From assembly GCA_024613925.1 (NCBI GenBank), contig GCA_024613925.1_4713.1: DNA of 64,000 nt. One strand, 5' to 3'. Source of the stretch: a phage. The notes beneath the pieces were generated by a model, which was given only the letters and a program-made list of their open reading frames with translations, ran no database searches and had not been told where the DNA came from. A program made the translations under genes and the position numbers. Of this stretch, positions 1-64,000 are shown one piece after another. The stretch's first letter is position 1. The number at the start of each line of letters is the position of its first letter.

Positions 1-889
1 TCACGAGCGCGCAGGCCTTAATGGTATCTTTCTCAGCCAAAAGAGCGTCAAGACCTTTAACAACATATCGTTTCCCACCGCTTTCTGGTATTTTGAGTCC
101 TTTTAACGCAGGCTTGATAGCGTAAATATAATCGTCCAGAATATCGGCAAGTGTCGTCAAATCAGTTAGTTTATTAACTTTCTTGTTAATGTCGTCAGTT
201 TGGAGTAGTAAAAAAGCGGATGCTTGTGTGGATGCCGCTAACTGCTCGATATGTTTACGAACCTCCAACGCGTTAACCATTTTTGCGTTAGGGAACATGC
301 TAATCATATTCCCGGTCGGTTTATTTAGTTGTTTGATGTGACGCTCGCCTTTATTTACAGCGGTTGCAACATCGGTAATTTTTTTATACGCTACCGCAAG
401 GTTTTTGAAAAGCAGCTGAATCAGTTTACATAACTGTTCAGCCATGTTCGCAATGATTACCCAAACTGCGTATAACGCTTGTGCTGCGCGTTCTTTAAAG
501 CCTTCCAGTACAATAGCCTGTCCTTCCACCAAACGATCGTCAGCTTGGAACATGTCTTCATCGGACATCCCCAGGTTTGCTGCTGACGTCGAAGCAATCT
601 GACGGATAAGGGCGATGTCGCTCGCACGTGCTTCCGGGATCGTAGGCGCGATCATGTACGCGGTATCTTCCAGCGTTGCTGAGGTACGCACTGCAATTTC
701 AGCCAGTTCGCTGGATTCATCGATCGTCTCGTCGGTGCGTCGAATCACCAACTCAACTTCGTCCTCTTCGATTTCTGCGTTGGGATCATTTTGCTCCGCT
801 GGAATTGTCGCAAGAAGATCTTCGGCGCTCAGCAAAGCGAGTTCGAATGCGTTTTTATTGACGTTATCAAAAAGAGAGATGCGGGCCAT
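1..889 (-). CDS. Acidic virion-associated protein, paralog A (partial; C-terminus runs off the left edge)
   Basis: Hand translation of minus strand from ATG at 889-887 (MARISLFDNVNKNAFELALLSAEDLL...) stays open to position 2; AGGAA Shine-Dalgarno upstream; N-terminus resembles the next gene (MVHIPLFATQGDISLEAFEK). Confidence 0.6.
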   Translation of the reverse strand, partial: MARISLFDNVNKNAFELALLSAEDLLATIPAEQNDPNAEIEEDEVELVIRRTDETIDESSELAEIAVRTSATLEDTAYMIAPTIPEARASDIALIRQIASTSAANLGMSDEDMFQADDRLVEGQAIVLEGFKERAAQALYAVWVIIANMAEQLCKLIQLLFKNLAVAYKKITDVATAVNKGERHIKQLNKPTGNMISMFPNAKMVNALEVRKHIEQLAASTQASAFLLLQTDDINKKVNKLTDLTTLADILDDYIYAIKPALKGLKIPESGGKRYVVKGLDALLAEKDTIKACALV

Positions 890-898
890 GTTAGTTCC

Positions 899-2215
899 TT
901 AACCTTTGGTATAAGCTTTAACGAGAGTGTTGATAAATGAGGTCAATGCACGAAGATACTGGTAAGCGAACTGGTTTTGAATACGGTTCTCTTTACCGCA
1001 AAGCAGAATCGCGCGCTTAACGAGTTTAGGATAGATCTCGACGTATGGCTGGTAGCTTGCATCAAAATTCTGCTCGTTGAAGCGTTTCATGGTGATTTCC
1101 TGGATGCGCTCCATGGTGCGAATTTTATTGCGAGAGAACATCTCAGAGAAAGCACGTCCGCGTTTTGTTACCATCAACAGATCTTTCGCGAACGTCAGTT
1201 GTCGAACGCTACGCAAATCGTCAGGTGTCGGTAGGACGTACGTTTCCGGATCGCTATCCCATTCAACATCTTCAACGACAATATCCAAGTCGAGGTAACG
1301 TTTAACCGCATCGATGATATTGTCTTTTGACGCATCGAATTCTTTCAAGAAGACTGCACCGTTGATGTAACGGATACGTTTCCCGGAAACCGTTGGAGTG
1401 ATAACGTCAGTACCTTCCACGGAACCGCGATTTTCCAGTGTCGATTTGACAGCGTGCAAGAAAGACAGATAATCAACGGGAAGTTTTTCGACCTTATCTA
1501 AATGGAAGTCGATGATGTTTAATCCTAACCCATCAATAACCGAATAACCATCCGATTTAAGGAACATCTGATTGAAGGTATCGATGTTGCTTTTCAGCGT
1601 GTCTACACCACCAACGCTGTTACGGTTAGGGAAAAGCGTCCGCCACTCCGCTTTAAACGCAACTTCTTTATTTTCCTCGTATTTGCCTTTAGGCATTTGT
1701 TCGAGGGCTGCAACGGCTTTTTGAAAATTGCGCGTCTCGTCGTAAACAAGACGGGTAAGCTTCTCGAAGGCTGCTGCCAAGGTCAGGGCAATATCAACAA
1801 TGATATCCCAGATCTTTTTCATGGCTTTTACAACGGTGTCCTTAAACCCTTCAACAACCAAAGCTTCTCCAACCTCAACACGATCGGTTGGCGTCAGCAA
1901 TGCTTCGGAGGGTAGACCCAGAGCAATCGATGCGGATTCTTGCACGTTACGAACTAATGCAACGTCACTGTAGTTAGCCGATTCGATAGTCGGAGCAACA
2001 TCAAAACTGATTTCCCGTAATGCGGCAACAGCAGGGAAAGCACGATCAAGTGCATCTTCATGTTCGTCGATTGTCGCTAAACGTAATTCAACGCCATCGG
2101 CATCGATAACTTCAGCGGTAGGCTCCACAGCAAGCGCCTCAGCAACAATAGGATCTTTTTCAAACGCCTCAAGGCTAATATCGCCTTGGGTCGCAAATAA
2201 CGGTATGTGTACCAT
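899..2215 (-). CDS. Acidic virion-associated protein, paralog B
   Basis: Track ORF 899..2239; start moved to ATG at 2215 (MVHIPLF) because GGAGA sits 6 nt upstream and the 2239 start overlaps it; paralogous to 1..889. Confidence 0.6.
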   Translation of the reverse strand: MVHIPLFATQGDISLEAFEKDPIVAEALAVEPTAEVIDADGVELRLATIDEHEDALDRAFPAVAALREISFDVAPTIESANYSDVALVRNVQESASIALGLPSEALLTPTDRVEVGEALVVEGFKDTVVKAMKKIWDIIVDIALTLAAAFEKLTRLVYDETRNFQKAVAALEQMPKGKYEENKEVAFKAEWRTLFPNRNSVGGVDTLKSNIDTFNQMFLKSDGYSVIDGLGLNIIDFHLDKVEKLPVDYLSFLHAVKSTLENRGSVEGTDVITPTVSGKRIRYINGAVFLKEFDASKDNIIDAVKRYLDLDIVVEDVEWDSDPETYVLPTPDDLRSVRQLTFAKDLLMVTKRGRAFSEMFSRNKIRTMERIQEITMKRFNEQNFDASYQPYVEIYPKLVKRAILLCGKENRIQNQFAYQYLRALTSFINTLVKAYTKG

Positions 2216-2263
2216 GTGTTGTCTCCAGTAATGATTCAAAAGATAAACCTGAGCGGCATAGAA

Positions 2264-2295
2264 CCCTCTCCCTTCCCTTACGGGTTGGGAGAGGG
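2264..2295 (-). terminator. GC-rich hairpin CCCTCTCCC..GGGAGAGGG downstream of gene 2318..3655
   Basis: 9-bp stem plus 3-bp extension, loop TTAC; weak U tract; member of repeated hairpin family. Confidence 0.4.
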
Positions 2296-2317
2296 GATAT
2301 ATCAGTTTATTAACTGA

Positions 2318-3655
2318 TTACTGCTGTGCTTTCTTTGCTTCCAGAGCTTCCTTTTTCGCGTAGTATTTCGACTGGATGTGCCCTTTCAGCATTTTAGCAA
2401 CGCCGTCCAGAACAGCGTTACCTGCCTGAACACCGTATTTCATCAGACCGACCTGCGGGTTCACGTAGCAGGAACGTGCGTCTTTCAGTGCAGACAGTAC
2501 AGCTTGAACACGCTGTTTTTCCTGAGCGGAAACATCGCCTTTCTTAGACAGATCGGCTTCCATATCGTCACCGAATTTAACAGCGTCTTTGAAGCCCTGG
2601 GATTTCTTACCGATGGTGCCTTTCAGTGCAATCAGTTTATCAGCCAGTACATCAACGCTGTGAACCGCAGCAGTCAGTTGATTCTGAGACAGAACAGGCG
2701 CTTCAACTTCTTTCGCTTCGCCGGAACGTTCCCAGGTTACTTTACCGTCGTTGGTTTTGAAACCCCAACCAGCCGGGCCAGTAACATCTGCGATCGCCGG
2801 TGCGTTCAGTTTATCAGTGTATTCGGTGTGGGACTTAGATTTGACTAACCCAACGAATTTATCAGCACGATCGTCAGCAGCCTTCATTGCTTTCTCGAAG
2901 GTGTCAGCGATTTTAGTCGCTGCGGTAACCAGATCGTCACCACCGATATAGCCAGAAACGCCGCTACCCAGAGTAACTTTGGCATTTTCAGCAACGCCAA
3001 TACTCTTGCCGATCATTTCTTTCAGTTTAGCAGCACGTGCTTTCAGTTTGGTCGCGCCGTCGAAGATGCGATCCATGAACTTCACGAAGGTTTCCCAGGA
3101 AGTTTTCAGGAAGTTCTTGATGGTTGCCCACAGTTTCTGCCACCATTTTTGTTCTTCCAGGAAGATCATGTTGGTCGCATCGTAACGGGAAGCGGAACCA
3201 CCGAAGCTTTCGAAGGACGGCATGGTTTCCGGCATTTTGAAACCGATAGTACCACACAAACGTTTCAGATTACGCATGTGTTCCTGAGCGGTTTGTGCAG
3301 ACATACCGCCGTCTTTCAGGTAGCTTTCGGTTGCAACAACGGTTTCCGTCAGTTCATCCATGGCTTCATCCATGGCTTCTGCGGTTTCGTCGTCTTTTGC
3401 AATTTCGATAACAACAGCATCAACCTGCTCGATATCACCACGAACTTCGATAGCCAGTTCGGTTTCAGCTGCGGTATCTTCAGCGATTTCAGCACGTTCG
3501 GTCAGTTCAGCCACAACGTTTTCATCCGCTGCTGCAGCATCAGCTGCCGGTTCTGCTTCAACGGTTGCCGCTGCATCCGGATCGATCTCAGCAGCCAGTT
3601 GAACCAGCTGTGCGTTAGATGGATTTGCGACAAGACGATCAAAAATAGAAGGCAT
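2318..3655 (-). CDS. Hypothetical protein with strongly acidic Ala/Glu/Asp-rich N-terminal region (scaffold or internal virion protein candidate)
   Basis: 445-aa ORF; AAAGGAAAC ribosome-binding site before ATG; low-complexity acidic N-terminus then helical-looking sequence. Confidence 0.6.
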   Translation of the reverse strand: MPSIFDRLVANPSNAQLVQLAAEIDPDAAATVEAEPAADAAAADENVVAELTERAEIAEDTAAETELAIEVRGDIEQVDAVVIEIAKDDETAEAMDEAMDELTETVVATESYLKDGGMSAQTAQEHMRNLKRLCGTIGFKMPETMPSFESFGGSASRYDATNMIFLEEQKWWQKLWATIKNFLKTSWETFVKFMDRIFDGATKLKARAAKLKEMIGKSIGVAENAKVTLGSGVSGYIGGDDLVTAATKIADTFEKAMKAADDRADKFVGLVKSKSHTEYTDKLNAPAIADVTGPAGWGFKTNDGKVTWERSGEAKEVEAPVLSQNQLTAAVHSVDVLADKLIALKGTIGKKSQGFKDAVKFGDDMEADLSKKGDVSAQEKQRVQAVLSALKDARSCYVNPQVGLMKYGVQAGNAVLDGVAKMLKGHIQSKYYAKKEALEAKKAQQ

Positions 3656-3719
3656 AATTTGTTTCCTTTACAATAAATTACACATTAGCTAATGCGGCTT
3701 AAGTGAACCGTCAGCTCAC

Positions 3720-4250
3720 TTAAAAGCCCTTAAAACCCGGTGCCATAGGTTGCCCAAACACCGCATTCAAAGTACATATGATGTCCTGGATGCCATTGTC
3801 CCAATGGAGCCAAGTACGCACCATCTCTTCGTCTGACAACGTGATATAACTCATAAGTTTACCGCTGCTTTCCAGACGTTGGTGCGAACTTAACGACTGA
3901 CGATCCGACCAGTTATCAATCAATTGACCCGCAATCTGAACGTTCGTGTCTCGTCTACCCGTGTGAATGAACCGTAGTGTATCACGGATAAACTCCAGAC
4001 TGGTGAAGTTCAGATTTGGGTTATGGCTGTTCATTTCCACCCAATCGGTGATAGGGTACATCAAACGATAAAGGGTAGAAAGAACCTGACGTTCATATTT
4101 CCAGTCATCGAGAGGAGTACCGTCGACCAGACGCTGATACAAACTAACAACGTCGCGATCGTAGTTCTCCTGGCGTTTTACACCGTTAACCGGAAATCCA
4201 AAGAACCCGGTACCGTATAACGTTAAAGGGACGTCACGAAGTGCATTCAT
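3720..4250 (-). CDS. Hypothetical protein
   Basis: 176-aa ORF; 4-bp overlap (ATGA-type coupling) with upstream gene. Confidence 0.5.
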   Translation of the reverse strand: MNALRDVPLTLYGTGFFGFPVNGVKRQENYDRDVVSLYQRLVDGTPLDDWKYERQVLSTLYRLMYPITDWVEMNSHNPNLNFTSLEFIRDTLRFIHTGRRDTNVQIAGQLIDNWSDRQSLSSHQRLESSGKLMSYITLSDEEMVRTWLHWDNGIQDIICTLNAVFGQPMAPGFKGF

Positions 4251-5149
4251 ACAGCTGCCTCTTCTTTTCGTTTAATATCATAACGAAGTTTCTTCAGTCG
4301 CTCTTCGTGATATTCGATCTGCTGCTGGATTTTTGGATCGTTGCCTGCATTCTGTTGCTTTTGCTTCAGTGACAAAATCCAATACTCCAACGCTTGGGCT
4401 TCTTCTTTGGCTGCTTGTAACGACGCTTCTTCACGTTCGCTGCGCCAGATGCGATAACGGTAAATAAGCGTGTTGGTCATTTGAGTGTCGGACCATGAAC
4501 CCATACGCATCGGGTCAGTATTACCTGCGTTGTACAATCCATTACCAACACCGTCTTCATCAGAAACCACAACATCCGGGATTTTATCCAACCCAGCAAG
4601 GATCTGTTGTTTCTGTCCACACAGCACCTCGGTGGCGATGGCGAAACCGTACATGTTGGCGGTCAGGTAAGCAATCTCGTTTTTGGTGAAGAACTCACCA
4701 AGTGCTTTATCACCACCTGGCATGCTTTCGCAGATGACCGTCGCACGAAGCAGCGTACGAGCGTAGCTAACGTAGAAGCCCAGGGACTCAACAAGACGTA
4801 CCAGAGCGGCTTCTTTGAAACTTAGGCCGTCAGCAGCAACATCGATTTCCAGGTTTTTGTTAACACGTTTAACAATTTCTGGAATCAGGTCAACAGCATT
4901 ACGTAGCGCTAAGTGAACGTTTTCTACCCAGCTTCCAGAGCGAACGCGGGTTAAACGCTGGTGAAGATCCTTATCGGCAAGTTTCCATAAGGCGCTTTCA
5001 CCCTTTTGGAGAAGCGAAGCGGATGTCTCGTAGTAAGGAATCGCGGTGTTGTTGATTTCGTCACGGATTGATTCAAGTGCGTCAGCAACACCGGTGCGTT
5101 TAAAAAGCGGCTTCAAACCGCGAATGAATTCTTTAAAATCGATTGCCAT
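4247..5149 (-). CDS. Hypothetical protein, Lys/Glu-rich coiled-coil-like C-terminus
   Basis: 300-aa ORF in minus-strand operon. Confidence 0.55.
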   Translation of the reverse strand: MAIDFKEFIRGLKPLFKRTGVADALESIRDEINNTAIPYYETSASLLQKGESALWKLADKDLHQRLTRVRSGSWVENVHLALRNAVDLIPEIVKRVNKNLEIDVAADGLSFKEAALVRLVESLGFYVSYARTLLRATVICESMPGGDKALGEFFTKNEIAYLTANMYGFAIATEVLCGQKQQILAGLDKIPDVVVSDEDGVGNGLYNAGNTDPMRMGSWSDTQMTNTLIYRYRIWRSEREEASLQAAKEEAQALEYWILSLKQKQQNAGNDPKIQQQIEYHEERLKKLRYDIKRKEEAAV

Positions 5150-5188
5150 GAGTGAGCACCTATGCTATTTCGAAACAGGTTGCGTGTA

Positions 5189-6295
5189 TTAACGAATCTG
5201 TGGGACGTTTCCGGTACGGAGCGCCTGGAGGATCGTCAGAAGATCGGAACCCGAGGTTGACGAACTGTTGGATTTTTCCAGTTGCTTGAAGCTTACGGTG
5301 GTCCCTTGATCCAAGCTGTGGAAATAGAAGGTCACCATCTCTTCAGCTTCGTCGATGATGATCAACTGCATTGCGAGGGCTTCAGCCATGACTTTCTGAC
5401 GTGTGGTATAGTCAGATAAACGACGTCCGATCTTACGCTCGATGGCTTCCTGGTTAGCCTTAGAGATGATATAGGTGGAGGCGATGGCTCCAGAAGAAGG
5501 GATCTTTGTGCTCGCTGCAGCTTTTGCGGCATTGATGCGCGCAGCATTAACAGCCTTACGGATACCCTCTTTATCCATGCGTGAGATTCGTTTGTGTTCA
5601 CGAACCAGATCGCTAAGCAGGATCATATCGCTCCAGAAAGACAGCTCACCGGCCATCATGCGATGCCAACGTGCTCGCCAGGTGTTCTGTGGACCGCCGA
5701 TCGCTAAAATCGACGCAAGCACTTCCGCTGGTGAACTTGCGATACGCATGCTGATATTCAGCGGCATTTTCATCGTTGCCTGACCATCGGTCAGCGTCAC
5801 GGTTAAGAACTTCCCGGTGACCGCATTCGCATCTTTGTTCAGCAATTCGATCGCCGCGTCGCTGGCTCCAACATCGAGGCTATTTTTTTGTTTCCCCTGC
5901 AGGTTGAATCCTTTGCCGTCAAGGAAAACAAGGCTTTTGCTATCCGCACTTTCCAGCGCTAATTTAATAGCCTTATCCGTCAGGTTAGCGTTACGGTTTG
6001 GATTCACGCGACCCAGCGTTTTATCGACACTGATATTACCCACCTGCATGATGGTGTTCAACGCCAGTAAATAGAACCCGGTATACATGTTTTCAGCGGT
6101 GCGCATGCAGTTGCCTAACGCATTGCGTGCGTCGCTATAATACAACTCACGTTCAAAGATCAGCGGTGCGATAACGCGTGAAGGTTGTGAGAGTTCAACC
6201 AGCGAACCTGGCTGGATAAGTTTATTAACTTCGTAGACTTTAGCGATACCGGACGCAACAACGTTAACAGCGTCGGCAATTTCTGATGCTACCAT
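5189..6295 (-). CDS. Hypothetical structural protein (capsid-related candidate, unverified)
   Basis: 368-aa ORF with AAGGA ribosome-binding site; no diagnostic motif recognised. Confidence 0.5.
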   Translation of the reverse strand: MVASEIADAVNVVASGIAKVYEVNKLIQPGSLVELSQPSRVIAPLIFERELYYSDARNALGNCMRTAENMYTGFYLLALNTIMQVGNISVDKTLGRVNPNRNANLTDKAIKLALESADSKSLVFLDGKGFNLQGKQKNSLDVGASDAAIELLNKDANAVTGKFLTVTLTDGQATMKMPLNISMRIASSPAEVLASILAIGGPQNTWRARWHRMMAGELSFWSDMILLSDLVREHKRISRMDKEGIRKAVNAARINAAKAAASTKIPSSGAIASTYIISKANQEAIERKIGRRLSDYTTRQKVMAEALAMQLIIIDEAEEMVTFYFHSLDQGTTVSFKQLEKSNSSSTSGSDLLTILQALRTGNVPQIR

Positions 6296-6329
6296 ATTGA
6301 AATCCTTATTTACAAATAAAGGAAAGAAA

Positions 6330-7535
6330 ATGTCTAATTACTACGACCAAGCTATTCAAACCATTCAGGAGAATAATGCGTCGTTAACACCCGAAGCTGT
6401 GGAGGCAGCGGGCAATGCGGTGTTATTCACTGATTCGGATTGGGCAATAGCGCGGAAGAATATTCGTACCAGTGTCGGTCAAGGGACATACGAGGACAGT
6501 ATCGCCAGACGGTATCGGAATGTTTCACCTATTCCAGGGAACAGCCCGATTCCGATTAACCGCGATCATGCCGGTATTACCTTCTTCACACGACCTAATT
6601 TACATCTTACCGACGCGAACTTAAAACGAGATCGACGTTTGTGGTCGTTACGCACGGATAACCCTAACAGTATTCAGGCTGTTGTCCGCGACTACTTGGA
6701 CCCTGTGGGTGCCAGAAAGCGGAACCATCGAGGACGTGCCATCGTCGATGAGCGCAATCCATTCATAAGTATACTGACGGACAACCTGACGGATATCAGC
6801 GGTTTCAATGACATGGAAATGCAGGTCTATCAGGGCAAACCGGGATTACGCCAAGAAACCGTTGTGATGGCTGACGGTTCAGTGGATATGTTTCAACCCT
6901 ATAACCTGAACGCGACGTTCAAGAACATCATGGGTAACCCCATCATGTTCCTTCATTATATTTGGTTGATTTACATCGCTGGTGTGCATAATGGCGAACT
7001 GACGCCAAGCCCTCAGGCCATCATCGATAACGAAATGGATTACTGGACAAGATGTTATCGTATCATCTTGGATCCGACTGGGATGTATGTTCGTTATATC
7101 TTCGCACCGACCGCGATGTTTCCTGTCGGGTTACCGATCGGTAATATGGCTAACTACAGCATCGATAAACCCTTCACGCAGGATAACGAACGTATCACTA
7201 TCCCATACCAAGCGGTTGGTAATAACGCATTCGATGAAATTCTGAAGGATGAATTCAATCGACTTGTCTTGATGTTCTATTACGGTGAGAACGATACCCG
7301 TACGTTCCTTGAAGATGAGGAGTTGGTACCTATCTCACCCTACGAACGTCGAATCATGTCGTATCGTGTCGATATGTATCCATTTATTCATCCGTTGACC
7401 TCAGAGCTTCTTTGGTTCGTACCCGCTGATGATTACAACGAATTCTATCTGGATCTTGAGCCGTCGGCGTTACCACCGGATACGTTCAGTCGCGATCTTG
7501 TCCGAACCACCATTCCGCAAAATTACGAGGGATAA
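6330..7535 (+). CDS. Hypothetical protein
   Basis: Track ORF 6297..7535 begins with TTG; ATG at 6330 preceded by AAGGAAAGAAA is the better start. Confidence 0.6.
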   Translation: MSNYYDQAIQTIQENNASLTPEAVEAAGNAVLFTDSDWAIARKNIRTSVGQGTYEDSIARRYRNVSPIPGNSPIPINRDHAGITFFTRPNLHLTDANLKRDRRLWSLRTDNPNSIQAVVRDYLDPVGARKRNHRGRAIVDERNPFISILTDNLTDISGFNDMEMQVYQGKPGLRQETVVMADGSVDMFQPYNLNATFKNIMGNPIMFLHYIWLIYIAGVHNGELTPSPQAIIDNEMDYWTRCYRIILDPTGMYVRYIFAPTAMFPVGLPIGNMANYSIDKPFTQDNERITIPYQAVGNNAFDEILKDEFNRLVLMFYYGENDTRTFLEDEELVPISPYERRIMSYRVDMYPFIHPLTSELLWFVPADDYNEFYLDLEPSALPPDTFSRDLVRTTIPQNYEG

Positions 7536-7538
7536 TAA

Positions 7539-10532
7539 ATGAGCGTAACCAACAAAGATCTTGCTGAACAGCTCAATCGCTATATGCTTTCACCTATTGA
7601 AATGCAGGCTGTTGCAAGCGATATGATTCGTTTGGCCTCTGATGGCGAGTTAACCCTGGTTGACCCCAGCTGTCCGTTTGTTTATCTGCTGGAGGTTGCA
7701 ACAGCAACGGCGGCGAACCAGAACGCACGAGATGAGTCCCGTGTTCGCGAACTGTATCCGAAGCTTGCAACCAACTGGAGCCAGCTCTATCGTTGGATGT
7801 ATGACGAGTCGTACGTCGGACGTTTCGCAATGCCGGGTAAAACGGAAATCATTTATTCGTTAGGGTATCAGGAAATCCTCGACCGGGCTGTAGAGATTCC
7901 CAACACCATCGCCTCCGATGATTTAAGCCGTTCTTACAGCCGTAAGTTAGTGATACCACGTACGACGGCGTTTACGGTAGCCGGAATGGATTTCGGGTTG
8001 CATTATCCCATCGAAATCCAAGTACAGGCGCACGATCAGATACGCGTTGTTTATAACACCGATAACATCAGCCCGTTGCAAACCTTGGAGAGTAACCAAG
8101 TTGAGTACGGGGTTGTTCGCGTAAAAGCGGGTAAAGTGTTGGTGATGCGTATCCCGCTGTTCCAGTTTAAAACGCTGGTAAAAGATGTGCCGTTTAACAG
8201 CGTTCACGGGATGAACAGCAGCATTACCTTCGAAGATCAGTTTTACCATTGTCGTGCGTACATGTCGTCGGACAACGATACCTGGACGGAGATAGCGACA
8301 ACACACAGCCAGCAGATCTACGATCCGTTAACACCAACCATCGCGTTACAAGTAGAAGGGAACAAACTGAACTGGCGTGTTCCTGAAATTTATTTGTCTC
8401 AAGGTACGATGGATAAAAGCACCATTCGACTTGAGGTGTTGACGACGAAAGGGAAAATCAGCGTCGACCCGTCTGATTACGACGTGACCGATTGGAAAGA
8501 TAACTACATCGATTTGTCGCCAAAAGCCGAACAGAAATACAGTGCGCCGCTAAGTGCGTTCAATATTAAAGGGATTTATAGTGAAGGGGCATTGTCGGGT
8601 GGACGATCTGCGTTAACGTTCGAGGAACAACGTGAACGCGTTATGGCGGGCGTGAACAAAACCAAGGTGCCGATCACAGGAACGCAGGTAGAGCTGGTGC
8701 TTCAAGATGCGGGTTATGGGATGGTGACCACCATCGATAACGTAACCAATCGTTCGTTCCTGGCAACCCGAGATTTACCGCAATTGAGCGACAGCGTGCC
8801 GCAAGCCGGTTCGTTGATGGGGTCTTTCTATACGTCAGCCGCAGCATTGGTGAAAAGTAAGTTTGTCGCTGATAACGGCGATCGTATTACGATTAAACCG
8901 GATTGCTTGTATCGTGACAGTAACGGAAGTATCGCGCTGTTGTCGGACGATGAAATTGACCGTATTAATGCAGGCAACTCCGATGCGAAGTTGAACGCGG
9001 TAAACAACACCATGTTGTTTTACAGTCCGTTTCATTACGTATTAGACGCAACAAGCGATTTCGACATCCATGCTTATTACCTGGATGCCCCTAAGATCGG
9101 CACACAAGCATTCCTCGACGCGAACGAGACAATCCCGTTAACCGCTATGGTGACCGGATACCGTCTGGATCGTATCGCTGAAGGATATCGTCTAAGCCTC
9201 ATTGTAGAAGGTAACGACGCATGGAAGGCGCTCGACGATAAAAACGTGCACATCCAGCTGGGGTTCAATCCGCGGGGTGAGGGCGATTATGCGACGATGT
9301 TGGCGTCACCGACAACCGATGAACAAGGTCGTCGTTTGTTCACCTTCGATATCACCACGAATTATGATTTTACGCGGATCCTGGCCGATGATTCCACGGC
9401 GTATGAACCGTATATCGCACTGACTTCGTTCTCGATGTATGAATCAACACCGCGGGATTATTGGGCATCACTGCAGCAGTATTTGGAAATCTTCCATGTG
9501 GTGACGGATTACGCACCGGAAGATGTCGACGGTATTTTACACAGTGCTTCCGATAATTACCTGGTTAAGAAACTTACGCTTCAAAATGGGTATTGTTTCT
9601 ACCGTGAACGTCTCACCGCAACCTTTGGTTATGATCTGGATGGCCTTTGGATGCGTTCTCGTACGGTGGCCTCGGAGATCACGTATAAACGTTACACCGA
9701 GAACATCCCGTGGGTGTATGACGAAGACATTCCAGCGACGGATGAGACCGGTTCGGTTATCATCGAGCAAGGTGATGATGGTACGTTGTCGGTTAAATAT
9801 CTGCATCGTAAAGGTGACCCGAAATTAAACAGTGATGGAAGCCAAGCCTATCGTTATCTGAAAGGCGACATCATGAAAGATAATTACGGTAATCCGATCC
9901 CTGTCGATGAACGTGAGGTTCTGCGTAACCTGGACATGTTCTTTATCGATGCGTCGTATCTGCTCGCGAACGATACGGACGTGATTGACTATCGTAACAC
10001 GATTCCTACACAGCTTATTGAGTGGATTCAGAACGATATCAGCACGTTCAGGAATTTCTGTTATGAGGAAACAGCGATTTCACTGTATCCTAAGCAATCG
10101 CTGGGGTATGTGGATGTTATTGTGGAAAACGGATTGGAAACAACGCTTCCTGCTGCCTTATCGTTCAACGTGACGCTTTACTTACCGGCTAAGCAATACG
10201 CAGACTTGGATCTACGTCAAGTCCTTCAAGCGATGGTATCGAAAGTCATCAATGAATGTTTAACATCCCGTACGGTGGCTAAAGCAGAAATGATCGCGAT
10301 GATTCGTGAAGAGGGTGGTGACGACATCCTGAACGTTGAAATCGATGATTTTGGACCAGGTAAGAACCTCAGTGTTTATACCGCGAAGAACGATGGTGTT
10401 CGTTGTGCGGTGAAGAAAGAGCTTTATGTGAAAGCGGATGGTATCTTGTCCGTACGCGAAGCGATTGATGTGAATTTTGTGAAACACGCACAAAGCAACA
10501 GTTCAGCGCTAGCGCAAGGCCTTCGTGTCTAA
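7539..10532 (+). CDS. Large hypothetical protein (997 aa)
   Basis: Long ORF, GAGGGA ribosome-binding site, immediately follows 6330..7535. Confidence 0.6.
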   Translation: MSVTNKDLAEQLNRYMLSPIEMQAVASDMIRLASDGELTLVDPSCPFVYLLEVATATAANQNARDESRVRELYPKLATNWSQLYRWMYDESYVGRFAMPGKTEIIYSLGYQEILDRAVEIPNTIASDDLSRSYSRKLVIPRTTAFTVAGMDFGLHYPIEIQVQAHDQIRVVYNTDNISPLQTLESNQVEYGVVRVKAGKVLVMRIPLFQFKTLVKDVPFNSVHGMNSSITFEDQFYHCRAYMSSDNDTWTEIATTHSQQIYDPLTPTIALQVEGNKLNWRVPEIYLSQGTMDKSTIRLEVLTTKGKISVDPSDYDVTDWKDNYIDLSPKAEQKYSAPLSAFNIKGIYSEGALSGGRSALTFEEQRERVMAGVNKTKVPITGTQVELVLQDAGYGMVTTIDNVTNRSFLATRDLPQLSDSVPQAGSLMGSFYTSAAALVKSKFVADNGDRITIKPDCLYRDSNGSIALLSDDEIDRINAGNSDAKLNAVNNTMLFYSPFHYVLDATSDFDIHAYYLDAPKIGTQAFLDANETIPLTAMVTGYRLDRIAEGYRLSLIVEGNDAWKALDDKNVHIQLGFNPRGEGDYATMLASPTTDEQGRRLFTFDITTNYDFTRILADDSTAYEPYIALTSFSMYESTPRDYWASLQQYLEIFHVVTDYAPEDVDGILHSASDNYLVKKLTLQNGYCFYRERLTATFGYDLDGLWMRSRTVASEITYKRYTENIPWVYDEDIPATDETGSVIIEQGDDGTLSVKYLHRKGDPKLNSDGSQAYRYLKGDIMKDNYGNPIPVDEREVLRNLDMFFIDASYLLANDTDVIDYRNTIPTQLIEWIQNDISTFRNFCYEETAISLYPKQSLGYVDVIVENGLETTLPAALSFNVTLYLPAKQYADLDLRQVLQAMVSKVINECLTSRTVAKAEMIAMIREEGGDDILNVEIDDFGPGKNLSVYTAKNDGVRCAVKKELYVKADGILSVREAIDVNFVKHAQSNSSALAQGLRV

Positions 10533-10553
10533 AACAAAATAGCATGAGCATAA

Positions 10554-10585
10554 CCCTCCTCCTTCCCTGATGGGAAGGAGGAGGG
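10554..10585. terminator. Bidirectional hairpin between convergent genes
   Basis: Perfect 14-bp stem CCCTCCTCCTTCCC/GGGAAGGAGGAGGG, loop TGAT, flanked by GCATAA/ATATGC. Confidence 0.5.
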
Positions 10586-10594
10586 AATATGCTG

Positions 10595-13500
10595 TTATCT
10601 TACGTTATTGCTATTCTGCTGTTCGCTGAACCAACCGTACACCTTGAGATCGGTACCGTATTTCAATGCGATATACGCATTGAGCGCAGCACAGAACAAA
10701 GACGCGAATGCCCATATCAGCGAAGGATCAACATCTTCCGTTACCACCGGGAGAGTATTATCCGGTTCCCACGATGGAGAACCGTCCATGAACGTCGTGT
10801 ACCATTCCCGCCGTTGTTCTTCGGTGGTAAAGTCGCTATGGGGTTCCAATGCTTCTTTTGCCAAACGTCGATATTCGAACATATGCGTTGCTAAAGCCGA
10901 TGAGTTACCAGATTCGCCTTCATAGTTCGGATCCACCGCATAACAGAGTTCTGTTGAATCTAACAAAGCAACCGCCTGTGTGATGCTGTCGGCAGTGCCT
11001 GCACCATAGAGCTCGATAGACTGCGAAAGCTTCTCACAGAACGCATTTAACGCGGCAGGATTGGACACCTGAAGGTCAAGGCCTAATGTCCACGGATAGT
11101 TACTGAACACACCCGTAAACCGCGGCATGACACCCAACAGATGTTGTCCGATTACGGCACGGTTATAAACAGCCCGGTTATAGACTTGAAACGCAGCCTC
11201 CAAGGCTTGGTTATAATGACGACGAAGTTCGTCACGCGAGTTGCGGAATCTGTTTGCCGCAAGACTCGTGGCTGCGACGCTACAAACATCGTAATTGGTG
11301 GACGAGAGCACAGTTTCGTTAAGATCGAACGATTCCTGTTTCAACGATCCGCTAACCGCTGCTGCTTCGCTGTTTGCTTTATCGACAACTGTACTCAAAG
11401 CGTTGATGTAACGTTTCGCTCGGACTTCCAACCATTGTGCAATGCCGAGAATATCCACCGCAGCTTTAGCAAGATCGCGTGCATTCACGATTTCGTTCTT
11501 CAACGCCCCTAAACCTTTATTCTCAGGCGAAGAGGCTTGTTGACGAATCATGCTGTTCAACATGGTAAGCAGATTATCCAACTCATGTCCACTGACCTTG
11601 TTACGCGCATCGGTAATCGGCCCTTGCAGGAATTTACGGCAACCGTCGTTGTATCGAATCAGTTTATCCACATCGATCGATTCGTTCGTAGATTCCTTGA
11701 ACTGATCCTTCAATTCTTCACGGTAGTCATGGATTTCACTTGCGAGATTATCGATAGTGATACCGTTATGTCCAAGAAGAACTTTATTGAAGCTACCTTT
11801 CTCGAATGCAAGAGCAAGACCTTCACGAATCTTAGCGAGTTTATCCTGATCGAGTTCACGACCGTTCGATAGCTCTTTCACTTCCGAGCTGATTAGTGCC
11901 GCAACGTTACCCAGATTGTCGGTAACCCCTTTGAACGCTCCCGACCAGATCGTTCCTGCTTCAGCATATTTCGCAATGGTCTGAATACCGACGGTGTGCA
12001 GCGACGCTAAACGTTTCTTCGTGCCTTCGGTAAGCAGTGCGTCTTTAGCTCGCGTAAGTTGACTGTTATTAGCTTCCGCCTGCTGAATCGCCGCTTTCGC
12101 ACTTCCATTACGCCAGCTCTTAACCAACCAATCAACCAAACGTTTTAAGATGTTGACGGTGTATTCCATCGTCCGCCGTAACGTTTCCCACGCGCTTTCT
12201 GCGGTATAGATGCCGTACCCTTCCATCTTCAACGCTTTCAAGCTTGTTTGACGTGCCAACCATTCTACCGTTGCAGAACAAACGTTTACTAATGCTTCCA
12301 GGTAGTTGTAATAGACGTCTGTTGCGGCCGTTTCGTTGAGCTTTGAATGCAGATAAAACTGATCGTAAAGTTCGTCGTCATCGCCGAAGGCATCGTAGTT
12401 CCACAGCTCAGTATCGCAGCCTGTGCCGCAGAAGACGTCTGCTGTTGTAAACTCTTTAAGCGCTTTAGCCGCATCATTCGTCAGGAATTTACCTGTTTCA
12501 ACTACATCATCGACGTTAAGCTTGGGGAGTTCATCAGTAACTGGCTCTTGCAACATTAACGTGTTGAAGAATGCGTTGTACTTGTATCCGAGCCATTTTG
12601 GATAACTGCTTTCAGGTATCGTAGACAACGGCTTGATTTTCTTGGCTTCAGCCAGCGTGTCTTTTGCAACCTGATATTGGTTTTCCCCGGCCTTGATACG
12701 ACGTAATGCTTTTTCTTCCAACTGCTGGAGTTTGGCATGCCGTGCTTGTGCGGGAGCTTCAACAAGTTTTTGTACCGACCGCACTGCAGAAATCGCTTCT
12801 TTTAATACGATCATCGGCATACGAACTTTGCCGTCGTCAAAACTAAGAGCCCGAGCGACACGCTTACTTACGACAGGTTTGTCGTGGATATTTCGTTCCA
12901 CCCACGATTTGTTTGCGTAAGTTTGGGTGAGCTGCTGCTGGATATTTTCAAGGTATTTCCAGCTTTTGGACGCTTTGCTATCCAAAAGCGGATTCGGTCC
13001 CTTCTTATCGAAAAGTTTCAGAATCGGATCAAAGAAACCTTCCTGTACGAGATCGATACACGTGTAACCATCAGCCGCTTCGATTTCCTCTTGGGTTTTA
13101 TCCCAGAGTTGTTCACTGTGTACCGCACGAGCTGTTTCTGATACGGACATAATAACTTCAGTGACAACCTCAGCGTAAGACAATACTGCCCGCACCCACT
13201 CTACCAACATACGCTGATAGATAACACGTTGACATTGACAACGTGTGATGATGGCGAGATAACTTACGCTGTCGAGTTGTTCATTCGTACGAACATCCTC
13301 AACTTGTTCAATTAGTTGTTTAACTAACTGTGCTGTCTCTGGGTAATCGTGGACGACGTCGCGAATAACTTGCGAAGCATACACTGCGGTACCAAGGGCG
13401 AGATGGAGTTTGGTTGCATCCCACTCTTTTTCTGCTGTTGCCGGATTGTTCGGTATTAGGTAACCGATATCGTCGAAATATGGCTTAATAACATCGATAT

Positions 13501-14191
13501 TAGTCTTACTCTTAGTCGGTATCAGCGTATCATCAATGTTGCTTTGGTCTGGTGTTAATGCTAGCATACCCTTGAGAATTTGAGTATCAGCAGCGTATAA
13601 CGAAGTTAATGCTTCAGTTACGTCAGCGAGATCGATAATAGGCGACCATACCTTCAAGAGTTTACTTTCGTATTTCTCAATCGCGATTTCGATATCTTCC
13701 TTTACATCGGGATGATCGATAAGACGACCTACCGTCTGTTGTATCTCGGCAAATCGGTTGACATGATTTTGAGTCAATGCGGTAAAATCGTCAACGTACG
13801 ACGCATTGTCTTCAAGACGCGTAAGTTCCTGCTCCAGAAGATCTTTTACTTGCGTGGCGGATGCGTTTCTCAACTGTTCCCCGATAATCGCGATGGCTTT
13901 ATCGACAACACGGCAGGCTTCATTGAAACCGGTTGTTGAAGGTAACTCGGTCCATAATGCCAGCGGCTTACCTTCCATTGCGTCAGGAAGGGAATATGAC
14001 AACATTGCTAGTTGTTGACGTGATACCTGTTTGTCACGATGTAACGTTTCTTTCAACGCCAGAAGCTCATCAAGACCCACACTGCTAGGGATCGTGGGAT
14101 GTGATACGGCGTTGATATTTTCTGTCAATGACTCAAGAACCAATAAACCATTTTCAGCGGAAGATAACCCTGCTTTAAGGTATTTGTTCAT
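10595..14191 (-). CDS. Giant alpha-helical protein (1198 aa), virion or ejection protein candidate
   Basis: Long ORF, helix-rich composition, no catalytic motif recognised. Confidence 0.6.
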   Translation of the reverse strand: MNKYLKAGLSSAENGLLVLESLTENINAVSHPTIPSSVGLDELLALKETLHRDKQVSRQQLAMLSYSLPDAMEGKPLALWTELPSTTGFNEACRVVDKAIAIIGEQLRNASATQVKDLLEQELTRLEDNASYVDDFTALTQNHVNRFAEIQQTVGRLIDHPDVKEDIEIAIEKYESKLLKVWSPIIDLADVTEALTSLYAADTQILKGMLALTPDQSNIDDTLIPTKSKTNIDVIKPYFDDIGYLIPNNPATAEKEWDATKLHLALGTAVYASQVIRDVVHDYPETAQLVKQLIEQVEDVRTNEQLDSVSYLAIITRCQCQRVIYQRMLVEWVRAVLSYAEVVTEVIMSVSETARAVHSEQLWDKTQEEIEAADGYTCIDLVQEGFFDPILKLFDKKGPNPLLDSKASKSWKYLENIQQQLTQTYANKSWVERNIHDKPVVSKRVARALSFDDGKVRMPMIVLKEAISAVRSVQKLVEAPAQARHAKLQQLEEKALRRIKAGENQYQVAKDTLAEAKKIKPLSTIPESSYPKWLGYKYNAFFNTLMLQEPVTDELPKLNVDDVVETGKFLTNDAAKALKEFTTADVFCGTGCDTELWNYDAFGDDDELYDQFYLHSKLNETAATDVYYNYLEALVNVCSATVEWLARQTSLKALKMEGYGIYTAESAWETLRRTMEYTVNILKRLVDWLVKSWRNGSAKAAIQQAEANNSQLTRAKDALLTEGTKKRLASLHTVGIQTIAKYAEAGTIWSGAFKGVTDNLGNVAALISSEVKELSNGRELDQDKLAKIREGLALAFEKGSFNKVLLGHNGITIDNLASEIHDYREELKDQFKESTNESIDVDKLIRYNDGCRKFLQGPITDARNKVSGHELDNLLTMLNSMIRQQASSPENKGLGALKNEIVNARDLAKAAVDILGIAQWLEVRAKRYINALSTVVDKANSEAAAVSGSLKQESFDLNETVLSSTNYDVCSVAATSLAANRFRNSRDELRRHYNQALEAAFQVYNRAVYNRAVIGQHLLGVMPRFTGVFSNYPWTLGLDLQVSNPAALNAFCEKLSQSIELYGAGTADSITQAVALLDSTELCYAVDPNYEGESGNSSALATHMFEYRRLAKEALEPHSDFTTEEQRREWYTTFMDGSPSWEPDNTLPVVTEDVDPSLIWAFASLFCAALNAYIALKYGTDLKVYGWFSEQQNSNNVR

Positions 14192-14207
14192 AAAACACTC
14201 CGTTGAC

Positions 14208-14237
14208 CTAGGTGGAGGCCAATAACCTCCACCTAGG
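14208..14237 (-). terminator. Perfect palindromic hairpin between the two giant genes
   Basis: CCTAGGTGGAGG ccaataa CCTCCACCTAGG, 12-bp stem. Confidence 0.35.
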
Positions 14238-14272
14238 GTTGAACAACGCGTACGGTTATACGGTACGCACGA

Positions 14273-17068
14273 TTACGCTAATTTACCGAAACCGGCTTTC
14301 TGTAGTTTCTCGTTGATCAGTTTTGCTTCCGCGAAAACATAATCACGATACGCAGTAACTAATCCGTCCACCCGTGAGCGCAAGGCTTCTTCGAAGCTAT
14401 ACCACGCAGCGATTTCACGAATCTGTGCGTTGATATAATCAACGGTTGAGTGAAGCTCGGTTGCGTTTTCTTGCGGGATGGCTTTCACCTGGCGAGCAAC
14501 GTCATTTAAACGACGGAACTGTGTTTCGATTTCTTTAAACTTACTGTCGGCAAGTTTGCTGAATTCATCACCGGAACGGGTAAATAACAGATAGCTGTTG
14601 CCGTCAAGTGCGGTCGCTAACTGCTGAAGTACGTTGGTGTCCGGATACACTGGGGTACCGCTTTGCAGTACTTTCTCACCGAATTCCGCGAAGTCCTTCG
14701 GTGGTAAGTGCGCAGACGTTGTCAACTCGTTGAAACGGAAAGTCAGCGAATTATCATACAGCATCCGGTACGCTTCCATACCCTGTTTCATGGTACCAGC
14801 CAGGTTAGCCAGACGCGGAGCAATCTCGCCTTCTTTAGCGCGTTTCTGGTCTTCTAACGCCCCTTCGAGTTCTTTACACTGGTCGTTCAGATACACGATA
14901 CGATCGGGACGCAGACGACGCATCTCACGAAGAATAGTATCCAGCTTACCTTCCTGGAAATAACCTAACGTTAAAGACGTACACGCTTGCTGAAGACGAT
15001 CGAACACCGGTAAGGTTACCATCTCTTTACGGATACCATCAACAATCGCAGAAACAGCCGAAAGTTTCTGTTCGGTAGTTAATGGAACGTCAGAGACCGA
15101 CTTACTCGGCGCACCAACAACGTTACGCATTGCGTCGGTATCCTCGGTTTTATCAACCTCTTTACGAACATGCTCGTCAGGAACATAAACGTTCGCGTTA
15201 CGTTTCGCCTGCTTGATAGCATCGCTGGCCGCTTTTTCGGTGGCAGCTACGCTATCGGTACGTTTCTTCAAGAGTTCGATAATCCAGAGCAACAGACGAC
15301 GAATCGCGGTATAGGCCGTCGTGATGATGACGCCGATAACAGCCATCTTCATGATACCGAACGATTCCATGGTCGGCTCTAACGCCTGGTCTGGCATATA
15401 CCGTTCACGTAGCTCGAGATAGATCTGCTCGTCCGGTTTGCTGATCTCACCACGATGCGATGTCCGATAGATAGCTTCATCAATTTCAACAAGATCTTTG
15501 CGTGCCTGACGGTCTGTTTCGGTCAAATAAGCGCAGCCGGATACGTCGTCTTCAAAACTTTCGAACTTAAAGAAATCGACAACCATCTTGGCAAGCGTCT
15601 CTTTCTTAGCAGGGTCGAATGTCTTCGCATTTTCTTTTATTTCCTTGAATTTCTCTTTATAGTCATTCAAGGGTTTTACCGCCCTTGTCTTCAACGCGTT
15701 ATAGATAGTTTTCCAACTTTCTTCACGTTCTAAGATAAGGAAGTAATTTTTGAGTTCAAAAGCACGATAACGTGCAACGAGCTGCTCCACCTGAATGTGG
15801 GCGAGCTGGATATCCATTAACCAACGCGACATCGCCGAGATCAAACGGCTATAAGCGAACAACGTTTGGTAGGTTAACTTCATGTATGTTTCATACAGCT
15901 CAATATCGCCGCTCTGAATATTGGCCGTTGGATTCATTTCCTTCGTTGCTTTGAAAACTTGCTCTGCTTCTTTCAAGGTCTTCTCGAACTTAACCTCGTT
16001 GAAAGCAGTGAATGGCTCAGCCAACTCGTGCATTTTATCATGAAGCTCGCGTACCCATTCTTCCTTGTTGTTGCGAATACTGATGTCGTCATGAAGCTCG
16101 GTTTGATGTTTTCGTACCCATTCTTCCACGATATCGGCTGCGGAAACAATCGGGACGCGATCTGAAATGAGTGGGACGATCGCGTGAAGCGCCCCGACAC
16201 ATTCTGGTGTGTCCCAGTATTTTTGGAGTTCATCACGGAAACGGTTGATGTTTTCTAAGGTGGTACCTAAATCAAGGAAAGTACCGCCATTATGACTCAT
16301 TTGTGCAACCAGATCGGCAAATACCTTTTGTTTTTCGATGACAAAAGGAACCATCTGCATAAGCCACTCAGCGGTTGCTTTAGCCTTTTCTTTCAGGTTC
16401 TTATCGGCGATTTCTTTGAGGTTAATCGCACTACCGTATCCGGCCAGTTCTTTGTAAATATCACTAAGTGTCATCTCTTTATCCAACATTTCTTTGAAAC
16501 GTGGATAATCCGCACCTAACGCGTCGATGACTTCTTGGATGACGTCGTCTGTGGTAGCGATAAATTTATTTGTGCCGCCGTAATGTTTCCAGATTTTCTG
16601 TAGCATCTTCTTAAAGAATTCGAAGACGAATGTCCAGATACGCTTGATGAGTTCCCAGACTTTCTTCGCGCCATCAACAAACAGTTTAGAGACCTTAGCA
16701 ACGAATCCTTCCTGCACCAACTCAACGCCGTTACGTGACGGGATTTCCGTGAAGAAAGCATCCGGCAGTTGTTTCGGGAACGCGTCACCAAGACGCATAC
16801 GCAGTTCGGGTACATCAGCGCGAGAAATACCGCGTGTCGTTAGTTGCTCGTGAAGACGAACGTTTTCTTCACCAGAGGCTACGAATTCGTTAACATCGAA
16901 GGACACCATTGCTTCCTGATCTTCGGTGGTAACGACGCTTGAACCATCGCTGGTTTGGATGTCTTCGTCAGGGAATGCCATGAGCATACCGTGACGCATT
17001 TCAACCACCCCGTAATCGGTTGCTAAACCGAATTCGTTATGATCGGGGGTAATAACTGGGATACTCAT
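14273..17068 (-). CDS. Giant alpha-helical protein (931 aa)
   Basis: Long ORF; 4-bp overlap with upstream gene 17065..17505. Confidence 0.6.
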   Translation of the reverse strand: MSIPVITPDHNEFGLATDYGVVEMRHGMLMAFPDEDIQTSDGSSVVTTEDQEAMVSFDVNEFVASGEENVRLHEQLTTRGISRADVPELRMRLGDAFPKQLPDAFFTEIPSRNGVELVQEGFVAKVSKLFVDGAKKVWELIKRIWTFVFEFFKKMLQKIWKHYGGTNKFIATTDDVIQEVIDALGADYPRFKEMLDKEMTLSDIYKELAGYGSAINLKEIADKNLKEKAKATAEWLMQMVPFVIEKQKVFADLVAQMSHNGGTFLDLGTTLENINRFRDELQKYWDTPECVGALHAIVPLISDRVPIVSAADIVEEWVRKHQTELHDDISIRNNKEEWVRELHDKMHELAEPFTAFNEVKFEKTLKEAEQVFKATKEMNPTANIQSGDIELYETYMKLTYQTLFAYSRLISAMSRWLMDIQLAHIQVEQLVARYRAFELKNYFLILEREESWKTIYNALKTRAVKPLNDYKEKFKEIKENAKTFDPAKKETLAKMVVDFFKFESFEDDVSGCAYLTETDRQARKDLVEIDEAIYRTSHRGEISKPDEQIYLELRERYMPDQALEPTMESFGIMKMAVIGVIITTAYTAIRRLLLWIIELLKKRTDSVAATEKAASDAIKQAKRNANVYVPDEHVRKEVDKTEDTDAMRNVVGAPSKSVSDVPLTTEQKLSAVSAIVDGIRKEMVTLPVFDRLQQACTSLTLGYFQEGKLDTILREMRRLRPDRIVYLNDQCKELEGALEDQKRAKEGEIAPRLANLAGTMKQGMEAYRMLYDNSLTFRFNELTTSAHLPPKDFAEFGEKVLQSGTPVYPDTNVLQQLATALDGNSYLLFTRSGDEFSKLADSKFKEIETQFRRLNDVARQVKAIPQENATELHSTVDYINAQIREIAAWYSFEEALRSRVDGLVTAYRDYVFAEAKLINEKLQKAGFGKLA

Positions 17069-17505
17069 GCATTCTCTCCTTGCAGTGCGTTAGCGAAAGC
17101 CGTTGCGAGTTGCGCAACCAGCTTAGGATCAACACCTTCGATAACGTCGGGCAGTCCTGCGGTTTCTTGGTCACGAACAGCGGAGGCTAATAACAACATG
17201 GTTTCAGGTGCTGTCGGCTCGTGCACCATGCGGTAACGCAAGCACCAGAAATAGCGAGCGACGTCTAACGCGTCAGCTAACCCGATAACCAGTACCTTGT
17301 TCAGCTTATCCAGCCCTTCACGGATTTTAGGGAGATGTTCACGAACGAAGATGCTATCCGCAGTCAGATCTTCTTTTTCAGCGAATACTGGCATGCTGTA
17401 ACCGGCGATGTAACCTGCGGCAATACTTAATGCACGGGTCTGTTGTTCGGCCGGGAAGTCACGTACCAGGTCTTTCAGCTGAACGGCGAAATCAGAAATA
17501 TTCAT
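17065..17505 (-). CDS. Hypothetical protein
   Basis: 146-aa ORF, translationally coupled to downstream gene. Confidence 0.5.
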   Translation of the reverse strand: MNISDFAVQLKDLVRDFPAEQQTRALSIAAGYIAGYSMPVFAEKEDLTADSIFVREHLPKIREGLDKLNKVLVIGLADALDVARYFWCLRYRMVHEPTAPETMLLLASAVRDQETAGLPDVIEGVDPKLVAQLATAFANALQGENA

Positions 17506-17538
17506 GTTAAATTCCTTTATAGTAGAAGGTGAATTAGG

Positions 17539-18858
17539 TTACGCGACGACAGAGTCGAGTTTCGCTGACACTTTGAACAGATCGTTGTTGATAACCGTAG
17601 ACAGTGTTTTCTGAACCTGCTCCTGCTTCACGGCTTGATGAACGTCAGGACGCAATGCGATGGTAATGAGCTCCATAATGGTACGATTATCGTTGAGAGT
17701 TTTCAAGATCTTGTCGATTTCCTTTATTGCGTCTAATGTCGATACGCGGATATCCTGAGGCAAATCGCGATCTTTAAGACGCCCAACCAACTCTTGTTTT
17801 AATTTCGCAACACGATCCTTATCACTGGTATACGTGGAATAGGTGAAGTCATACTGCGTTATTGTTTTCAGGTTGACGAAAAGAGCCACCGTGCCCATTG
17901 TACCCAGGAATGGGTTAATTAACGATAAACCGGCGATTGCACTAATAACTGACAATGAACATATGGCATATTGCGCCCAAACACTAACGCGATCCCTTAC
18001 TGATATTCTTCCGAAGTGTTTATACATCTTCGCTAGTGTGTCTGCCATTGCAGCCCCACCACCATGACGGGTGACGAATTGATCAGCAGCAAATTCCGCT
18101 GAGGTATCAGAATACCGTCCGGTATGCGTTGCGACACGTGCCTGTTCTTCTTTATTGCTTATATACACGGTATACCAAGTGGCAACATCGCTTGATTCCG
18201 CAATGGCGTTGACATCAACCGTTGTGCCCATCGCATCGTTTAATGATTTCGCGAGAGTGATCTTTTTCTCTTTATCCGTTGTTTGCAGTAGTTCGCGTGC
18301 GACGGTTGCGAGAGAAAAATCGGTCTTAGCGGATTCGGCGATAAATTCCAGGAAAGTAAAAGCATGCCCAACCTCGTGCATGATAAGCGCTGCTTTGTTT
18401 TCTGGAATAAATTCCGTGGTACGAATAAATCCGTCGGTTACTAATACACGGATAGTGATTTTCTCGAATGCGCCTTTCACCCTACCGTTGACAAGATCGA
18501 CCACACCGACGACTTCGTCGATGTTTTTGCTTAACTGTTTAAAGTCGCTGTTTCGGTAGAACTGTTTACGCCATTCCTCAATAAGCACGTTGTTTTTTGT
18601 AATATCCGGAGTAATACAGAAACAGTTAACTTCACTCATGTTCGGTATTACTTCTGTCTGGATAGTCAACCCAGTGTATTTGCGTATTAAATCGGTTAAT
18701 ATTTTACCACCGATATATTTTACCTTTTCCTCATAGCTGGTAAGATTATCCATTGTTTTGAAGAACTCGGTCATTTCCTTGAACATGGAACCATCTTGAA
18801 ACTTGATGGCCTCCATCGTTAATTCGTCATGACCATACACGCGTTGTAGTAATGACAT
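17539..18858 (-). CDS. Putative Zn-metallopeptidase (HEXXH) with hydrophobic C-terminal segment
   Basis: ALIMHEVGHAF contains HEXXH; hydrophobic stretch WAQYAICSLSVISAIAGLSLINPFLGTMGTVALFV. Confidence 0.55.
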   Translation of the reverse strand: MSLLQRVYGHDELTMEAIKFQDGSMFKEMTEFFKTMDNLTSYEEKVKYIGGKILTDLIRKYTGLTIQTEVIPNMSEVNCFCITPDITKNNVLIEEWRKQFYRNSDFKQLSKNIDEVVGVVDLVNGRVKGAFEKITIRVLVTDGFIRTTEFIPENKAALIMHEVGHAFTFLEFIAESAKTDFSLATVARELLQTTDKEKKITLAKSLNDAMGTTVDVNAIAESSDVATWYTVYISNKEEQARVATHTGRYSDTSAEFAADQFVTRHGGGAAMADTLAKMYKHFGRISVRDRVSVWAQYAICSLSVISAIAGLSLINPFLGTMGTVALFVNLKTITQYDFTYSTYTSDKDRVAKLKQELVGRLKDRDLPQDIRVSTLDAIKEIDKILKTLNDNRTIMELITIALRPDVHQAVKQEQVQKTLSTVINNDLFKVSAKLDSVVA

Positions 18859-19080
18859 ATTACACTCTCTAAATTCACGTAAATTTAAGGGTTAATGGAT
18901 CGGCTGGCCGCACCAATCACAATGTGTTCGTTGCTATGCAACGGCATTCATAGAAATACCTTTTGACGGTAACATCACCTTTCACACCCCAAGCGATAAG
19001 AGTGGTCGGTTAAAAACAACAGAACGTGGGGATGATATAGAAAATCACCTTTTTAACACTTATTACGAGTTTATCAAGCC

Positions 19081-20580
19081 ATGAGCGAACAAGAACGAAA
19101 ACCTAAGAAGAAACTGCTCGGTATTCAATGTCGACACATCAGCTATAACGAAGCGAACGATGGCAGCAAGAACGACCTCATGATCGCAAAAGAGATCATG
19201 TTCTTTGATGATAATACGCAAGCGACGAACCTTCGCTTCTTCGAGAATTACAAACGTCCGTTTTGGGTGACGGTAGAGAGTAAACGCAAGAACAAATATA
19301 AAAAGGAAAGCGAGAAGCTATCGCATGTGCGTCGCTACGATGTCCGTCAAAGTGAACTGGTTGAAAAGATCAGTTCGGTGCTTTATAAAAGACGTGCTGA
19401 TGATAACACCCGTTTACAACAGCTTGCACGGAGTCCCTACCTCTATGGCACGGACGTTAGCGCCAGCTGTTATTTAAAAACCCAATACAATACAAAATGG
19501 CCGGAATACGTCGATAAATTACCTGCTTCCATTGCCTGTTTCGATATCGAAACCGACGTTGTCCACGGGCACGGTAAGATCGTCTGTATGTCTATTACAA
19601 TGGGATACAATGCGATACTTTGCTATACCAAGGACTTCGTTGGTCATATTCCGAATGCGATTGAGAAAACCCATGAGAAGATTCGATATTACCTGGCCGA
19701 ACGTCTGAACACCAAAGAAGATCCGCACGCATTTGAAAAATACCAATACGATGTTCGAATCGTAGAAAGTCCAGCACAAGCGGTCATCCAATGCATGCAG
19801 AAGGTTCACGAATGGCAACCGGATTATCTCCTTGGCTGGAATATCGCGTTCGATATTCCGCGTATGCTCCAGGCACTGAACGAGGAAGGGTATCGTCCCG
19901 AGGATGTTTTCTCCGATCCTCGTGTACCACCTAAATACCGTATTGCTCGCTGGGTGCCACCGAAGACCGACAAGGTATCTGCTTCAGGTCGTAAAACCAA
20001 CCTTACCCTTGAGCAAACCTGGCCGATGTTTTATACGATGGCCACGTATCAGGTTATGGATGCGATGTGTGGTTATAAGTTCGTTCGTTTAGGAAGACCG
20101 GATGAGGGACGCTATTCACTCGATGCGGTATTAGAGCGAAATAAATGCCATACGAAATTAAAAGCAATTCCTGGTACAGAAGGGTTCACAGAGCTCGCCT
20201 GGCACGAAGAGATGCAAACGAACCATCAAATCGACTACGGCGTATATAACCTTTGGGATAACCAAGGCATCGAGGCGTTGGACCAGAAAACAAAAGACTA
20301 TTCGATGACCATCCCTATTCGTTTGGCGGCGTCGGATTTGAAAGATTTCAGTTCTAACCCTAAACGTATCTGCGATAAACTTTTCTTCGTTTATCTTAAC
20401 CGTGGGGAAGTCATGGGATGCACCGCCGACGATATGACTCAGGAAGAAGATAAGTGGGTTATCTCACGAACCGGACATATCGTCACATTACCATGCGATC
20501 TCATGGCGGACAACGGCATTCATCTCTTCTGGGATATGCCGAACCTGAGAAGTTATATTCGATTATTTGTTGCGGATTAA
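19081..20580 (+). CDS. Family-B (T4 gp43-like) DNA polymerase N-terminal plus 3'-5' exonuclease fragment
   Basis: Exo I CFDIETD, Exo II GWNIAFDIP (cf. T4 GWNIEGFDVPYI), Exo III block NHQIDYGVYNLWD (cf. T4 NHQRYISYNIIDV); GHIVTLP then FWD at residue 485 resembles the pre-motif-A region; ORF stops before any fingers, motif B/C or thumb. Confidence 0.7.
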   Translation: MSEQERKPKKKLLGIQCRHISYNEANDGSKNDLMIAKEIMFFDDNTQATNLRFFENYKRPFWVTVESKRKNKYKKESEKLSHVRRYDVRQSELVEKISSVLYKRRADDNTRLQQLARSPYLYGTDVSASCYLKTQYNTKWPEYVDKLPASIACFDIETDVVHGHGKIVCMSITMGYNAILCYTKDFVGHIPNAIEKTHEKIRYYLAERLNTKEDPHAFEKYQYDVRIVESPAQAVIQCMQKVHEWQPDYLLGWNIAFDIPRMLQALNEEGYRPEDVFSDPRVPPKYRIARWVPPKTDKVSASGRKTNLTLEQTWPMFYTMATYQVMDAMCGYKFVRLGRPDEGRYSLDAVLERNKCHTKLKAIPGTEGFTELAWHEEMQTNHQIDYGVYNLWDNQGIEALDQKTKDYSMTIPIRLAASDLKDFSSNPKRICDKLFFVYLNRGEVMGCTADDMTQEEDKWVISRTGHIVTLPCDLMADNGIHLFWDMPNLRSYIRLFVAD

Positions 20581-20648
20581 GAAATAAATCGGTTAAGTAT
20601 TACTACTCTGTTCGATGGTTATGGGATAACCAAATGGAGTAGTCATGC

Positions 20649-21755
20649 ATGAATAAATGGTATTTACCAGAGGCACGTTTTAAATACTACGCAACTGACG
20701 ATGGTCTTTTCCATTCAACTGGAGAGGCTGTTCCGGTTACCGTTAAAGATGGTATCTCGTATGTCGAGATCGACTGGTATCGTGGTCTAGGTCTATATGA
20801 CGCCGGACTCGCTGTTATGTGTGCGTTGAGAGCGATAAACATACCAATCTACTTACTTGATCAAGCATATTCTCTTTACATTGACGGGAATCCTGAGAAT
20901 GTAAAACGTGAGAACCTGCTTTACCGTTTCAAAGGCGGTAGGTTGGAAGTACCTGGATGTCCCGGCTATTATTTCATCCCCTTCCATTCTCGTTATGCTA
21001 TTAACGAGGAAGGTTTGGTGATCAATGTCGAGACGGGGTTCGAAAAACGCTGGTCGCAAATGAAACCTAACAAGAAACAAAAGACCCATGGCGGTTACGT
21101 TTACCAACGTACGGTAAATGATAACGGATTCACATCCCAGCTTTATCAGCATCGTGCTATGGGTTACGTGTTTCTTGAATACGGTGCCGACGTTATGGAT
21201 AAGACAATAAACCATAAGAACGGCATCAAATGGGATAATCGTCCATGTAACATTGAGTGGGCAACGTATACGGACAATAATAAGCATGCGGTTGATAGCG
21301 GTCTTCGTACAGAAGGATTGCATCCTGTTAAGGTTAAGGATTACAACACCGGTGAAGTCAGGGTATTCCCTTCAATCGCTGCGTGTTGTGCTGCTTATCC
21401 ATGCTTGGAACGTAAACGTGTTTGGTATTGGATGACGCGTAAAACGAAATTCATGCCAGCCTGCAATCTGTATTTCAAAGAAGTTGACGATGATACCCCA
21501 TGGCCAGATTGGCAGATCGGACAGCCTCGTCGTCTTCAAGAATATACGATGCCTAACCCTATCGCAGCTATCGATAAACAAACTGGTAAACGTTATGTGT
21601 TTGCATCAATTGCTCACGCACAACGAGAGACAGGTGTTTCTAACGTGACTATCATGAAGTACTGTCGTAATAGGCTTACAGAAGGTCGTTCTCCATTCAT
21701 CTTCCGCTATTTTGAAGATGTTAGTTCGATGCCTGTAGGCCTTAACGACGCTTAA
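20649..21755 (+). CDS. HNH homing endonuclease (HNH_3 type)
   Basis: INHKNGIKWDNRPCNIEWATYTDNNKH matches the H-N-(DNR)-N-H signature; C-terminal G.RVFPSIA / GKRYVFASIAHA repeats resemble intron-encoded nuclease DNA-binding modules. Confidence 0.8.
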   Translation: MNKWYLPEARFKYYATDDGLFHSTGEAVPVTVKDGISYVEIDWYRGLGLYDAGLAVMCALRAINIPIYLLDQAYSLYIDGNPENVKRENLLYRFKGGRLEVPGCPGYYFIPFHSRYAINEEGLVINVETGFEKRWSQMKPNKKQKTHGGYVYQRTVNDNGFTSQLYQHRAMGYVFLEYGADVMDKTINHKNGIKWDNRPCNIEWATYTDNNKHAVDSGLRTEGLHPVKVKDYNTGEVRVFPSIAACCAAYPCLERKRVWYWMTRKTKFMPACNLYFKEVDDDTPWPDWQIGQPRRLQEYTMPNPIAAIDKQTGKRYVFASIAHAQRETGVSNVTIMKYCRNRLTEGRSPFIFRYFEDVSSMPVGLNDA

Positions 21756-21789
21756 CCGATTTTAGGTCCCGGTGGGGATAACGCCCCCA

Positions 21790-22114
21790 CCGGATTCCCG
21801 TTAATTGCTGGAACCCCCTAAAGCCTTTCGACCACAGCGGATTCTGAAAAGAAAAACGTCAAGGTTAGAAAACAGAAAGGATGTTCGTAAGGAAACGATA
21901 AATGGGCAATCAGCAGCGAAGCTTCTAAGGGCCTGCATTAGCAATAAGACCTAAGAAGAACGTTCAACGACTATCCGGTCGCGCGGAGTAAGGGACAAGC
22001 GTCCCCAAACACGGGAGGGGTGCGAAAGCATTCCATGATATAGTCTGCTCCTAAGTGAAAGCTTAGGCGGGTGGTACACACCGGCATAAGAGTTGCGTCT
22101 TATGTGGACAATGG
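21790..22114 (+). ncRNA. Group I intron-like ribozyme core
   Basis: Q-like AATCAGCAGC (21908-21917), R-like GTTCAACGACTA (21962-21973) and S-like GATATAGTC (22037-22045) in the canonical order; P7 GACTA/TAGTC pairing; P9-like hairpins CCTAAG..CTTAGG and CATAAGA..TCTTATG. Confidence 0.5.
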
Positions 22115-22369
22115 CTTGACATTTCTTCAAGTTATCCCAACGGGCAGATACTGCTCAATCTATCCAGAGCATGTGTTTTTCGTGAGCTCTCGCGCATTGA
22201 GGGCGTCTCTGACTATCAATTCAGGAAGTTAGGTATCAACTTTATTACCGGAGGTAAAACGAACGCTGTAGACTTCTGTAGAATCGTTTATAAAGCGCCA
22301 TCGATGTTTGAACTCTTAGAACATTTCGATGCGACGCGTCCAAAAGAGGAAGCGCGGACCATCGAATGA
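22115..22369 (+). CDS. Putative 3' exon (start-less ORF) of the interrupted polymerase gene
   Basis: Frame with no stop from 22067 to TGA at 22367-22369 and no start codon; translation ..QWLDISSSYPNGQILLNLSR.. contains a motif-A-like DxxSxYP; a terminator hairpin follows. Confidence 0.3.
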   Translation, partial: LDISSSYPNGQILLNLSRACVFRELSRIEGVSDYQFRKLGINFITGGKTNAVDFCRIVYKAPSMFELLEHFDATRPKEEARTIE

Positions 22370-22417
22370 TTCAAGTAAGTTGATCCTCGTTTAACAAAAA
22401 AGAAAACGCATGCGAAG

Positions 22418-22449
22418 CCCCTCCCCCTGGCGGAAGCCGGAGGGAGGGG
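22418..22449. terminator. GC-rich hairpin between convergent transcription units
   Basis: CCCCTCCC..GGGAGGGG stem followed by TTT; lies between the putative 3' exon and minus gene 22456..22941. Confidence 0.4.
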
Positions 22450-22455
22450 TGGGGT

Positions 22456-22941
22456 TTATGCGTGTTCGTTGCCAACCTTCACTTTGTAATCAGCGTCGGT
22501 TAAGAAAATAGACAGGAATCCATGTTCTTTGCAAATCTGACTAAGGATGTCAGCAATGATTTCGTTGATCATCGGTTTGTTTGCAAGGGCATAGATGTAC
22601 CCGGGTGTAAAAGAAAGTGCATGATTGATCATAGGCTCATGAGAAGCCAAGATAAGGATCACGTGATGCTTCCCATCGTCGGTAACGACCGCTTGCGTAG
22701 ACACGAAGAAATCAGTGAAGCAGCAGCGATCACAGGCTTTAGGTATATACAAATCACCCAGAGCTTCGTCGCGTGCTTTTATGTGTGTTTCAGGGGTGAT
22801 GCTGCTAAGTTGATCTTCAGCGAGATCCAAGACATCCTCAATCGTTTTAAGAATAGCGTTGCGGAAATCCTCGCGGTAGAATGGGATGATATCACGATCG
22901 TTCATGTAATCGCCGGATTCGATAGTAAAGTTGATGTTCAT
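22456..22941 (-). CDS. Small hypothetical protein (array member 1)
   Basis: 161-aa ORF with AGGAG ribosome-binding site. Confidence 0.5.
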   Translation of the reverse strand: MNINFTIESGDYMNDRDIIPFYREDFRNAILKTIEDVLDLAEDQLSSITPETHIKARDEALGDLYIPKACDRCCFTDFFVSTQAVVTDDGKHHVILILASHEPMINHALSFTPGYIYALANKPMINEIIADILSQICKEHGFLSIFLTDADYKVKVGNEHA

Positions 22942-23011
22942 TGAATGCTCCTAGTGGTTATGTCGATTGATTGATGTATTGATTTATGTTTGAAGGTGTT
23001 GTTCACCTTCG

Positions 23012-23479
23012 TTAGATATCATCATCCGTGGTGCCGTAGGACATATGCTGAATTAATTTTCTCGGCTCGATGAAAATACGACATGTGATAAACACATCGG
23101 GATCGTATTGCTCCACGCAACGTCCGAAGGCTTGTTTTGCGGCTTGACGCACCGATGTTATTTCCTGATCGTTCATCGCATTATCGAATTCGATGTTGAT
23201 CGTGATTTTATCGGGAAATAAATAGATAAAGTAATCGCCACTGATACCACCATCATCAAAGTGACGTTCATTGTAACACTGGACGAGCTTACCTTCACGT
23301 TCTTTCTGATACCATCCAAGGATACTATTAAGACCTCTGTCCACGCATTCGAATGCTTGAGTAATAACATCCTCAACGACGGAGGCTGCCGTGGGACCAT
23401 TGAATAGACGATCTAAGCGCTTTTTCATCGATTTGTCGGTTTTCATGTTCATTGTTTCTTTTCCTGTTATAGTCAACAT
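23012..23479 (-). CDS. Small hypothetical protein (array member 2)
   Basis: 155-aa ORF. Confidence 0.5.
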   Translation of the reverse strand: MLTITGKETMNMKTDKSMKKRLDRLFNGPTAASVVEDVITQAFECVDRGLNSILGWYQKEREGKLVQCYNERHFDDGGISGDYFIYLFPDKITINIEFDNAMNDQEITSVRQAAKQAFGRCVEQYDPDVFITCRIFIEPRKLIQHMSYGTTDDDI

Positions 23480-23529
23480 ATAGCCCTTCCCCGGCCTTGA
23501 CGGCTAGGGAAGGGTATGTTTACGTGTAA

Positions 23530-23925
23530 TTACTCTTTGACGTCAGTTGTCGTTTCGACATGCTTCTCACTACTGACGTACCAGAGCAGGTACGTTGGGA
23601 AAAGATTGACCTCTAAGCTAAATGGGATATTGTATTTCTCTTCCATTTTACAGAGATGTTCTTTAAGTAAATTTCTCGCGTCTCTGTCACCACGAACAGA
23701 GTGCCAGTCTAGTTCTTTGTTCTCCTTTACCAGGACCTCTACGATGATACGTTGCTCGTGAACCTCGGTTTTCACAGTGAAAAGTAAATCGCTGCTATCA
23801 AAACGGGTAAAACGAATGTATGAGCCAGGTGTTTTTTCTTGTTTAATAATATCGATCATGGTAGAAATGCGCGGATGATCGATGTTGTCGTTAACAGCTT
23901 TAACGATGGATTCTACAATGCTCAT
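23530..23925 (-). CDS. Small hypothetical protein (array member 3)
   Basis: 131-aa ORF. Confidence 0.5.
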   Translation of the reverse strand: MSIVESIVKAVNDNIDHPRISTMIDIIKQEKTPGSYIRFTRFDSSDLLFTVKTEVHEQRIIVEVLVKENKELDWHSVRGDRDARNLLKEHLCKMEEKYNIPFSLEVNLFPTYLLWYVSSEKHVETTTDVKE

Positions 23926-24084
23926 TTTTTTTATCCTTAATGTTATCGGTTTAGAAATATTACTTAAATATTGTTTTATTTATCGATGGTTGTTACCCAT
24001 GATGGGAAAGCCGGATGGAAACAGAGCGTGAACGTAACCTTCGTATCGTATTTAATCGCTGAACTTTATCTTTGATAGACATGA

Positions 24085-24543
24085 TTACCCCTTAGCTCCT
24101 TCTTCGTCTGGAGAGTATTCCATCGTGTAGAATTCATAACCATCGGAAAACTTGAGTGTTAATGTAATAGGGAAATCGCACGGCATAGCTGATTTCGTAA
24201 ATGCGTTATTAGCAACATCAGCCAACCGACGTATAGCATCAACCCCGCTGACGCTGAATGGTAGTTGTATGTTGATAAGGATACGATGCTTGTAAACATA
24301 GAAAACAACGGTACTGTCGAGATAAACGCTATGGAACGGTATTGTTGGGATGCGTTCCACAATGGTAAAATACGTCCCGTCATTATCGCTATGCCCCATC
24401 GACCAAATATCGGATTTGCGTAGATTTTGTTTGAGGGATTCGATACTTCGAGTGACGGTCTCAGCAACAGGCGTGACGTAAGTGTCTCTATGCGAGTCGA
24501 AAAGTTCGTTGACGTTAGATTCGAATGAATACATTGTTGCCAT
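24085..24543 (-). CDS. Small hypothetical protein (array member 4)
   Basis: 152-aa ORF, GAGG ribosome-binding site. Confidence 0.5.
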   Translation of the reverse strand: MATMYSFESNVNELFDSHRDTYVTPVAETVTRSIESLKQNLRKSDIWSMGHSDNDGTYFTIVERIPTIPFHSVYLDSTVVFYVYKHRILINIQLPFSVSGVDAIRRLADVANNAFTKSAMPCDFPITLTLKFSDGYEFYTMEYSPDEEGAKG

Positions 24544-24609
24544 TTTCTACCTCAATAGTTTAACCGGCACGTGTCCCCACCTAACAAGGGACACGATATC
24601 GTTGATTAA

Positions 24610-25110
24610 TTACTCTTCTGTGTTTTCATTGTCAGGATCGTAGTGGAATTCGAACAGCCCTGAACCGTCGTGTCCGTTGATTGTTAGTATAACGGGCATA
24701 TCGAATCCTCGGACGCGCGAATGAAAACACTGTGCTAATTTGAGTTTGGCGTATGCCACTATTTCATTGACGGCAATGCACGACTCACCTGTTATACTCA
24801 GTATAACGTCGATACTAACAATGTTGTCGTGCAACGCAAAACGCCAACGATCGATACGAGTATTATCTTTAGCGGTTGTCTCGTTTACGAGATAGACTTT
24901 ATCATCAACCGACAAAGCGGGACTCCAGCAACGTTCGTTTATTAAATTCGCCTGGAGTTTTAGTATCGTCTGATCGATAATATCCCAACACGTAACCAGC
25001 GTGACGTCAGGCACTGAGTAGAGAAGGGCGAGCACTTTATCCTTTATTTTAGGTGTCTCTGCAGGACGTCCGCAAATACCATGCATTTCAACTTTCTTAT
25101 TCATATTCAC
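24610..25110 (-). CDS. Small hypothetical protein (array member 5)
   Basis: 166-aa ORF. Confidence 0.5.
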   Translation of the reverse strand: MNMNKKVEMHGICGRPAETPKIKDKVLALLYSVPDVTLVTCWDIIDQTILKLQANLINERCWSPALSVDDKVYLVNETTAKDNTRIDRWRFALHDNIVSIDVILSITGESCIAVNEIVAYAKLKLAQCFHSRVRGFDMPVILTINGHDGSGLFEFHYDPDNENTEE

Positions 25111-25148
25111 TTCTTTCTTAATCTAAATGTTAGTTGGGGATGGGATGC

Positions 25149-25781
25149 TTACATGCTTTCTAGCATATTGACGATCATGGAACCCATACCGAAACTCGGT
25201 CTCTCACCGATATACTCAGCAAGTTGACGGTGTACGTCTTTTGGATTTCCTTCTTCACCATCGGCATCGATGTAGACCGAAAAAGAAACCGAATCGGAAT
25301 CCACGCTGATAACCAGACGACGTTCATTGCGTTCCTTGAGCGTGTCGACGATAGATGCTTTCAGTACCGGGATCGCATTCATCGCGTGCAAGATATCTCC
25401 ATCGGGTTTCGGCAGATCGATCTTTTCTTTCAGGTCGATATTGATGTTGGTTACAATTGGGTTGAGGTCGACCTTGACATAATCGTTGGGATACATGCGA
25501 ATAATCGCACGATCGATATCTGAACCGTAAAAGTCAACACGTAGCTTTAACACTTCTTTGTTTGGATCCATGTTTTCATCCATACCCGCCTGCAAGAAAC
25601 GTTCTACGTTATCCAGTTCACGATAAACTGACGCTTCGATTTCTTTCAGATAGTTGGCTGCGGTTTCATGTTCCTTACGTAGCTCGTCTTTAAGGAGCTG
25701 TACGGTGGTTTCACTGGAACGAATGCTGTTCGCGAATTGGGTAATTGACATATTGAATTCCTTAAATTCTCTTGAGTTCAA
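25149..25781 (-). CDS. Small hypothetical protein (array member 6)
   Basis: 210-aa ORF, AGGAA ribosome-binding site. Confidence 0.5.
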   Translation of the reverse strand: MNSREFKEFNMSITQFANSIRSSETTVQLLKDELRKEHETAANYLKEIEASVYRELDNVERFLQAGMDENMDPNKEVLKLRVDFYGSDIDRAIIRMYPNDYVKVDLNPIVTNINIDLKEKIDLPKPDGDILHAMNAIPVLKASIVDTLKERNERRLVISVDSDSVSFSVYIDADGEEGNPKDVHRQLAEYIGERPSFGMGSMIVNMLESM

Positions 25782-25799
25782 TTAATGATGAAAAGCTGT

Positions 25800-25827
25800 A
25801 AAAAAAAAAGGTGGGGCGAACCCCACC
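25800..25827 (-). terminator. Rho-independent terminator (minus strand)
   Basis: GGTGGGG cgaa CCCCACC hairpin followed on the minus strand by a 10-nt U run; directly after the stop of 25853..26278. Confidence 0.65.
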
Positions 25828-25852
25828 AAAACGTCAGACACACGCAGGAAAA

Positions 25853-26278
25853 TTAATTCAGTGATGCATATAAGGCATAACGACTGTAGATCTCAACCGC
25901 CGGTCCGTTATGGGTTAACAGACCATCCTGGCTGTAATACTGGAAAAATGAATAACGTTTGTCGAAGTGATAAACAAAAGCAATGTCTTTGCCGTCAAAA
26001 CCCATGACGCGCGGCCTGTTTTTATCTAGCAACGCTTTGACTTTTAACAGTGTTGCCGCACGCGCTTTAACATTAGGGATTAATCCATCACAATCGATAT
26101 AAACCGTGTAACCTGTTTCAGATGTTGCGACGGTTGTATTGCGATTGACGCGAAAGATTTTTGTTTTGTACGTATCATCTTCAAGAATTGGGTTTTGTTT
26201 TTCGTATTTTCGTTTACGTAGAAATTCTACAACGGTGATATAGTTAGCGGTAATATGCCCGGTTATAGCTTGTAACAT
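25853..26278 (-). CDS. Small hypothetical protein (array member 7)
   Basis: 141-aa ORF; shares its 5' leader with gene 54730..55047. Confidence 0.5.
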   Translation of the reverse strand: MLQAITGHITANYITVVEFLRKRKYEKQNPILEDDTYKTKIFRVNRNTTVATSETGYTVYIDCDGLIPNVKARAATLLKVKALLDKNRPRVMGFDGKDIAFVYHFDKRYSFFQYYSQDGLLTHNGPAVEIYSRYALYASLN

Positions 26279-26289
26279 CTCGACATCCT

Positions 26290-26317
26290 TTTATATTGGA
26301 TTGATTGCAATTGTCTT
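26290..26317 (-). promoter_or_regulatory. Sigma70-like promoter candidate (AAGACA, 16-nt spacer, TATAAA) with conserved leader
   Basis: About 30 nt including the TATAAA and AAAGGATG ribosome-binding site identical to the leader of gene 54730..55047. Confidence 0.3.
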
Positions 26318-26449
26318 AAATAGATGATAAGATATTTTGCTCTTATCATTAAGGTAACGCTTACGCGTCGCGTTCATGATGTCATGCATCATGAAGGTAA
26401 TGTAGTCGTGAAATAAACTGCGTTAACACGAAATAAAACAGCATAGAAC

Positions 26450-26480
26450 CCTCTCCCAACCCGTAAGGGAAGGGAGAGGG
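26450..26480 (-). terminator. GC-rich hairpin, inverted copy of the 2264..2295 element
   Basis: CCCTCTCCCAACCCGTAAGGGAAGGGAGAGGG preceded by GCATAGAA. Confidence 0.4.
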
Positions 26481-26493
26481 AATATTAAAATTG

Positions 26494-26949
26494 TCACTTT
26501 ATATTGAACGCTTTTCGCAACGCATTAAGAACTAAATTAATTTCTTGCGCTTGTAACTTTAATCCCTGTGCTGAGCCATCAAACCCAAGCCAACGCCATA
26601 CAAGGCATTTTACAGGTTTGTTGTTATCGTCGATACTATATGTGATCTCCAGTGTACTTTGATACGCGTAGTCACCATGTGTTTTCAGCGACTGATTGAA
26701 ATAAATATCAAATGCTTCTTCTATAGCCTGTTTACCGCGATCGTTACAAACAAACGCGATGTATCCGTCGGAATATCCAACTTCCTCTGGATGTCCTTGG
26801 CAGGAGAAAATACTGATGGCGTCTTGCTGAGCAAGATTGAACACCGTGAAGAAATCACCAAATAAAGGATCGAGATTTAATGCGTTGTTATCGATAAGGT
26901 TCCTTACCGCTTTACGGTATTCTCCCAGACTATTGTTCGCTGTAAACAT
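26494..26949 (-). CDS. Small hypothetical protein (array member 8)
   Basis: 151-aa ORF. Confidence 0.5.
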   Translation of the reverse strand: MFTANNSLGEYRKAVRNLIDNNALNLDPLFGDFFTVFNLAQQDAISIFSCQGHPEEVGYSDGYIAFVCNDRGKQAIEEAFDIYFNQSLKTHGDYAYQSTLEITYSIDDNNKPVKCLVWRWLGFDGSAQGLKLQAQEINLVLNALRKAFNIK

Positions 26950-26959
26950 TCTTTTACCT

Positions 26960-27361
26960 TTAAATATCGTGGATAGCGGTGCCGTTTAGCCAACAATACA
27001 ACTTAATGCGACACGGATAGCGATTCGTAGCCAAGAGCAGTTCGTCGCGTAAACGCTGGTAGATTTCATCCTGGTGTTCACGATCAATTGGGTAATCAGC
27101 CCAACATTCGATCATGACGTCACCATTCGTCAGAATCGTCGTACGCATCCTGTCCTGGATACGGCGGTCTTTCCCGGCATTAGGGAAATACATTCCTTCA
27201 GTACGAATAAGGTCGCCGCAGGGCATGACTAACCATTCGTTCGTTTTGCCGGTATTCTTATAATCCATTACGGCTTGCATTGCGGTGTCAACGCTAAAAG
27301 AAACATAATTCCAAACGGATGTCCAACGATAGATTGCGGGTTGTTCGAGTGTTTCGTTCAT
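26960..27361 (-). CDS. Small hypothetical protein (array member 9)
   Basis: 133-aa ORF; possible TTGAAT-17-TAAAAA promoter upstream. Confidence 0.5.
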   Translation of the reverse strand: MNETLEQPAIYRWTSVWNYVSFSVDTAMQAVMDYKNTGKTNEWLVMPCGDLIRTEGMYFPNAGKDRRIQDRMRTTILTNGDVMIECWADYPIDREHQDEIYQRLRDELLLATNRYPCRIKLYCWLNGTAIHDI

Positions 27362-27575
27362 GGAGTGCTTGTCCTATTTTTTATTTTCTGCACAGGATAA
27401 ATTCAACGGCATAAAGCCCTTCCCTGCCCTTATATGGGGCGGGAAGAGTTTATGACCGCAATGAGAATCTCTCACGACAAGCTCACGACGATTATCGCAT
27501 CACCCCGCGAGTGAGGGAGATCAGGATCACCTCCTACGTCGTAACGACAGCAATCCCGTTACGTCGCCTTAGACG

Positions 27576-28202
27576 TTATGCAAAGCGACGCATGTAACCT
27601 GCCAGATAGTTACGCGTATCGAAGTAGGCAATTTCAGGAATTGCGATATTAAGGTCGATAGCGCGGATTTCAACTTGGCGACGGCTTTCATCATAGATCG
27701 CATCCATCAGACGCAGTACTGTCAGGAAAGCCATGCGTGTATGGTAGTCCAGCGGCATGTTATCGATACCGCGATACAGATAACGGTTTGCATTAAATGC
27801 CCCTTCGCTGTTATCTTTCCAGATCTTCAGAATATCAGCAAAGGCGGTGCGGAAAACCTCAGGATTATCCACATCCAGTAACGCACGGAAAGCAGACATT
27901 AAAGACCGCTGATGACGGATCAACGACTGCGGCGTTTGCGGCATGGTCGGACCCATTTCTTCCGCATATTTCTGGAACGGGGCAACCAGGGTTGCGGCAC
28001 GAGAAGCCACGATAGAAACAGCAGGCGATTCTTTCACCGCTGGTTTCGCAGGCTTTTCTTCAACAACGGTTTCCTTCTTCTCAACAGCGACCGTTTCCGG
28101 CTGTGCTACAACATCACCAACCGGAGCATCTGCAATGGTGGTTTCTACCGCAGTAATCTCCTCGTCCATTTTTGCAGAACGTTGGTCTTTATTCTTGCTC
28201 AT
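27576..28202 (-). CDS. Hypothetical protein with Lys/Glu/Val-rich low-complexity N-terminus
   Basis: 208-aa ORF. Confidence 0.5.
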   Translation of the reverse strand: MSKNKDQRSAKMDEEITAVETTIADAPVGDVVAQPETVAVEKKETVVEEKPAKPAVKESPAVSIVASRAATLVAPFQKYAEEMGPTMPQTPQSLIRHQRSLMSAFRALLDVDNPEVFRTAFADILKIWKDNSEGAFNANRYLYRGIDNMPLDYHTRMAFLTVLRLMDAIYDESRRQVEIRAIDLNIAIPEIAYFDTRNYLAGYMRRFA

Positions 28203-28227
28203 GTTTATTTCCTTTCATTTAACAAGG

Positions 28228-29529
28228 TTAACTAATATAAAGTTCAGGATCGTAAGGCGCTAACGATACACTGGCGTTATGCATTGCTTTCATCATAGTG
28301 TTCATGAAAACGTTGTTTACACCGGTGATCTCTGCCCCGATCGCATCTGGGGTTGGAGCCATCGCGTTACCGCAACAGGTAGCACAGTATTCCAATGGGC
28401 CTGCTTTACAACGTTGAGGATCACGTAACTTGATGGTCTGTCCTTCCAAGGAAGCGAGTAATTCAGCATCAATAAGTTTAAGCGCCGCGCCGTCGATCAT
28501 GTAACGGCCGACAAGCAGCTTATCTTTGATGTGGTCGCGGTTTACCGTGAACAGAATATGTTCGTGGGTACCGCAGTCGTCCATCGTGATTTTAAGGTTC
28601 TGTGTCGCACGTTGCGATTCTTTCGCCGTCTGTCCAGCTAAAGCGGTCAACGCACCACGTGAGAACGAACCAGCACGTGCGCTGTTGTTGTACTCCGCCC
28701 AATGGTCGACACGCATCCCTTCAGCCAGGCTGTGTGTGATAACGTTACGTTTACCGGGGTCAACGAAGTCGGCTTCAACCCCCATCATGATGTGCGTTTT
28801 CTTTCGAGTATTACCGAAACTCTTGCCTGGGTTAATATAGAACCCTTCCGATTCATCGCCCTTAAAGGATTCCTTATCCATTTTGGTTAACGTGGCTTCG
28901 AGTTTGATCAGTTCTTCAGGCGTGAACTTACCTTCCTCTTGTAAGCGTGCCAACTCTTTATCACGATAGGCAATAATATCATCATCGACCGTTAACGCCT
29001 TATCGCTCATCGATGGGACAATTAAACGGTTGATGGCGGTTAGCGCACTGATATTGTTGGTGAATTTCTTCACTTCGCTTGCGTACAACGGACCAATTGG
29101 ACGTTCGTTAGGATCGGGTATTCCCTCTTCAGGATCGTCCGCTACGCGTGGCGCAATCAGTGACTCCAGTGTACCGCTGGTTAACCGTCCTGCCTGATAT
29201 TCAATCTGAATACCGAAAGCATCATAAAGGACGTACATATTGAACAGAGCTTCGCCGAAGGTTGTGGTGGTTGTGTTCTTAACCGACGGTAGATCGCCAG
29301 GTGCGAGCTCCAATGGCTCCCAGAAACTCAACAAGGGTTTTGTTGGCTCGGTTTCCCACCGGTGTTCTTCACCGTCGATGGTAACCGTAACGACGTTACC
29401 TTGACGACGTAATTTAGGCTGATACTTCTCAGCGCCACCTTCCGTAAAAGCAAATGCGTCGTTAATCCATTCAAGATAACGGTAGTGCCCTTCACGCATC
29501 GCGTAAAGGAAATATTCACGAGGTGTCAT
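28228..29529 (-). CDS. Hypothetical protein with C-terminal Cys cluster (CKAGPLEYCATCCG)
   Basis: 433-aa ORF; no family assignable by eye. Confidence 0.55.
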   Translation of the reverse strand: MTPREYFLYAMREGHYRYLEWINDAFAFTEGGAEKYQPKLRRQGNVVTVTIDGEEHRWETEPTKPLLSFWEPLELAPGDLPSVKNTTTTTFGEALFNMYVLYDAFGIQIEYQAGRLTSGTLESLIAPRVADDPEEGIPDPNERPIGPLYASEVKKFTNNISALTAINRLIVPSMSDKALTVDDDIIAYRDKELARLQEEGKFTPEELIKLEATLTKMDKESFKGDESEGFYINPGKSFGNTRKKTHIMMGVEADFVDPGKRNVITHSLAEGMRVDHWAEYNNSARAGSFSRGALTALAGQTAKESQRATQNLKITMDDCGTHEHILFTVNRDHIKDKLLVGRYMIDGAALKLIDAELLASLEGQTIKLRDPQRCKAGPLEYCATCCGNAMAPTPDAIGAEITGVNNVFMNTMMKAMHNASVSLAPYDPELYIS

Positions 29530-29542
29530 GTAACAACTCCTT

Positions 29543-30421
29543 TTAAACCCGGGTCAGGTCACCGTGACGTGAAACGAACTCTGATAACGCTCGGGTTGCT
29601 TCTTTGGATTCTTCAGCCATCGGGAAGTTTGCGGTAATAAGTTCTCGTAAGACAGGGACGAGTTCGTTATCTTCGAGATCGGAAGCTAAAGCGAATGCAA
29701 TCAGTTCTTGGGTGTATGCGTACGGTTGCTGACGTAATGCAGCAAGCTGATCCCGACACTGCGCCATCAGCAGGTCCAGTGGAACCGCTATCGTACCCCC
29801 TTCATCAATATACTGGCTGAACACCGGTGGGAACGCATCGCTGATGACACGAATACGTCGACGAATATGATCCGGAATCTGGACGTTTTCCTCGTCGACT
29901 ATGTTCTCGCTGTCTTTCTCCAGCTTCTTGGTCAGTACCTGTTGAATGCGTGGGAGTAAGCTTGAATGTACGAAACCGATTAATGGGGTTACATTCGCAG
30001 CATCAACGCTGTAAATATGATGCACGCATTCCGCCAGCGCTTCAGCTGTGGTGTAGTCTTCATCTTCAACGATAGCAAGTAGAAAAGCGGTATCGTCGTG
30101 TGTTTCCAGGTCTAATAACGTAGACGCTAGCGCATGAAGATATTTCAGGCTATCCAGCGATAGCTGTCCTTCGTTAATTCGGATCCCGAAGGCAAGCAAT
30201 TGTTGTTTATAAAGTTCGATACATCCGTTTGTTAAAATGATGTCTAATTCGTTTAAATCGTATTGTTCCCCAGCACCTGACAACATCGTACTGCAGAACG
30301 TTTCCAGTTGTTCACATTTAAAATCTTGGTATAAACGATGCATGCAGTGCTGTAACAGCGTACGCCTTGTTTCAGGGATCTTACCTTCTAACAAAGCCAA
30401 GACGGAATCAATCATATCCAC
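29543..30421 (-). CDS. Hypothetical protein
   Basis: 292-aa ORF. Confidence 0.55.
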   Translation of the reverse strand: MDMIDSVLALLEGKIPETRRTLLQHCMHRLYQDFKCEQLETFCSTMLSGAGEQYDLNELDIILTNGCIELYKQQLLAFGIRINEGQLSLDSLKYLHALASTLLDLETHDDTAFLLAIVEDEDYTTAEALAECVHHIYSVDAANVTPLIGFVHSSLLPRIQQVLTKKLEKDSENIVDEENVQIPDHIRRRIRVISDAFPPVFSQYIDEGGTIAVPLDLLMAQCRDQLAALRQQPYAYTQELIAFALASDLEDNELVPVLRELITANFPMAEESKEATRALSEFVSRHGDLTRV

Positions 30422-30511
30422 TCCGATGCGGTAAATGTCTACTAGCTCTCATAATCTATTGAAGAAACTACCAGCTTACGCCAACTTAGATTAATCAGGA
30501 GTAACCATCCC

Positions 30512-30985
30512 ATGCCAGTTTCATCCAAACCAAGAAAAAAATCCGTAGGAAACCCTAAAGCTCAGGAAACAACAGCAATTCGTTGGGACGAGTTACGTGA
30601 ACCTATCGAAAACTGCGAATTGTTATTAGGTACCCTGGGTGCGGCTATTTACCAAGCGACGCAACCCTGTCGTTTACGATTAACCCAAAACAAACGTGAT
30701 GAGTTCGTTGCGTTATCAACAAGCACGAATAAAGATCTGACCGAACTTCAAACCGAGTTGACGACGATCAAGAACTCCATTACGCCGATGTACGGTAAAG
30801 AAGTTGATGAACAAAGTATTCTGTTACAGTACAACTACGGGATGTCGTTAATGAACATCCTGGAACGCGCATCCGATATTCTGCGTCCTGACGTTGCACG
30901 CCTGAGCCAACTGCGTGTCGAAGGGATGGAGAACCAGATCCGATTCGCTAACAGTGTTAAATCTCAAGGAGCCACCGAAGCATGA
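30512..30985 (+). CDS. Hypothetical protein
   Basis: 157-aa ORF; AGGAG before ATG; 4-bp overlap with next gene. Confidence 0.5.
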   Translation: MPVSSKPRKKSVGNPKAQETTAIRWDELREPIENCELLLGTLGAAIYQATQPCRLRLTQNKRDEFVALSTSTNKDLTELQTELTTIKNSITPMYGKEVDEQSILLQYNYGMSLMNILERASDILRPDVARLSQLRVEGMENQIRFANSVKSQGATEA

Positions 30986-32667
30986 GCGAACAAGAAAAAG
31001 AAGTCGTGACGAATCAGGAAGCCGTTGAGCGTTCAGAGTCGTCCGCTGAAACAACGATTCCAGCAAGTTCCGATCCTGTTGGTTCCGCACAGCAGGAAAG
31101 TAAAGACGAAGTAAACACTACTAAAGAAGATGTAGTGGCTCCAGAAGCAACCCGTGAAGAAGAACCGTCACATCCGCCGCTGGTCGATTTCTCGAAGGCG
31201 ACGATACGTTTCCAATGCGAAGACATTCGTCCTAAGAGTCCGAAGAAAACAAAACGCCAGCCGCTGGTGTTACCGCTGTATTCTCCACGTGTGCAGACAA
31301 CGTATTACCGGGAATACATCAACGAAGCAATGGATACCGTACAAGCCATTGTCGCTCAACGCGGTAAACCTACAGACGAACAGTTTGATAAATTCAGTAA
31401 AGCGGTGGTACAATCGGTTGCTGATGGACAATACCATCCGCGTGGCCCAGCTCACGATCGCGCGTTGGAACGTAAGGGCAGTCAGTGGACTAACGTACCC
31501 GTAGACTCATCGGGTGTTGGTCGCGTTATTCCTGGCATCCCGCAACCGAACCATATCCCTGATGATGTCGAAGCGCCGCTGACAGGAACCGATGCGATCT
31601 ATTTTGCCATCCGCAATACGAAATCAGGCGCACCTGCGGTAATGCCGTTATGGCATAGCGGTATTAAGCTGCAGTTCAATCCGCCATCAAATGAACGTGT
31701 TGCAATTATGCACGAACGTATTGCACGCGATAAAATCCTGGGTGGACGTGATAGCACCGGTTTCCTGTTTTCGGCAACCTCGATTATCACCATGAAGCAT
31801 GCTATCGAATTAGCGTTAGAATGCTGTTACATGGCCAACGTACCGAACCTGGATATCCAGCGTTTGAAAGACATTATTCCGGTTACCGATGTTCCGGCAT
31901 TGTTGTTGAACGTGCTGGTAACCATGTATCCGTACGGGTATCCTTACGTACAGACCTGCTATCAGAATCCAGAAACCTGCGACTATCGTGTCGAAGACAC
32001 CGTAAGCTTTGCGAAGCTCTATCAAGTTGACAACAGCGCAATTACCAAACGTATGCGACAGATCATGACCGAAGGTCCGGTCATGACCGATGAACTTTTG
32101 CGTGAGTATGCAAACGAACTGGGTGAAACGAACTCCCGCACGTTGGATCTGTCCGACAACGGTTCTGTTATCATTGAGCTTGAAGTGCCGAAGATTTCAC
32201 GACAAATCGCCATGGGTGAACGTTGGTTAAGCGATACCTTGGAAGATCTGCGTGATATTCTATCGCGTCCGTCAATGACCGAAGAAGAGCGTGATCGTGT
32301 TATTCGTGAACGTCAGTTCTATAGCTGGATGCGTCAGTATGATGCATGGATCAAATCGATGCATGTGTCAGTAAACGGTACCATGCGTCGTGTAAGCGAT
32401 GCGGATACGGCAACGGTATTAGCACAGCTGTCTCGTGACAGCGACCTTCGTGAACGCTATATCGATGGGCTGATGCAATTCATCGGTGATTCGACGATTG
32501 CGCTCGCAGCAATGCCTGCCTGGAAATGTCCGAAATGTAATGCCGATATTGCTGACAATCTGCGCGACCAGAAATACTACGATCTGATTGCTTTGGATGT
32601 ACCCCAGCTTTTTTTTACCCTAAACTCCGTCCAATCTCTTCAGGAGGGGATGGACGCGGTATTCTAA
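30982..32667 (+). CDS. Hypothetical protein (561 aa), candidate upstream partner of a -1 frameshift
   Basis: Long ORF ending 51 nt after a T8 run; the -1 frame stays open from 32556 to 33089. Confidence 0.6.
   Translation: MSEQEKEVVTNQEAVERSESSAETTIPASSDPVGSAQQESKDEVNTTKEDVVAPEATREEEPSHPPLVDFSKATIRFQCEDIRPKSPKKTKRQPLVLPLYSPRVQTTYYREYINEAMDTVQAIVAQRGKPTDEQFDKFSKAVVQSVADGQYHPRGPAHDRALERKGSQWTNVPVDSSGVGRVIPGIPQPNHIPDDVEAPLTGTDAIYFAIRNTKSGAPAVMPLWHSGIKLQFNPPSNERVAIMHERIARDKILGGRDSTGFLFSATSIITMKHAIELALECCYMANVPNLDIQRLKDIIPVTDVPALLLNVLVTMYPYGYPYVQTCYQNPETCDYRVEDTVSFAKLYQVDNSAITKRMRQIMTEGPVMTDELLREYANELGETNSRTLDLSDNGSVIIELEVPKISRQIAMGERWLSDTLEDLRDILSRPSMTEEERDRVIRERQFYSWMRQYDAWIKSMHVSVNGTMRRVSDADTATVLAQLSRDSDLRERYIDGLMQFIGDSTIALAAMPAWKCPKCNADIADNLRDQKYYDLIALDVPQLFFTLNSVQSLQEGMDAVF
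32609..32616 (+). other. T8 homopolymer, candidate -1 slippery site (U UUU UUU in the zero frame)
   Basis: Codons CTT TTT TTT in the 30982..32667 frame; a -1 slip gives ..FFYPKLRPISSGGDGRGILIDPRYGLHDGQLV.. Confidence 0.4.
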
Positions 32668-32729
32668 TCGATCCGCGATACGGGTTACATGACGGACAAC
32701 TTGTTCGTAATGATGAAAAAATCTGGGAA

Positions 32730-33089
32730 TTGCTGTTAGCGCGTAAAGGCGACGGCGGCATGAAACTGAACATCGAAATGGGTATTGCGTACGATACCAT
32801 GTTTGGTTTGTACGACCGCGTTAACGAATGGACACCGTTGAAATGGGTGGCTCAGCATCCCGCTGAAGATCCCTGGGACAGATTAGGGATTAAACCCTTA
32901 ATCGAGGATTATGTTCGATTCGGTATTAAAGAGTTCATGACGCTGGATGCGTTTTTAAAAGCACCGTATCCTTACGCGCAAACGGTACTCAAAATCGCAC
33001 AAGACGAACTGCGGAAACGTAGTGCGGTACTGGACGACGATGAGGACAAGTTACGACGAGAAGAAGAACGTTTACGAAACGGAAAATAA
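32730..33089 (+). CDS. Downstream ORF, either a frameshift extension of 30982..32667 or a separate small gene
   Basis: Track start is TTG with no convincing ribosome-binding site; frame is open upstream to 32556. Confidence 0.35.
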   Translation: MLLARKGDGGMKLNIEMGIAYDTMFGLYDRVNEWTPLKWVAQHPAEDPWDRLGIKPLIEDYVRFGIKEFMTLDAFLKAPYPYAQTVLKIAQDELRKRSAVLDDDEDKLRREEERLRNGK

Positions 33090-33090
33090 A

Positions 33091-33600
33091 ATGGCGAGAT
33101 TTACCAGTTTGATTGGGTTGGATATTTGGGAAACACCGGCTGACGTTCGGGTTATTCCTGTCAACACCGTCGGTGTGATGGGACGCGGTCTTGCCAAGCA
33201 GGCGGCCGATCGTGTACCCGGTCTTCTTGAAGCGTACCGTAAGCAATGTCAAGATGGGTTTAAGGTGGGCGAAGTCGTGTCATATCAGCATGGCGAGAAC
33301 GATCAGCTCACCTACGTGTTGTTTCCATCAAAATCGGATTGGCGCGAAAAAACACGACGTGAGTATATCGTTAATGGTTTACTGGCGTTAAAAGCGTGGT
33401 TATTGGAGCTTCAGTTCGAAAGAGACGGCTTCTCATACCACCGTCCGGCTGAACCGTTGATTGTCGCAATTCCTCCGGTTGGTTCTGGTTGCGGTAATAT
33501 CGGTTACGGACAATCCGAAACAATCCAGCCTCAATGGGTACGCGCACAAATCAAACAGTATCTTGCCACCGTGCCAAACGTTCATTTCTACTTGTTCTAA
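33091..33600 (+). CDS. Macro-domain protein (ADP-ribose binding or processing)
   Basis: VIPVNTVGVMGRGLAKQ matches the N-terminal glycine-rich macro-domain motif; start moved to ATG at 33091 (MARFTSL) one nt after the upstream stop. Confidence 0.65.
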   Translation: MARFTSLIGLDIWETPADVRVIPVNTVGVMGRGLAKQAADRVPGLLEAYRKQCQDGFKVGEVVSYQHGENDQLTYVLFPSKSDWREKTRREYIVNGLLALKAWLLELQFERDGFSYHRPAEPLIVAIPPVGSGCGNIGYGQSETIQPQWVRAQIKQYLATVPNVHFYLF

Positions 33601-33611
33601 TGCAACGGTAA

Positions 33612-33653
33612 CATAACCCTCTCCCTTCCCTTACGGGTTGGGAGAGGGCTTAT
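33612..33653. terminator. Bidirectional hairpin between convergent genes
   Basis: CATAACCCTCTCCC...GGGAGAGGGCTTATG extended stem, same core as the 2264 and 26450 elements. Confidence 0.5.
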
Positions 33654-33665
33654 GCTGTTATGTTA

Positions 33666-34040
33666 TTAATGTTCGTTCCAGATGGCATCTTCCGGTGGAA
33701 CAATAGGATCTTTCTTCGGCATTGATGGCACTTCATGACGATGTTTACGGAACTGCCTATCAATAACCTCACGAAGCCGGTACGCGTCAACCCATGTTGA
33801 TTTATTGAACAGCTCCAACGTCACGGTTAATCGTGTTCTTGACATTGAATAGCTTTTCTTTGCAATCAAATTGGGATAATTCAGTTGAGCGAACCACGCA
33901 CGTATCTGTGCTTCGGTAAAAGCGATGCTGTAATAACTAAGTTTACCGTCATTAAAATCGTGCGCGTGGGTGTAGCGTCCAGCGTAACGCCAGACAAGAT
34001 GCACATTCAGATCGATCCATGGTGGGGTGGTATCAGCCAT
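33666..34040 (-). CDS. Hypothetical protein
   Basis: 124-aa ORF. Confidence 0.5.
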   Translation of the reverse strand: MADTTPPWIDLNVHLVWRYAGRYTHAHDFNDGKLSYYSIAFTEAQIRAWFAQLNYPNLIAKKSYSMSRTRLTVTLELFNKSTWVDAYRLREVIDRQFRKHRHEVPSMPKKDPIVPPEDAIWNEH

Positions 34041-34049
34041 GTGTTACCC

Positions 34050-34619
34050 TCAACGATTCTTCATCACTTTACCCAGGCTTTCGATATTATCCCAAAAGCG
34101 ATTTTTACTTGGCGCATCGCCAACGATAACCGACATCAAATCGCGACGTTCACGACTGATGATGCCCTGTGATTTCCAGATCACCATCGTCCAGCAAGCT
34201 GCCAGAACGAACAGATGGTTAATGCTCGGTTTGGTTTGCGCGATGAACGCAAGCCATGCCCAGATACCGGTATATACTAGCGTCACTAAAAAGAGGGAGA
34301 TTGTCGCAATGACAACAACGAAGTTTTGGACAGCGGGTTGATTCGCGTTATCATGAATAGCGGTAAGATCGGGAAGGTTACCTTCAACTGAACTCGTTTC
34401 ATCGATTTCCAATTCTTCGATTTCTTTTCGTGTGTCGGGAGCTAATCCGGCATCATCAAGATGCTTTTTTAACCGCTGTATACTTAATCGTTGACCGACA
34501 GGAATGTTGATGTTGTCGTAACTATTAAGCGCATCAACCAGGGAGCGCCCGTCAACGAGAACCAAGCTCGCAGTACCCATTGTCTGCGGTTTTATTTTGT
34601 AAAGGTCTTTTACTTTCAT
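34050..34619 (-). CDS. Putative membrane protein
   Basis: 189-aa ORF with hydrophobic segments (FVVVIATISLFLVTLVYTGIWAWLAFIA, LFVLAACWTMVIW). Confidence 0.5.
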   Translation of the reverse strand: MKVKDLYKIKPQTMGTASLVLVDGRSLVDALNSYDNINIPVGQRLSIQRLKKHLDDAGLAPDTRKEIEELEIDETSSVEGNLPDLTAIHDNANQPAVQNFVVVIATISLFLVTLVYTGIWAWLAFIAQTKPSINHLFVLAACWTMVIWKSQGIISRERRDLMSVIVGDAPSKNRFWDNIESLGKVMKNR

Positions 34620-34640
34620 GTAGACACCACCTCCAACGTG

Positions 34641-37253
34641 TTAAGCGTCTGGTGTAAAATCAAAAGGAATGTCCGTACGAATGACATCATAGCGTTTTCC
34701 GAGGAAATAAAACTCTTCGGGAACCTGACCGGGAATAATGCTATCGCCGATGAACTGCGGATACGCCCAGATGTACTGAGTGAGTCCTTCGAACATATCC
34801 AGGTTATTTGCGTGGTTGCCCATGATACGTTTCCAGAGTTCGCGTTTATACGGTGTTTTAACATCGAACCCATAAAGCGGTGCAAGATCTTCACCAGGAA
34901 CAAATCCCAGGTAATAGTGAATCTGACTAACCGGGAAACCAAGCGTATCTCGCGGAATGGTGATCGCTTGCTCTGCCTTGGTGACATGCGTCTCAATAAT
35001 CCAGTCGTAACACTCCGAATAGAACCGATCGAATTTCTCTGGATTATACCACGCTTTGGGAAGATTCAGTTTCTCCGTGAACGCGTTCGACATGATCGTC
35101 GGCAAGAACGGAAGAATACCGGTTTTGATCTGCGTGTATTTCGATTTTACCCGGTTAACCAAATTCCAGCAACTGTATCCTAACTGTTCGTTACAAAACT
35201 CAACGTAGAGATCGTAGTCACCGCCGGATAATGGGTTGTTGATGTCACCGATGTCTGCGGCATATTTGTTGGGATATCGGTTATTGAAAGCCAGTTTGGT
35301 CTGGTAGTCGTAGATACACGGTTTGTTGTTCGCTGTATTGATCCACCACCAAGGTTCACCTACCTGCACACAAATGTCCTGGACATGAGGGTAGATGATA
35401 TCAGCGAATGCCGTTAACACATCCCCTAACCACGCCATCGCCTGTTGGTTACATGGAGACAGCAACCAAGATGGTGGCGTATATCCGGTTGCTGCGATGT
35501 TTCCTTCCCAATCCTGCTGCGCCCACTCGAACGGGCATGCGGTACTCATCAATTCGTAACTTAAACTGATGGTGACAGAGAAATGGTGTTTTGCAGCATA
35601 TGCGGCGAAAGCTTCATGCCACGCAATACAGGCCGGATTTAATACATCCGTGGTGTTTACCAGTAACTTACCTGCACTTGGCGTCCAGACAGTATCGTAG
35701 AAATGCGACATGCCAACATAATGCACTAATTCATCTTGATATCCCGCATAAACCAGGTTCTCAAATACGCGCTCCGGCGTGATGTTGTAATGGTCATCAT
35801 AAGCAGTTATCGCACGAAGTTCGTGTGGTGTACAGTGGTGGCGACTAACCGTCATTTCCTGATACACCCCATCGATAGGAAGAATCTCGAGGGTTAAGCC
35901 GAGGTCGATTGGCGTTTCCAGATAGGTCGTTTCAGTCGCACCTTCCTTATAATGTCGAGAACTCATGCTGAACATCAACGACGCTACCGATTCGAGTTCG
36001 ATAGGCTCGTCAGCATAGAACCCCGCCATTGCGTCATTGAAATCGATCGTCACGATTGCGCTTCTACCGTCTTCAGAGACATCGGTCGCATATCGGGTTA
36101 ATGAGATATACTGACGGCTATCGTCTTTGTGTACGACGGTTAAAACCGGCGGGTGTTCGGTATCTGCAAAGTTACGCTGGTCGCCAGTAAACGTGACCTT
36201 CGCTTTAAAGATCAAACCGAGTAACGATGTCATGGGATCATACGCAATACTGCCGTGATCCAGCGTATCCGTTGTCCGCCATTCTATCCCGACCAACCCG
36301 TTAGCGGTATGGCATCGCATATACGCATTAAGTGTCATGTCCTCACTGACAACCGCGAAGTTCTCTGTTGACTGACCGTTGATAATCCAATACATCGGTT
36401 GCCAGAGGTTACGCGTACCTTTTGCGTAGTGGTAGGTTGGTGCGCCTTTGGGATTGCCATTATTAAGATGAAATACAGCAGTACCTTGATAATGGTCGTT
36501 CGTATTAATCGGAACACTGTAAGCATCACCGAGGTCCGTACGTTCGACCTTCGTGACTGTTGCGTTTTCAAACAACCCACGTAACGCCGGTAAACCGATA
36601 TCTTCAGGTGCGTTTTCTCGACGAATCGCATCCGCGATGCGGTGGGCTAAGGCGGGGTAAATGGCATCACCCTGTTGTAGGTTTGCAAGACCTACAAAGC
36701 GATCGGGGTCGATGCCAGCAATCAATAACTCAACATCACCCTTCGTTCTATCGTTGTGAAGATATTTCAGTCCAGTAAGATCGAGGTGCTGAATAAGCGA
36801 CAACAGGTTGTATTTACGGTTTTCAACAGTTAGTACAAGATCGCCTGCCCAAACCAAACTTCCCTCATCCGCTGTTACTTTAACGGATTGTCGGCCTGTG
36901 GTAGACGTTGTTGTCGTTTTATTTAATTGTCCTTGTAGGAAGTCGGTTGCGAGGTCAAAGGCAATGCCGTAACGGTCAGCGACCGCTTGCATGATTTCAC
37001 GTAACTGGGTATCTTCTTCAATGATAATCTTGACAGGTATTCCCAAGAACGCTTTAGCGAGGTCTCGTTTAACCAACGAGACGAATACGGATTTGTAGTA
37101 TCGACTTCCATCTTTCCCTTTAAAAAGAATGGAGGTTGTTTCGGGTGACGATAGAATACGCGCAAATTCAACATCGTCGAAAGTAAGAGAAAGTCCGTTT
37201 TTCTCGTTGACCAATCTTAGTATTTCATTTTGCGCGGTTTCATGTAACTTCAT
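34641..37253 (-). CDS. Tail fibre or tailspike protein with conserved N-terminal anchor domain and aromatic-rich C-terminal domain
   Basis: N-terminal block ..RDLAKAFLGIPVKI..YGIAFDLATDF shared with three other genes; C-terminus rich in W/Y (GEPWWWINTANNKP). Confidence 0.6.
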   Translation of the reverse strand: MKLHETAQNEILRLVNEKNGLSLTFDDVEFARILSSPETTSILFKGKDGSRYYKSVFVSLVKRDLAKAFLGIPVKIIIEEDTQLREIMQAVADRYGIAFDLATDFLQGQLNKTTTTSTTGRQSVKVTADEGSLVWAGDLVLTVENRKYNLLSLIQHLDLTGLKYLHNDRTKGDVELLIAGIDPDRFVGLANLQQGDAIYPALAHRIADAIRRENAPEDIGLPALRGLFENATVTKVERTDLGDAYSVPINTNDHYQGTAVFHLNNGNPKGAPTYHYAKGTRNLWQPMYWIINGQSTENFAVVSEDMTLNAYMRCHTANGLVGIEWRTTDTLDHGSIAYDPMTSLLGLIFKAKVTFTGDQRNFADTEHPPVLTVVHKDDSRQYISLTRYATDVSEDGRSAIVTIDFNDAMAGFYADEPIELESVASLMFSMSSRHYKEGATETTYLETPIDLGLTLEILPIDGVYQEMTVSRHHCTPHELRAITAYDDHYNITPERVFENLVYAGYQDELVHYVGMSHFYDTVWTPSAGKLLVNTTDVLNPACIAWHEAFAAYAAKHHFSVTISLSYELMSTACPFEWAQQDWEGNIAATGYTPPSWLLSPCNQQAMAWLGDVLTAFADIIYPHVQDICVQVGEPWWWINTANNKPCIYDYQTKLAFNNRYPNKYAADIGDINNPLSGGDYDLYVEFCNEQLGYSCWNLVNRVKSKYTQIKTGILPFLPTIMSNAFTEKLNLPKAWYNPEKFDRFYSECYDWIIETHVTKAEQAITIPRDTLGFPVSQIHYYLGFVPGEDLAPLYGFDVKTPYKRELWKRIMGNHANNLDMFEGLTQYIWAYPQFIGDSIIPGQVPEEFYFLGKRYDVIRTDIPFDFTPDA

Positions 37254-37275
37254 TAAAAACCTCAGCCCTTTAGAA

Positions 37276-37917
37276 TTAAATGTACTGCTTACCGCCCACG
37301 AAGGAAGTTAACCAGTTACCCGAAACAAGCTGCGAAGCCCAGCCAGGCACTGCCCTACCATTCTGGCTCATGATGTTACCACACCAACCAGGGAATCCGG
37401 GACGGATGTAATAGAAAGTTAAATTGTAGAGATGGCAATTCCATACCGCAACGTTATGTTTACCAGAAACCGCTTTAAAGACAAACGCAACGGGTAAAGG
37501 CGACGATAACAATTCAGTCACAGGAACAGCTGACCAGTTCGCATTCGCGTTCCACGGCTGCCATGTGTGTTTGCGCGAGTCACAGTTAACGTTACCGTTG
37601 TTACCGCGCCCACCCGCATGCCACCATAGCGACGGACTCATGTTCTTAAGTGAGGTAAATTGCTGCGGTGGAATATTAGGAATGATAACAGGGTTGGTAC
37701 CTTGTCCGTGTTTCTTTTCTTTTGCGTTTACATACCCACTTATCGATTCGAGGTATTTGACACCAGGATAATTGTTCTGGACTTGTGTCGCAATATCACG
37801 AACGTCGAACGTCCAGCAGATCATGGTGTTGTAGTAAGCGTCGGTGTTATCGTGCCATGAGTTACCATCTTGTAAACGTGCGCCGCTATTCGGTGTTTTA
37901 TCTGTACTTATAGCCAT
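37276..37917 (-). CDS. Hypothetical Trp-rich protein in the fibre cluster
   Basis: 213-aa ORF. Confidence 0.5.
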   Translation of the reverse strand: MAISTDKTPNSGARLQDGNSWHDNTDAYYNTMICWTFDVRDIATQVQNNYPGVKYLESISGYVNAKEKKHGQGTNPVIIPNIPPQQFTSLKNMSPSLWWHAGGRGNNGNVNCDSRKHTWQPWNANANWSAVPVTELLSSPLPVAFVFKAVSGKHNVAVWNCHLYNLTFYYIRPGFPGWCGNIMSQNGRAVPGWASQLVSGNWLTSFVGGKQYI

Positions 37918-38055
37918 GGTCTTGTCCTATACGTTGGTGGTTGAAATGGCGGATATCGGATGCATGCTGGACGTGAACCCTATAATTCGCGCTATCGCCA
38001 TTTTCTACCTCGTTTCTATTCTCAAAAAGGAAATTTCATACGATGACGCCATAGC

Positions 38056-38090
38056 AGCTCCTCCTTCCCTGACGGGTTGGAGGAGCATAC
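38056..38090 (-). terminator. GC-rich hairpin downstream of the lipoprotein gene
   Basis: GCTCCTCC ttccctgacgggtt GGAGGAGC with CATAGCA flank. Confidence 0.35.
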
Positions 38091-38094
38091 TTAA

Positions 38095-38601
38095 TTACTT
38101 ACTGATAACCTCAACGGAATCCGGGTCGGCGATCAGCGCACGATCGGTAGAACAATTGAAGAAGACCATACCAACACCATCACCGTTCGAGTTCAGGGTT
38201 GAACTTGCGTAAGACAGGGTTGGTTTATTCATGCGGTAGAAGCGTTCGCTGGTTGTGGTATTGAACCCCAGATCAACGTAGTCTTTCACCGTGGTGTACA
38301 ACTGTGTGGACTCGAAAACGGTTACCGGAGAGTCAACGGTAAACTGACTGCCTTCATCCACAACCAGAACTTTATCGTTCCAGATTTCAGTGGTTGAGAA
38401 CTTCGGTTTCCAATGTTCGAATTCCTGGGTTGCACCCCAGCAAGAATACACAGCGAGATTGCTGTTCTTCTCGACAGGTTTCAACCCCACCAGTTGTGTC
38501 AGGTCTTTATCCAGGTTCGGTAAACCTTCCAGCGTAGCACACCCACCCAGAGAAAGCACCATCAACATACCAAGAACGATCGTGCAAAGTTTCTTCATCA
38601 T
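38095..38601 (-). CDS. Putative lipoprotein (superinfection-exclusion candidate)
   Basis: N-terminus MMKKLCTIVLGMLMVLSLGGCAT: signal peptide with lipobox-like LGGC; sits between fibre genes. Confidence 0.55.
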   Translation of the reverse strand: MMKKLCTIVLGMLMVLSLGGCATLEGLPNLDKDLTQLVGLKPVEKNSNLAVYSCWGATQEFEHWKPKFSTTEIWNDKVLVVDEGSQFTVDSPVTVFESTQLYTTVKDYVDLGFNTTTSERFYRMNKPTLSYASSTLNSNGDGVGMVFFNCSTDRALIADPDSVEVISK

Positions 38602-38641
38602 CGGATTTCCTTATGTGTAACGGGAGTGATCTCCATAGTAA

Positions 38642-39226
38642 TTACACAGTTGTAGGAAATTCCGGCCAATCGATATTTGGTGCTGTTGATGTGTCAACGC
38701 GATGCAGAGCCACCCGATACTTTTTCCATGCCGTCAACATGGACACCTCTTCTTCCGTTGCGATCTCCAGATCCACAGCATCCTGAAGTGGCGTAATATG
38801 ATCATTCGCCGCCTTCATCAGACTGTTTTTTGTTTCTTCCGCCTCCCGGATCCGGAACAGTTTTTCTGCTTCCGTATCCTTCACCCAGGCTGTGCCGTCC
38901 CACTTCTGAAACTCCCCTTCCGGCGATAACCAGGTAACATTTTCCGGTAACGGACCGAGTTCAGAAATAAATAACGCGTCGCCGGAAGCCACGTCATAAA
39001 CCGTTTTACCCCGATGATCTTCAACGAGATGCCACGATTCATTTTCATTGTTAAAAACTGCCACAAAACCAGCAGGAATTTCCGGTGGGGCGATATCTGT
39101 AGAATTAGCTGGCAGACCTGTATGAGGCGGAATATATGCATCACCTTCACCAATAAATTCATTAGTTCCGGCCAGCAGATTATAAATTTTTATGGTCCGT
39201 GGTTGTTCACTCATTCTGAATGCCAT
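38642..39226 (-). CDS. tfa: Tail fibre assembly protein (lambda Tfa family)
   Basis: [39 protein letters not shown]... matches the lambda/E. coli prophage Tfa chaperone as recalled from memory; directly follows the fibre gene with start/stop overlap. Confidence 0.85.
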
Positions 39227-42200
39227 TATGCAAGCCTCACGATGTAGTTAAATGCAATGTTTTTGACGGTGTTTTCCGCGTTACCCGTAGCGTTAACGGT
39301 GATGGTGTGTCCATGTGATCCAATCGCAACCGAGTGCGTATGCGCACCAATACCTACAGTATGTGCATGTGCGCCAGAACTTGCTGCAGTACCAGACAGC
39401 GAGTGGGTATGTGCTCCATCTGATGATGTCTTCCCTGATATACGGGTCATACCTGAGCCACCTTCCAGTGGTACAATTGGTGCTTTGACTGAAACCTGGG
39501 TATAACCGTTAGGAAAGAGTGCACCATTATTAGAATTCGTATATGGTCCAGAACTCCGGTGTTGGTGCCCACCTGCACTATTTGCAGTCCCGCTCACACT
39601 GTGTGTATGTGCCCCGGTGTTATTCGTGGATTTAGTGCCGTAATCAAACGACGATGTGGTTTTCGTCCCCAAATCCGTATTGGATGCGCTGGCGCTATGG
39701 TTGTGCGATTTTATGCCGTCCTGTTCCTGAGACAATACGGCACGACCACTGGCAGGTTTGCCCTTAATCGTCCAGCCACGCATATCAGGAATAACGCCTG
39801 ACGGATAAGCCACTGCAAGTTTCGGGTATACAGATTTGTCAAAAGTCTGCCCTTGCATCAGAGCATAACCAGACGGAACGGTATCTGAAGGCCATGGAAT
39901 AGGCGCGCCAACAGGCAACTCCGGAGGTGCGGTAAACTCACCCAACTCCTTTATTGCCTCAATAAGTAGAGCTATTTGGGCAGAGATAGAGACCGTTAAA
40001 ACGTCCTCACCATTAGCGTCTTTATAAGTAGAAACTGCTTCAGGTAACACTTTTTGTAAGGTTTGTGCTACAACGCCAACCTCACGATGAACATTAGTGG
40101 ATTTAAAGTTCTCCTTTTTGTCGTATATTAAACCTGACAATTTCTTTACCTTCTCCAATGCATTAGTTATTGGAGAGAAATTACTTTTCAGCCGGGCGTC
40201 TGATCGTGTATAAACTTCGTTAAAGTTACCGTTCCCATCACAATCTATATTTCCAGTAACGTTGAGAGGTACATAGCTTTGAACAGCCTCTCTCGTAAAG
40301 CGTAAAACGTGGTCATAATCGGCGTAAACATCTAGAACGCCGTCCCCGTTCTGCTTAAAGCCGGTGTCATCATCCCCTAAAGCTATGGAGTTCTCACCTA
40401 AATGATTCTCGGTTCCAATACCCAGATTATCGCTTAAAATACTATCAATAGCAAATATTGAATGAGAACAATAAAACCCTCGTCCATTGTTAAAATCCAA
40501 AATGGTTTGTGCGTTCGTGCTTTCTGTCGCGGGATTAGTTGCTCCCCACTTATAGGTTGTTTGACCGACGGTATAATTCTTGGTCGGAACACTAACCGAT
40601 AACCCTTCTTCGGCAAAAACTTGAATAGGGAAAGCCCTACCTTCGACGTAAAAAACGCTGCACACATCATCATCTTCCGCACCTGTTACAATGGAATGGA
40701 TTGCGCGCTCATCAGTATCATATATCGAAAAATACCCTGCTGCGTATGAACCACGATCAGTCCAACCGCCCGGCATTACCGTTCCATTGAATTCGCAGTT
40801 ATTCATTGCATAATCACCACTGGCAGATGTGGTTGTAATAACCACTCTGGAAGCCAGTTCGCCAGTGCTACCAGTGGAACGCCGGAAAATAACTGGATAC
40901 CACTTTCCGCCAACGGCTTTAGACGGCGCGTTAAATACGTACTGCCGCATTCCTTTTTTCTTATCCACCTCGTCTTTGCTGTAAACATTAATGTTACTCA
41001 GGAAGCGACCCTTATCAGGAATATCTGCGCCGTTAGAACTGCGTTGCATAGCGCCCGCAGCTTTATCAACAGTGGTTTTCAAACCCAGGAAGTTAATGAT
41101 ATCGGCCGTCGACCCTTTCGCTAACAAATCACGCGCAGTCGAGGTGAAATCCGCTAACCCTACCTGATTACTACCGGTAAAATAAGGGAGTTTATTCGCT
41201 TCTGTTGTTAGGTTAGACCACGCCGTGAGCAGCGCGTTCAAAGGTTGTTTACCCGCCAACGTATTGGTTATTGTCGTTGCGAAATTAGGATCGTTCCCTA
41301 AAGCTTGAGCCAGCTCATTAAGCGTATTTAGCGCTTCTGGAGACGAGTCGATCAGTGATGCGATAGCACGCATCACAAATTCCGTGTTGGCAATCTGTCG
41401 ACTGCTATCGTTCTCTGCAGCCGTAGGCGCTGCCGGGATACCGGTGAACACAGGGCTATTAAGATCTGCCTTGAGAGCGATGAGACGTTTAAGTGCGTCG
41501 ACATCGACTTTCAGGTTTTCCCATCCGATGAGAGAACCACCACTGCTGGCATGGTAACGGTTGTACCAGAAGTCACCGTTAACGCCTAAAAAGAATATTC
41601 CCTTCTCTTCGTTTTGTGGGCCGGAACTATTTCGTGACGAGCTGATGTAATTGATTTCAATGAGGCCGTTAAACGTCACTCCCGGGATGATTTTGTTGTC
41701 TCCAGCCGACTGTGATACCTGGTAAATCCCCGGGGTTGCGGCTTTGACCCATGTTAAGAATTCTGTTACTCCAGCGGTACCGCTGAAATTCTTAACGTCG
41801 GTAAGTATTGCCCCATAACCGAACATACCGGGTAGAGCCACTCGTCCGTTGGTGCGGTCACGAATATCTGTTGCAACAACAGGCAATTGTTTACGAACGG
41901 CATTAACCGCTTTAGGCGTGGCCGATTTTGTCTCGTCGTCGCTATCGGTTTCATTACTTAGAATAGTTAAACCGCGCGTAGCAGTCGTTGCATCAGGAAG
42001 AAATGCGTTATCCAACACCTTAAGCTGTATTGCACTCGTATTACTAACAACGACATGCACCTGACAGTTAAGAACGCTGGTTGCGCCTTCGGTAGGCGTA
42101 GGCTTATATCTTTCTGGCGCACTGCAGACGGCAATCAGAACACCTTGGTCATCATACAAACCGATCTCACGTACCCAGAACCCACCTTGACCAGCAGGAA

Positions 42201-42438
42201 TAATACCCTCAACGATAATCCTGGTTGTGCTGTCACCATCCGCATGGATATTAGAAACTTCCCCACGATAAACTTCGTGAACAAGCGCTGTTTGGCTGGC
42301 GTTCGGGGTTGGGATCGAGCCGTTACCATCACCAACGGCAAAGTGTGTGATTTTTAGTTTCTCACCGTCGGGAAGTAACGCAGCGGTGATACGTTCTGCT
42401 CCTTTATCGGTAACTACCGTTATATATGCTGTACTCAT
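39226..42438 (-). CDS. Tail fibre protein, mosaic: P2 gpH-like N-terminus and lambda Stf-like His-x-His C-terminal tip
   Basis: N-terminus ..[20 protein letters not shown].. and collar motif [26 protein letters not shown]; C-terminus [53 protein letters not shown]. Confidence 0.85.
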
Positions 42439-42444
42439 GGTGTT

Positions 42445-42972
42445 TTATCCTGGATAAATAGTGATGATATCACCAATGACGGTTGTGGCACCGGCGTAAA
42501 GATGAGCCGGGGATACATCGTGTTGGTTTGTCACAGTAAGATCCAATCGACCACGCCAAACCATGGAGGTATTCGCGATGGGGATAGAGATCTTTTTGGA
42601 TATATCGTCACGAAAATCAATAACAGTGGCAAGGGTAACTGCATCAAAATCGACGTCGGGGTCAAAGACGAACCCGTATCGATCTGAAATCGCCCGAATA
42701 ATCGCATGTATAGTTGTTGTCTCAACGGACTCTAAAACGATTTTTACCGGTATTCCTAAAAATGCCTTCGCGATATCGCGTCGAGCGTAAACGATAAAAC
42801 TTTCACCGCACCACTTTGTTCCTTCATTTGCTGTGACGATCACTTTTGCCCTGTTAGCACCAGAACTCCCATCCAATGTTAATGTAAGATCGGAGCTGCT
42901 GAACACGCTACCGTTACGTTGGTTTATCAACGTAATCAGTTCGTCTTTCCATGGCGGGTAAAGTGAACGCAT
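42445..42972 (-). CDS. Small fibre-associated protein with the conserved N-terminal anchor domain
   Basis: Start moved to ATG at 42972 (MRSLYPPWKDEL) with GGAGGAGGG ribosome-binding site; RRDIAKAFLGIPVKI..YGFVFDPDVDF block. Confidence 0.55.
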   Translation of the reverse strand: MRSLYPPWKDELITLINQRNGSVFSSSDLTLTLDGSSGANRAKVIVTANEGTKWCGESFIVYARRDIAKAFLGIPVKIVLESVETTTIHAIIRAISDRYGFVFDPDVDFDAVTLATVIDFRDDISKKISIPIANTSMVWRGRLDLTVTNQHDVSPAHLYAGATTVIGDIITIYPG

Positions 42973-43127
42973 AAGCGCACCCTCCTCCAACAATCAAATT
43001 AAATTGTAAACGCCTCGAGACCGGAGTGCGATTCGAGGTAAACGTAAACAGTCCAGACGACCGCATAAAATTCCGCGCATATTGCCCCTCTATCCCGACA
43101 AAGCGAGATAGAGGGAGGATAATACTT

Positions 43128-44882
43128 TTATGCTGCTACGTATCCCGGCCAACGTTCTCTTGGCCAGTTTGTTGCGCCCTGCCCAACGTTGTCCTTACCA
43201 GAAATTACATTACTTACGTCCCAACCGCTAAGGTCTTGGTTAAATGCGGTGTTATCGCGCATCATGAGATCGATCTCACGTAGTGACTGGGTATTCCAGC
43301 CGGAAATGTCTTGGTTAAATGCTTTATTGGAGGCAAACATGTTAGTCACGTTCTGTAATTTTGATGTGTTCCAACCACCGATATCACTATTGAACGACGT
43401 GTCCGAGAACATGCCTGCGGCGTTAATGAGGCTGTCTGTTTTCCAGTTAATCAGCTTGTCACCATCGAGCGCCCTGCAACCACCGAACATAAAACTCATA
43501 TCGTTAACTTTGGATACATTCCATTTATCTAACCCGTTACCAACGAACGCGTAACAAGACTGGAACATCCAGCTCATATCGGTAACCCGACTCACATTCC
43601 ATTTACTGAAGTCGAGGTTAAGTTTCTGACACCCTAAGAAGGTTTCACACATACTGGTGATACGACTAACATCCCACTCTTGGATGTTGGGGTCGTTAAG
43701 CGTCGTTAAATAGTTGAACAATTTGTCTAACGACGTCCATTTCTCTGGGATACGGTTTGGTACTGTATGAAGCGATGAAAGGTTATTGGTTGATGGAGAG
43801 CGGAACATGCCGTTATCCCAATTTACGATCTCCGTAATTTCGTACCCTCTGATCGTCTGAGTAGCGTAACCATCTTTCACCGTACCTGTAGCGACGATGG
43901 TATATTCACCAGTGTCCGCATAATCGTGGACGTAGGCATTGTTGCTGGCGGTCTCCGTCGTCTTAGTCCCATCACCCCAATCGATATTGACGTTATCCCA
44001 CCCACCTAGTTTGAACTGTACTTTGCCTCCGGTGGCTTTTAGGATGTATTTACCCCCATTGTCTGTATAATAACAGACAACCATTGGACCGTACAGATTA
44101 CCTATCTGCCAATCATCCTTTTGCGTTATTGCGATTTGCGCCGCACCACGCTGTACGAAGAGTACCGTACGATTCTCGGCAGTCTGTAATGTGGTTATTG
44201 CCTGAGCCTTATCGTCCTCGCTAATTTCACCAGACACCACTAAAGCGCTTAACATCCTTTCGAAGTATTCGATCGGTAACTCAGCTCCAACAGACTTATC
44301 AACAGACTGTACAGCAAGATCACCCAATGCTGCAGTGGTAGCCAATGCCAATGAACCCTTGGTCATATCTGTTTCTTGGATGTAATGCAGTCCCGTAAGC
44401 TGGTACGCTTGAATAATAGTAATCAGGTTCAGCGTATCGTTAACGACCTGTACTTGTAAATACCCGGACCACACATAGCTGTCTTCGGCAATTAGTAGAT
44501 CGACTGACTGAATACCTGATGTTTCAAAGGTGATCTTCTCATTAAGATCGGTTTCCAGGAAATCAACCGCGAGGTCGAAATTAATGCCGTACTTTTCAGC
44601 GATGGAATCTACGATATTTCTTAAAGTAACATCTGTGCTTACGATAAAACGTAACGGAATTCCTGTAAACGCTTTAGCAATGTCTCGACGAACATACGTA
44701 AGCGATTGTTCGAAGAAATACGGGCTGTTATCTCCAGGCTTGATGGTTACCTGGCACACTTCAGGATATTCGGCTGGGATGAACGATTCGAATTTAACAT
44801 CGGATTCTTTCAACGAAAGATTGTTATTCCGGTTCACTAACGCCAGAAGATCGGCTTTCCATCCGGGGTAAACTGTAGACAT
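43128..44882 (-). CDS. Tail fibre with N-terminal anchor domain and C-terminal DUF285/BspA-like repeats
   Basis: Start moved to ATG at 44882 (MSTVYPGWKADL, GGAG upstream); C-terminal repeats WDVSRITSMCETF / WNVSRVTDMSWMF / WNVSKVNDMSFMF / WNTSKLQNVTNMF / WNTQSLREIDLMM / WDVSNV. Confidence 0.65.
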   Translation of the reverse strand: MSTVYPGWKADLLALVNRNNNLSLKESDVKFESFIPAEYPEVCQVTIKPGDNSPYFFEQSLTYVRRDIAKAFTGIPLRFIVSTDVTLRNIVDSIAEKYGINFDLAVDFLETDLNEKITFETSGIQSVDLLIAEDSYVWSGYLQVQVVNDTLNLITIIQAYQLTGLHYIQETDMTKGSLALATTAALGDLAVQSVDKSVGAELPIEYFERMLSALVVSGEISEDDKAQAITTLQTAENRTVLFVQRGAAQIAITQKDDWQIGNLYGPMVVCYYTDNGGKYILKATGGKVQFKLGGWDNVNIDWGDGTKTTETASNNAYVHDYADTGEYTIVATGTVKDGYATQTIRGYEITEIVNWDNGMFRSPSTNNLSSLHTVPNRIPEKWTSLDKLFNYLTTLNDPNIQEWDVSRITSMCETFLGCQKLNLDFSKWNVSRVTDMSWMFQSCYAFVGNGLDKWNVSKVNDMSFMFGGCRALDGDKLINWKTDSLINAAGMFSDTSFNSDIGGWNTSKLQNVTNMFASNKAFNQDISGWNTQSLREIDLMMRDNTAFNQDLSGWDVSNVISGKDNVGQGATNWPRERWPGYVAA

Positions 44883-44922
44883 AAGCACTCCAAAGTTCAT
44901 GGGGCGGTAACCGCCCCGTTGG

Positions 44923-47900
44923 TTAAATTGTTGGTTTAATATCGCGTAATAGGGCAATATAATAGCCTAATCCTCGGAGGATCTCTCCACTCCAGAAACC
45001 AAAATACATTCCGTCTCTGCCGAGATTAGCGCTATCTGGTGCAGGACTCCACCCACCATTCATTACGTCATCAACGGTGTAGCGGTTGATGTAGTTCTCA
45101 ACGATTTCGTTATACGCATTAACCGCAACAGAATAGCCTTTATCGTTGGGATGTCCGTACAACATTGCTAACGACGCACCCGCCAACCATAATCCTGCCA
45201 TATGACCAGTAAAATCATTAGGGATAAAAGCAGGGGGTTTATCCATCGGAAAATCCGTAGGAGATTGATAAGCGTTTTCCTGTTGATACGTAAACAAGAA
45301 ATCGATCCAATGGCTGATGTAAGTGGTTAACTTCTCAGGGACGGCTAAACCACGATCGAGCAGTCCAGCATAAAGCCTCACCGCTGAGAAGAAAGCCCTC
45401 GGCTGATAACCAGACCATGCCGTCTGATCGCCGAAGTGGTACATCGTAAAATCATTAACTTTTGATCCGCTTGGCGCATCCCAACGATCCCACACGTACG
45501 CACTTGCCCCTGGCCCTAAAACCCCGAATTTCTGATAATACCACTGCTGCGAGTCATACCAGAAATTCACAACATTCTGAATCATGAGGTCACGTCGTTC
45601 AGCCGATACGTCCATATCCAGGAAGACCCATGGATGTTGGTAGCCGGGATAAGGCTGACCACGCCAACTGTCGAACGTCGGTGCGTTAGGGACATAGTTG
45701 TTCGAGAACGGAATAATACCCGGAGTATAAGGCAATGGATCCAGACGTTGGTTGACAATCGTACAATCGCCAACACGCAGTGTGCCCTCCGCCTCAAAGG
45801 TTGCTTTTAACGTAAACAGCATGGTATATCCGTCATCCGTGGTGTAAGTTGACGGTGGATTGTTGATGGCGTAAAGCTTAAATACCCCTTCAGCGATATC
45901 GCCGTCGTCAGGCAAGAACAGAATTTCAGTTGAACCATCGCCCCACACAGGTGCAGAAGGTTTAGGGTCAGTATCAGCGTGGCCCGGTTGATACCCTGAG
46001 AGCGTCCATCCGTTCGCCGAAAGCGTCAATGTATTTCTTGCTGTGGTGGCCGGTAGCATATACCACCATCGCCAGCCGTTTGTATCTTCTACACGAACGT
46101 TGTAGTCAATCGACGCGAAATAACTGACCTGCCTTACGATCTGTTTTGCGGTCGGATTGAATTCAAATTGCCCGCCTGCCGCAGTAAGCTGCGCTTTTAG
46201 GAACAACCCATCCCAGGAATCTTCCACCGCTTCGCTGAATTCTGTTGTGATGGCGACATCATCTTTCCAGCCGACTTTATCAGCCGATATCAACACAGAA
46301 CCTGTAACAGCATCGCCGGTTGGCGTTGAAGCTTCATCAACCGCATCAGCAGGAATCAACGAGCCTATTTTGAAATCCCATTCTTTCGGCTCGGCACTGG
46401 AAGGTAACACCAGCTTGTACGTTTTGGCTTTCGCTTCGGTTTTGTCCAAAGAAAGCGATAATGAGATCTCAACCGGAATTGCAATACCCGCTGTATCTTT
46501 ACCACCGCAGGTTACACGAAGAATTGAATCACGATTGACGCGGAACGGAATAGCCTGCTGTTCAAGGTAAATTTGTGCTGAGGATGCTTGAATCACGATC
46601 CAGCCGTCAGTATCACGTGTAATTGTGAACGGTGCTTTCGATGGATAGGTATACGTGTAAGCGATACCGTCGGTGTCGTAACGATCGGTTCCTTTTACCT
46701 GACGGAAGAACTTATCGTTGGCGTCGATACGAGTATATTCTTCAATCGTAAACAACGATGCCTTGTACGCTTTCTGATAGCGCTCCTGCTGCGTTAAACT
46801 GTATAAGGTGTAGGCTGCTTCACAAAACCACTGTTCAGCGTCTGACGCGTTTCCCATGTAGTCTCTGGTGACCGGCACCTGGATCGGTCGGTTATGCTGA
46901 CACTCGTTCGTTTTGATGAGGTATCCGCCATATTCAACAGGAACGCGGGGTGCCCACGCAACCAAATAAGAACCGCTGACGGACTTATCTTTGAGTACGA
47001 TGGTGCCCACCTCATCGTCAGTACACGCTTCAAGATCGTCCCCGCCCACACTTACGTATCGTTTTGTGCGTAACGCAACTTTCTCGATAGGGAACACCGT
47101 ACCCTTTGTATCCCAGTCAATCGTCCCATCATCATTGGTTTTGAACACATCGGCGTTCAAATTCTGCCAGCCGAGTTTACCCTCATAGACCTGAACAACA
47201 AGATCCATGTATTCCCCGAACGTTGGTGCCCCATGTGTTATTTTCCCGATACCGTTGGTGAATGTAACCGCGGTGTCATGGAAACCGCCATGTGTCGGGT
47301 AATCGTTTTTTGCAAGAGGATAATGGGCCAACACCGGCTGTTTACCATTAACAATCCAGTTAGCGATCCAGCGTGCCGGTGTATCCGGTGGTTCAAGACC
47401 CGCATAGAACGCTTTTATATACGCATCGAACGATGCCTCCGCTAATGTGAGATAGTGCGCTTTAAGCTTGGTATCATCCGTTGTATGACTGAATATACCC
47501 GCACCCAGAATTAACAACGACTGTCCTTCTGTTGTTGCGTCACCATCCGGTTGTGCTTCTTGTCGTGTTGCTGCAATGAAATGACGGTTGTTTACCATGA
47601 CCCCGCTTTCATTTAACACGTAATGATCGGTTTCTGGATCGGTAAACGTTCCTGTGTTTCGGGTTAAGAATCTTGCATGGCCATAACCAACGAAATTAAC
47701 CGGCGACGCTGTAATCATCCATTTACCGATAAGTTGAGCAACATCATTATAACGCTCGGATGCGGTGATTTGTTTCACGTACCAGTCTTTACGGTTAAAT
47801 GTCCAAAGCAGGAAGTAATAAGTTGTATCGATTTCCATCACTGGGAACGTCGGCGTTAACGGCTCCAGCATTAAGTAGTTGCTCCAGTCAATCTGTCCGC

Positions 47901-48519
47901 CAACAACCGATGGGGTAATCTCTAATAACTGACACCATTCATAACGGTCCGGTACACTACTGGACGTTGTTGGTAAAGGTAACTTGTATACGCCGGTACG
48001 ATTCAGATCGAACGCTTTTCTAGCCGATCCTAAATCAACATAAATACTCGATGATGCGCTTGCACTATACGCTCCCAAAGCACCTAGCGTTGACCGATAC
48101 ATTGAGATGAACAACGTATCTTTCCAGTACGGGTTATCCTTGGTTGGTTCTAAAGCGATTTGTGCGGAGATGCTGTTCTGTGTCCCTAACTGGTATGTTG
48201 CATTTAAAGATTCTTCCGTGAAATAACTTTCTGCAATTGCCAGATGGAACTGCTCGTTCAATAATGCGAGTGCGGCGCGTCCAGTAACATCCTCATTACC
48301 GGTTTCTTTTTTCATGATCGCGCCGAACGGAAACAATGTCGCGAATGACCGTTTTGGTTTATTAACCGTAACCGTCCCTGTGTAATTTCCAACACCATCA
48401 AGTTTTTGACTATCGCCAACAGCAGTGACTGCGATACCATCAGCCGGGATATCTGTTTTATTTAGTATATTGAGTTGGTCAACCAGATCCTGCTTATCGT
48501 CAGGTAAGAATGTCGCCAT
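44923..48519 (-). CDS. Large tailspike or fibre protein (1198 aa)
   Basis: Strong AAGGTGGAG ribosome-binding site; very long ORF next to fibre genes; Gly/Trp/Tyr-rich. Confidence 0.65.
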   Translation of the reverse strand: MATFLPDDKQDLVDQLNILNKTDIPADGIAVTAVGDSQKLDGVGNYTGTVTVNKPKRSFATLFPFGAIMKKETGNEDVTGRAALALLNEQFHLAIAESYFTEESLNATYQLGTQNSISAQIALEPTKDNPYWKDTLFISMYRSTLGALGAYSASASSSIYVDLGSARKAFDLNRTGVYKLPLPTTSSSVPDRYEWCQLLEITPSVVGGQIDWSNYLMLEPLTPTFPVMEIDTTYYFLLWTFNRKDWYVKQITASERYNDVAQLIGKWMITASPVNFVGYGHARFLTRNTGTFTDPETDHYVLNESGVMVNNRHFIAATRQEAQPDGDATTEGQSLLILGAGIFSHTTDDTKLKAHYLTLAEASFDAYIKAFYAGLEPPDTPARWIANWIVNGKQPVLAHYPLAKNDYPTHGGFHDTAVTFTNGIGKITHGAPTFGEYMDLVVQVYEGKLGWQNLNADVFKTNDDGTIDWDTKGTVFPIEKVALRTKRYVSVGGDDLEACTDDEVGTIVLKDKSVSGSYLVAWAPRVPVEYGGYLIKTNECQHNRPIQVPVTRDYMGNASDAEQWFCEAAYTLYSLTQQERYQKAYKASLFTIEEYTRIDANDKFFRQVKGTDRYDTDGIAYTYTYPSKAPFTITRDTDGWIVIQASSAQIYLEQQAIPFRVNRDSILRVTCGGKDTAGIAIPVEISLSLSLDKTEAKAKTYKLVLPSSAEPKEWDFKIGSLIPADAVDEASTPTGDAVTGSVLISADKVGWKDDVAITTEFSEAVEDSWDGLFLKAQLTAAGGQFEFNPTAKQIVRQVSYFASIDYNVRVEDTNGWRWWYMLPATTARNTLTLSANGWTLSGYQPGHADTDPKPSAPVWGDGSTEILFLPDDGDIAEGVFKLYAINNPPSTYTTDDGYTMLFTLKATFEAEGTLRVGDCTIVNQRLDPLPYTPGIIPFSNNYVPNAPTFDSWRGQPYPGYQHPWVFLDMDVSAERRDLMIQNVVNFWYDSQQWYYQKFGVLGPGASAYVWDRWDAPSGSKVNDFTMYHFGDQTAWSGYQPRAFFSAVRLYAGLLDRGLAVPEKLTTYISHWIDFLFTYQQENAYQSPTDFPMDKPPAFIPNDFTGHMAGLWLAGASLAMLYGHPNDKGYSVAVNAYNEIVENYINRYTVDDVMNGGWSPAPDSANLGRDGMYFGFWSGEILRGLGYYIALLRDIKPTI

Positions 48520-48532
48520 TATTTACTCCACC

Positions 48533-49363
48533 TTAATCGTAACTAAAATAAAGTTTGCTGCTGACGCCGCTATCGGAATGAGGTTTTAACACCAGAACAG
48601 AGCTTCCGAACGACGGAAGTATTGGAACATCTAAATCGTTCGCGTCAGCAACTTTTCCATTATAAACGACACTGGCTGTTGTGATGAGTTCCCAAGCTGA
48701 GGTATAACTCATTGAAATCAGCGATGAGGCTAAACGGAATGCGTTGTATCCTTCTGGACTATCTCCAACCGACATCGAACGTATCGCATCTTGCGGCGGT
48801 AAATTTAGCTTGATACCGTAAGTGCTGAATGTGTGGAAATCCCCTTGTTTACTATCTTCTGGATAGTACGAGGTTAGTGGTTCTCGCACCGTAAACAGTT
48901 CGCTAATATCGGTACTTACCGCTTTTCGTGCGAGGAATTGAAACGTACCGTACCACGATGCCGATGCATCAGAACGAACGGGAACAGATATGGTTTTCTC
49001 GCCGCTTTCAAATTTAACCTGTGATGCTAACGCTGAAGAATCAAAGATCGTTAAATCGATCTTCAACCCATACTTCTTAAACAGCTGCGTTAAGCAATCT
49101 GCTATCGTCGTCTTATCAGCAACGACAATAAAAGGTTGGTGTTTGATAAAGAGCTTATTAATGTCTCGACGTTGAAGATAAACCTGTACGGGGTCTTCGA
49201 CGTAGTAAACCGATTGTGGTGCGGGGGCTATAGAAAGGCGTAACCGACCCGATGCACCATACCAGGCTGGCGTTAACGTAATGTCTGACAGGGATAACGG
49301 ATGCTGGAGATAGGTGTTTATTTTAGATAACACTTCCTCCTGCCATGATGCTTCAGGATACAT
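48533..49363 (-). CDS. Fibre-associated protein with the conserved N-terminal anchor domain
   Basis: ..YLQRRDINKLFIKHQPFIVV..YGLKIDLTIFD resembles the anchor block; GAGG ribosome-binding site. Confidence 0.55.
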   Translation of the reverse strand: MYPEASWQEEVLSKINTYLQHPLSLSDITLTPAWYGASGRLRLSIAPAPQSVYYVEDPVQVYLQRRDINKLFIKHQPFIVVADKTTIADCLTQLFKKYGLKIDLTIFDSSALASQVKFESGEKTISVPVRSDASASWYGTFQFLARKAVSTDISELFTVREPLTSYYPEDSKQGDFHTFSTYGIKLNLPPQDAIRSMSVGDSPEGYNAFRLASSLISMSYTSAWELITTASVVYNGKVADANDLDVPILPSFGSSVLVLKPHSDSGVSSKLYFSYD

Positions 49364-49420
49364 GCTGACCTCATAGATGATCGTTGATAGGAAAGAGACC
49401 TAATTCATACCATGGGAACC

Positions 49421-49476
49421 TTAAAAAAAAGAAAAATAGGAAAACGGTGTTCATCCTTTTAGGGATGAACACCGTG
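49421..49476 (-). terminator. Rho-independent terminator (minus strand)
   Basis: 13-bp stem ACGGTGTTCATCC/GGGATGAACACCGT followed on the minus strand by a long U-rich run. Confidence 0.65.
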
Positions 49477-49494
49477 TACCGTTATATCGAACGA

Positions 49495-50070
49495 TTAATG
49501 AGGAATCAGATCGTTAAGCTTTTCTTCTTCAATGACAAAGAAGTTGTTCTGGTCGTCTAAATCTGTTAACAGGACTTGCCCAACAGTAAAGCAAGTTCCG
49601 CCTTTCTTAGGCACCCATACAGGCTCGTTCGTTACCTTATCGGGATACCATTTGAAACGATTGGTATCTAAGAAGAACGCTGCTTTGTTCGCTTTATCGG
49701 TTGAACGATAGCTAACTAGCGCAGGCCACTCAATCCAGGTGTTTGTGCACGGCACATGTAAAGGATACCATGCGCGCCAGCGTTTGCCTGGCCTGTTAGG
49801 ATCAACCCAATACTCGGCAGTCAATACAGCATCTTTATAATGTTTCTGCATTAACATTTCGAGCACAAGCTCATTGCCTTTTGATGCGTCTAAAGTCACT
49901 TCCGTCATATAAAGAGATTTAGGTAATTCAGACTGTTTTGCGGGTGTTACAACACCGGTAACCAACGGTCTGCTCGGTTTACGTTTCTGTTCTTTCCGAC
50001 GTGTGTAAAAGAATAGTCCGATAGATACAGCAACAAGTATAATAAACAACACTACCTTAATCCAACTCAT
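49495..50070 (-). CDS. Hypothetical protein with N-terminal transmembrane helix
   Basis: MSWIKVVLFIILVAVSIGLFFYTRRK..; 4-bp overlap with upstream gene. Confidence 0.5.
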   Translation of the reverse strand: MSWIKVVLFIILVAVSIGLFFYTRRKEQKRKPSRPLVTGVVTPAKQSELPKSLYMTEVTLDASKGNELVLEMLMQKHYKDAVLTAEYWVDPNRPGKRWRAWYPLHVPCTNTWIEWPALVSYRSTDKANKAAFFLDTNRFKWYPDKVTNEPVWVPKKGGTCFTVGQVLLTDLDDQNNFFVIEEEKLNDLIPH

Positions 50071-50855
50071 TCGTCAATATCTCCTTCCACAAACAGAGTC
50101 AATTTGATTTCAGGGTCATAGAACATGGTAATCACATCATCTTGCTCTACTGAACGCTGTGCTGTCCATATTAACTGTTCATCCCGAATATCAAATTTAT
50201 GTCGTTCGTCACTCACCACAGCTTCCGCATCAACGTAGTGGTAAACATCACCGAGAGGATTCTCAATCCAGCCGCGTACCATCAAACGTTCTTTTTGTTT
50301 ACGTGTAAAGAAGCGATAAGGATCTTCGCACGTGCGCCACACGTCCCCGTTCTCGTTAACCAACTCATCATAAACTTTAGAGAGTTCGTCGGGTACCGGA
50401 ATCAAAATGTTATCTTGATAGTTCGACCAGAAACAACGTACATCTTGGATCAACTCATCGCCTGGGAGTTTAGTCGCTATGTTACTATAATCGATTTCAA
50501 CAGTATCGATATCAGGACGGGTAAACGGAAGAGCGTCTAGGTTTCCCACCATGACCTCGATACTATCATGATGAACACGAATCCATCCATCGAACCATCT
50601 GTACCCATCAGCTTGATATAACGTTGTGTGATAAGTGACGACGTTAATATCCTCGAACGATTCTAATAAGGCTTTAGCGGCTAAAAGCGGCGAAAAGTTC
50701 TTTGATTGTCCTGGTTTACGTATTTCTTCTTTGATGAACAATTTACCAAGCGCCGGGTGTTCGATAACAAAACCACAGGAGAGCATGATGCTTCCTTGAT
50801 AACGTGCTTCTTGCATTTTCCATTCCTTAAACAAAGTGTGTCTTTTACGCGACAT
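50067..50855 (-). CDS. Hypothetical protein
   Basis: 262-aa ORF. Confidence 0.5.
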   Translation of the reverse strand: MSRKRHTLFKEWKMQEARYQGSIMLSCGFVIEHPALGKLFIKEEIRKPGQSKNFSPLLAAKALLESFEDINVVTYHTTLYQADGYRWFDGWIRVHHDSIEVMVGNLDALPFTRPDIDTVEIDYSNIATKLPGDELIQDVRCFWSNYQDNILIPVPDELSKVYDELVNENGDVWRTCEDPYRFFTRKQKERLMVRGWIENPLGDVYHYVDAEAVVSDERHKFDIRDEQLIWTAQRSVEQDDVITMFYDPEIKLTLFVEGDIDE

Positions 50856-50892
50856 GATTACTAGTACACAGGTTACTGAATTTCTGTAAAAG

Positions 50893-51393
50893 TTAATGTT
50901 TGTTCTTTACGAACTCTATCGCCTCCAGAATACCAGCGTTTAATCGTTGACCGCGTTCCTCCATTGTCCCGCCATCGCGATGTTTGAAATTAACCGAGTG
51001 GATATCCCAAGCCCAGTAATGTGTCTCCGGCGTGTCGTCTTCTTTGGTGGGATCGCTCAATCTGTTAACCCCAATTCGCCAAATATAATCAGCGGGTTGT
51101 CGTCGTAAGCATTCACCTATAGCGTCTATATAAGACAACCCTTCGGTCGTCACAGCGACGACAACGTGTGGGTGTTTTTTGACTTCTTTGGTTGTTTGTT
51201 TGCCGTCCAATGTCACGCTGATCTTTTGAATTTCGTGTCCTTCGCACGACCATATCGGTGCAATACCTGGCGCATCTAACAACGCCTGGCATGCGGGTAA
51301 TATACCAGGTTCAATGACTCCTTCCTTGATAGCCATCCGTGCGCGTTCTTTGAATATCGCTAATTGTTCTTCGGTGACAACAAAAGAAAACAT
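50893..51393 (-). CDS. Hypothetical protein
   Basis: Start moved to ATG at 51393 (MFSFVV) with AAGGAG 6 nt upstream. Confidence 0.5.
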   Translation of the reverse strand: MFSFVVTEEQLAIFKERARMAIKEGVIEPGILPACQALLDAPGIAPIWSCEGHEIQKISVTLDGKQTTKEVKKHPHVVVAVTTEGLSYIDAIGECLRRQPADYIWRIGVNRLSDPTKEDDTPETHYWAWDIHSVNFKHRDGGTMEERGQRLNAGILEAIEFVKNKH

Positions 51394-51465
51394 AATTACT
51401 CCTTTCTGGTTCTTCCCCTCCACAGCTTCAGGAAGAGAAGAACCGTTTGTTACGTTGCTAAGTAA

Positions 51466-51723
51466 TTAAAAGGCGTTGATTGGATTGTTCAATGCTTTAT
51501 CGCGGATTTGAATTGCTGCTCGCATTGCTTTCTGATACGAATCGTAAGCATCAACAGAAACCGTCATATCAACCAATTTCTCTAATACGGATTCAGCCGC
51601 TTTTACGCGGATGCGGAACTTGGTGATGGCGTTATCTTTGTTACGATAAACCGTGATATGGTGCAGCGGTTGAACGTTAGTTTTATTTGTTTTAACGGAT
51701 TTAGTTGCTTTGATCGTTTTCAT
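51466..51723 (-). CDS. Small basic hypothetical protein
   Basis: 85-aa ORF. Confidence 0.45.
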   Translation of the reverse strand: MKTIKATKSVKTNKTNVQPLHHITVYRNKDNAITKFRIRVKAAESVLEKLVDMTVSVDAYDSYQKAMRAAIQIRDKALNNPINAF

Positions 51724-51777
51724 GATGATTTCCTTCTTTATTAGGATAATTACGTTTTAGTCAGTTTAACAGCATAA

Positions 51778-51803
51778 ACCCTTCCTGCGTAAGGCAGGAA
51801 GGG
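51778..51803 (-). terminator. GC-rich hairpin with AGCATAAA flank
   Basis: CCCTTCCTGC gtaa GCAGGAAGGG, perfect 10-bp stem. Confidence 0.4.
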
Positions 51804-51817
51804 CATACGGATTTGTT

Positions 51818-52315
51818 TTACGTGTGTCGTCGTTTACCAAAGAAAATGTGGCTGTCTACCACGGTGATATTGGTAGCATGTTTTCTGAAATGTTTAGGGC
51901 GAAGATGTTTCGTGTTAAAGAATACGGCTCCTCGTGTTGGGTCGGCTTTATGGTAAGCCGCAATGTCAGTATAACGTAATGTTGCGACCTCTCGTGCTAT
52001 TGCTCTTGCTCGCTCAAAAGCAGCATGATCGCGTATGATAATACGCCTTTGTTTTGTCCAGGGGAATTGACCTCTTTGCAGTACGACGTCTTTGACGTTC
52101 GTAGGGAATCGGTAGTCCATAGATCGATTATGTATTAAAAACGCCACGGAGTATTGCCCTTTTACAGATTCGCCTCTGGCTTCCATATACACGGCGCATG
52201 CGACGATCTCTTTCCGGCAATCGATTCTAGGTCCTGCGTTCACTGATGCTTGACTGAACGGTGTGATAAGCAACATAACAAGCCCTAAAATCAACGTGTG
52301 TAAAATACCTTGCAT
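51818..52315 (-). CDS. Putative endolysin, SleB/CwlJ-type cell-wall hydrolase with N-terminal signal or signal-anchor sequence
   Basis: CAVYMEARGESVKGQYSVAFLIHNRSMDYRFPTNVKDVVLQRGQFPW matches the YxEARGE...NR...FP...QF signature of Hydrolase_2; hydrophobic N-terminus MQGILHTLILGLVMLLITPFSQA. Confidence 0.6.
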   Translation of the reverse strand: MQGILHTLILGLVMLLITPFSQASVNAGPRIDCRKEIVACAVYMEARGESVKGQYSVAFLIHNRSMDYRFPTNVKDVVLQRGQFPWTKQRRIIIRDHAAFERARAIAREVATLRYTDIAAYHKADPTRGAVFFNTKHLRPKHFRKHATNITVVDSHIFFGKRRHT

Positions 52316-52567
52316 CTTAATAACCTCACGATAAGGTGCTGTCCACTGGCGTCTTGATAACGCATCCCGTCATCGGGTTGTTCTATTCAGCGGGCAGCAG
52401 GTTAGCGTCAGATGTTTGCCCGACATCCACGACAGAAATAAACGGTACTGAAAATACGGTCTCCTCTGGTTTGGCAATAAACATAACGTTGGATAACAGA
52501 ACCCATTTCCCGCATCCAACGCGGTAAAGGTGTACATCGTTTGAATTCATATAGTTTCTCAAAGATG

Positions 52568-52879
52568 TTAACCTCTACCGTCGAGCCATAGGTTGTATTT
52601 ATCCCGAACATACGGATCGCGATAAATACGTCGATAGACTTGATGTGGTATAAACTCGCAATGTACGAGTTCGTCGCTTAATTTATGACGTCGTTCCATA
52701 ACGTTGTGAATACGACGTATCTCCCGGATATTAAAGGTTGTTTTATTCAAGAGAATAGACATAATGGCGGATCGATGATCCAGATTAAAGATCGCCATCA
52801 CGCTTCGTATCTCGCGTAAAACAACTTCCCTATCGACAAGGATGCGATTAGTTAACTTAAGATTCTCCGTGATACCCAT
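52568..52879 (-). CDS. Hypothetical protein (uncertain)
   Basis: Track ORF 52568..53050 trimmed to ATG at 52879 because its N-terminal part overlaps the better-supported membrane-protein gene. Confidence 0.3.
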   Translation of the reverse strand: MGITENLKLTNRILVDREVVLREIRSVMAIFNLDHRSAIMSILLNKTTFNIREIRRIHNVMERRHKLSDELVHCEFIPHQVYRRIYRDPYVRDKYNLWLDGRG

Positions 52880-53249
52880 AACCTTCATCCTCGACACGTC
52901 GACACCTCGGTAAAAATAAACACCAGCTTGTTGCACTGAGGATCGCCGTTGCGATGATACTTGCGATATCACCCAGTCGAGCATCGACCTGCCACATAAC
53001 AAGCATAAAAAGCCACATAACAAGCATAAAAAGAACGTACGCGAACCCATACACGATAAACCGTTTGATGTTGCGCGTCGACCCCGTACAAATATACAAA
53101 AGGGGAAGCTGCCCTATAACACAAACGATGGTTCGGATAACGTAATAAACGCGTTCCGTCGTTGTTTCAAAATCGATATTCGTTGCAGAAATCCCGATCA
53201 TTATAAAAGTGAAAAAGAAATAGATTTTTGCGTATGTCTTTAAACTCAT
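52857..53249 (-). CDS. Multi-pass membrane protein (lysis-associated candidate)
   Basis: 130 aa with about four hydrophobic segments; contains the in-frame duplication FMLVMWL FMLVMWQ. Confidence 0.5.
   Translation of the reverse strand: MSLKTYAKIYFFFTFIMIGISATNIDFETTTERVYYVIRTIVCVIGQLPLLYICTGSTRNIKRFIVYGFAYVLFMLVMWLFMLVMWQVDARLGDIASIIATAILSATSWCLFLPRCRRVEDEGYGYHGES
52991..53032. repeat. Perfect 21-bp tandem direct repeat, two copies
   Basis: GCCACATAACAAGCATAAAAA twice, read directly from the sequence. Confidence 0.9.
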
Positions 53250-53265
53250 GGCTTTTCCCGATCGT

Positions 53266-53460
53266 TTATTTGTGTTTTCCTACATTCCTCAACAAGGTAA
53301 CGATAACGAATACCGCTATCATCAAGAAGACGAACCATAACCCTACGTTAATTCGAGCAGCAGGTTCATCGACCATGAAGAACATCATCCCACAAAACCC
53401 AATGACCATCCATGCTAGAACCATCCCCGTTAATCCCCGTAGTAGCATATGTCCCATCAT
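53266..53460 (-). CDS. Small two-helix membrane protein (holin-like candidate)
   Basis: Start moved to ATG at 53460 (MMGHMLLRGL) with AGAAGGAG ribosome-binding site; two hydrophobic stretches. Confidence 0.45.
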   Translation of the reverse strand: MMGHMLLRGLTGMVLAWMVIGFCGMMFFMVDEPAARINVGLWFVFLMIAVFVIVTLLRNVGKHK

Positions 53461-53861
53461 GAACTCCTTCTTACTTTTTCTGATAAAGCGATGATTCAAA
53501 TTTTAGAAACATCCCTAATGCGAATGCGAGTAATATCGCACGTACCCACATACCTCCTTGACAACTGTTGTACAACATAAAGACCAGAGCGATGCCGCCC
53601 ATATGCAGGCGGCACTTATCGAACAGTGTTGGTTTATACATAAGAGATCAATCGTTGAATGATTTTTACTTTGCCTTTACCTGGACCTTTCTTGCGGCGA
53701 TTCAACAGACGGATACTGTTTCCAGTTACGGTGTCGCCATCATAATCAGCCTGGAACTGTGATAAAAAAGCAGGCTGTATCGGATCGACACCAGGATTGC
53801 TATAGAAAGGATTGAGACTTAAAAGAGGATTAGCTGGAATCATCGTATTGTCCTTACTCAA

Positions 53862-54212
53862 TTATTTACCCAGATAGAGGTATTCACCACCCTGAACAAC
53901 CCCGGTTGCTGGATCAACAAGTATACGAACCCGCGCGTAGGTCTTGAAAGAGGGGTTGAAAACTTCGAAGTCTGCCACTTTCAATTTCACGCTGGGGTTG
54001 GTAGGGTTCTTAACTCCGGGAAGTTCTTTCGGGGTACCAAAATCAACACCACATTCTTCAAGGTCTGCTGGTGTCATGCTCTCCATGGCCATGTAGATTG
54101 CTTTTGCTTTATCGTAAACTTCTGGGCTATCCAGCAACCCAGCCTGTGCTGAACCGACAACACTACCGAACAGAATAGCAATAGCAACAAACAATTTAGT
54201 TAACGTTTTCAT
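53862..54212 (-). CDS. Secreted or periplasmic protein with signal peptide
   Basis: MKTLTKLFVAIAILFGSVVGSAQA then mature region; GAGGA ribosome-binding site. Confidence 0.55.
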   Translation of the reverse strand: MKTLTKLFVAIAILFGSVVGSAQAGLLDSPEVYDKAKAIYMAMESMTPADLEECGVDFGTPKELPGVKNPTNPSVKLKVADFEVFNPSFKTYARVRILVDPATGVVQGGEYLYLGK

Positions 54213-54248
54213 GATATTTTCCTCGAAAGTAAAATGTTACAATACCTA

Positions 54249-54671
54249 TTAACGTACGGCCGCTACGCTGTTAGCGCATGCCTGAATATCATCGGTATTT
54301 ACGATGATGGTTTCGTTAAACGCACGAATACGCGCACGACGTGCTTCTTTAAGGCTGGCGATTGCGCTAGCAGCTTGATCTGTATTCGCAAGGCTAATAA
54401 CCGGGATCAAACGCATGTCAGGACTGCAGATATTCAATGCTTGGTATACACGCCCATTGATTCCTACGGTATCAGACATCGGATAGTGCGCGCTGCATTG
54501 AAATTGACCCATGACAACAAGCGAACGATCGGAGATACCAATCTGATAACGCCCGTCTTCGCTGTAGGCGTAGCAGTTATTCCCACGAGCCATCCAGTTA
54601 GCCTGTGCTTGCGTGCTAACAAAAGCCAGAGTGGTAACGATAGCGAATACGATATTTTTGAGCAGTTTCAT
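54249..54671 (-). CDS. Secreted protein with signal peptide
   Basis: Start moved to ATG at 54671 (MKLLKNIVFAIVTTLAFVSTQAQA) with GAGGA ribosome-binding site; four Cys in the mature part. Confidence 0.55.
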   Translation of the reverse strand: MKLLKNIVFAIVTTLAFVSTQAQANWMARGNNCYAYSEDGRYQIGISDRSLVVMGQFQCSAHYPMSDTVGINGRVYQALNICSPDMRLIPVISLANTDQAASAIASLKEARRARIRAFNETIIVNTDDIQACANSVAAVR

Positions 54672-54729
54672 GATAAAGATCCTCGTTGAAATAAAATCGG
54701 TATAAAGGCCCCCATTTAGGGGGACCTGA

Positions 54730-55047
54730 TTAGTTTGCACGTAAGAAATGACCCAGAACCGTTACGATTGGAAACAGTCCTGTAACAGTACCATCGCCCG
54801 AAAACATCATCATTGTTCCGTTAACGGTGATGAAACGGATGTCGGTTGCGGACCCATCGATAGCGACAAAACGCATCGAGTTCGGTGGAAGGTCCTCAAC
54901 CACTTCCACGAGATACTCGCGATTATCAAAGGCTTCTTTAACACGACGCATGAAACGAATCAATGTTCCTTCAGCGTCGGCTTCCAAATGGCCTAAGATA
55001 TCGCGATTATTACGAACAGCGAATACAGCCATTTTAAACATACACAT
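54730..55047 (-). CDS. Small hypothetical protein
   Basis: 105-aa ORF; shares promoter and leader with gene 25853..26278. Confidence 0.45.
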   Translation of the reverse strand: MCMFKMAVFAVRNNRDILGHLEADAEGTLIRFMRRVKEAFDNREYLVEVVEDLPPNSMRFVAIDGSATDIRFITVNGTMMMFSGDGTVTGLFPIVTVLGHFLRAN

Positions 55048-55058
55048 CTTGACATCCT

Positions 55059-55088
55059 TTTATATTGGATTGATTGCTAATAATTCAA
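55059..55088 (-). promoter_or_regulatory. Sigma70-like promoter candidate (TTGAAT, 18-nt spacer, TATAAA) with conserved leader
   Basis: Leader GCAATCAATCCAATATAAAAGGATGTC repeated at 26280-26306; preceded by hairpin GGTGAAGC..GCTTCACC. Confidence 0.3.
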
Positions 55089-55155
55089 GGTGAAGCTGAT
55101 TACTGCATTGCTTCACCTAAGTAATATAGCCGTGAAAATTAATGTATTAACCCAT

Positions 55156-56112
55156 TCACGCTTTTGCTAAGTAGGGTTGGATCTCATTAATCCGTTTAAC
55201 CACAACCTCAGGGAAAAGTTTGAGTATTTCATCAGGTGGTATCGCACCTTCTGTCCAACGATAGCGTTCAACCATCTCGATGCGTGGACTCCCTCCGACG
55301 TCAGCGATACGAAAGATGCAGGCGATGCCTAAATCGAAACATACGCTGTATATATCTTCCGTGCCTCCTTTATCAGCAAGTATTTTCGCAAAATGCTCGT
55401 TATCGGGAAGAATGGCTAAATTACGGATACACCAAACATTATTCCCCATTTCTTCAAGTTTTGGGTAGGTTAAAGTGTGCCCGTATTGTGTCAACCATCG
55501 ATGATTTTCGAGGTAGAAGTCCTTATCCCCTGGCCGATAACCCAGTATCACTCCCGTGTAGAAGAGATTGGGCATATCGAGCAGTTCTTGAATCGTTGGA
55601 CCCGTATGCTCCCAAAGACAGATTTGTTTACGGTCTATATCGTAATCTGTGACGTTACTCACCTCCCAACTTATCGTAAGTTCGTCGACAACGTGCCAAC
55701 CTAAAGCATGTTCGCCACCAAGCAGATTAACAATGGCTGATATTTCATACTTGTCAAATACGCCTAAATTACGCGGTGGTTGCATCGTACGTAATGGCTC
55801 CCACAGCACACTGTAATCATAGAGCAAATGGCGACATAAACTTTTTGTTAGCGGTGTCTGTTCGGTGAACAGCGGAAGAATTACCGTATCTAACAGTGGA
55901 CGTAATGGATGGTTGTCAGGTGGTAGAGGAGAAACCAGACGACCTCCTTCTTTGGGGTAATCGAGACCAAACCCGTAACGCTCCGAAATGAGCGCAATCA
56001 ACACTTTTGCTACGCGGTTACGTAGCATGCGATGGATATCATCACTGTAACTGAATTTCGGTTTATTACCGCAAACGAAGGTGAAGTATCTGGGCGTTAG
56101 CACAGCCATCAT
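55156..56112 (-). CDS. Hypothetical protein
   Basis: 318-aa ORF. Confidence 0.55.
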   Translation of the reverse strand: MMAVLTPRYFTFVCGNKPKFSYSDDIHRMLRNRVAKVLIALISERYGFGLDYPKEGGRLVSPLPPDNHPLRPLLDTVILPLFTEQTPLTKSLCRHLLYDYSVLWEPLRTMQPPRNLGVFDKYEISAIVNLLGGEHALGWHVVDELTISWEVSNVTDYDIDRKQICLWEHTGPTIQELLDMPNLFYTGVILGYRPGDKDFYLENHRWLTQYGHTLTYPKLEEMGNNVWCIRNLAILPDNEHFAKILADKGGTEDIYSVCFDLGIACIFRIADVGGSPRIEMVERYRWTEGAIPPDEILKLFPEVVVKRINEIQPYLAKA

Positions 56113-56119
56113 CTTTCCC

Positions 56120-56566
56120 TCAATCTAAATAGTACGTGATGGATAGGTCTTTTCCATCGAATACGATATCCGTGCAATCGTGGATCGTCGGTAATACCAT
56201 TTTTGCCGCTATTGGGACGTACGCCTGCAGCTCCACGAAGTTATTCATGCGGAACGCACGACGTACCATCAGCGGTGTTAGTGTAAACGTTACGCTAACG
56301 TTACCGCTTGGGAGCAGGTGCATTATCGCATGCCCGTGATCGCACCAGCAATGGTTTTCGATCCATCCGGTGTAAATCAGAATGTCTTTATCTTCGTCGT
56401 AATAAGCAATGCCGGTCTGCTTTAAGTGGCTGGTAAATCGAGAGGCTTGCTCGTAGCCTGCACGCAACATTCGAGCAACCAGTCGAGTATTGTTAGCGAT
56501 TCGATTCTGTTCGTTGGTTTTTGTGGTTTTGAAAATTTCGATACGTTCTGCTTTTGTAATTTGCAT
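56120..56566 (-). CDS. Hypothetical protein with His/Cys cluster (NHCWCDHGHAIMH)
   Basis: 148-aa ORF. Confidence 0.5.
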   Translation of the reverse strand: MQITKAERIEIFKTTKTNEQNRIANNTRLVARMLRAGYEQASRFTSHLKQTGIAYYDEDKDILIYTGWIENHCWCDHGHAIMHLLPSGNVSVTFTLTPLMVRRAFRMNNFVELQAYVPIAAKMVLPTIHDCTDIVFDGKDLSITYYLD

Positions 56567-56571
56567 GATTA

Positions 56572-56985
56572 CTAACCTAATGAATTGCGTTTAAATAATT
56601 GGATGTATGGGGTACCAAATAAAGGGCTATATGAATGTATTCGGTTCTCCTCCGATTCGTAATACTCGATAGGCCACGATATTGGTTTAGGTAGACGATC
56701 TAATGCTTGCAACACAGCAAGTTTAACATCATTACTTTCGATCGGATACGGAAGTACCGTCGACGAACAGAACACACGTGTTCGATGTAAATAAATGAGA
56801 TGCTGCTGTAGCTTAGACAAACGCCTACGTTTGATTAAGAAACCGATTACGCGGCAATCGGGGTGATCGTAGTGATAACGTGCGCTATCGAAATAAACCT
56901 GTTCTCCTCTAACAATGAGGTACTTTATTGCACGTATGAAAGAGTAACGGCGTAATTCTCCATTAGCCAACATAACACGAATCAT
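56572..56985 (-). CDS. Hypothetical protein
   Basis: 137-aa ORF. Confidence 0.5.
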   Translation of the reverse strand: MIRVMLANGELRRYSFIRAIKYLIVRGEQVYFDSARYHYDHPDCRVIGFLIKRRRLSKLQQHLIYLHRTRVFCSSTVLPYPIESNDVKLAVLQALDRLPKPISWPIEYYESEENRIHSYSPLFGTPYIQLFKRNSLG

Positions 56986-57584
56986 TACTTAGGTTCCAGT
57001 GTTGGTCCAAACAACCAGAATGTCAGGCGCTGATAGACCTGCTCAACGACTGCGGCTTCTGTTTGCTCTTCCAGTGCTTTCCCTTTCTTATGTTGTATTT
57101 CTGGCGGGATGTCTCCGCTGTAAACATACTCTGTTGAGAAGTCCCACGCCAACCGTTTACCGAAAGTGGGTAAGAACACCTCTTCGAATCGGAACGCTTT
57201 CGAATTCCAATGAAGTAGCTGATCGGATTCAACATGTAAAGCTTTATTACGTTTGCTTGGCACGTTTCCGAAGTACTGAACGATAGCTGATTTCATAACC
57301 CGATCTGCGAAGTCTTTGGCTTCGGCCTCATCGAGGGGAGGCAGACGATGCGACAGATTCAGCTTGCGTTGTTCAACATCGATCTTACGCATCGCTTTAA
57401 TCAAATCACCAGGAACGATTTTACCTTTATGTCCTTCCTGTCGATGTACGAAACACCCCTGGAATAACACGCAAAGCTCTTGAGGCGCGCTGCTTTCCAT
57501 TCGTCCGTAAGCAACGATCACCGATCGACGACGATCGATAACTTCGCGGATAAACCGCGGCTCAGTAATACTCACCACTGTCAT
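56985..57584 (-). CDS. Hypothetical protein
   Basis: 199-aa ORF with GAGGG ribosome-binding site. Confidence 0.5.
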   Translation of the reverse strand: MTVVSITEPRFIREVIDRRRSVIVAYGRMESSAPQELCVLFQGCFVHRQEGHKGKIVPGDLIKAMRKIDVEQRKLNLSHRLPPLDEAEAKDFADRVMKSAIVQYFGNVPSKRNKALHVESDQLLHWNSKAFRFEEVFLPTFGKRLAWDFSTEYVYSGDIPPEIQHKKGKALEEQTEAAVVEQVYQRLTFWLFGPTLEPK

Positions 57585-57629
57585 TTAAAGCCCTCTTTAT
57601 CTTTTTTCCATTTCTCTTTACATAACCAC

Positions 57630-58301
57630 TTAAGACGTTGCCATCTTATCTTCCAGAGACTTCTTCGGTAAACCATGGATAACTCCTTCCGGGGTTAAGA
57701 ACACGCAGTCTGGATTCTGCGTTCGTGAACGGTCGTCTGGACTGTTCAACGAAAACAACAACGCAGAAATACCTTTTGTCCGGTTTAACGTCGCTACGAT
57801 CACGTCAAGCTGCCGTAGCGCATCCGATACGGTTCGATGCGGAACGATTCGTGACTGTTTGAAGCTGGCTAACCGCCAAGTCTCGAACAAACAACGCAGT
57901 TTAAACACGTCGGACGGAATAGCTGTAGATCCCTGTTCGATAACCTCAACCCGATCCGCTTCAGGATAACCTACAGCAACCGCACTAAAGTGTCTTACCC
58001 CATTATGAAAATCATCGATAGACGCTTCAGCGTATTTACATACCGTACCAGAAACGACCATCACTTTTGCTAAACCGCGATAATTGATCGTTAACGGAAT
58101 ACGAAATACGCGTAAAGCATGTTCCGGATTTAATGAGACGTCATTCACTTTCGCAGATACCAGCGCACCTCGTTCATATCGAGCTTTGAACGGCAGTCCA
58201 TTATAAACGGGATTGATCACAACGCCCCCTGGGGAGGCGTTAGCGTTAAGATGAATGTTAAGCCAATCGGATACTTCCTGTCTGCTGGTTACGATTAACA
58301 T
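57630..58301 (-). CDS. Hypothetical protein
   Basis: Start moved to ATG at 58301 (MLIVTSRQ) with GGAGGA ribosome-binding site. Confidence 0.5.
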   Translation of the reverse strand: MLIVTSRQEVSDWLNIHLNANASPGGVVINPVYNGLPFKARYERGALVSAKVNDVSLNPEHALRVFRIPLTINYRGLAKVMVVSGTVCKYAEASIDDFHNGVRHFSAVAVGYPEADRVEVIEQGSTAIPSDVFKLRCLFETWRLASFKQSRIVPHRTVSDALRQLDVIVATLNRTKGISALLFSLNSPDDRSRTQNPDCVFLTPEGVIHGLPKKSLEDKMATS

Positions 58302-58326
58302 AAAACGGTCCTCCATTTCTTTTCCT

Positions 58327-58977
58327 TCATTCATGGCGCATATCTTCCAAATCATCCTTTTGTTTTGTAAATTCTGATTGCTTGCGATAAACCGTCCATG
58401 AGTCGTATATACCGTAAAAGTTCAAATGACGTGCATTTAAGTTCACAGTAAATTCTTCCACAGAGGCAAAATCAGAACGAAGCATCGAATGGAAGGTGTC
58501 GTCTCCGGTACAGCCTCCGTATCCTTCACCCTGATAGACCAAAAGCTGGTGAGGTTGGATACGTGCGGTAACCAATGCCGCTTGTGGTTTGTCGTAAGGC
58601 GGCCACGACAGTAAAATAACGTCGTACTGTGAAAGATCGATGTTTGTATAGTCGGCTTGCTGGATATCATCGATAAACGGATGGGGATGTACTGTAACAT
58701 CGTACGCGGTAATATCCTCCACGCCGAGTTTGCGTAACACGTATGTCAGGTAACCTGTCCCACAACCCAAGTCAGCGACACGTCGTCCGTAACAGATGTT
58801 CGCCAACTGGAGCGCGGTATCCATGGTTAACAACGACCATCCGACATGCTGAGTATATTCTTCACGCACAATCCATTGTTGATGGTGCGTCATCGGTTCT
58901 AAGATAGCAGCAAGCTGCTGGTACGGCAACGGCATTTTGGTTTCGCCTTGCGTGAGTAATGCGATAACATCGTTCAT
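58327..58977 (-). CDS. SAM-dependent methyltransferase with PPY-type motif (amino-methyltransferase candidate)
   Basis: Motif I VADLGCGTGYLT; LLSWPPY about 50 aa downstream; start moved to ATG at 58977 (MNDVIALL) with AAGGAA ribosome-binding site. Confidence 0.6.
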   Translation of the reverse strand: MNDVIALLTQGETKMPLPYQQLAAILEPMTHHQQWIVREEYTQHVGWSLLTMDTALQLANICYGRRVADLGCGTGYLTYVLRKLGVEDITAYDVTVHPHPFIDDIQQADYTNIDLSQYDVILLSWPPYDKPQAALVTARIQPHQLLVYQGEGYGGCTGDDTFHSMLRSDFASVEEFTVNLNARHLNFYGIYDSWTVYRKQSEFTKQKDDLEDMRHE

Positions 58978-59118
58978 TCTGTTTCCTTTTATCGGCATAA
59001 GCCCTCCCGGCATGGGAGGGTACAATTATTCATTTATGTGGGTAAAGGTGTGGATCGGCGGCCGTTGAGGCGATAACGCAATAGAACGGCCGTTCATTAA
59101 TAACTACGGTTTTGATGT

Positions 59119-59625
59119 TCATGCTAAAATTCCTTCATTACCTAACAGTCGATTACGATGACGTCGGTACATTTGACAAAGTGTTGTGATTTGATAATGT
59201 TTGTTGTAACGTACCTCGATACGTTTTTGCACCTCTTTCCATGGAAGTTTATCGTATTGCCGATAACGATGGATTTCATTTAACATACGAAGACGAGTAG
59301 GATCGGTGTTCTTTATCGTCGTGAGCTTCACGCGTTGATATCCACGCTGTAGTCCCGATTCGGAATACGTGACGTCAAACTCATCCTGAATGATGGTGAT
59401 GATCTCCCGCCACCGACGGTTCTCGCCGTCACGTAAATGGACAACCCGCGATAAGATATCGTTCCGATTACGATGACTCAGTTTGATGTTAAGCATTGAA
59501 GCAATCGCGCTAATTGCTCTCTGACTCCGTCCTAACGCTTCACCGATTTCTTTCGATGTCATGACGCCCGCGTTTCGGCGTATGAATGCGATTTCGGTTG
59601 TTGTGTATTCTTTACCTGCTGCCAT
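59119..59625 (-). CDS. Myb/SANT-like helix-turn-helix protein, array paralog 1
   Basis: Repeat YTTTEIAFIRRNAGVMTSKEIGEALGRSQRAISAI plus C-terminal W/Y-rich domain shared with neighbours. Confidence 0.5.
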   Translation of the reverse strand: MAAGKEYTTTEIAFIRRNAGVMTSKEIGEALGRSQRAISAIASMLNIKLSHRNRNDILSRVVHLRDGENRRWREIITIIQDEFDVTYSESGLQRGYQRVKLTTIKNTDPTRLRMLNEIHRYRQYDKLPWKEVQKRIEVRYNKHYQITTLCQMYRRHRNRLLGNEGILA

Positions 59626-60089
59626 TTCTTACCACGTGTGTTATAATAGTAACGCTGACAAAGATGTGTGTGACGATACTCCCGTTTGAACTCGACGCTG
59701 ATAATGCGAGCAACTTCTCTCCAGTTAACCCCTTCACGTCGAAGTGCTGTAATACGGTCTGAAATTCTGCACCATTCATCCGGGTCGTATCGTCGTAGCT
59801 TGAGTCGTCGTATTACGGAGGCGACACTCGCTCTCGATCGGCCAAGATGATTTGACAGCTGTTTAACCGAGTATCTGTGGATATTGTCACGAATATAGGA
59901 AATCTCGTTGTCCGTATATGCCTCATTGGTTCTCGACGAAGGGAACAGCATATACAGCTTATTCTTAATCGCGCTTTCTGTGCGTTGAAATACAGCAGCC
60001 AGCTCACTAACCGGTGGTCTGGGTATCCGGTCCGCGTAATCCTCGAGGCGTGAGAGTTCCTCATCTGTCCAGCGATGGTACTTGCGCAT
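59559..60089 (-). CDS. Myb/SANT-like helix-turn-helix protein, array paralog 2
   Basis: Start moved to ATG at 60089 (MRKYHRWTDEELSRLEDY) with AGGAG 6 nt upstream; two repeats. Confidence 0.5.
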   Translation of the reverse strand: MRKYHRWTDEELSRLEDYADRIPRPPVSELAAVFQRTESAIKNKLYMLFPSSRTNEAYTDNEISYIRDNIHRYSVKQLSNHLGRSRASVASVIRRLKLRRYDPDEWCRISDRITALRREGVNWREVARIISVEFKREYRHTHLCQRYYYNTRGKKWQQVKNTQQPKSHSYAETRAS

Positions 60090-60564
60090 GGGCAACTCCT
60101 TTGTTTTTCGTGTAGTAACACCAACGTTGATACAACGCATGTTTATTCGTTGTAATCCCAAATTTAACAACAACGTCGTAGGTAATAACATCCCAATTTT
60201 GGGTGACGTTAAGTCGTTCCGCGATAAACGCGATAATCGCTTCCCGTTCTTGCTTGGTTAGCGCACGACGAATTCCGTTAAGCCGTATAAACTGACGAAC
60301 CGAGTCATACGAACGGTTTAAATCGTACGCAATCTCCCGCAGCGATTTTTGTCTGATTACCGACTTGATGTATGTGCGTTCTTCTTCCGTATACGGCCGA
60401 TGCTTTTGACGTTGACGTATTCCCAAACGCCCCAGACGCGCGTCGACGCTGGCGCGTGTTCGCCCTGTCCGTTGCGCGATTTCATCAATCGTCATCGATG
60501 TGTTCAAATACAGATGCGTAACATCTTTCAGCTCGTCGTCACGCCACGGTCGAGATCGTCCCAT
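60061..60564 (-). CDS. Myb/SANT-like helix-turn-helix protein, array paralog 3
   Basis: RPWRDDELKDVTHLYLNTSMTIDEIAQRTGRTRASV and YTEEERTYIKSVIRQKSLREIAYDLNRSYDSVRQFI. Confidence 0.55.
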   Translation of the reverse strand: MGRSRPWRDDELKDVTHLYLNTSMTIDEIAQRTGRTRASVDARLGRLGIRQRQKHRPYTEEERTYIKSVIRQKSLREIAYDLNRSYDSVRQFIRLNGIRRALTKQEREAIIAFIAERLNVTQNWDVITYDVVVKFGITTNKHALYQRWCYYTKNKGVAHAQVPSLDR

Positions 60565-61042
60565 CTTGTATCCCTCTTTTCTTTCTATGATGCCACCAAC
60601 GCTGATAGACAGCTTGCTTCGTACGTGTTATACCGAAATGCGCATTAACCCGTTCAGCAATGTGGTGCCAATCCTGCGTTTCTTCCAACAATGTATCAAC
60701 GAAGGCTATGAAGATCTTAGTATCAGCCTCGCTTAACCGCTTGAAACCATGACGATGTGCTATCGTTCTGATACTGTTTGGATCCCTGTTTAAATCGCGT
60801 GCGAGTTGTTTGTAACTTTTGTGTTTGCAGTGTGCTCTGATATATTCCAACTCATCGACGCTGAAACGTTTATGTGGTTTACGACGTTCAACATTTAAGT
60901 ATACCAACCTCGATTTAATTGCACCGTACGTTGTTTCCATGATTTCTGCGATTTCACGGATTTTTAATTTCGGGTGACGATAGTACAATTCCAGCAACTG
61001 TTCATCATCCTTACGATTCCATCGTCGTACTGGAGGTTTCAC
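60539..61042 (-). CDS. Myb/SANT-like helix-turn-helix protein, array paralog 4
   Basis: RRWNRKDDEQLLELYYRHPKLKIREIAEIMETTYGAIKSR and FSVDELEYIRAHCKHKSYKQLARDLNRDPNSIRTI. Confidence 0.55.
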   Translation of the reverse strand: MKPPVRRWNRKDDEQLLELYYRHPKLKIREIAEIMETTYGAIKSRLVYLNVERRKPHKRFSVDELEYIRAHCKHKSYKQLARDLNRDPNSIRTIAHRHGFKRLSEADTKIFIAFVDTLLEETQDWHHIAERVNAHFGITRTKQAVYQRWWHHRKKRGIQDGTISTVA

Positions 61043-61055
61043 AACGAGATTTCTC

Positions 61056-61523
61056 CTATTCTACGCGTTTTAATGCTTGAGTGTAGTAGAGGCTATGAAC
61101 ACCGCTTAACGTGTAATGGGTGTTAAATTCGTTATTGATGATATTCCGTATTCTCTCCCAGGTGTTATTCTCTTTTCTAAGGGTGTGTATTCGATAATAA
61201 ATCATCTCTCGACGTTGCGCTTTGCATGCAACAATGCCATAACGGTAGCAGAGTTTAGCGATTGCGTCCACGCTACGATTGAACATCGCTGCAGCTTCTT
61301 TTACGCTATGCGTCTTAAGATAATCAGCTAACATCACACGTTCTTCGAAACAGCAATAGCGGTGACGCGACATGAGTTTCCAGCGCTTGCGATTGCGGTT
61401 AATTCGACCTTGAACAGAGCCTTCTGTTCGGTCAAGCCGTGCCGCAATCTCTTGCATCGGGATACCGTTTCGGTACAGGGTAATCAATATCGCGTCTTCT
61501 TCGGGTGTCCAGTCCTTGACCAT
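61056..61523 (-). CDS. Myb/SANT-like helix-turn-helix protein, array paralog 5
   Basis: KDWTPEEDAILITLYRNGIPMQEIAARLDRTEGSVQGR and second repeat; C-terminal ..W..I..F.....Y..Q.Y block. Confidence 0.55.
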   Translation of the reverse strand: MVKDWTPEEDAILITLYRNGIPMQEIAARLDRTEGSVQGRINRNRKRWKLMSRHRYCCFEERVMLADYLKTHSVKEAAAMFNRSVDAIAKLCYRYGIVACKAQRREMIYYRIHTLRKENNTWERIRNIINNEFNTHYTLSGVHSLYYTQALKRVE

Positions 61524-61535
61524 AGCGCCACCCCA

Positions 61536-64000
<2,465 letters not shown>

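Follow-up and report, generated by a model that had tools for sequence, protein, structure and literature searches.

A Goslar-like jumbo phage encodes a class I methyltransferase that is probably not directed at DNA

Introduction

In class I methyltransferases, the acidic residue of motif II binds the ribose hydroxyls of SAM. In the N6-adenine and N4-cytosine methylases, motif IV reads (D/N/S)-P-P-(Y/F/W); the residue at its first position is the hydrogen-bond acceptor for the target amine. An Asn or Asp also hydrogen bonds with the target amino group in the NPPY group of enzymes (PrmC/HemK, RsmD, METTL5/Ta1320 and Mtq2). To our knowledge, the phage-encoded orphan methyltransferases that have been characterised are mostly DNA methylases, which is a point in favour of reading the gene described here in the same way.

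Among defence systems, MADS includes an N6-adenine DNA methylase, Mad2, and HHpred-derived alignments underlie the MADS profiles (bioRxiv 10.1101/2023.03.30.534895). The DNA of Escherichia phage vB_EcoM_Goslar is cut by (unspecified) restriction enzymes, and the phage encodes no tRNAs (PMC6563267). Chimallivirus DNA is shielded from restriction by the phage nucleus (PMC12908238). Goslar gp111 (YP_009820796) is already annotated as 'class I SAM-dependent methyltransferase', and no mention of this protein or of a WPPY methyltransferase motif was found in the literature.

The orthologue of gp111 described here lies in a 64,000-nucleotide stretch of phage DNA, referred to as the window. From its DLGCGTG and LLSWPPY motifs it had been proposed as a possible DNA amino-methyltransferase for anti-restriction (the original prediction). 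What was known of it is the generic Goslar annotation; what is new is a family signature with an unusual invariant Trp, Glu and Cys.

Results and Discussion

The gene and its start codon

The window shares 95.9% nucleotide identity with Goslar over positions 57000-60500, and the methyltransferase is 93% identical to gp111 at the amino acid level. The gene and the element at its 5' end are as follows.

58327..58998, minus strand: methyltransferase coding sequence, orthologue of Goslar gp111, 223 aa, with its stop codon at 58327-58329
58327-58977, minus strand: shorter reading of the same open reading frame from an ATG start, 216 aa, as taken in the original prediction
59002..59020, minus strand: GC-rich hairpin CCCUCCC-AUGCC-GGGAGGG with a perfect 7-bp stem, directly upstream of ATG 58998

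The two in-frame candidate starts, ATG 58998 (223 aa) and ATG 58977 (216 aa), are preceded by GGGAGGG and AAGGA, respectively. The longer product has the length annotated for gp111, which is also that of most close homologues. The 3' arm of the hairpin is a putative Shine-Dalgarno-like sequence, 3 nt before ATG 58998. RNA folding of a 71-nt stretch gives -15.5 kcal/mol with a z of only -1.9, and the hairpin could either keep the ribosome-binding site covered or lie where the upstream transcript ends.

The dN/dS ratio of the gene is 0.15 in comparison with Goslar and 0.09 with a second relative, showing purifying selection. The reading frame is a genuine, conserved gene of a Goslar-like jumbo phage.

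Distribution and domain architecture of the family

The protein matches PHROG 19090 ('unknown function') with an E value of 5.9e-17, residues 37-198 aligning with profile positions 34-190 of 191. An exhaustive profile search recovered 1,301 clusters (50% identity) at E<=1e-30 and 8,051 clusters at E<=1e-3; merely 19 relatives were returned by a word-indexed search. Members are present in 33 of 50,697 annotated phage genome records, and 24 of these 33 exceed 200 kb. The large carriers are phages of Aeromonas, Klebsiella, Salmonella, Xanthomonas, Stenotrophomonas and Pseudomonas, together with Goslar and two records named Serratia phage (host Klebsiella pneumoniae). The remaining annotated carriers are the haloarchaeal viruses HGTV-1, PhiCh1 and phiH and one Streptococcus phage. 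The confirmed loci in IMG/VR number 97. Taken together, the carriers include phages of Proteobacteria and haloarchaeal viruses, as well as a Streptococcus phage and high-GC contigs.

In GTDB (one genome per species), the pattern [YN]GGCTGDD was found on two short MAG contigs only, and this pattern is too narrow to claim absence from cells. A tblastn search of plasmids with one family member (P0013) gave just four weak hypothetical matches. The family has no Pfam or NCBIfam model of its own. From these searches it appears to be a large, uncharacterised and virus-enriched family, mostly of jumbo phages and haloarchaeal viruses.

On bacterial-looking contigs, methyltransferase-like domains are fused to TPR repeats or are repeated in giant proteins. 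These multidomain relatives (P0070, 1932 aa; P0048, 610 aa; P0094, 576 aa; P0139, P0155 and P0166, 871-1076 aa) have two to four tandem copies of the domain, or a single copy C-terminal to kinesin-light-chain-type TPR repeats. The copies in P0070 and P0094 are without the WPxY and GEG..C motifs. The N-terminal regions of the multidomain relatives match nothing in Pfam or NCBIfam, and searches of the PDB with P0155 and P0070 found nothing except TPR repeats.

Fold, SAM site and conserved residues

An AlphaFold model generated from a 143-sequence alignment (pLDDT 95.9) consists of N-terminal helices and a seven-stranded Rossmann core. The seven strands, a GxGxG after beta1 and an acidic residue ending beta2 place the protein in class I, as had been proposed at the level of a methyltransferase; fold, motif I, D93 and family homology all agree on this. 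Residue conservation was scored in the 143-sequence family alignment (A2). The conserved elements are as follows.

58753..58773, minus strand: motif I, D69-L-G-C-G-T-G75, the glycine-rich SAM-binding loop after beta1
58699..58701, minus strand: D93, the acidic residue of motif II at the end of beta2 (strand E89-93 in the model), Asp in 141/143
58594..58605, minus strand: W125-P126-P127-Y128, directly after beta4 at the motif IV position
58498..58530, minus strand: G150-E-G-Y-G-G-C156-T-G-D-D160, the loop after beta5 at the motif VI position
58402..58404, minus strand: D192, within G-I-(H/Y)-D-x-W, a conserved block that precedes the last strand (motif VIII region), Asp in 137/143

The SAM site looks intact, as its key residues are conserved: the three glycines of motif I (G71 136/143, G73 142/143, G75 141/143), D93, and R38 on the N-terminal helix (134/143). 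All Pfam and PDB sequence matches centre on the motif I region.

The acceptor side has its own signature. The original prediction had placed DLGCGTG and then LLSWPPY on one reading frame, and both are there, at residues 69-75 and 122-128, with 50 residues from G75 to W125. It had also flagged the Trp standing where D, N or S would precede PP, and this Trp is found in all 143 sequences. P126 (140/143) and Y128 (129/143) are conserved as well. P127 is present in just 62/143, its place being taken by Asp (29), Cys (19), Asn (13), Ser and others; the family motif is therefore W-P-x-Y, of which the 'PPY' seen in the Goslar clade is a local form. The most conserved block of the family is G150-D160, which lies between strand E145-150 and helix H160-169 in the model (G150 143/143, E151 142/143, G155 142/143, C156 141/143, T157 130/143); F162 follows in 132/143. 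The residue preceding D192 is His in 108/143 and Tyr in the Goslar clade, and D192 is a probable active-site residue. The signature as a whole has three parts: beta4 is followed by h-h-h-L-x-W-P-x-Y, beta5 is followed by G-E-G-x-G-G-C-T-G-D-D, and the last strand is preceded by G-I-H-D-x-W. When all PDB sequences were searched with a profile of the catalytic half (A3), no relative emerged at thresholds up to E<=10.

The protein is acidic, with a pI of 4.88 and 29 Asp+Glu to 15 Lys+Arg (net charge about -14). Across the family, the median pI is 5.2 and the median net charge -9.

Relationship to characterised methyltransferases

In Pfam and NCBIfam, the window protein has generic class I methyltransferase matches only, all of them sub-threshold and centred on motif I. 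By hhalign, the family profile is closest to the E. coli proteins TehB (E 6e-9), UbiG (8e-9) and PrmC (5e-8, 94.8% probability), far above RsmD (2e-3, 14%) and TrmA (9e-3, 4.3%), and the alignments to E. coli proteins all fall in the SAM-binding half. The best Foldseek matches are small-molecule/natural-product and peptide N- and O-methyltransferases and MtNAS, with flat scores that do not discriminate. From structure and sequence together, the protein is a member of the class I superfamily, with no characterised subfamily assigned.

UbiG and TehB, as small-molecule class I enzymes (Methyltransf_23/25/11), have the best hhalign scores, and Methyltransf_23 is matched weakly by 114 of the 143 members. 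However, the likeness is confined to the SAM-binding half, is below the Pfam gathering scores for the window protein, and leaves the WPxY, GEGxGGCTGDD and GIHD motifs of the family without a counterpart.

The alignment with PrmC/HemK ends at motif IV, where WPPY is in register with NPPY and the Asn is replaced by Trp. Motif IV thus has the local geometry of the amino-methyltransferases without their catalytic side chain. Throughout the NPPY group the hydrogen-bonding residue is Asn/Asp, whereas here it is an invariant Trp; the second Pro is not conserved in the family, and the N-terminal domain of HemK is absent. The original prediction had raised the RsmD/HemK type as an alternative. It was a fair one to raise, but the protein does not fit the MTS/HemK/RsmD/METTL5 type: Pfam MTS (PF05175) scores 19.6 bits against a cut-off of 23 bits, with 40/143 members matching weakly at motif I only, and (N/D)PP(Y/F) is missing.

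Genomic context of the relatives

Open reading frames were called and compared by all-versus-all BLAST for 80 IMG/VR loci plus the window. Beyond close relatives, no neighbouring gene (nuclease, specificity subunit or other) is conserved in 68 dereplicated viral loci. Apart from the loci described below, family members in large phages have anti-defence-like genes or genes of nucleotide metabolism around them, without any pattern; one locus is near an Apyc1-like anti-defence gene.

In the haloarchaeal viruses, the PhiCh1 homologue ORF83 (4899-5474, L008) overlaps the stop of the gene for the N4-cytosine methylase M.PhiCh1-III, to which it appears to be translationally coupled, and a C5 methylase gene is nearby. 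The phiH homologue, like that of PhiCh1, directly follows a DNA N4C methylase gene. The HGTV-1 homologue (3845-4489, L004/L051) lies within an array of 35 tRNA genes and, as annotated, overlaps the last tRNA-Leu; the nearest tRNA is 112 nt away. The contexts in PhiCh1 and HGTV-1 are suggestive yet contradictory.

On three IMG/VR contigs, a tRNA gene is found 9-372 nt downstream of the family member, and on some contigs the distance is just 9-15 nt. Across the 68 loci, the density of tRNA genes is 0.045/kb within 1 kb and about 0.03/kb at 1-10 kb. A linkage to tRNA genes was dropped, as this enrichment is slight and the window and Goslar are without tRNAs. Overall, the clues from genomic context are weak and mixed.

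A stand-alone enzyme with a non-DNA target

The reading favoured here, with about as much doubt as confidence, is a stand-alone class I SAM-dependent methyltransferase with a non-DNA target. The SAM-binding half is canonical, with GxGxG, D93 and R38 on the N-terminal helix, and the conserved acceptor side is new in composition. The predicted acceptor pocket would be lined by aromatic (W125, Y128, F162) and acidic residues (E151, D159, D160, D192) and by C156/T157. With no TRD, specificity subunit or conserved neighbour, the enzyme would work alone. Its substrate would not be DNA, and a molecule common to Bacteria and Archaea is the candidate. The leading guess is a cationic nucleophile, which may be a nitrogen in an amine or guanidino group, carried by a basic protein or a small metabolite, with RNA as the second choice. 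A cationic or basic substrate is preferred because the composition of the pocket, the acidic surface and the fusions to (peptide-binding) TPR repeats in bacteria would fit it. In a nucleus-forming phage, the simplest site of action would be the host cytoplasm, where the enzyme may serve as an accessory host-manipulation or counter-defence factor. Finding the substrate could bring to light a new means by which large viruses alter the machinery of their hosts.

Several observations sit less well with a non-DNA target. PhiCh1 ORF83 overlaps the stop of M.PhiCh1-III. With motif IV in register with NPPY of PrmC, an amino-group target is possible if the hydrogen-bond acceptor has been relocated (for example to E151). 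The acidic pI is circumstantial only, and the fold neighbours, being flat in score, do not discriminate. The Cys, which is nearly invariant, suggests chemistry beyond simple N-methylation.

A more radical reading, and a rather unlikely one, is that this is a virus-specific family of methyltransferases or SAM-group transferases with a new active site built on the invariant Trp, Glu and Cys, which large phages and archaeal viruses would use to modify a universal host component such as the ribosome or a translation factor, a tRNA, or a signalling or defence metabolite. If true, this would represent unrecognised host-takeover or counter-defence chemistry.

An RNA target

The next reading, which we consider unlikely, is that the enzyme methylates RNA (tRNA or rRNA), possibly forming m5U or m5C by covalent catalysis, with C156 attacking C6 of the pyrimidine as in TrmA/RumA. 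C156 (141/143) is on the loop after beta5, in the motif VI region where the catalytic Cys of the m5U enzymes is found, and the protein is similar in size to RsmD and METTL5. The position of the HGTV-1 homologue in a tRNA array and the three contigs with a downstream tRNA gene are also in keeping with an RNA target, but proximity to tRNA genes is only mildly enriched, and neither the window nor Goslar has tRNAs. The Cys itself is out of place: in GGCTG, it comes 5 positions later on the loop than the m5U Cys would, and that register would be occupied by E151. The SCNP motif, the motif VIII Glu and a TRAM or other RNA-binding domain are all lacking, and the protein is acidic. A TrmA/RumA structure (PDB 8z62) is matched with an insignificant margin over other PDB matches, and this alignment stops at beta5. 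The covalent m5U idea was weakened by hhalign to E. coli TrmA (about 4% probability, motif I only) and by the Pfam scan of the 143 members: they match 28 families, and the best 25 of these do not include the TrmA/RumA family (PF05958).

A DNA target

The original prediction corresponds to a gamma-type DNA N6-adenine/N4-cytosine methyltransferase with a degenerate motif IV (WPPY), shielding the phage DNA from restriction. This now seems improbable. The order of motif I and then a PPY-like turn at the end of beta4 is shared with the gamma-class DNA N6-adenine enzymes (HsdM, MADS Mad2, Type II/IIG), and W125 aligns exactly with the Asn of PrmC NPPY in hhalign. The spacing between the two motifs had been taken as a sign of this class; however, about 50 residues is common to all class I methyltransferases, and so is not diagnostic of DNA amino-methyltransferases. 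Neither NPPF/Y nor a D/N/S is found in motif IV: all 143 sequences have Trp at the catalytic position, and only 62 of them have the second Pro. There is no TRD, as the 216 aa comprise the N-terminal helices and Rossmann core and end right after beta7. The PhiCh1 and phiH homologues do directly follow a DNA N4C methylase gene, but no specificity subunit or nuclease is conserved alongside the family in the 68 loci. The acidic surface (net charge about -14) is unfavourable for unaided DNA binding, and chimallivirus DNA is already shielded by the phage nucleus (PMC12908238).

Profile searches point the same way. The top hits are RNA, protein or small-molecule methyltransferases, the first of two outcomes that together were to refute the original prediction. 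The window protein has no significant DNA-methylase match in Pfam or NCBIfam, and of the 28 Pfam families that the 143 members match, the best 25 do not include N6_Mtase, N6_N4_Mtase or MethyltransfD12. The family profile aligns with E. coli HsdM at 0.3% probability (E 0.2). In PADLOC, the window protein has weak matches to MTase_II (23 bits, E 7e-6) and to mad2 (23 bits), and at most 5/143 members match MTase_II. The control DNA methylases HsdM, Dam and M.PhiCh1-III match 42, 21 and 66 PADLOC families, respectively, almost all of them methylase models that this family leaves unmatched.

The mad2 profile is matched by 101/143 members (best E 1e-14), in alignments that run from the N-terminal helix past beta5. 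As the MADS profiles derive from HHpred-based alignments, E. coli controls were run against it. Six E. coli proteins that are not DNA methylases (PrmC 82 bits, UbiG 73, TehB 63, CmoA 53, RsmD 51 and TrmA 46) outscore the window protein at 23 bits, which voids a Mad2 identity. The mad2 model (PDLC04134, PADLOC-DB v2.0.0) is a generic class I methyltransferase detector, and matches to it are no evidence of a DNA methylase or of MADS.

With an invariant Trp, no TRD, no partner gene and no DNA-methylase profile, the DNA amino-methyltransferase reading and the anti-restriction role attached to it are not supported, and the protein is probably not DNA-directed. 'GxGxG ... PPY' is no ground for propagating a DNA adenine/cytosine methylase or anti-restriction label.

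A SAM-consuming or SAM-binding protein that lowers host SAM to counter SAM-dependent restriction or BREX, via an abundant trivial acceptor or another SAM-group transfer, is very improbable. The intact SAM site would fit it, as would the one locus near an Apyc1-like gene and the occurrence of the gene on its own within the variable accessory regions that large phages carry. But the case is purely circumstantial, structural scores are flat, the elaborate conserved acceptor-side motifs (WPxY, GEGxGGCTGDD, GIHD) argue for a specific substrate, and a phage that forms a nucleus hardly needs to disarm defences aimed at DNA.

Surroundings of the gene in the window

The methyltransferase gene sits within a minus-strand block of accessory genes. 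The genes downstream encode hypothetical proteins with no match in Pfam or PHROG, and there are no tRNA genes in the window. Two stretches present in Goslar are absent here. One, of about 861 bp, comprises gp112 and the larger part of gp113 (an acetyltransferase) and is missing at around 59030-59035, immediately upstream of the methyltransferase gene; the other, of about 711 bp (gp120), is missing at around 61859, beside the DNA ligase gene. The region is an indel hotspot between genomes that are otherwise 92-96% identical.

Directly upstream of the methyltransferase gene, on the minus strand at 59119-61856, some six small paralogous genes (155-210 aa) overlap in a tandem array and correspond to Goslar gp114-gp119. 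They carry sigma-70 region 4, Myb or HTH-like domains, and each of them matches PHROG 323, 'D5-like transcriptional regulator' (E 1e-10 to 1e-20). The array is a striking local amplification of genes for DNA-binding proteins.
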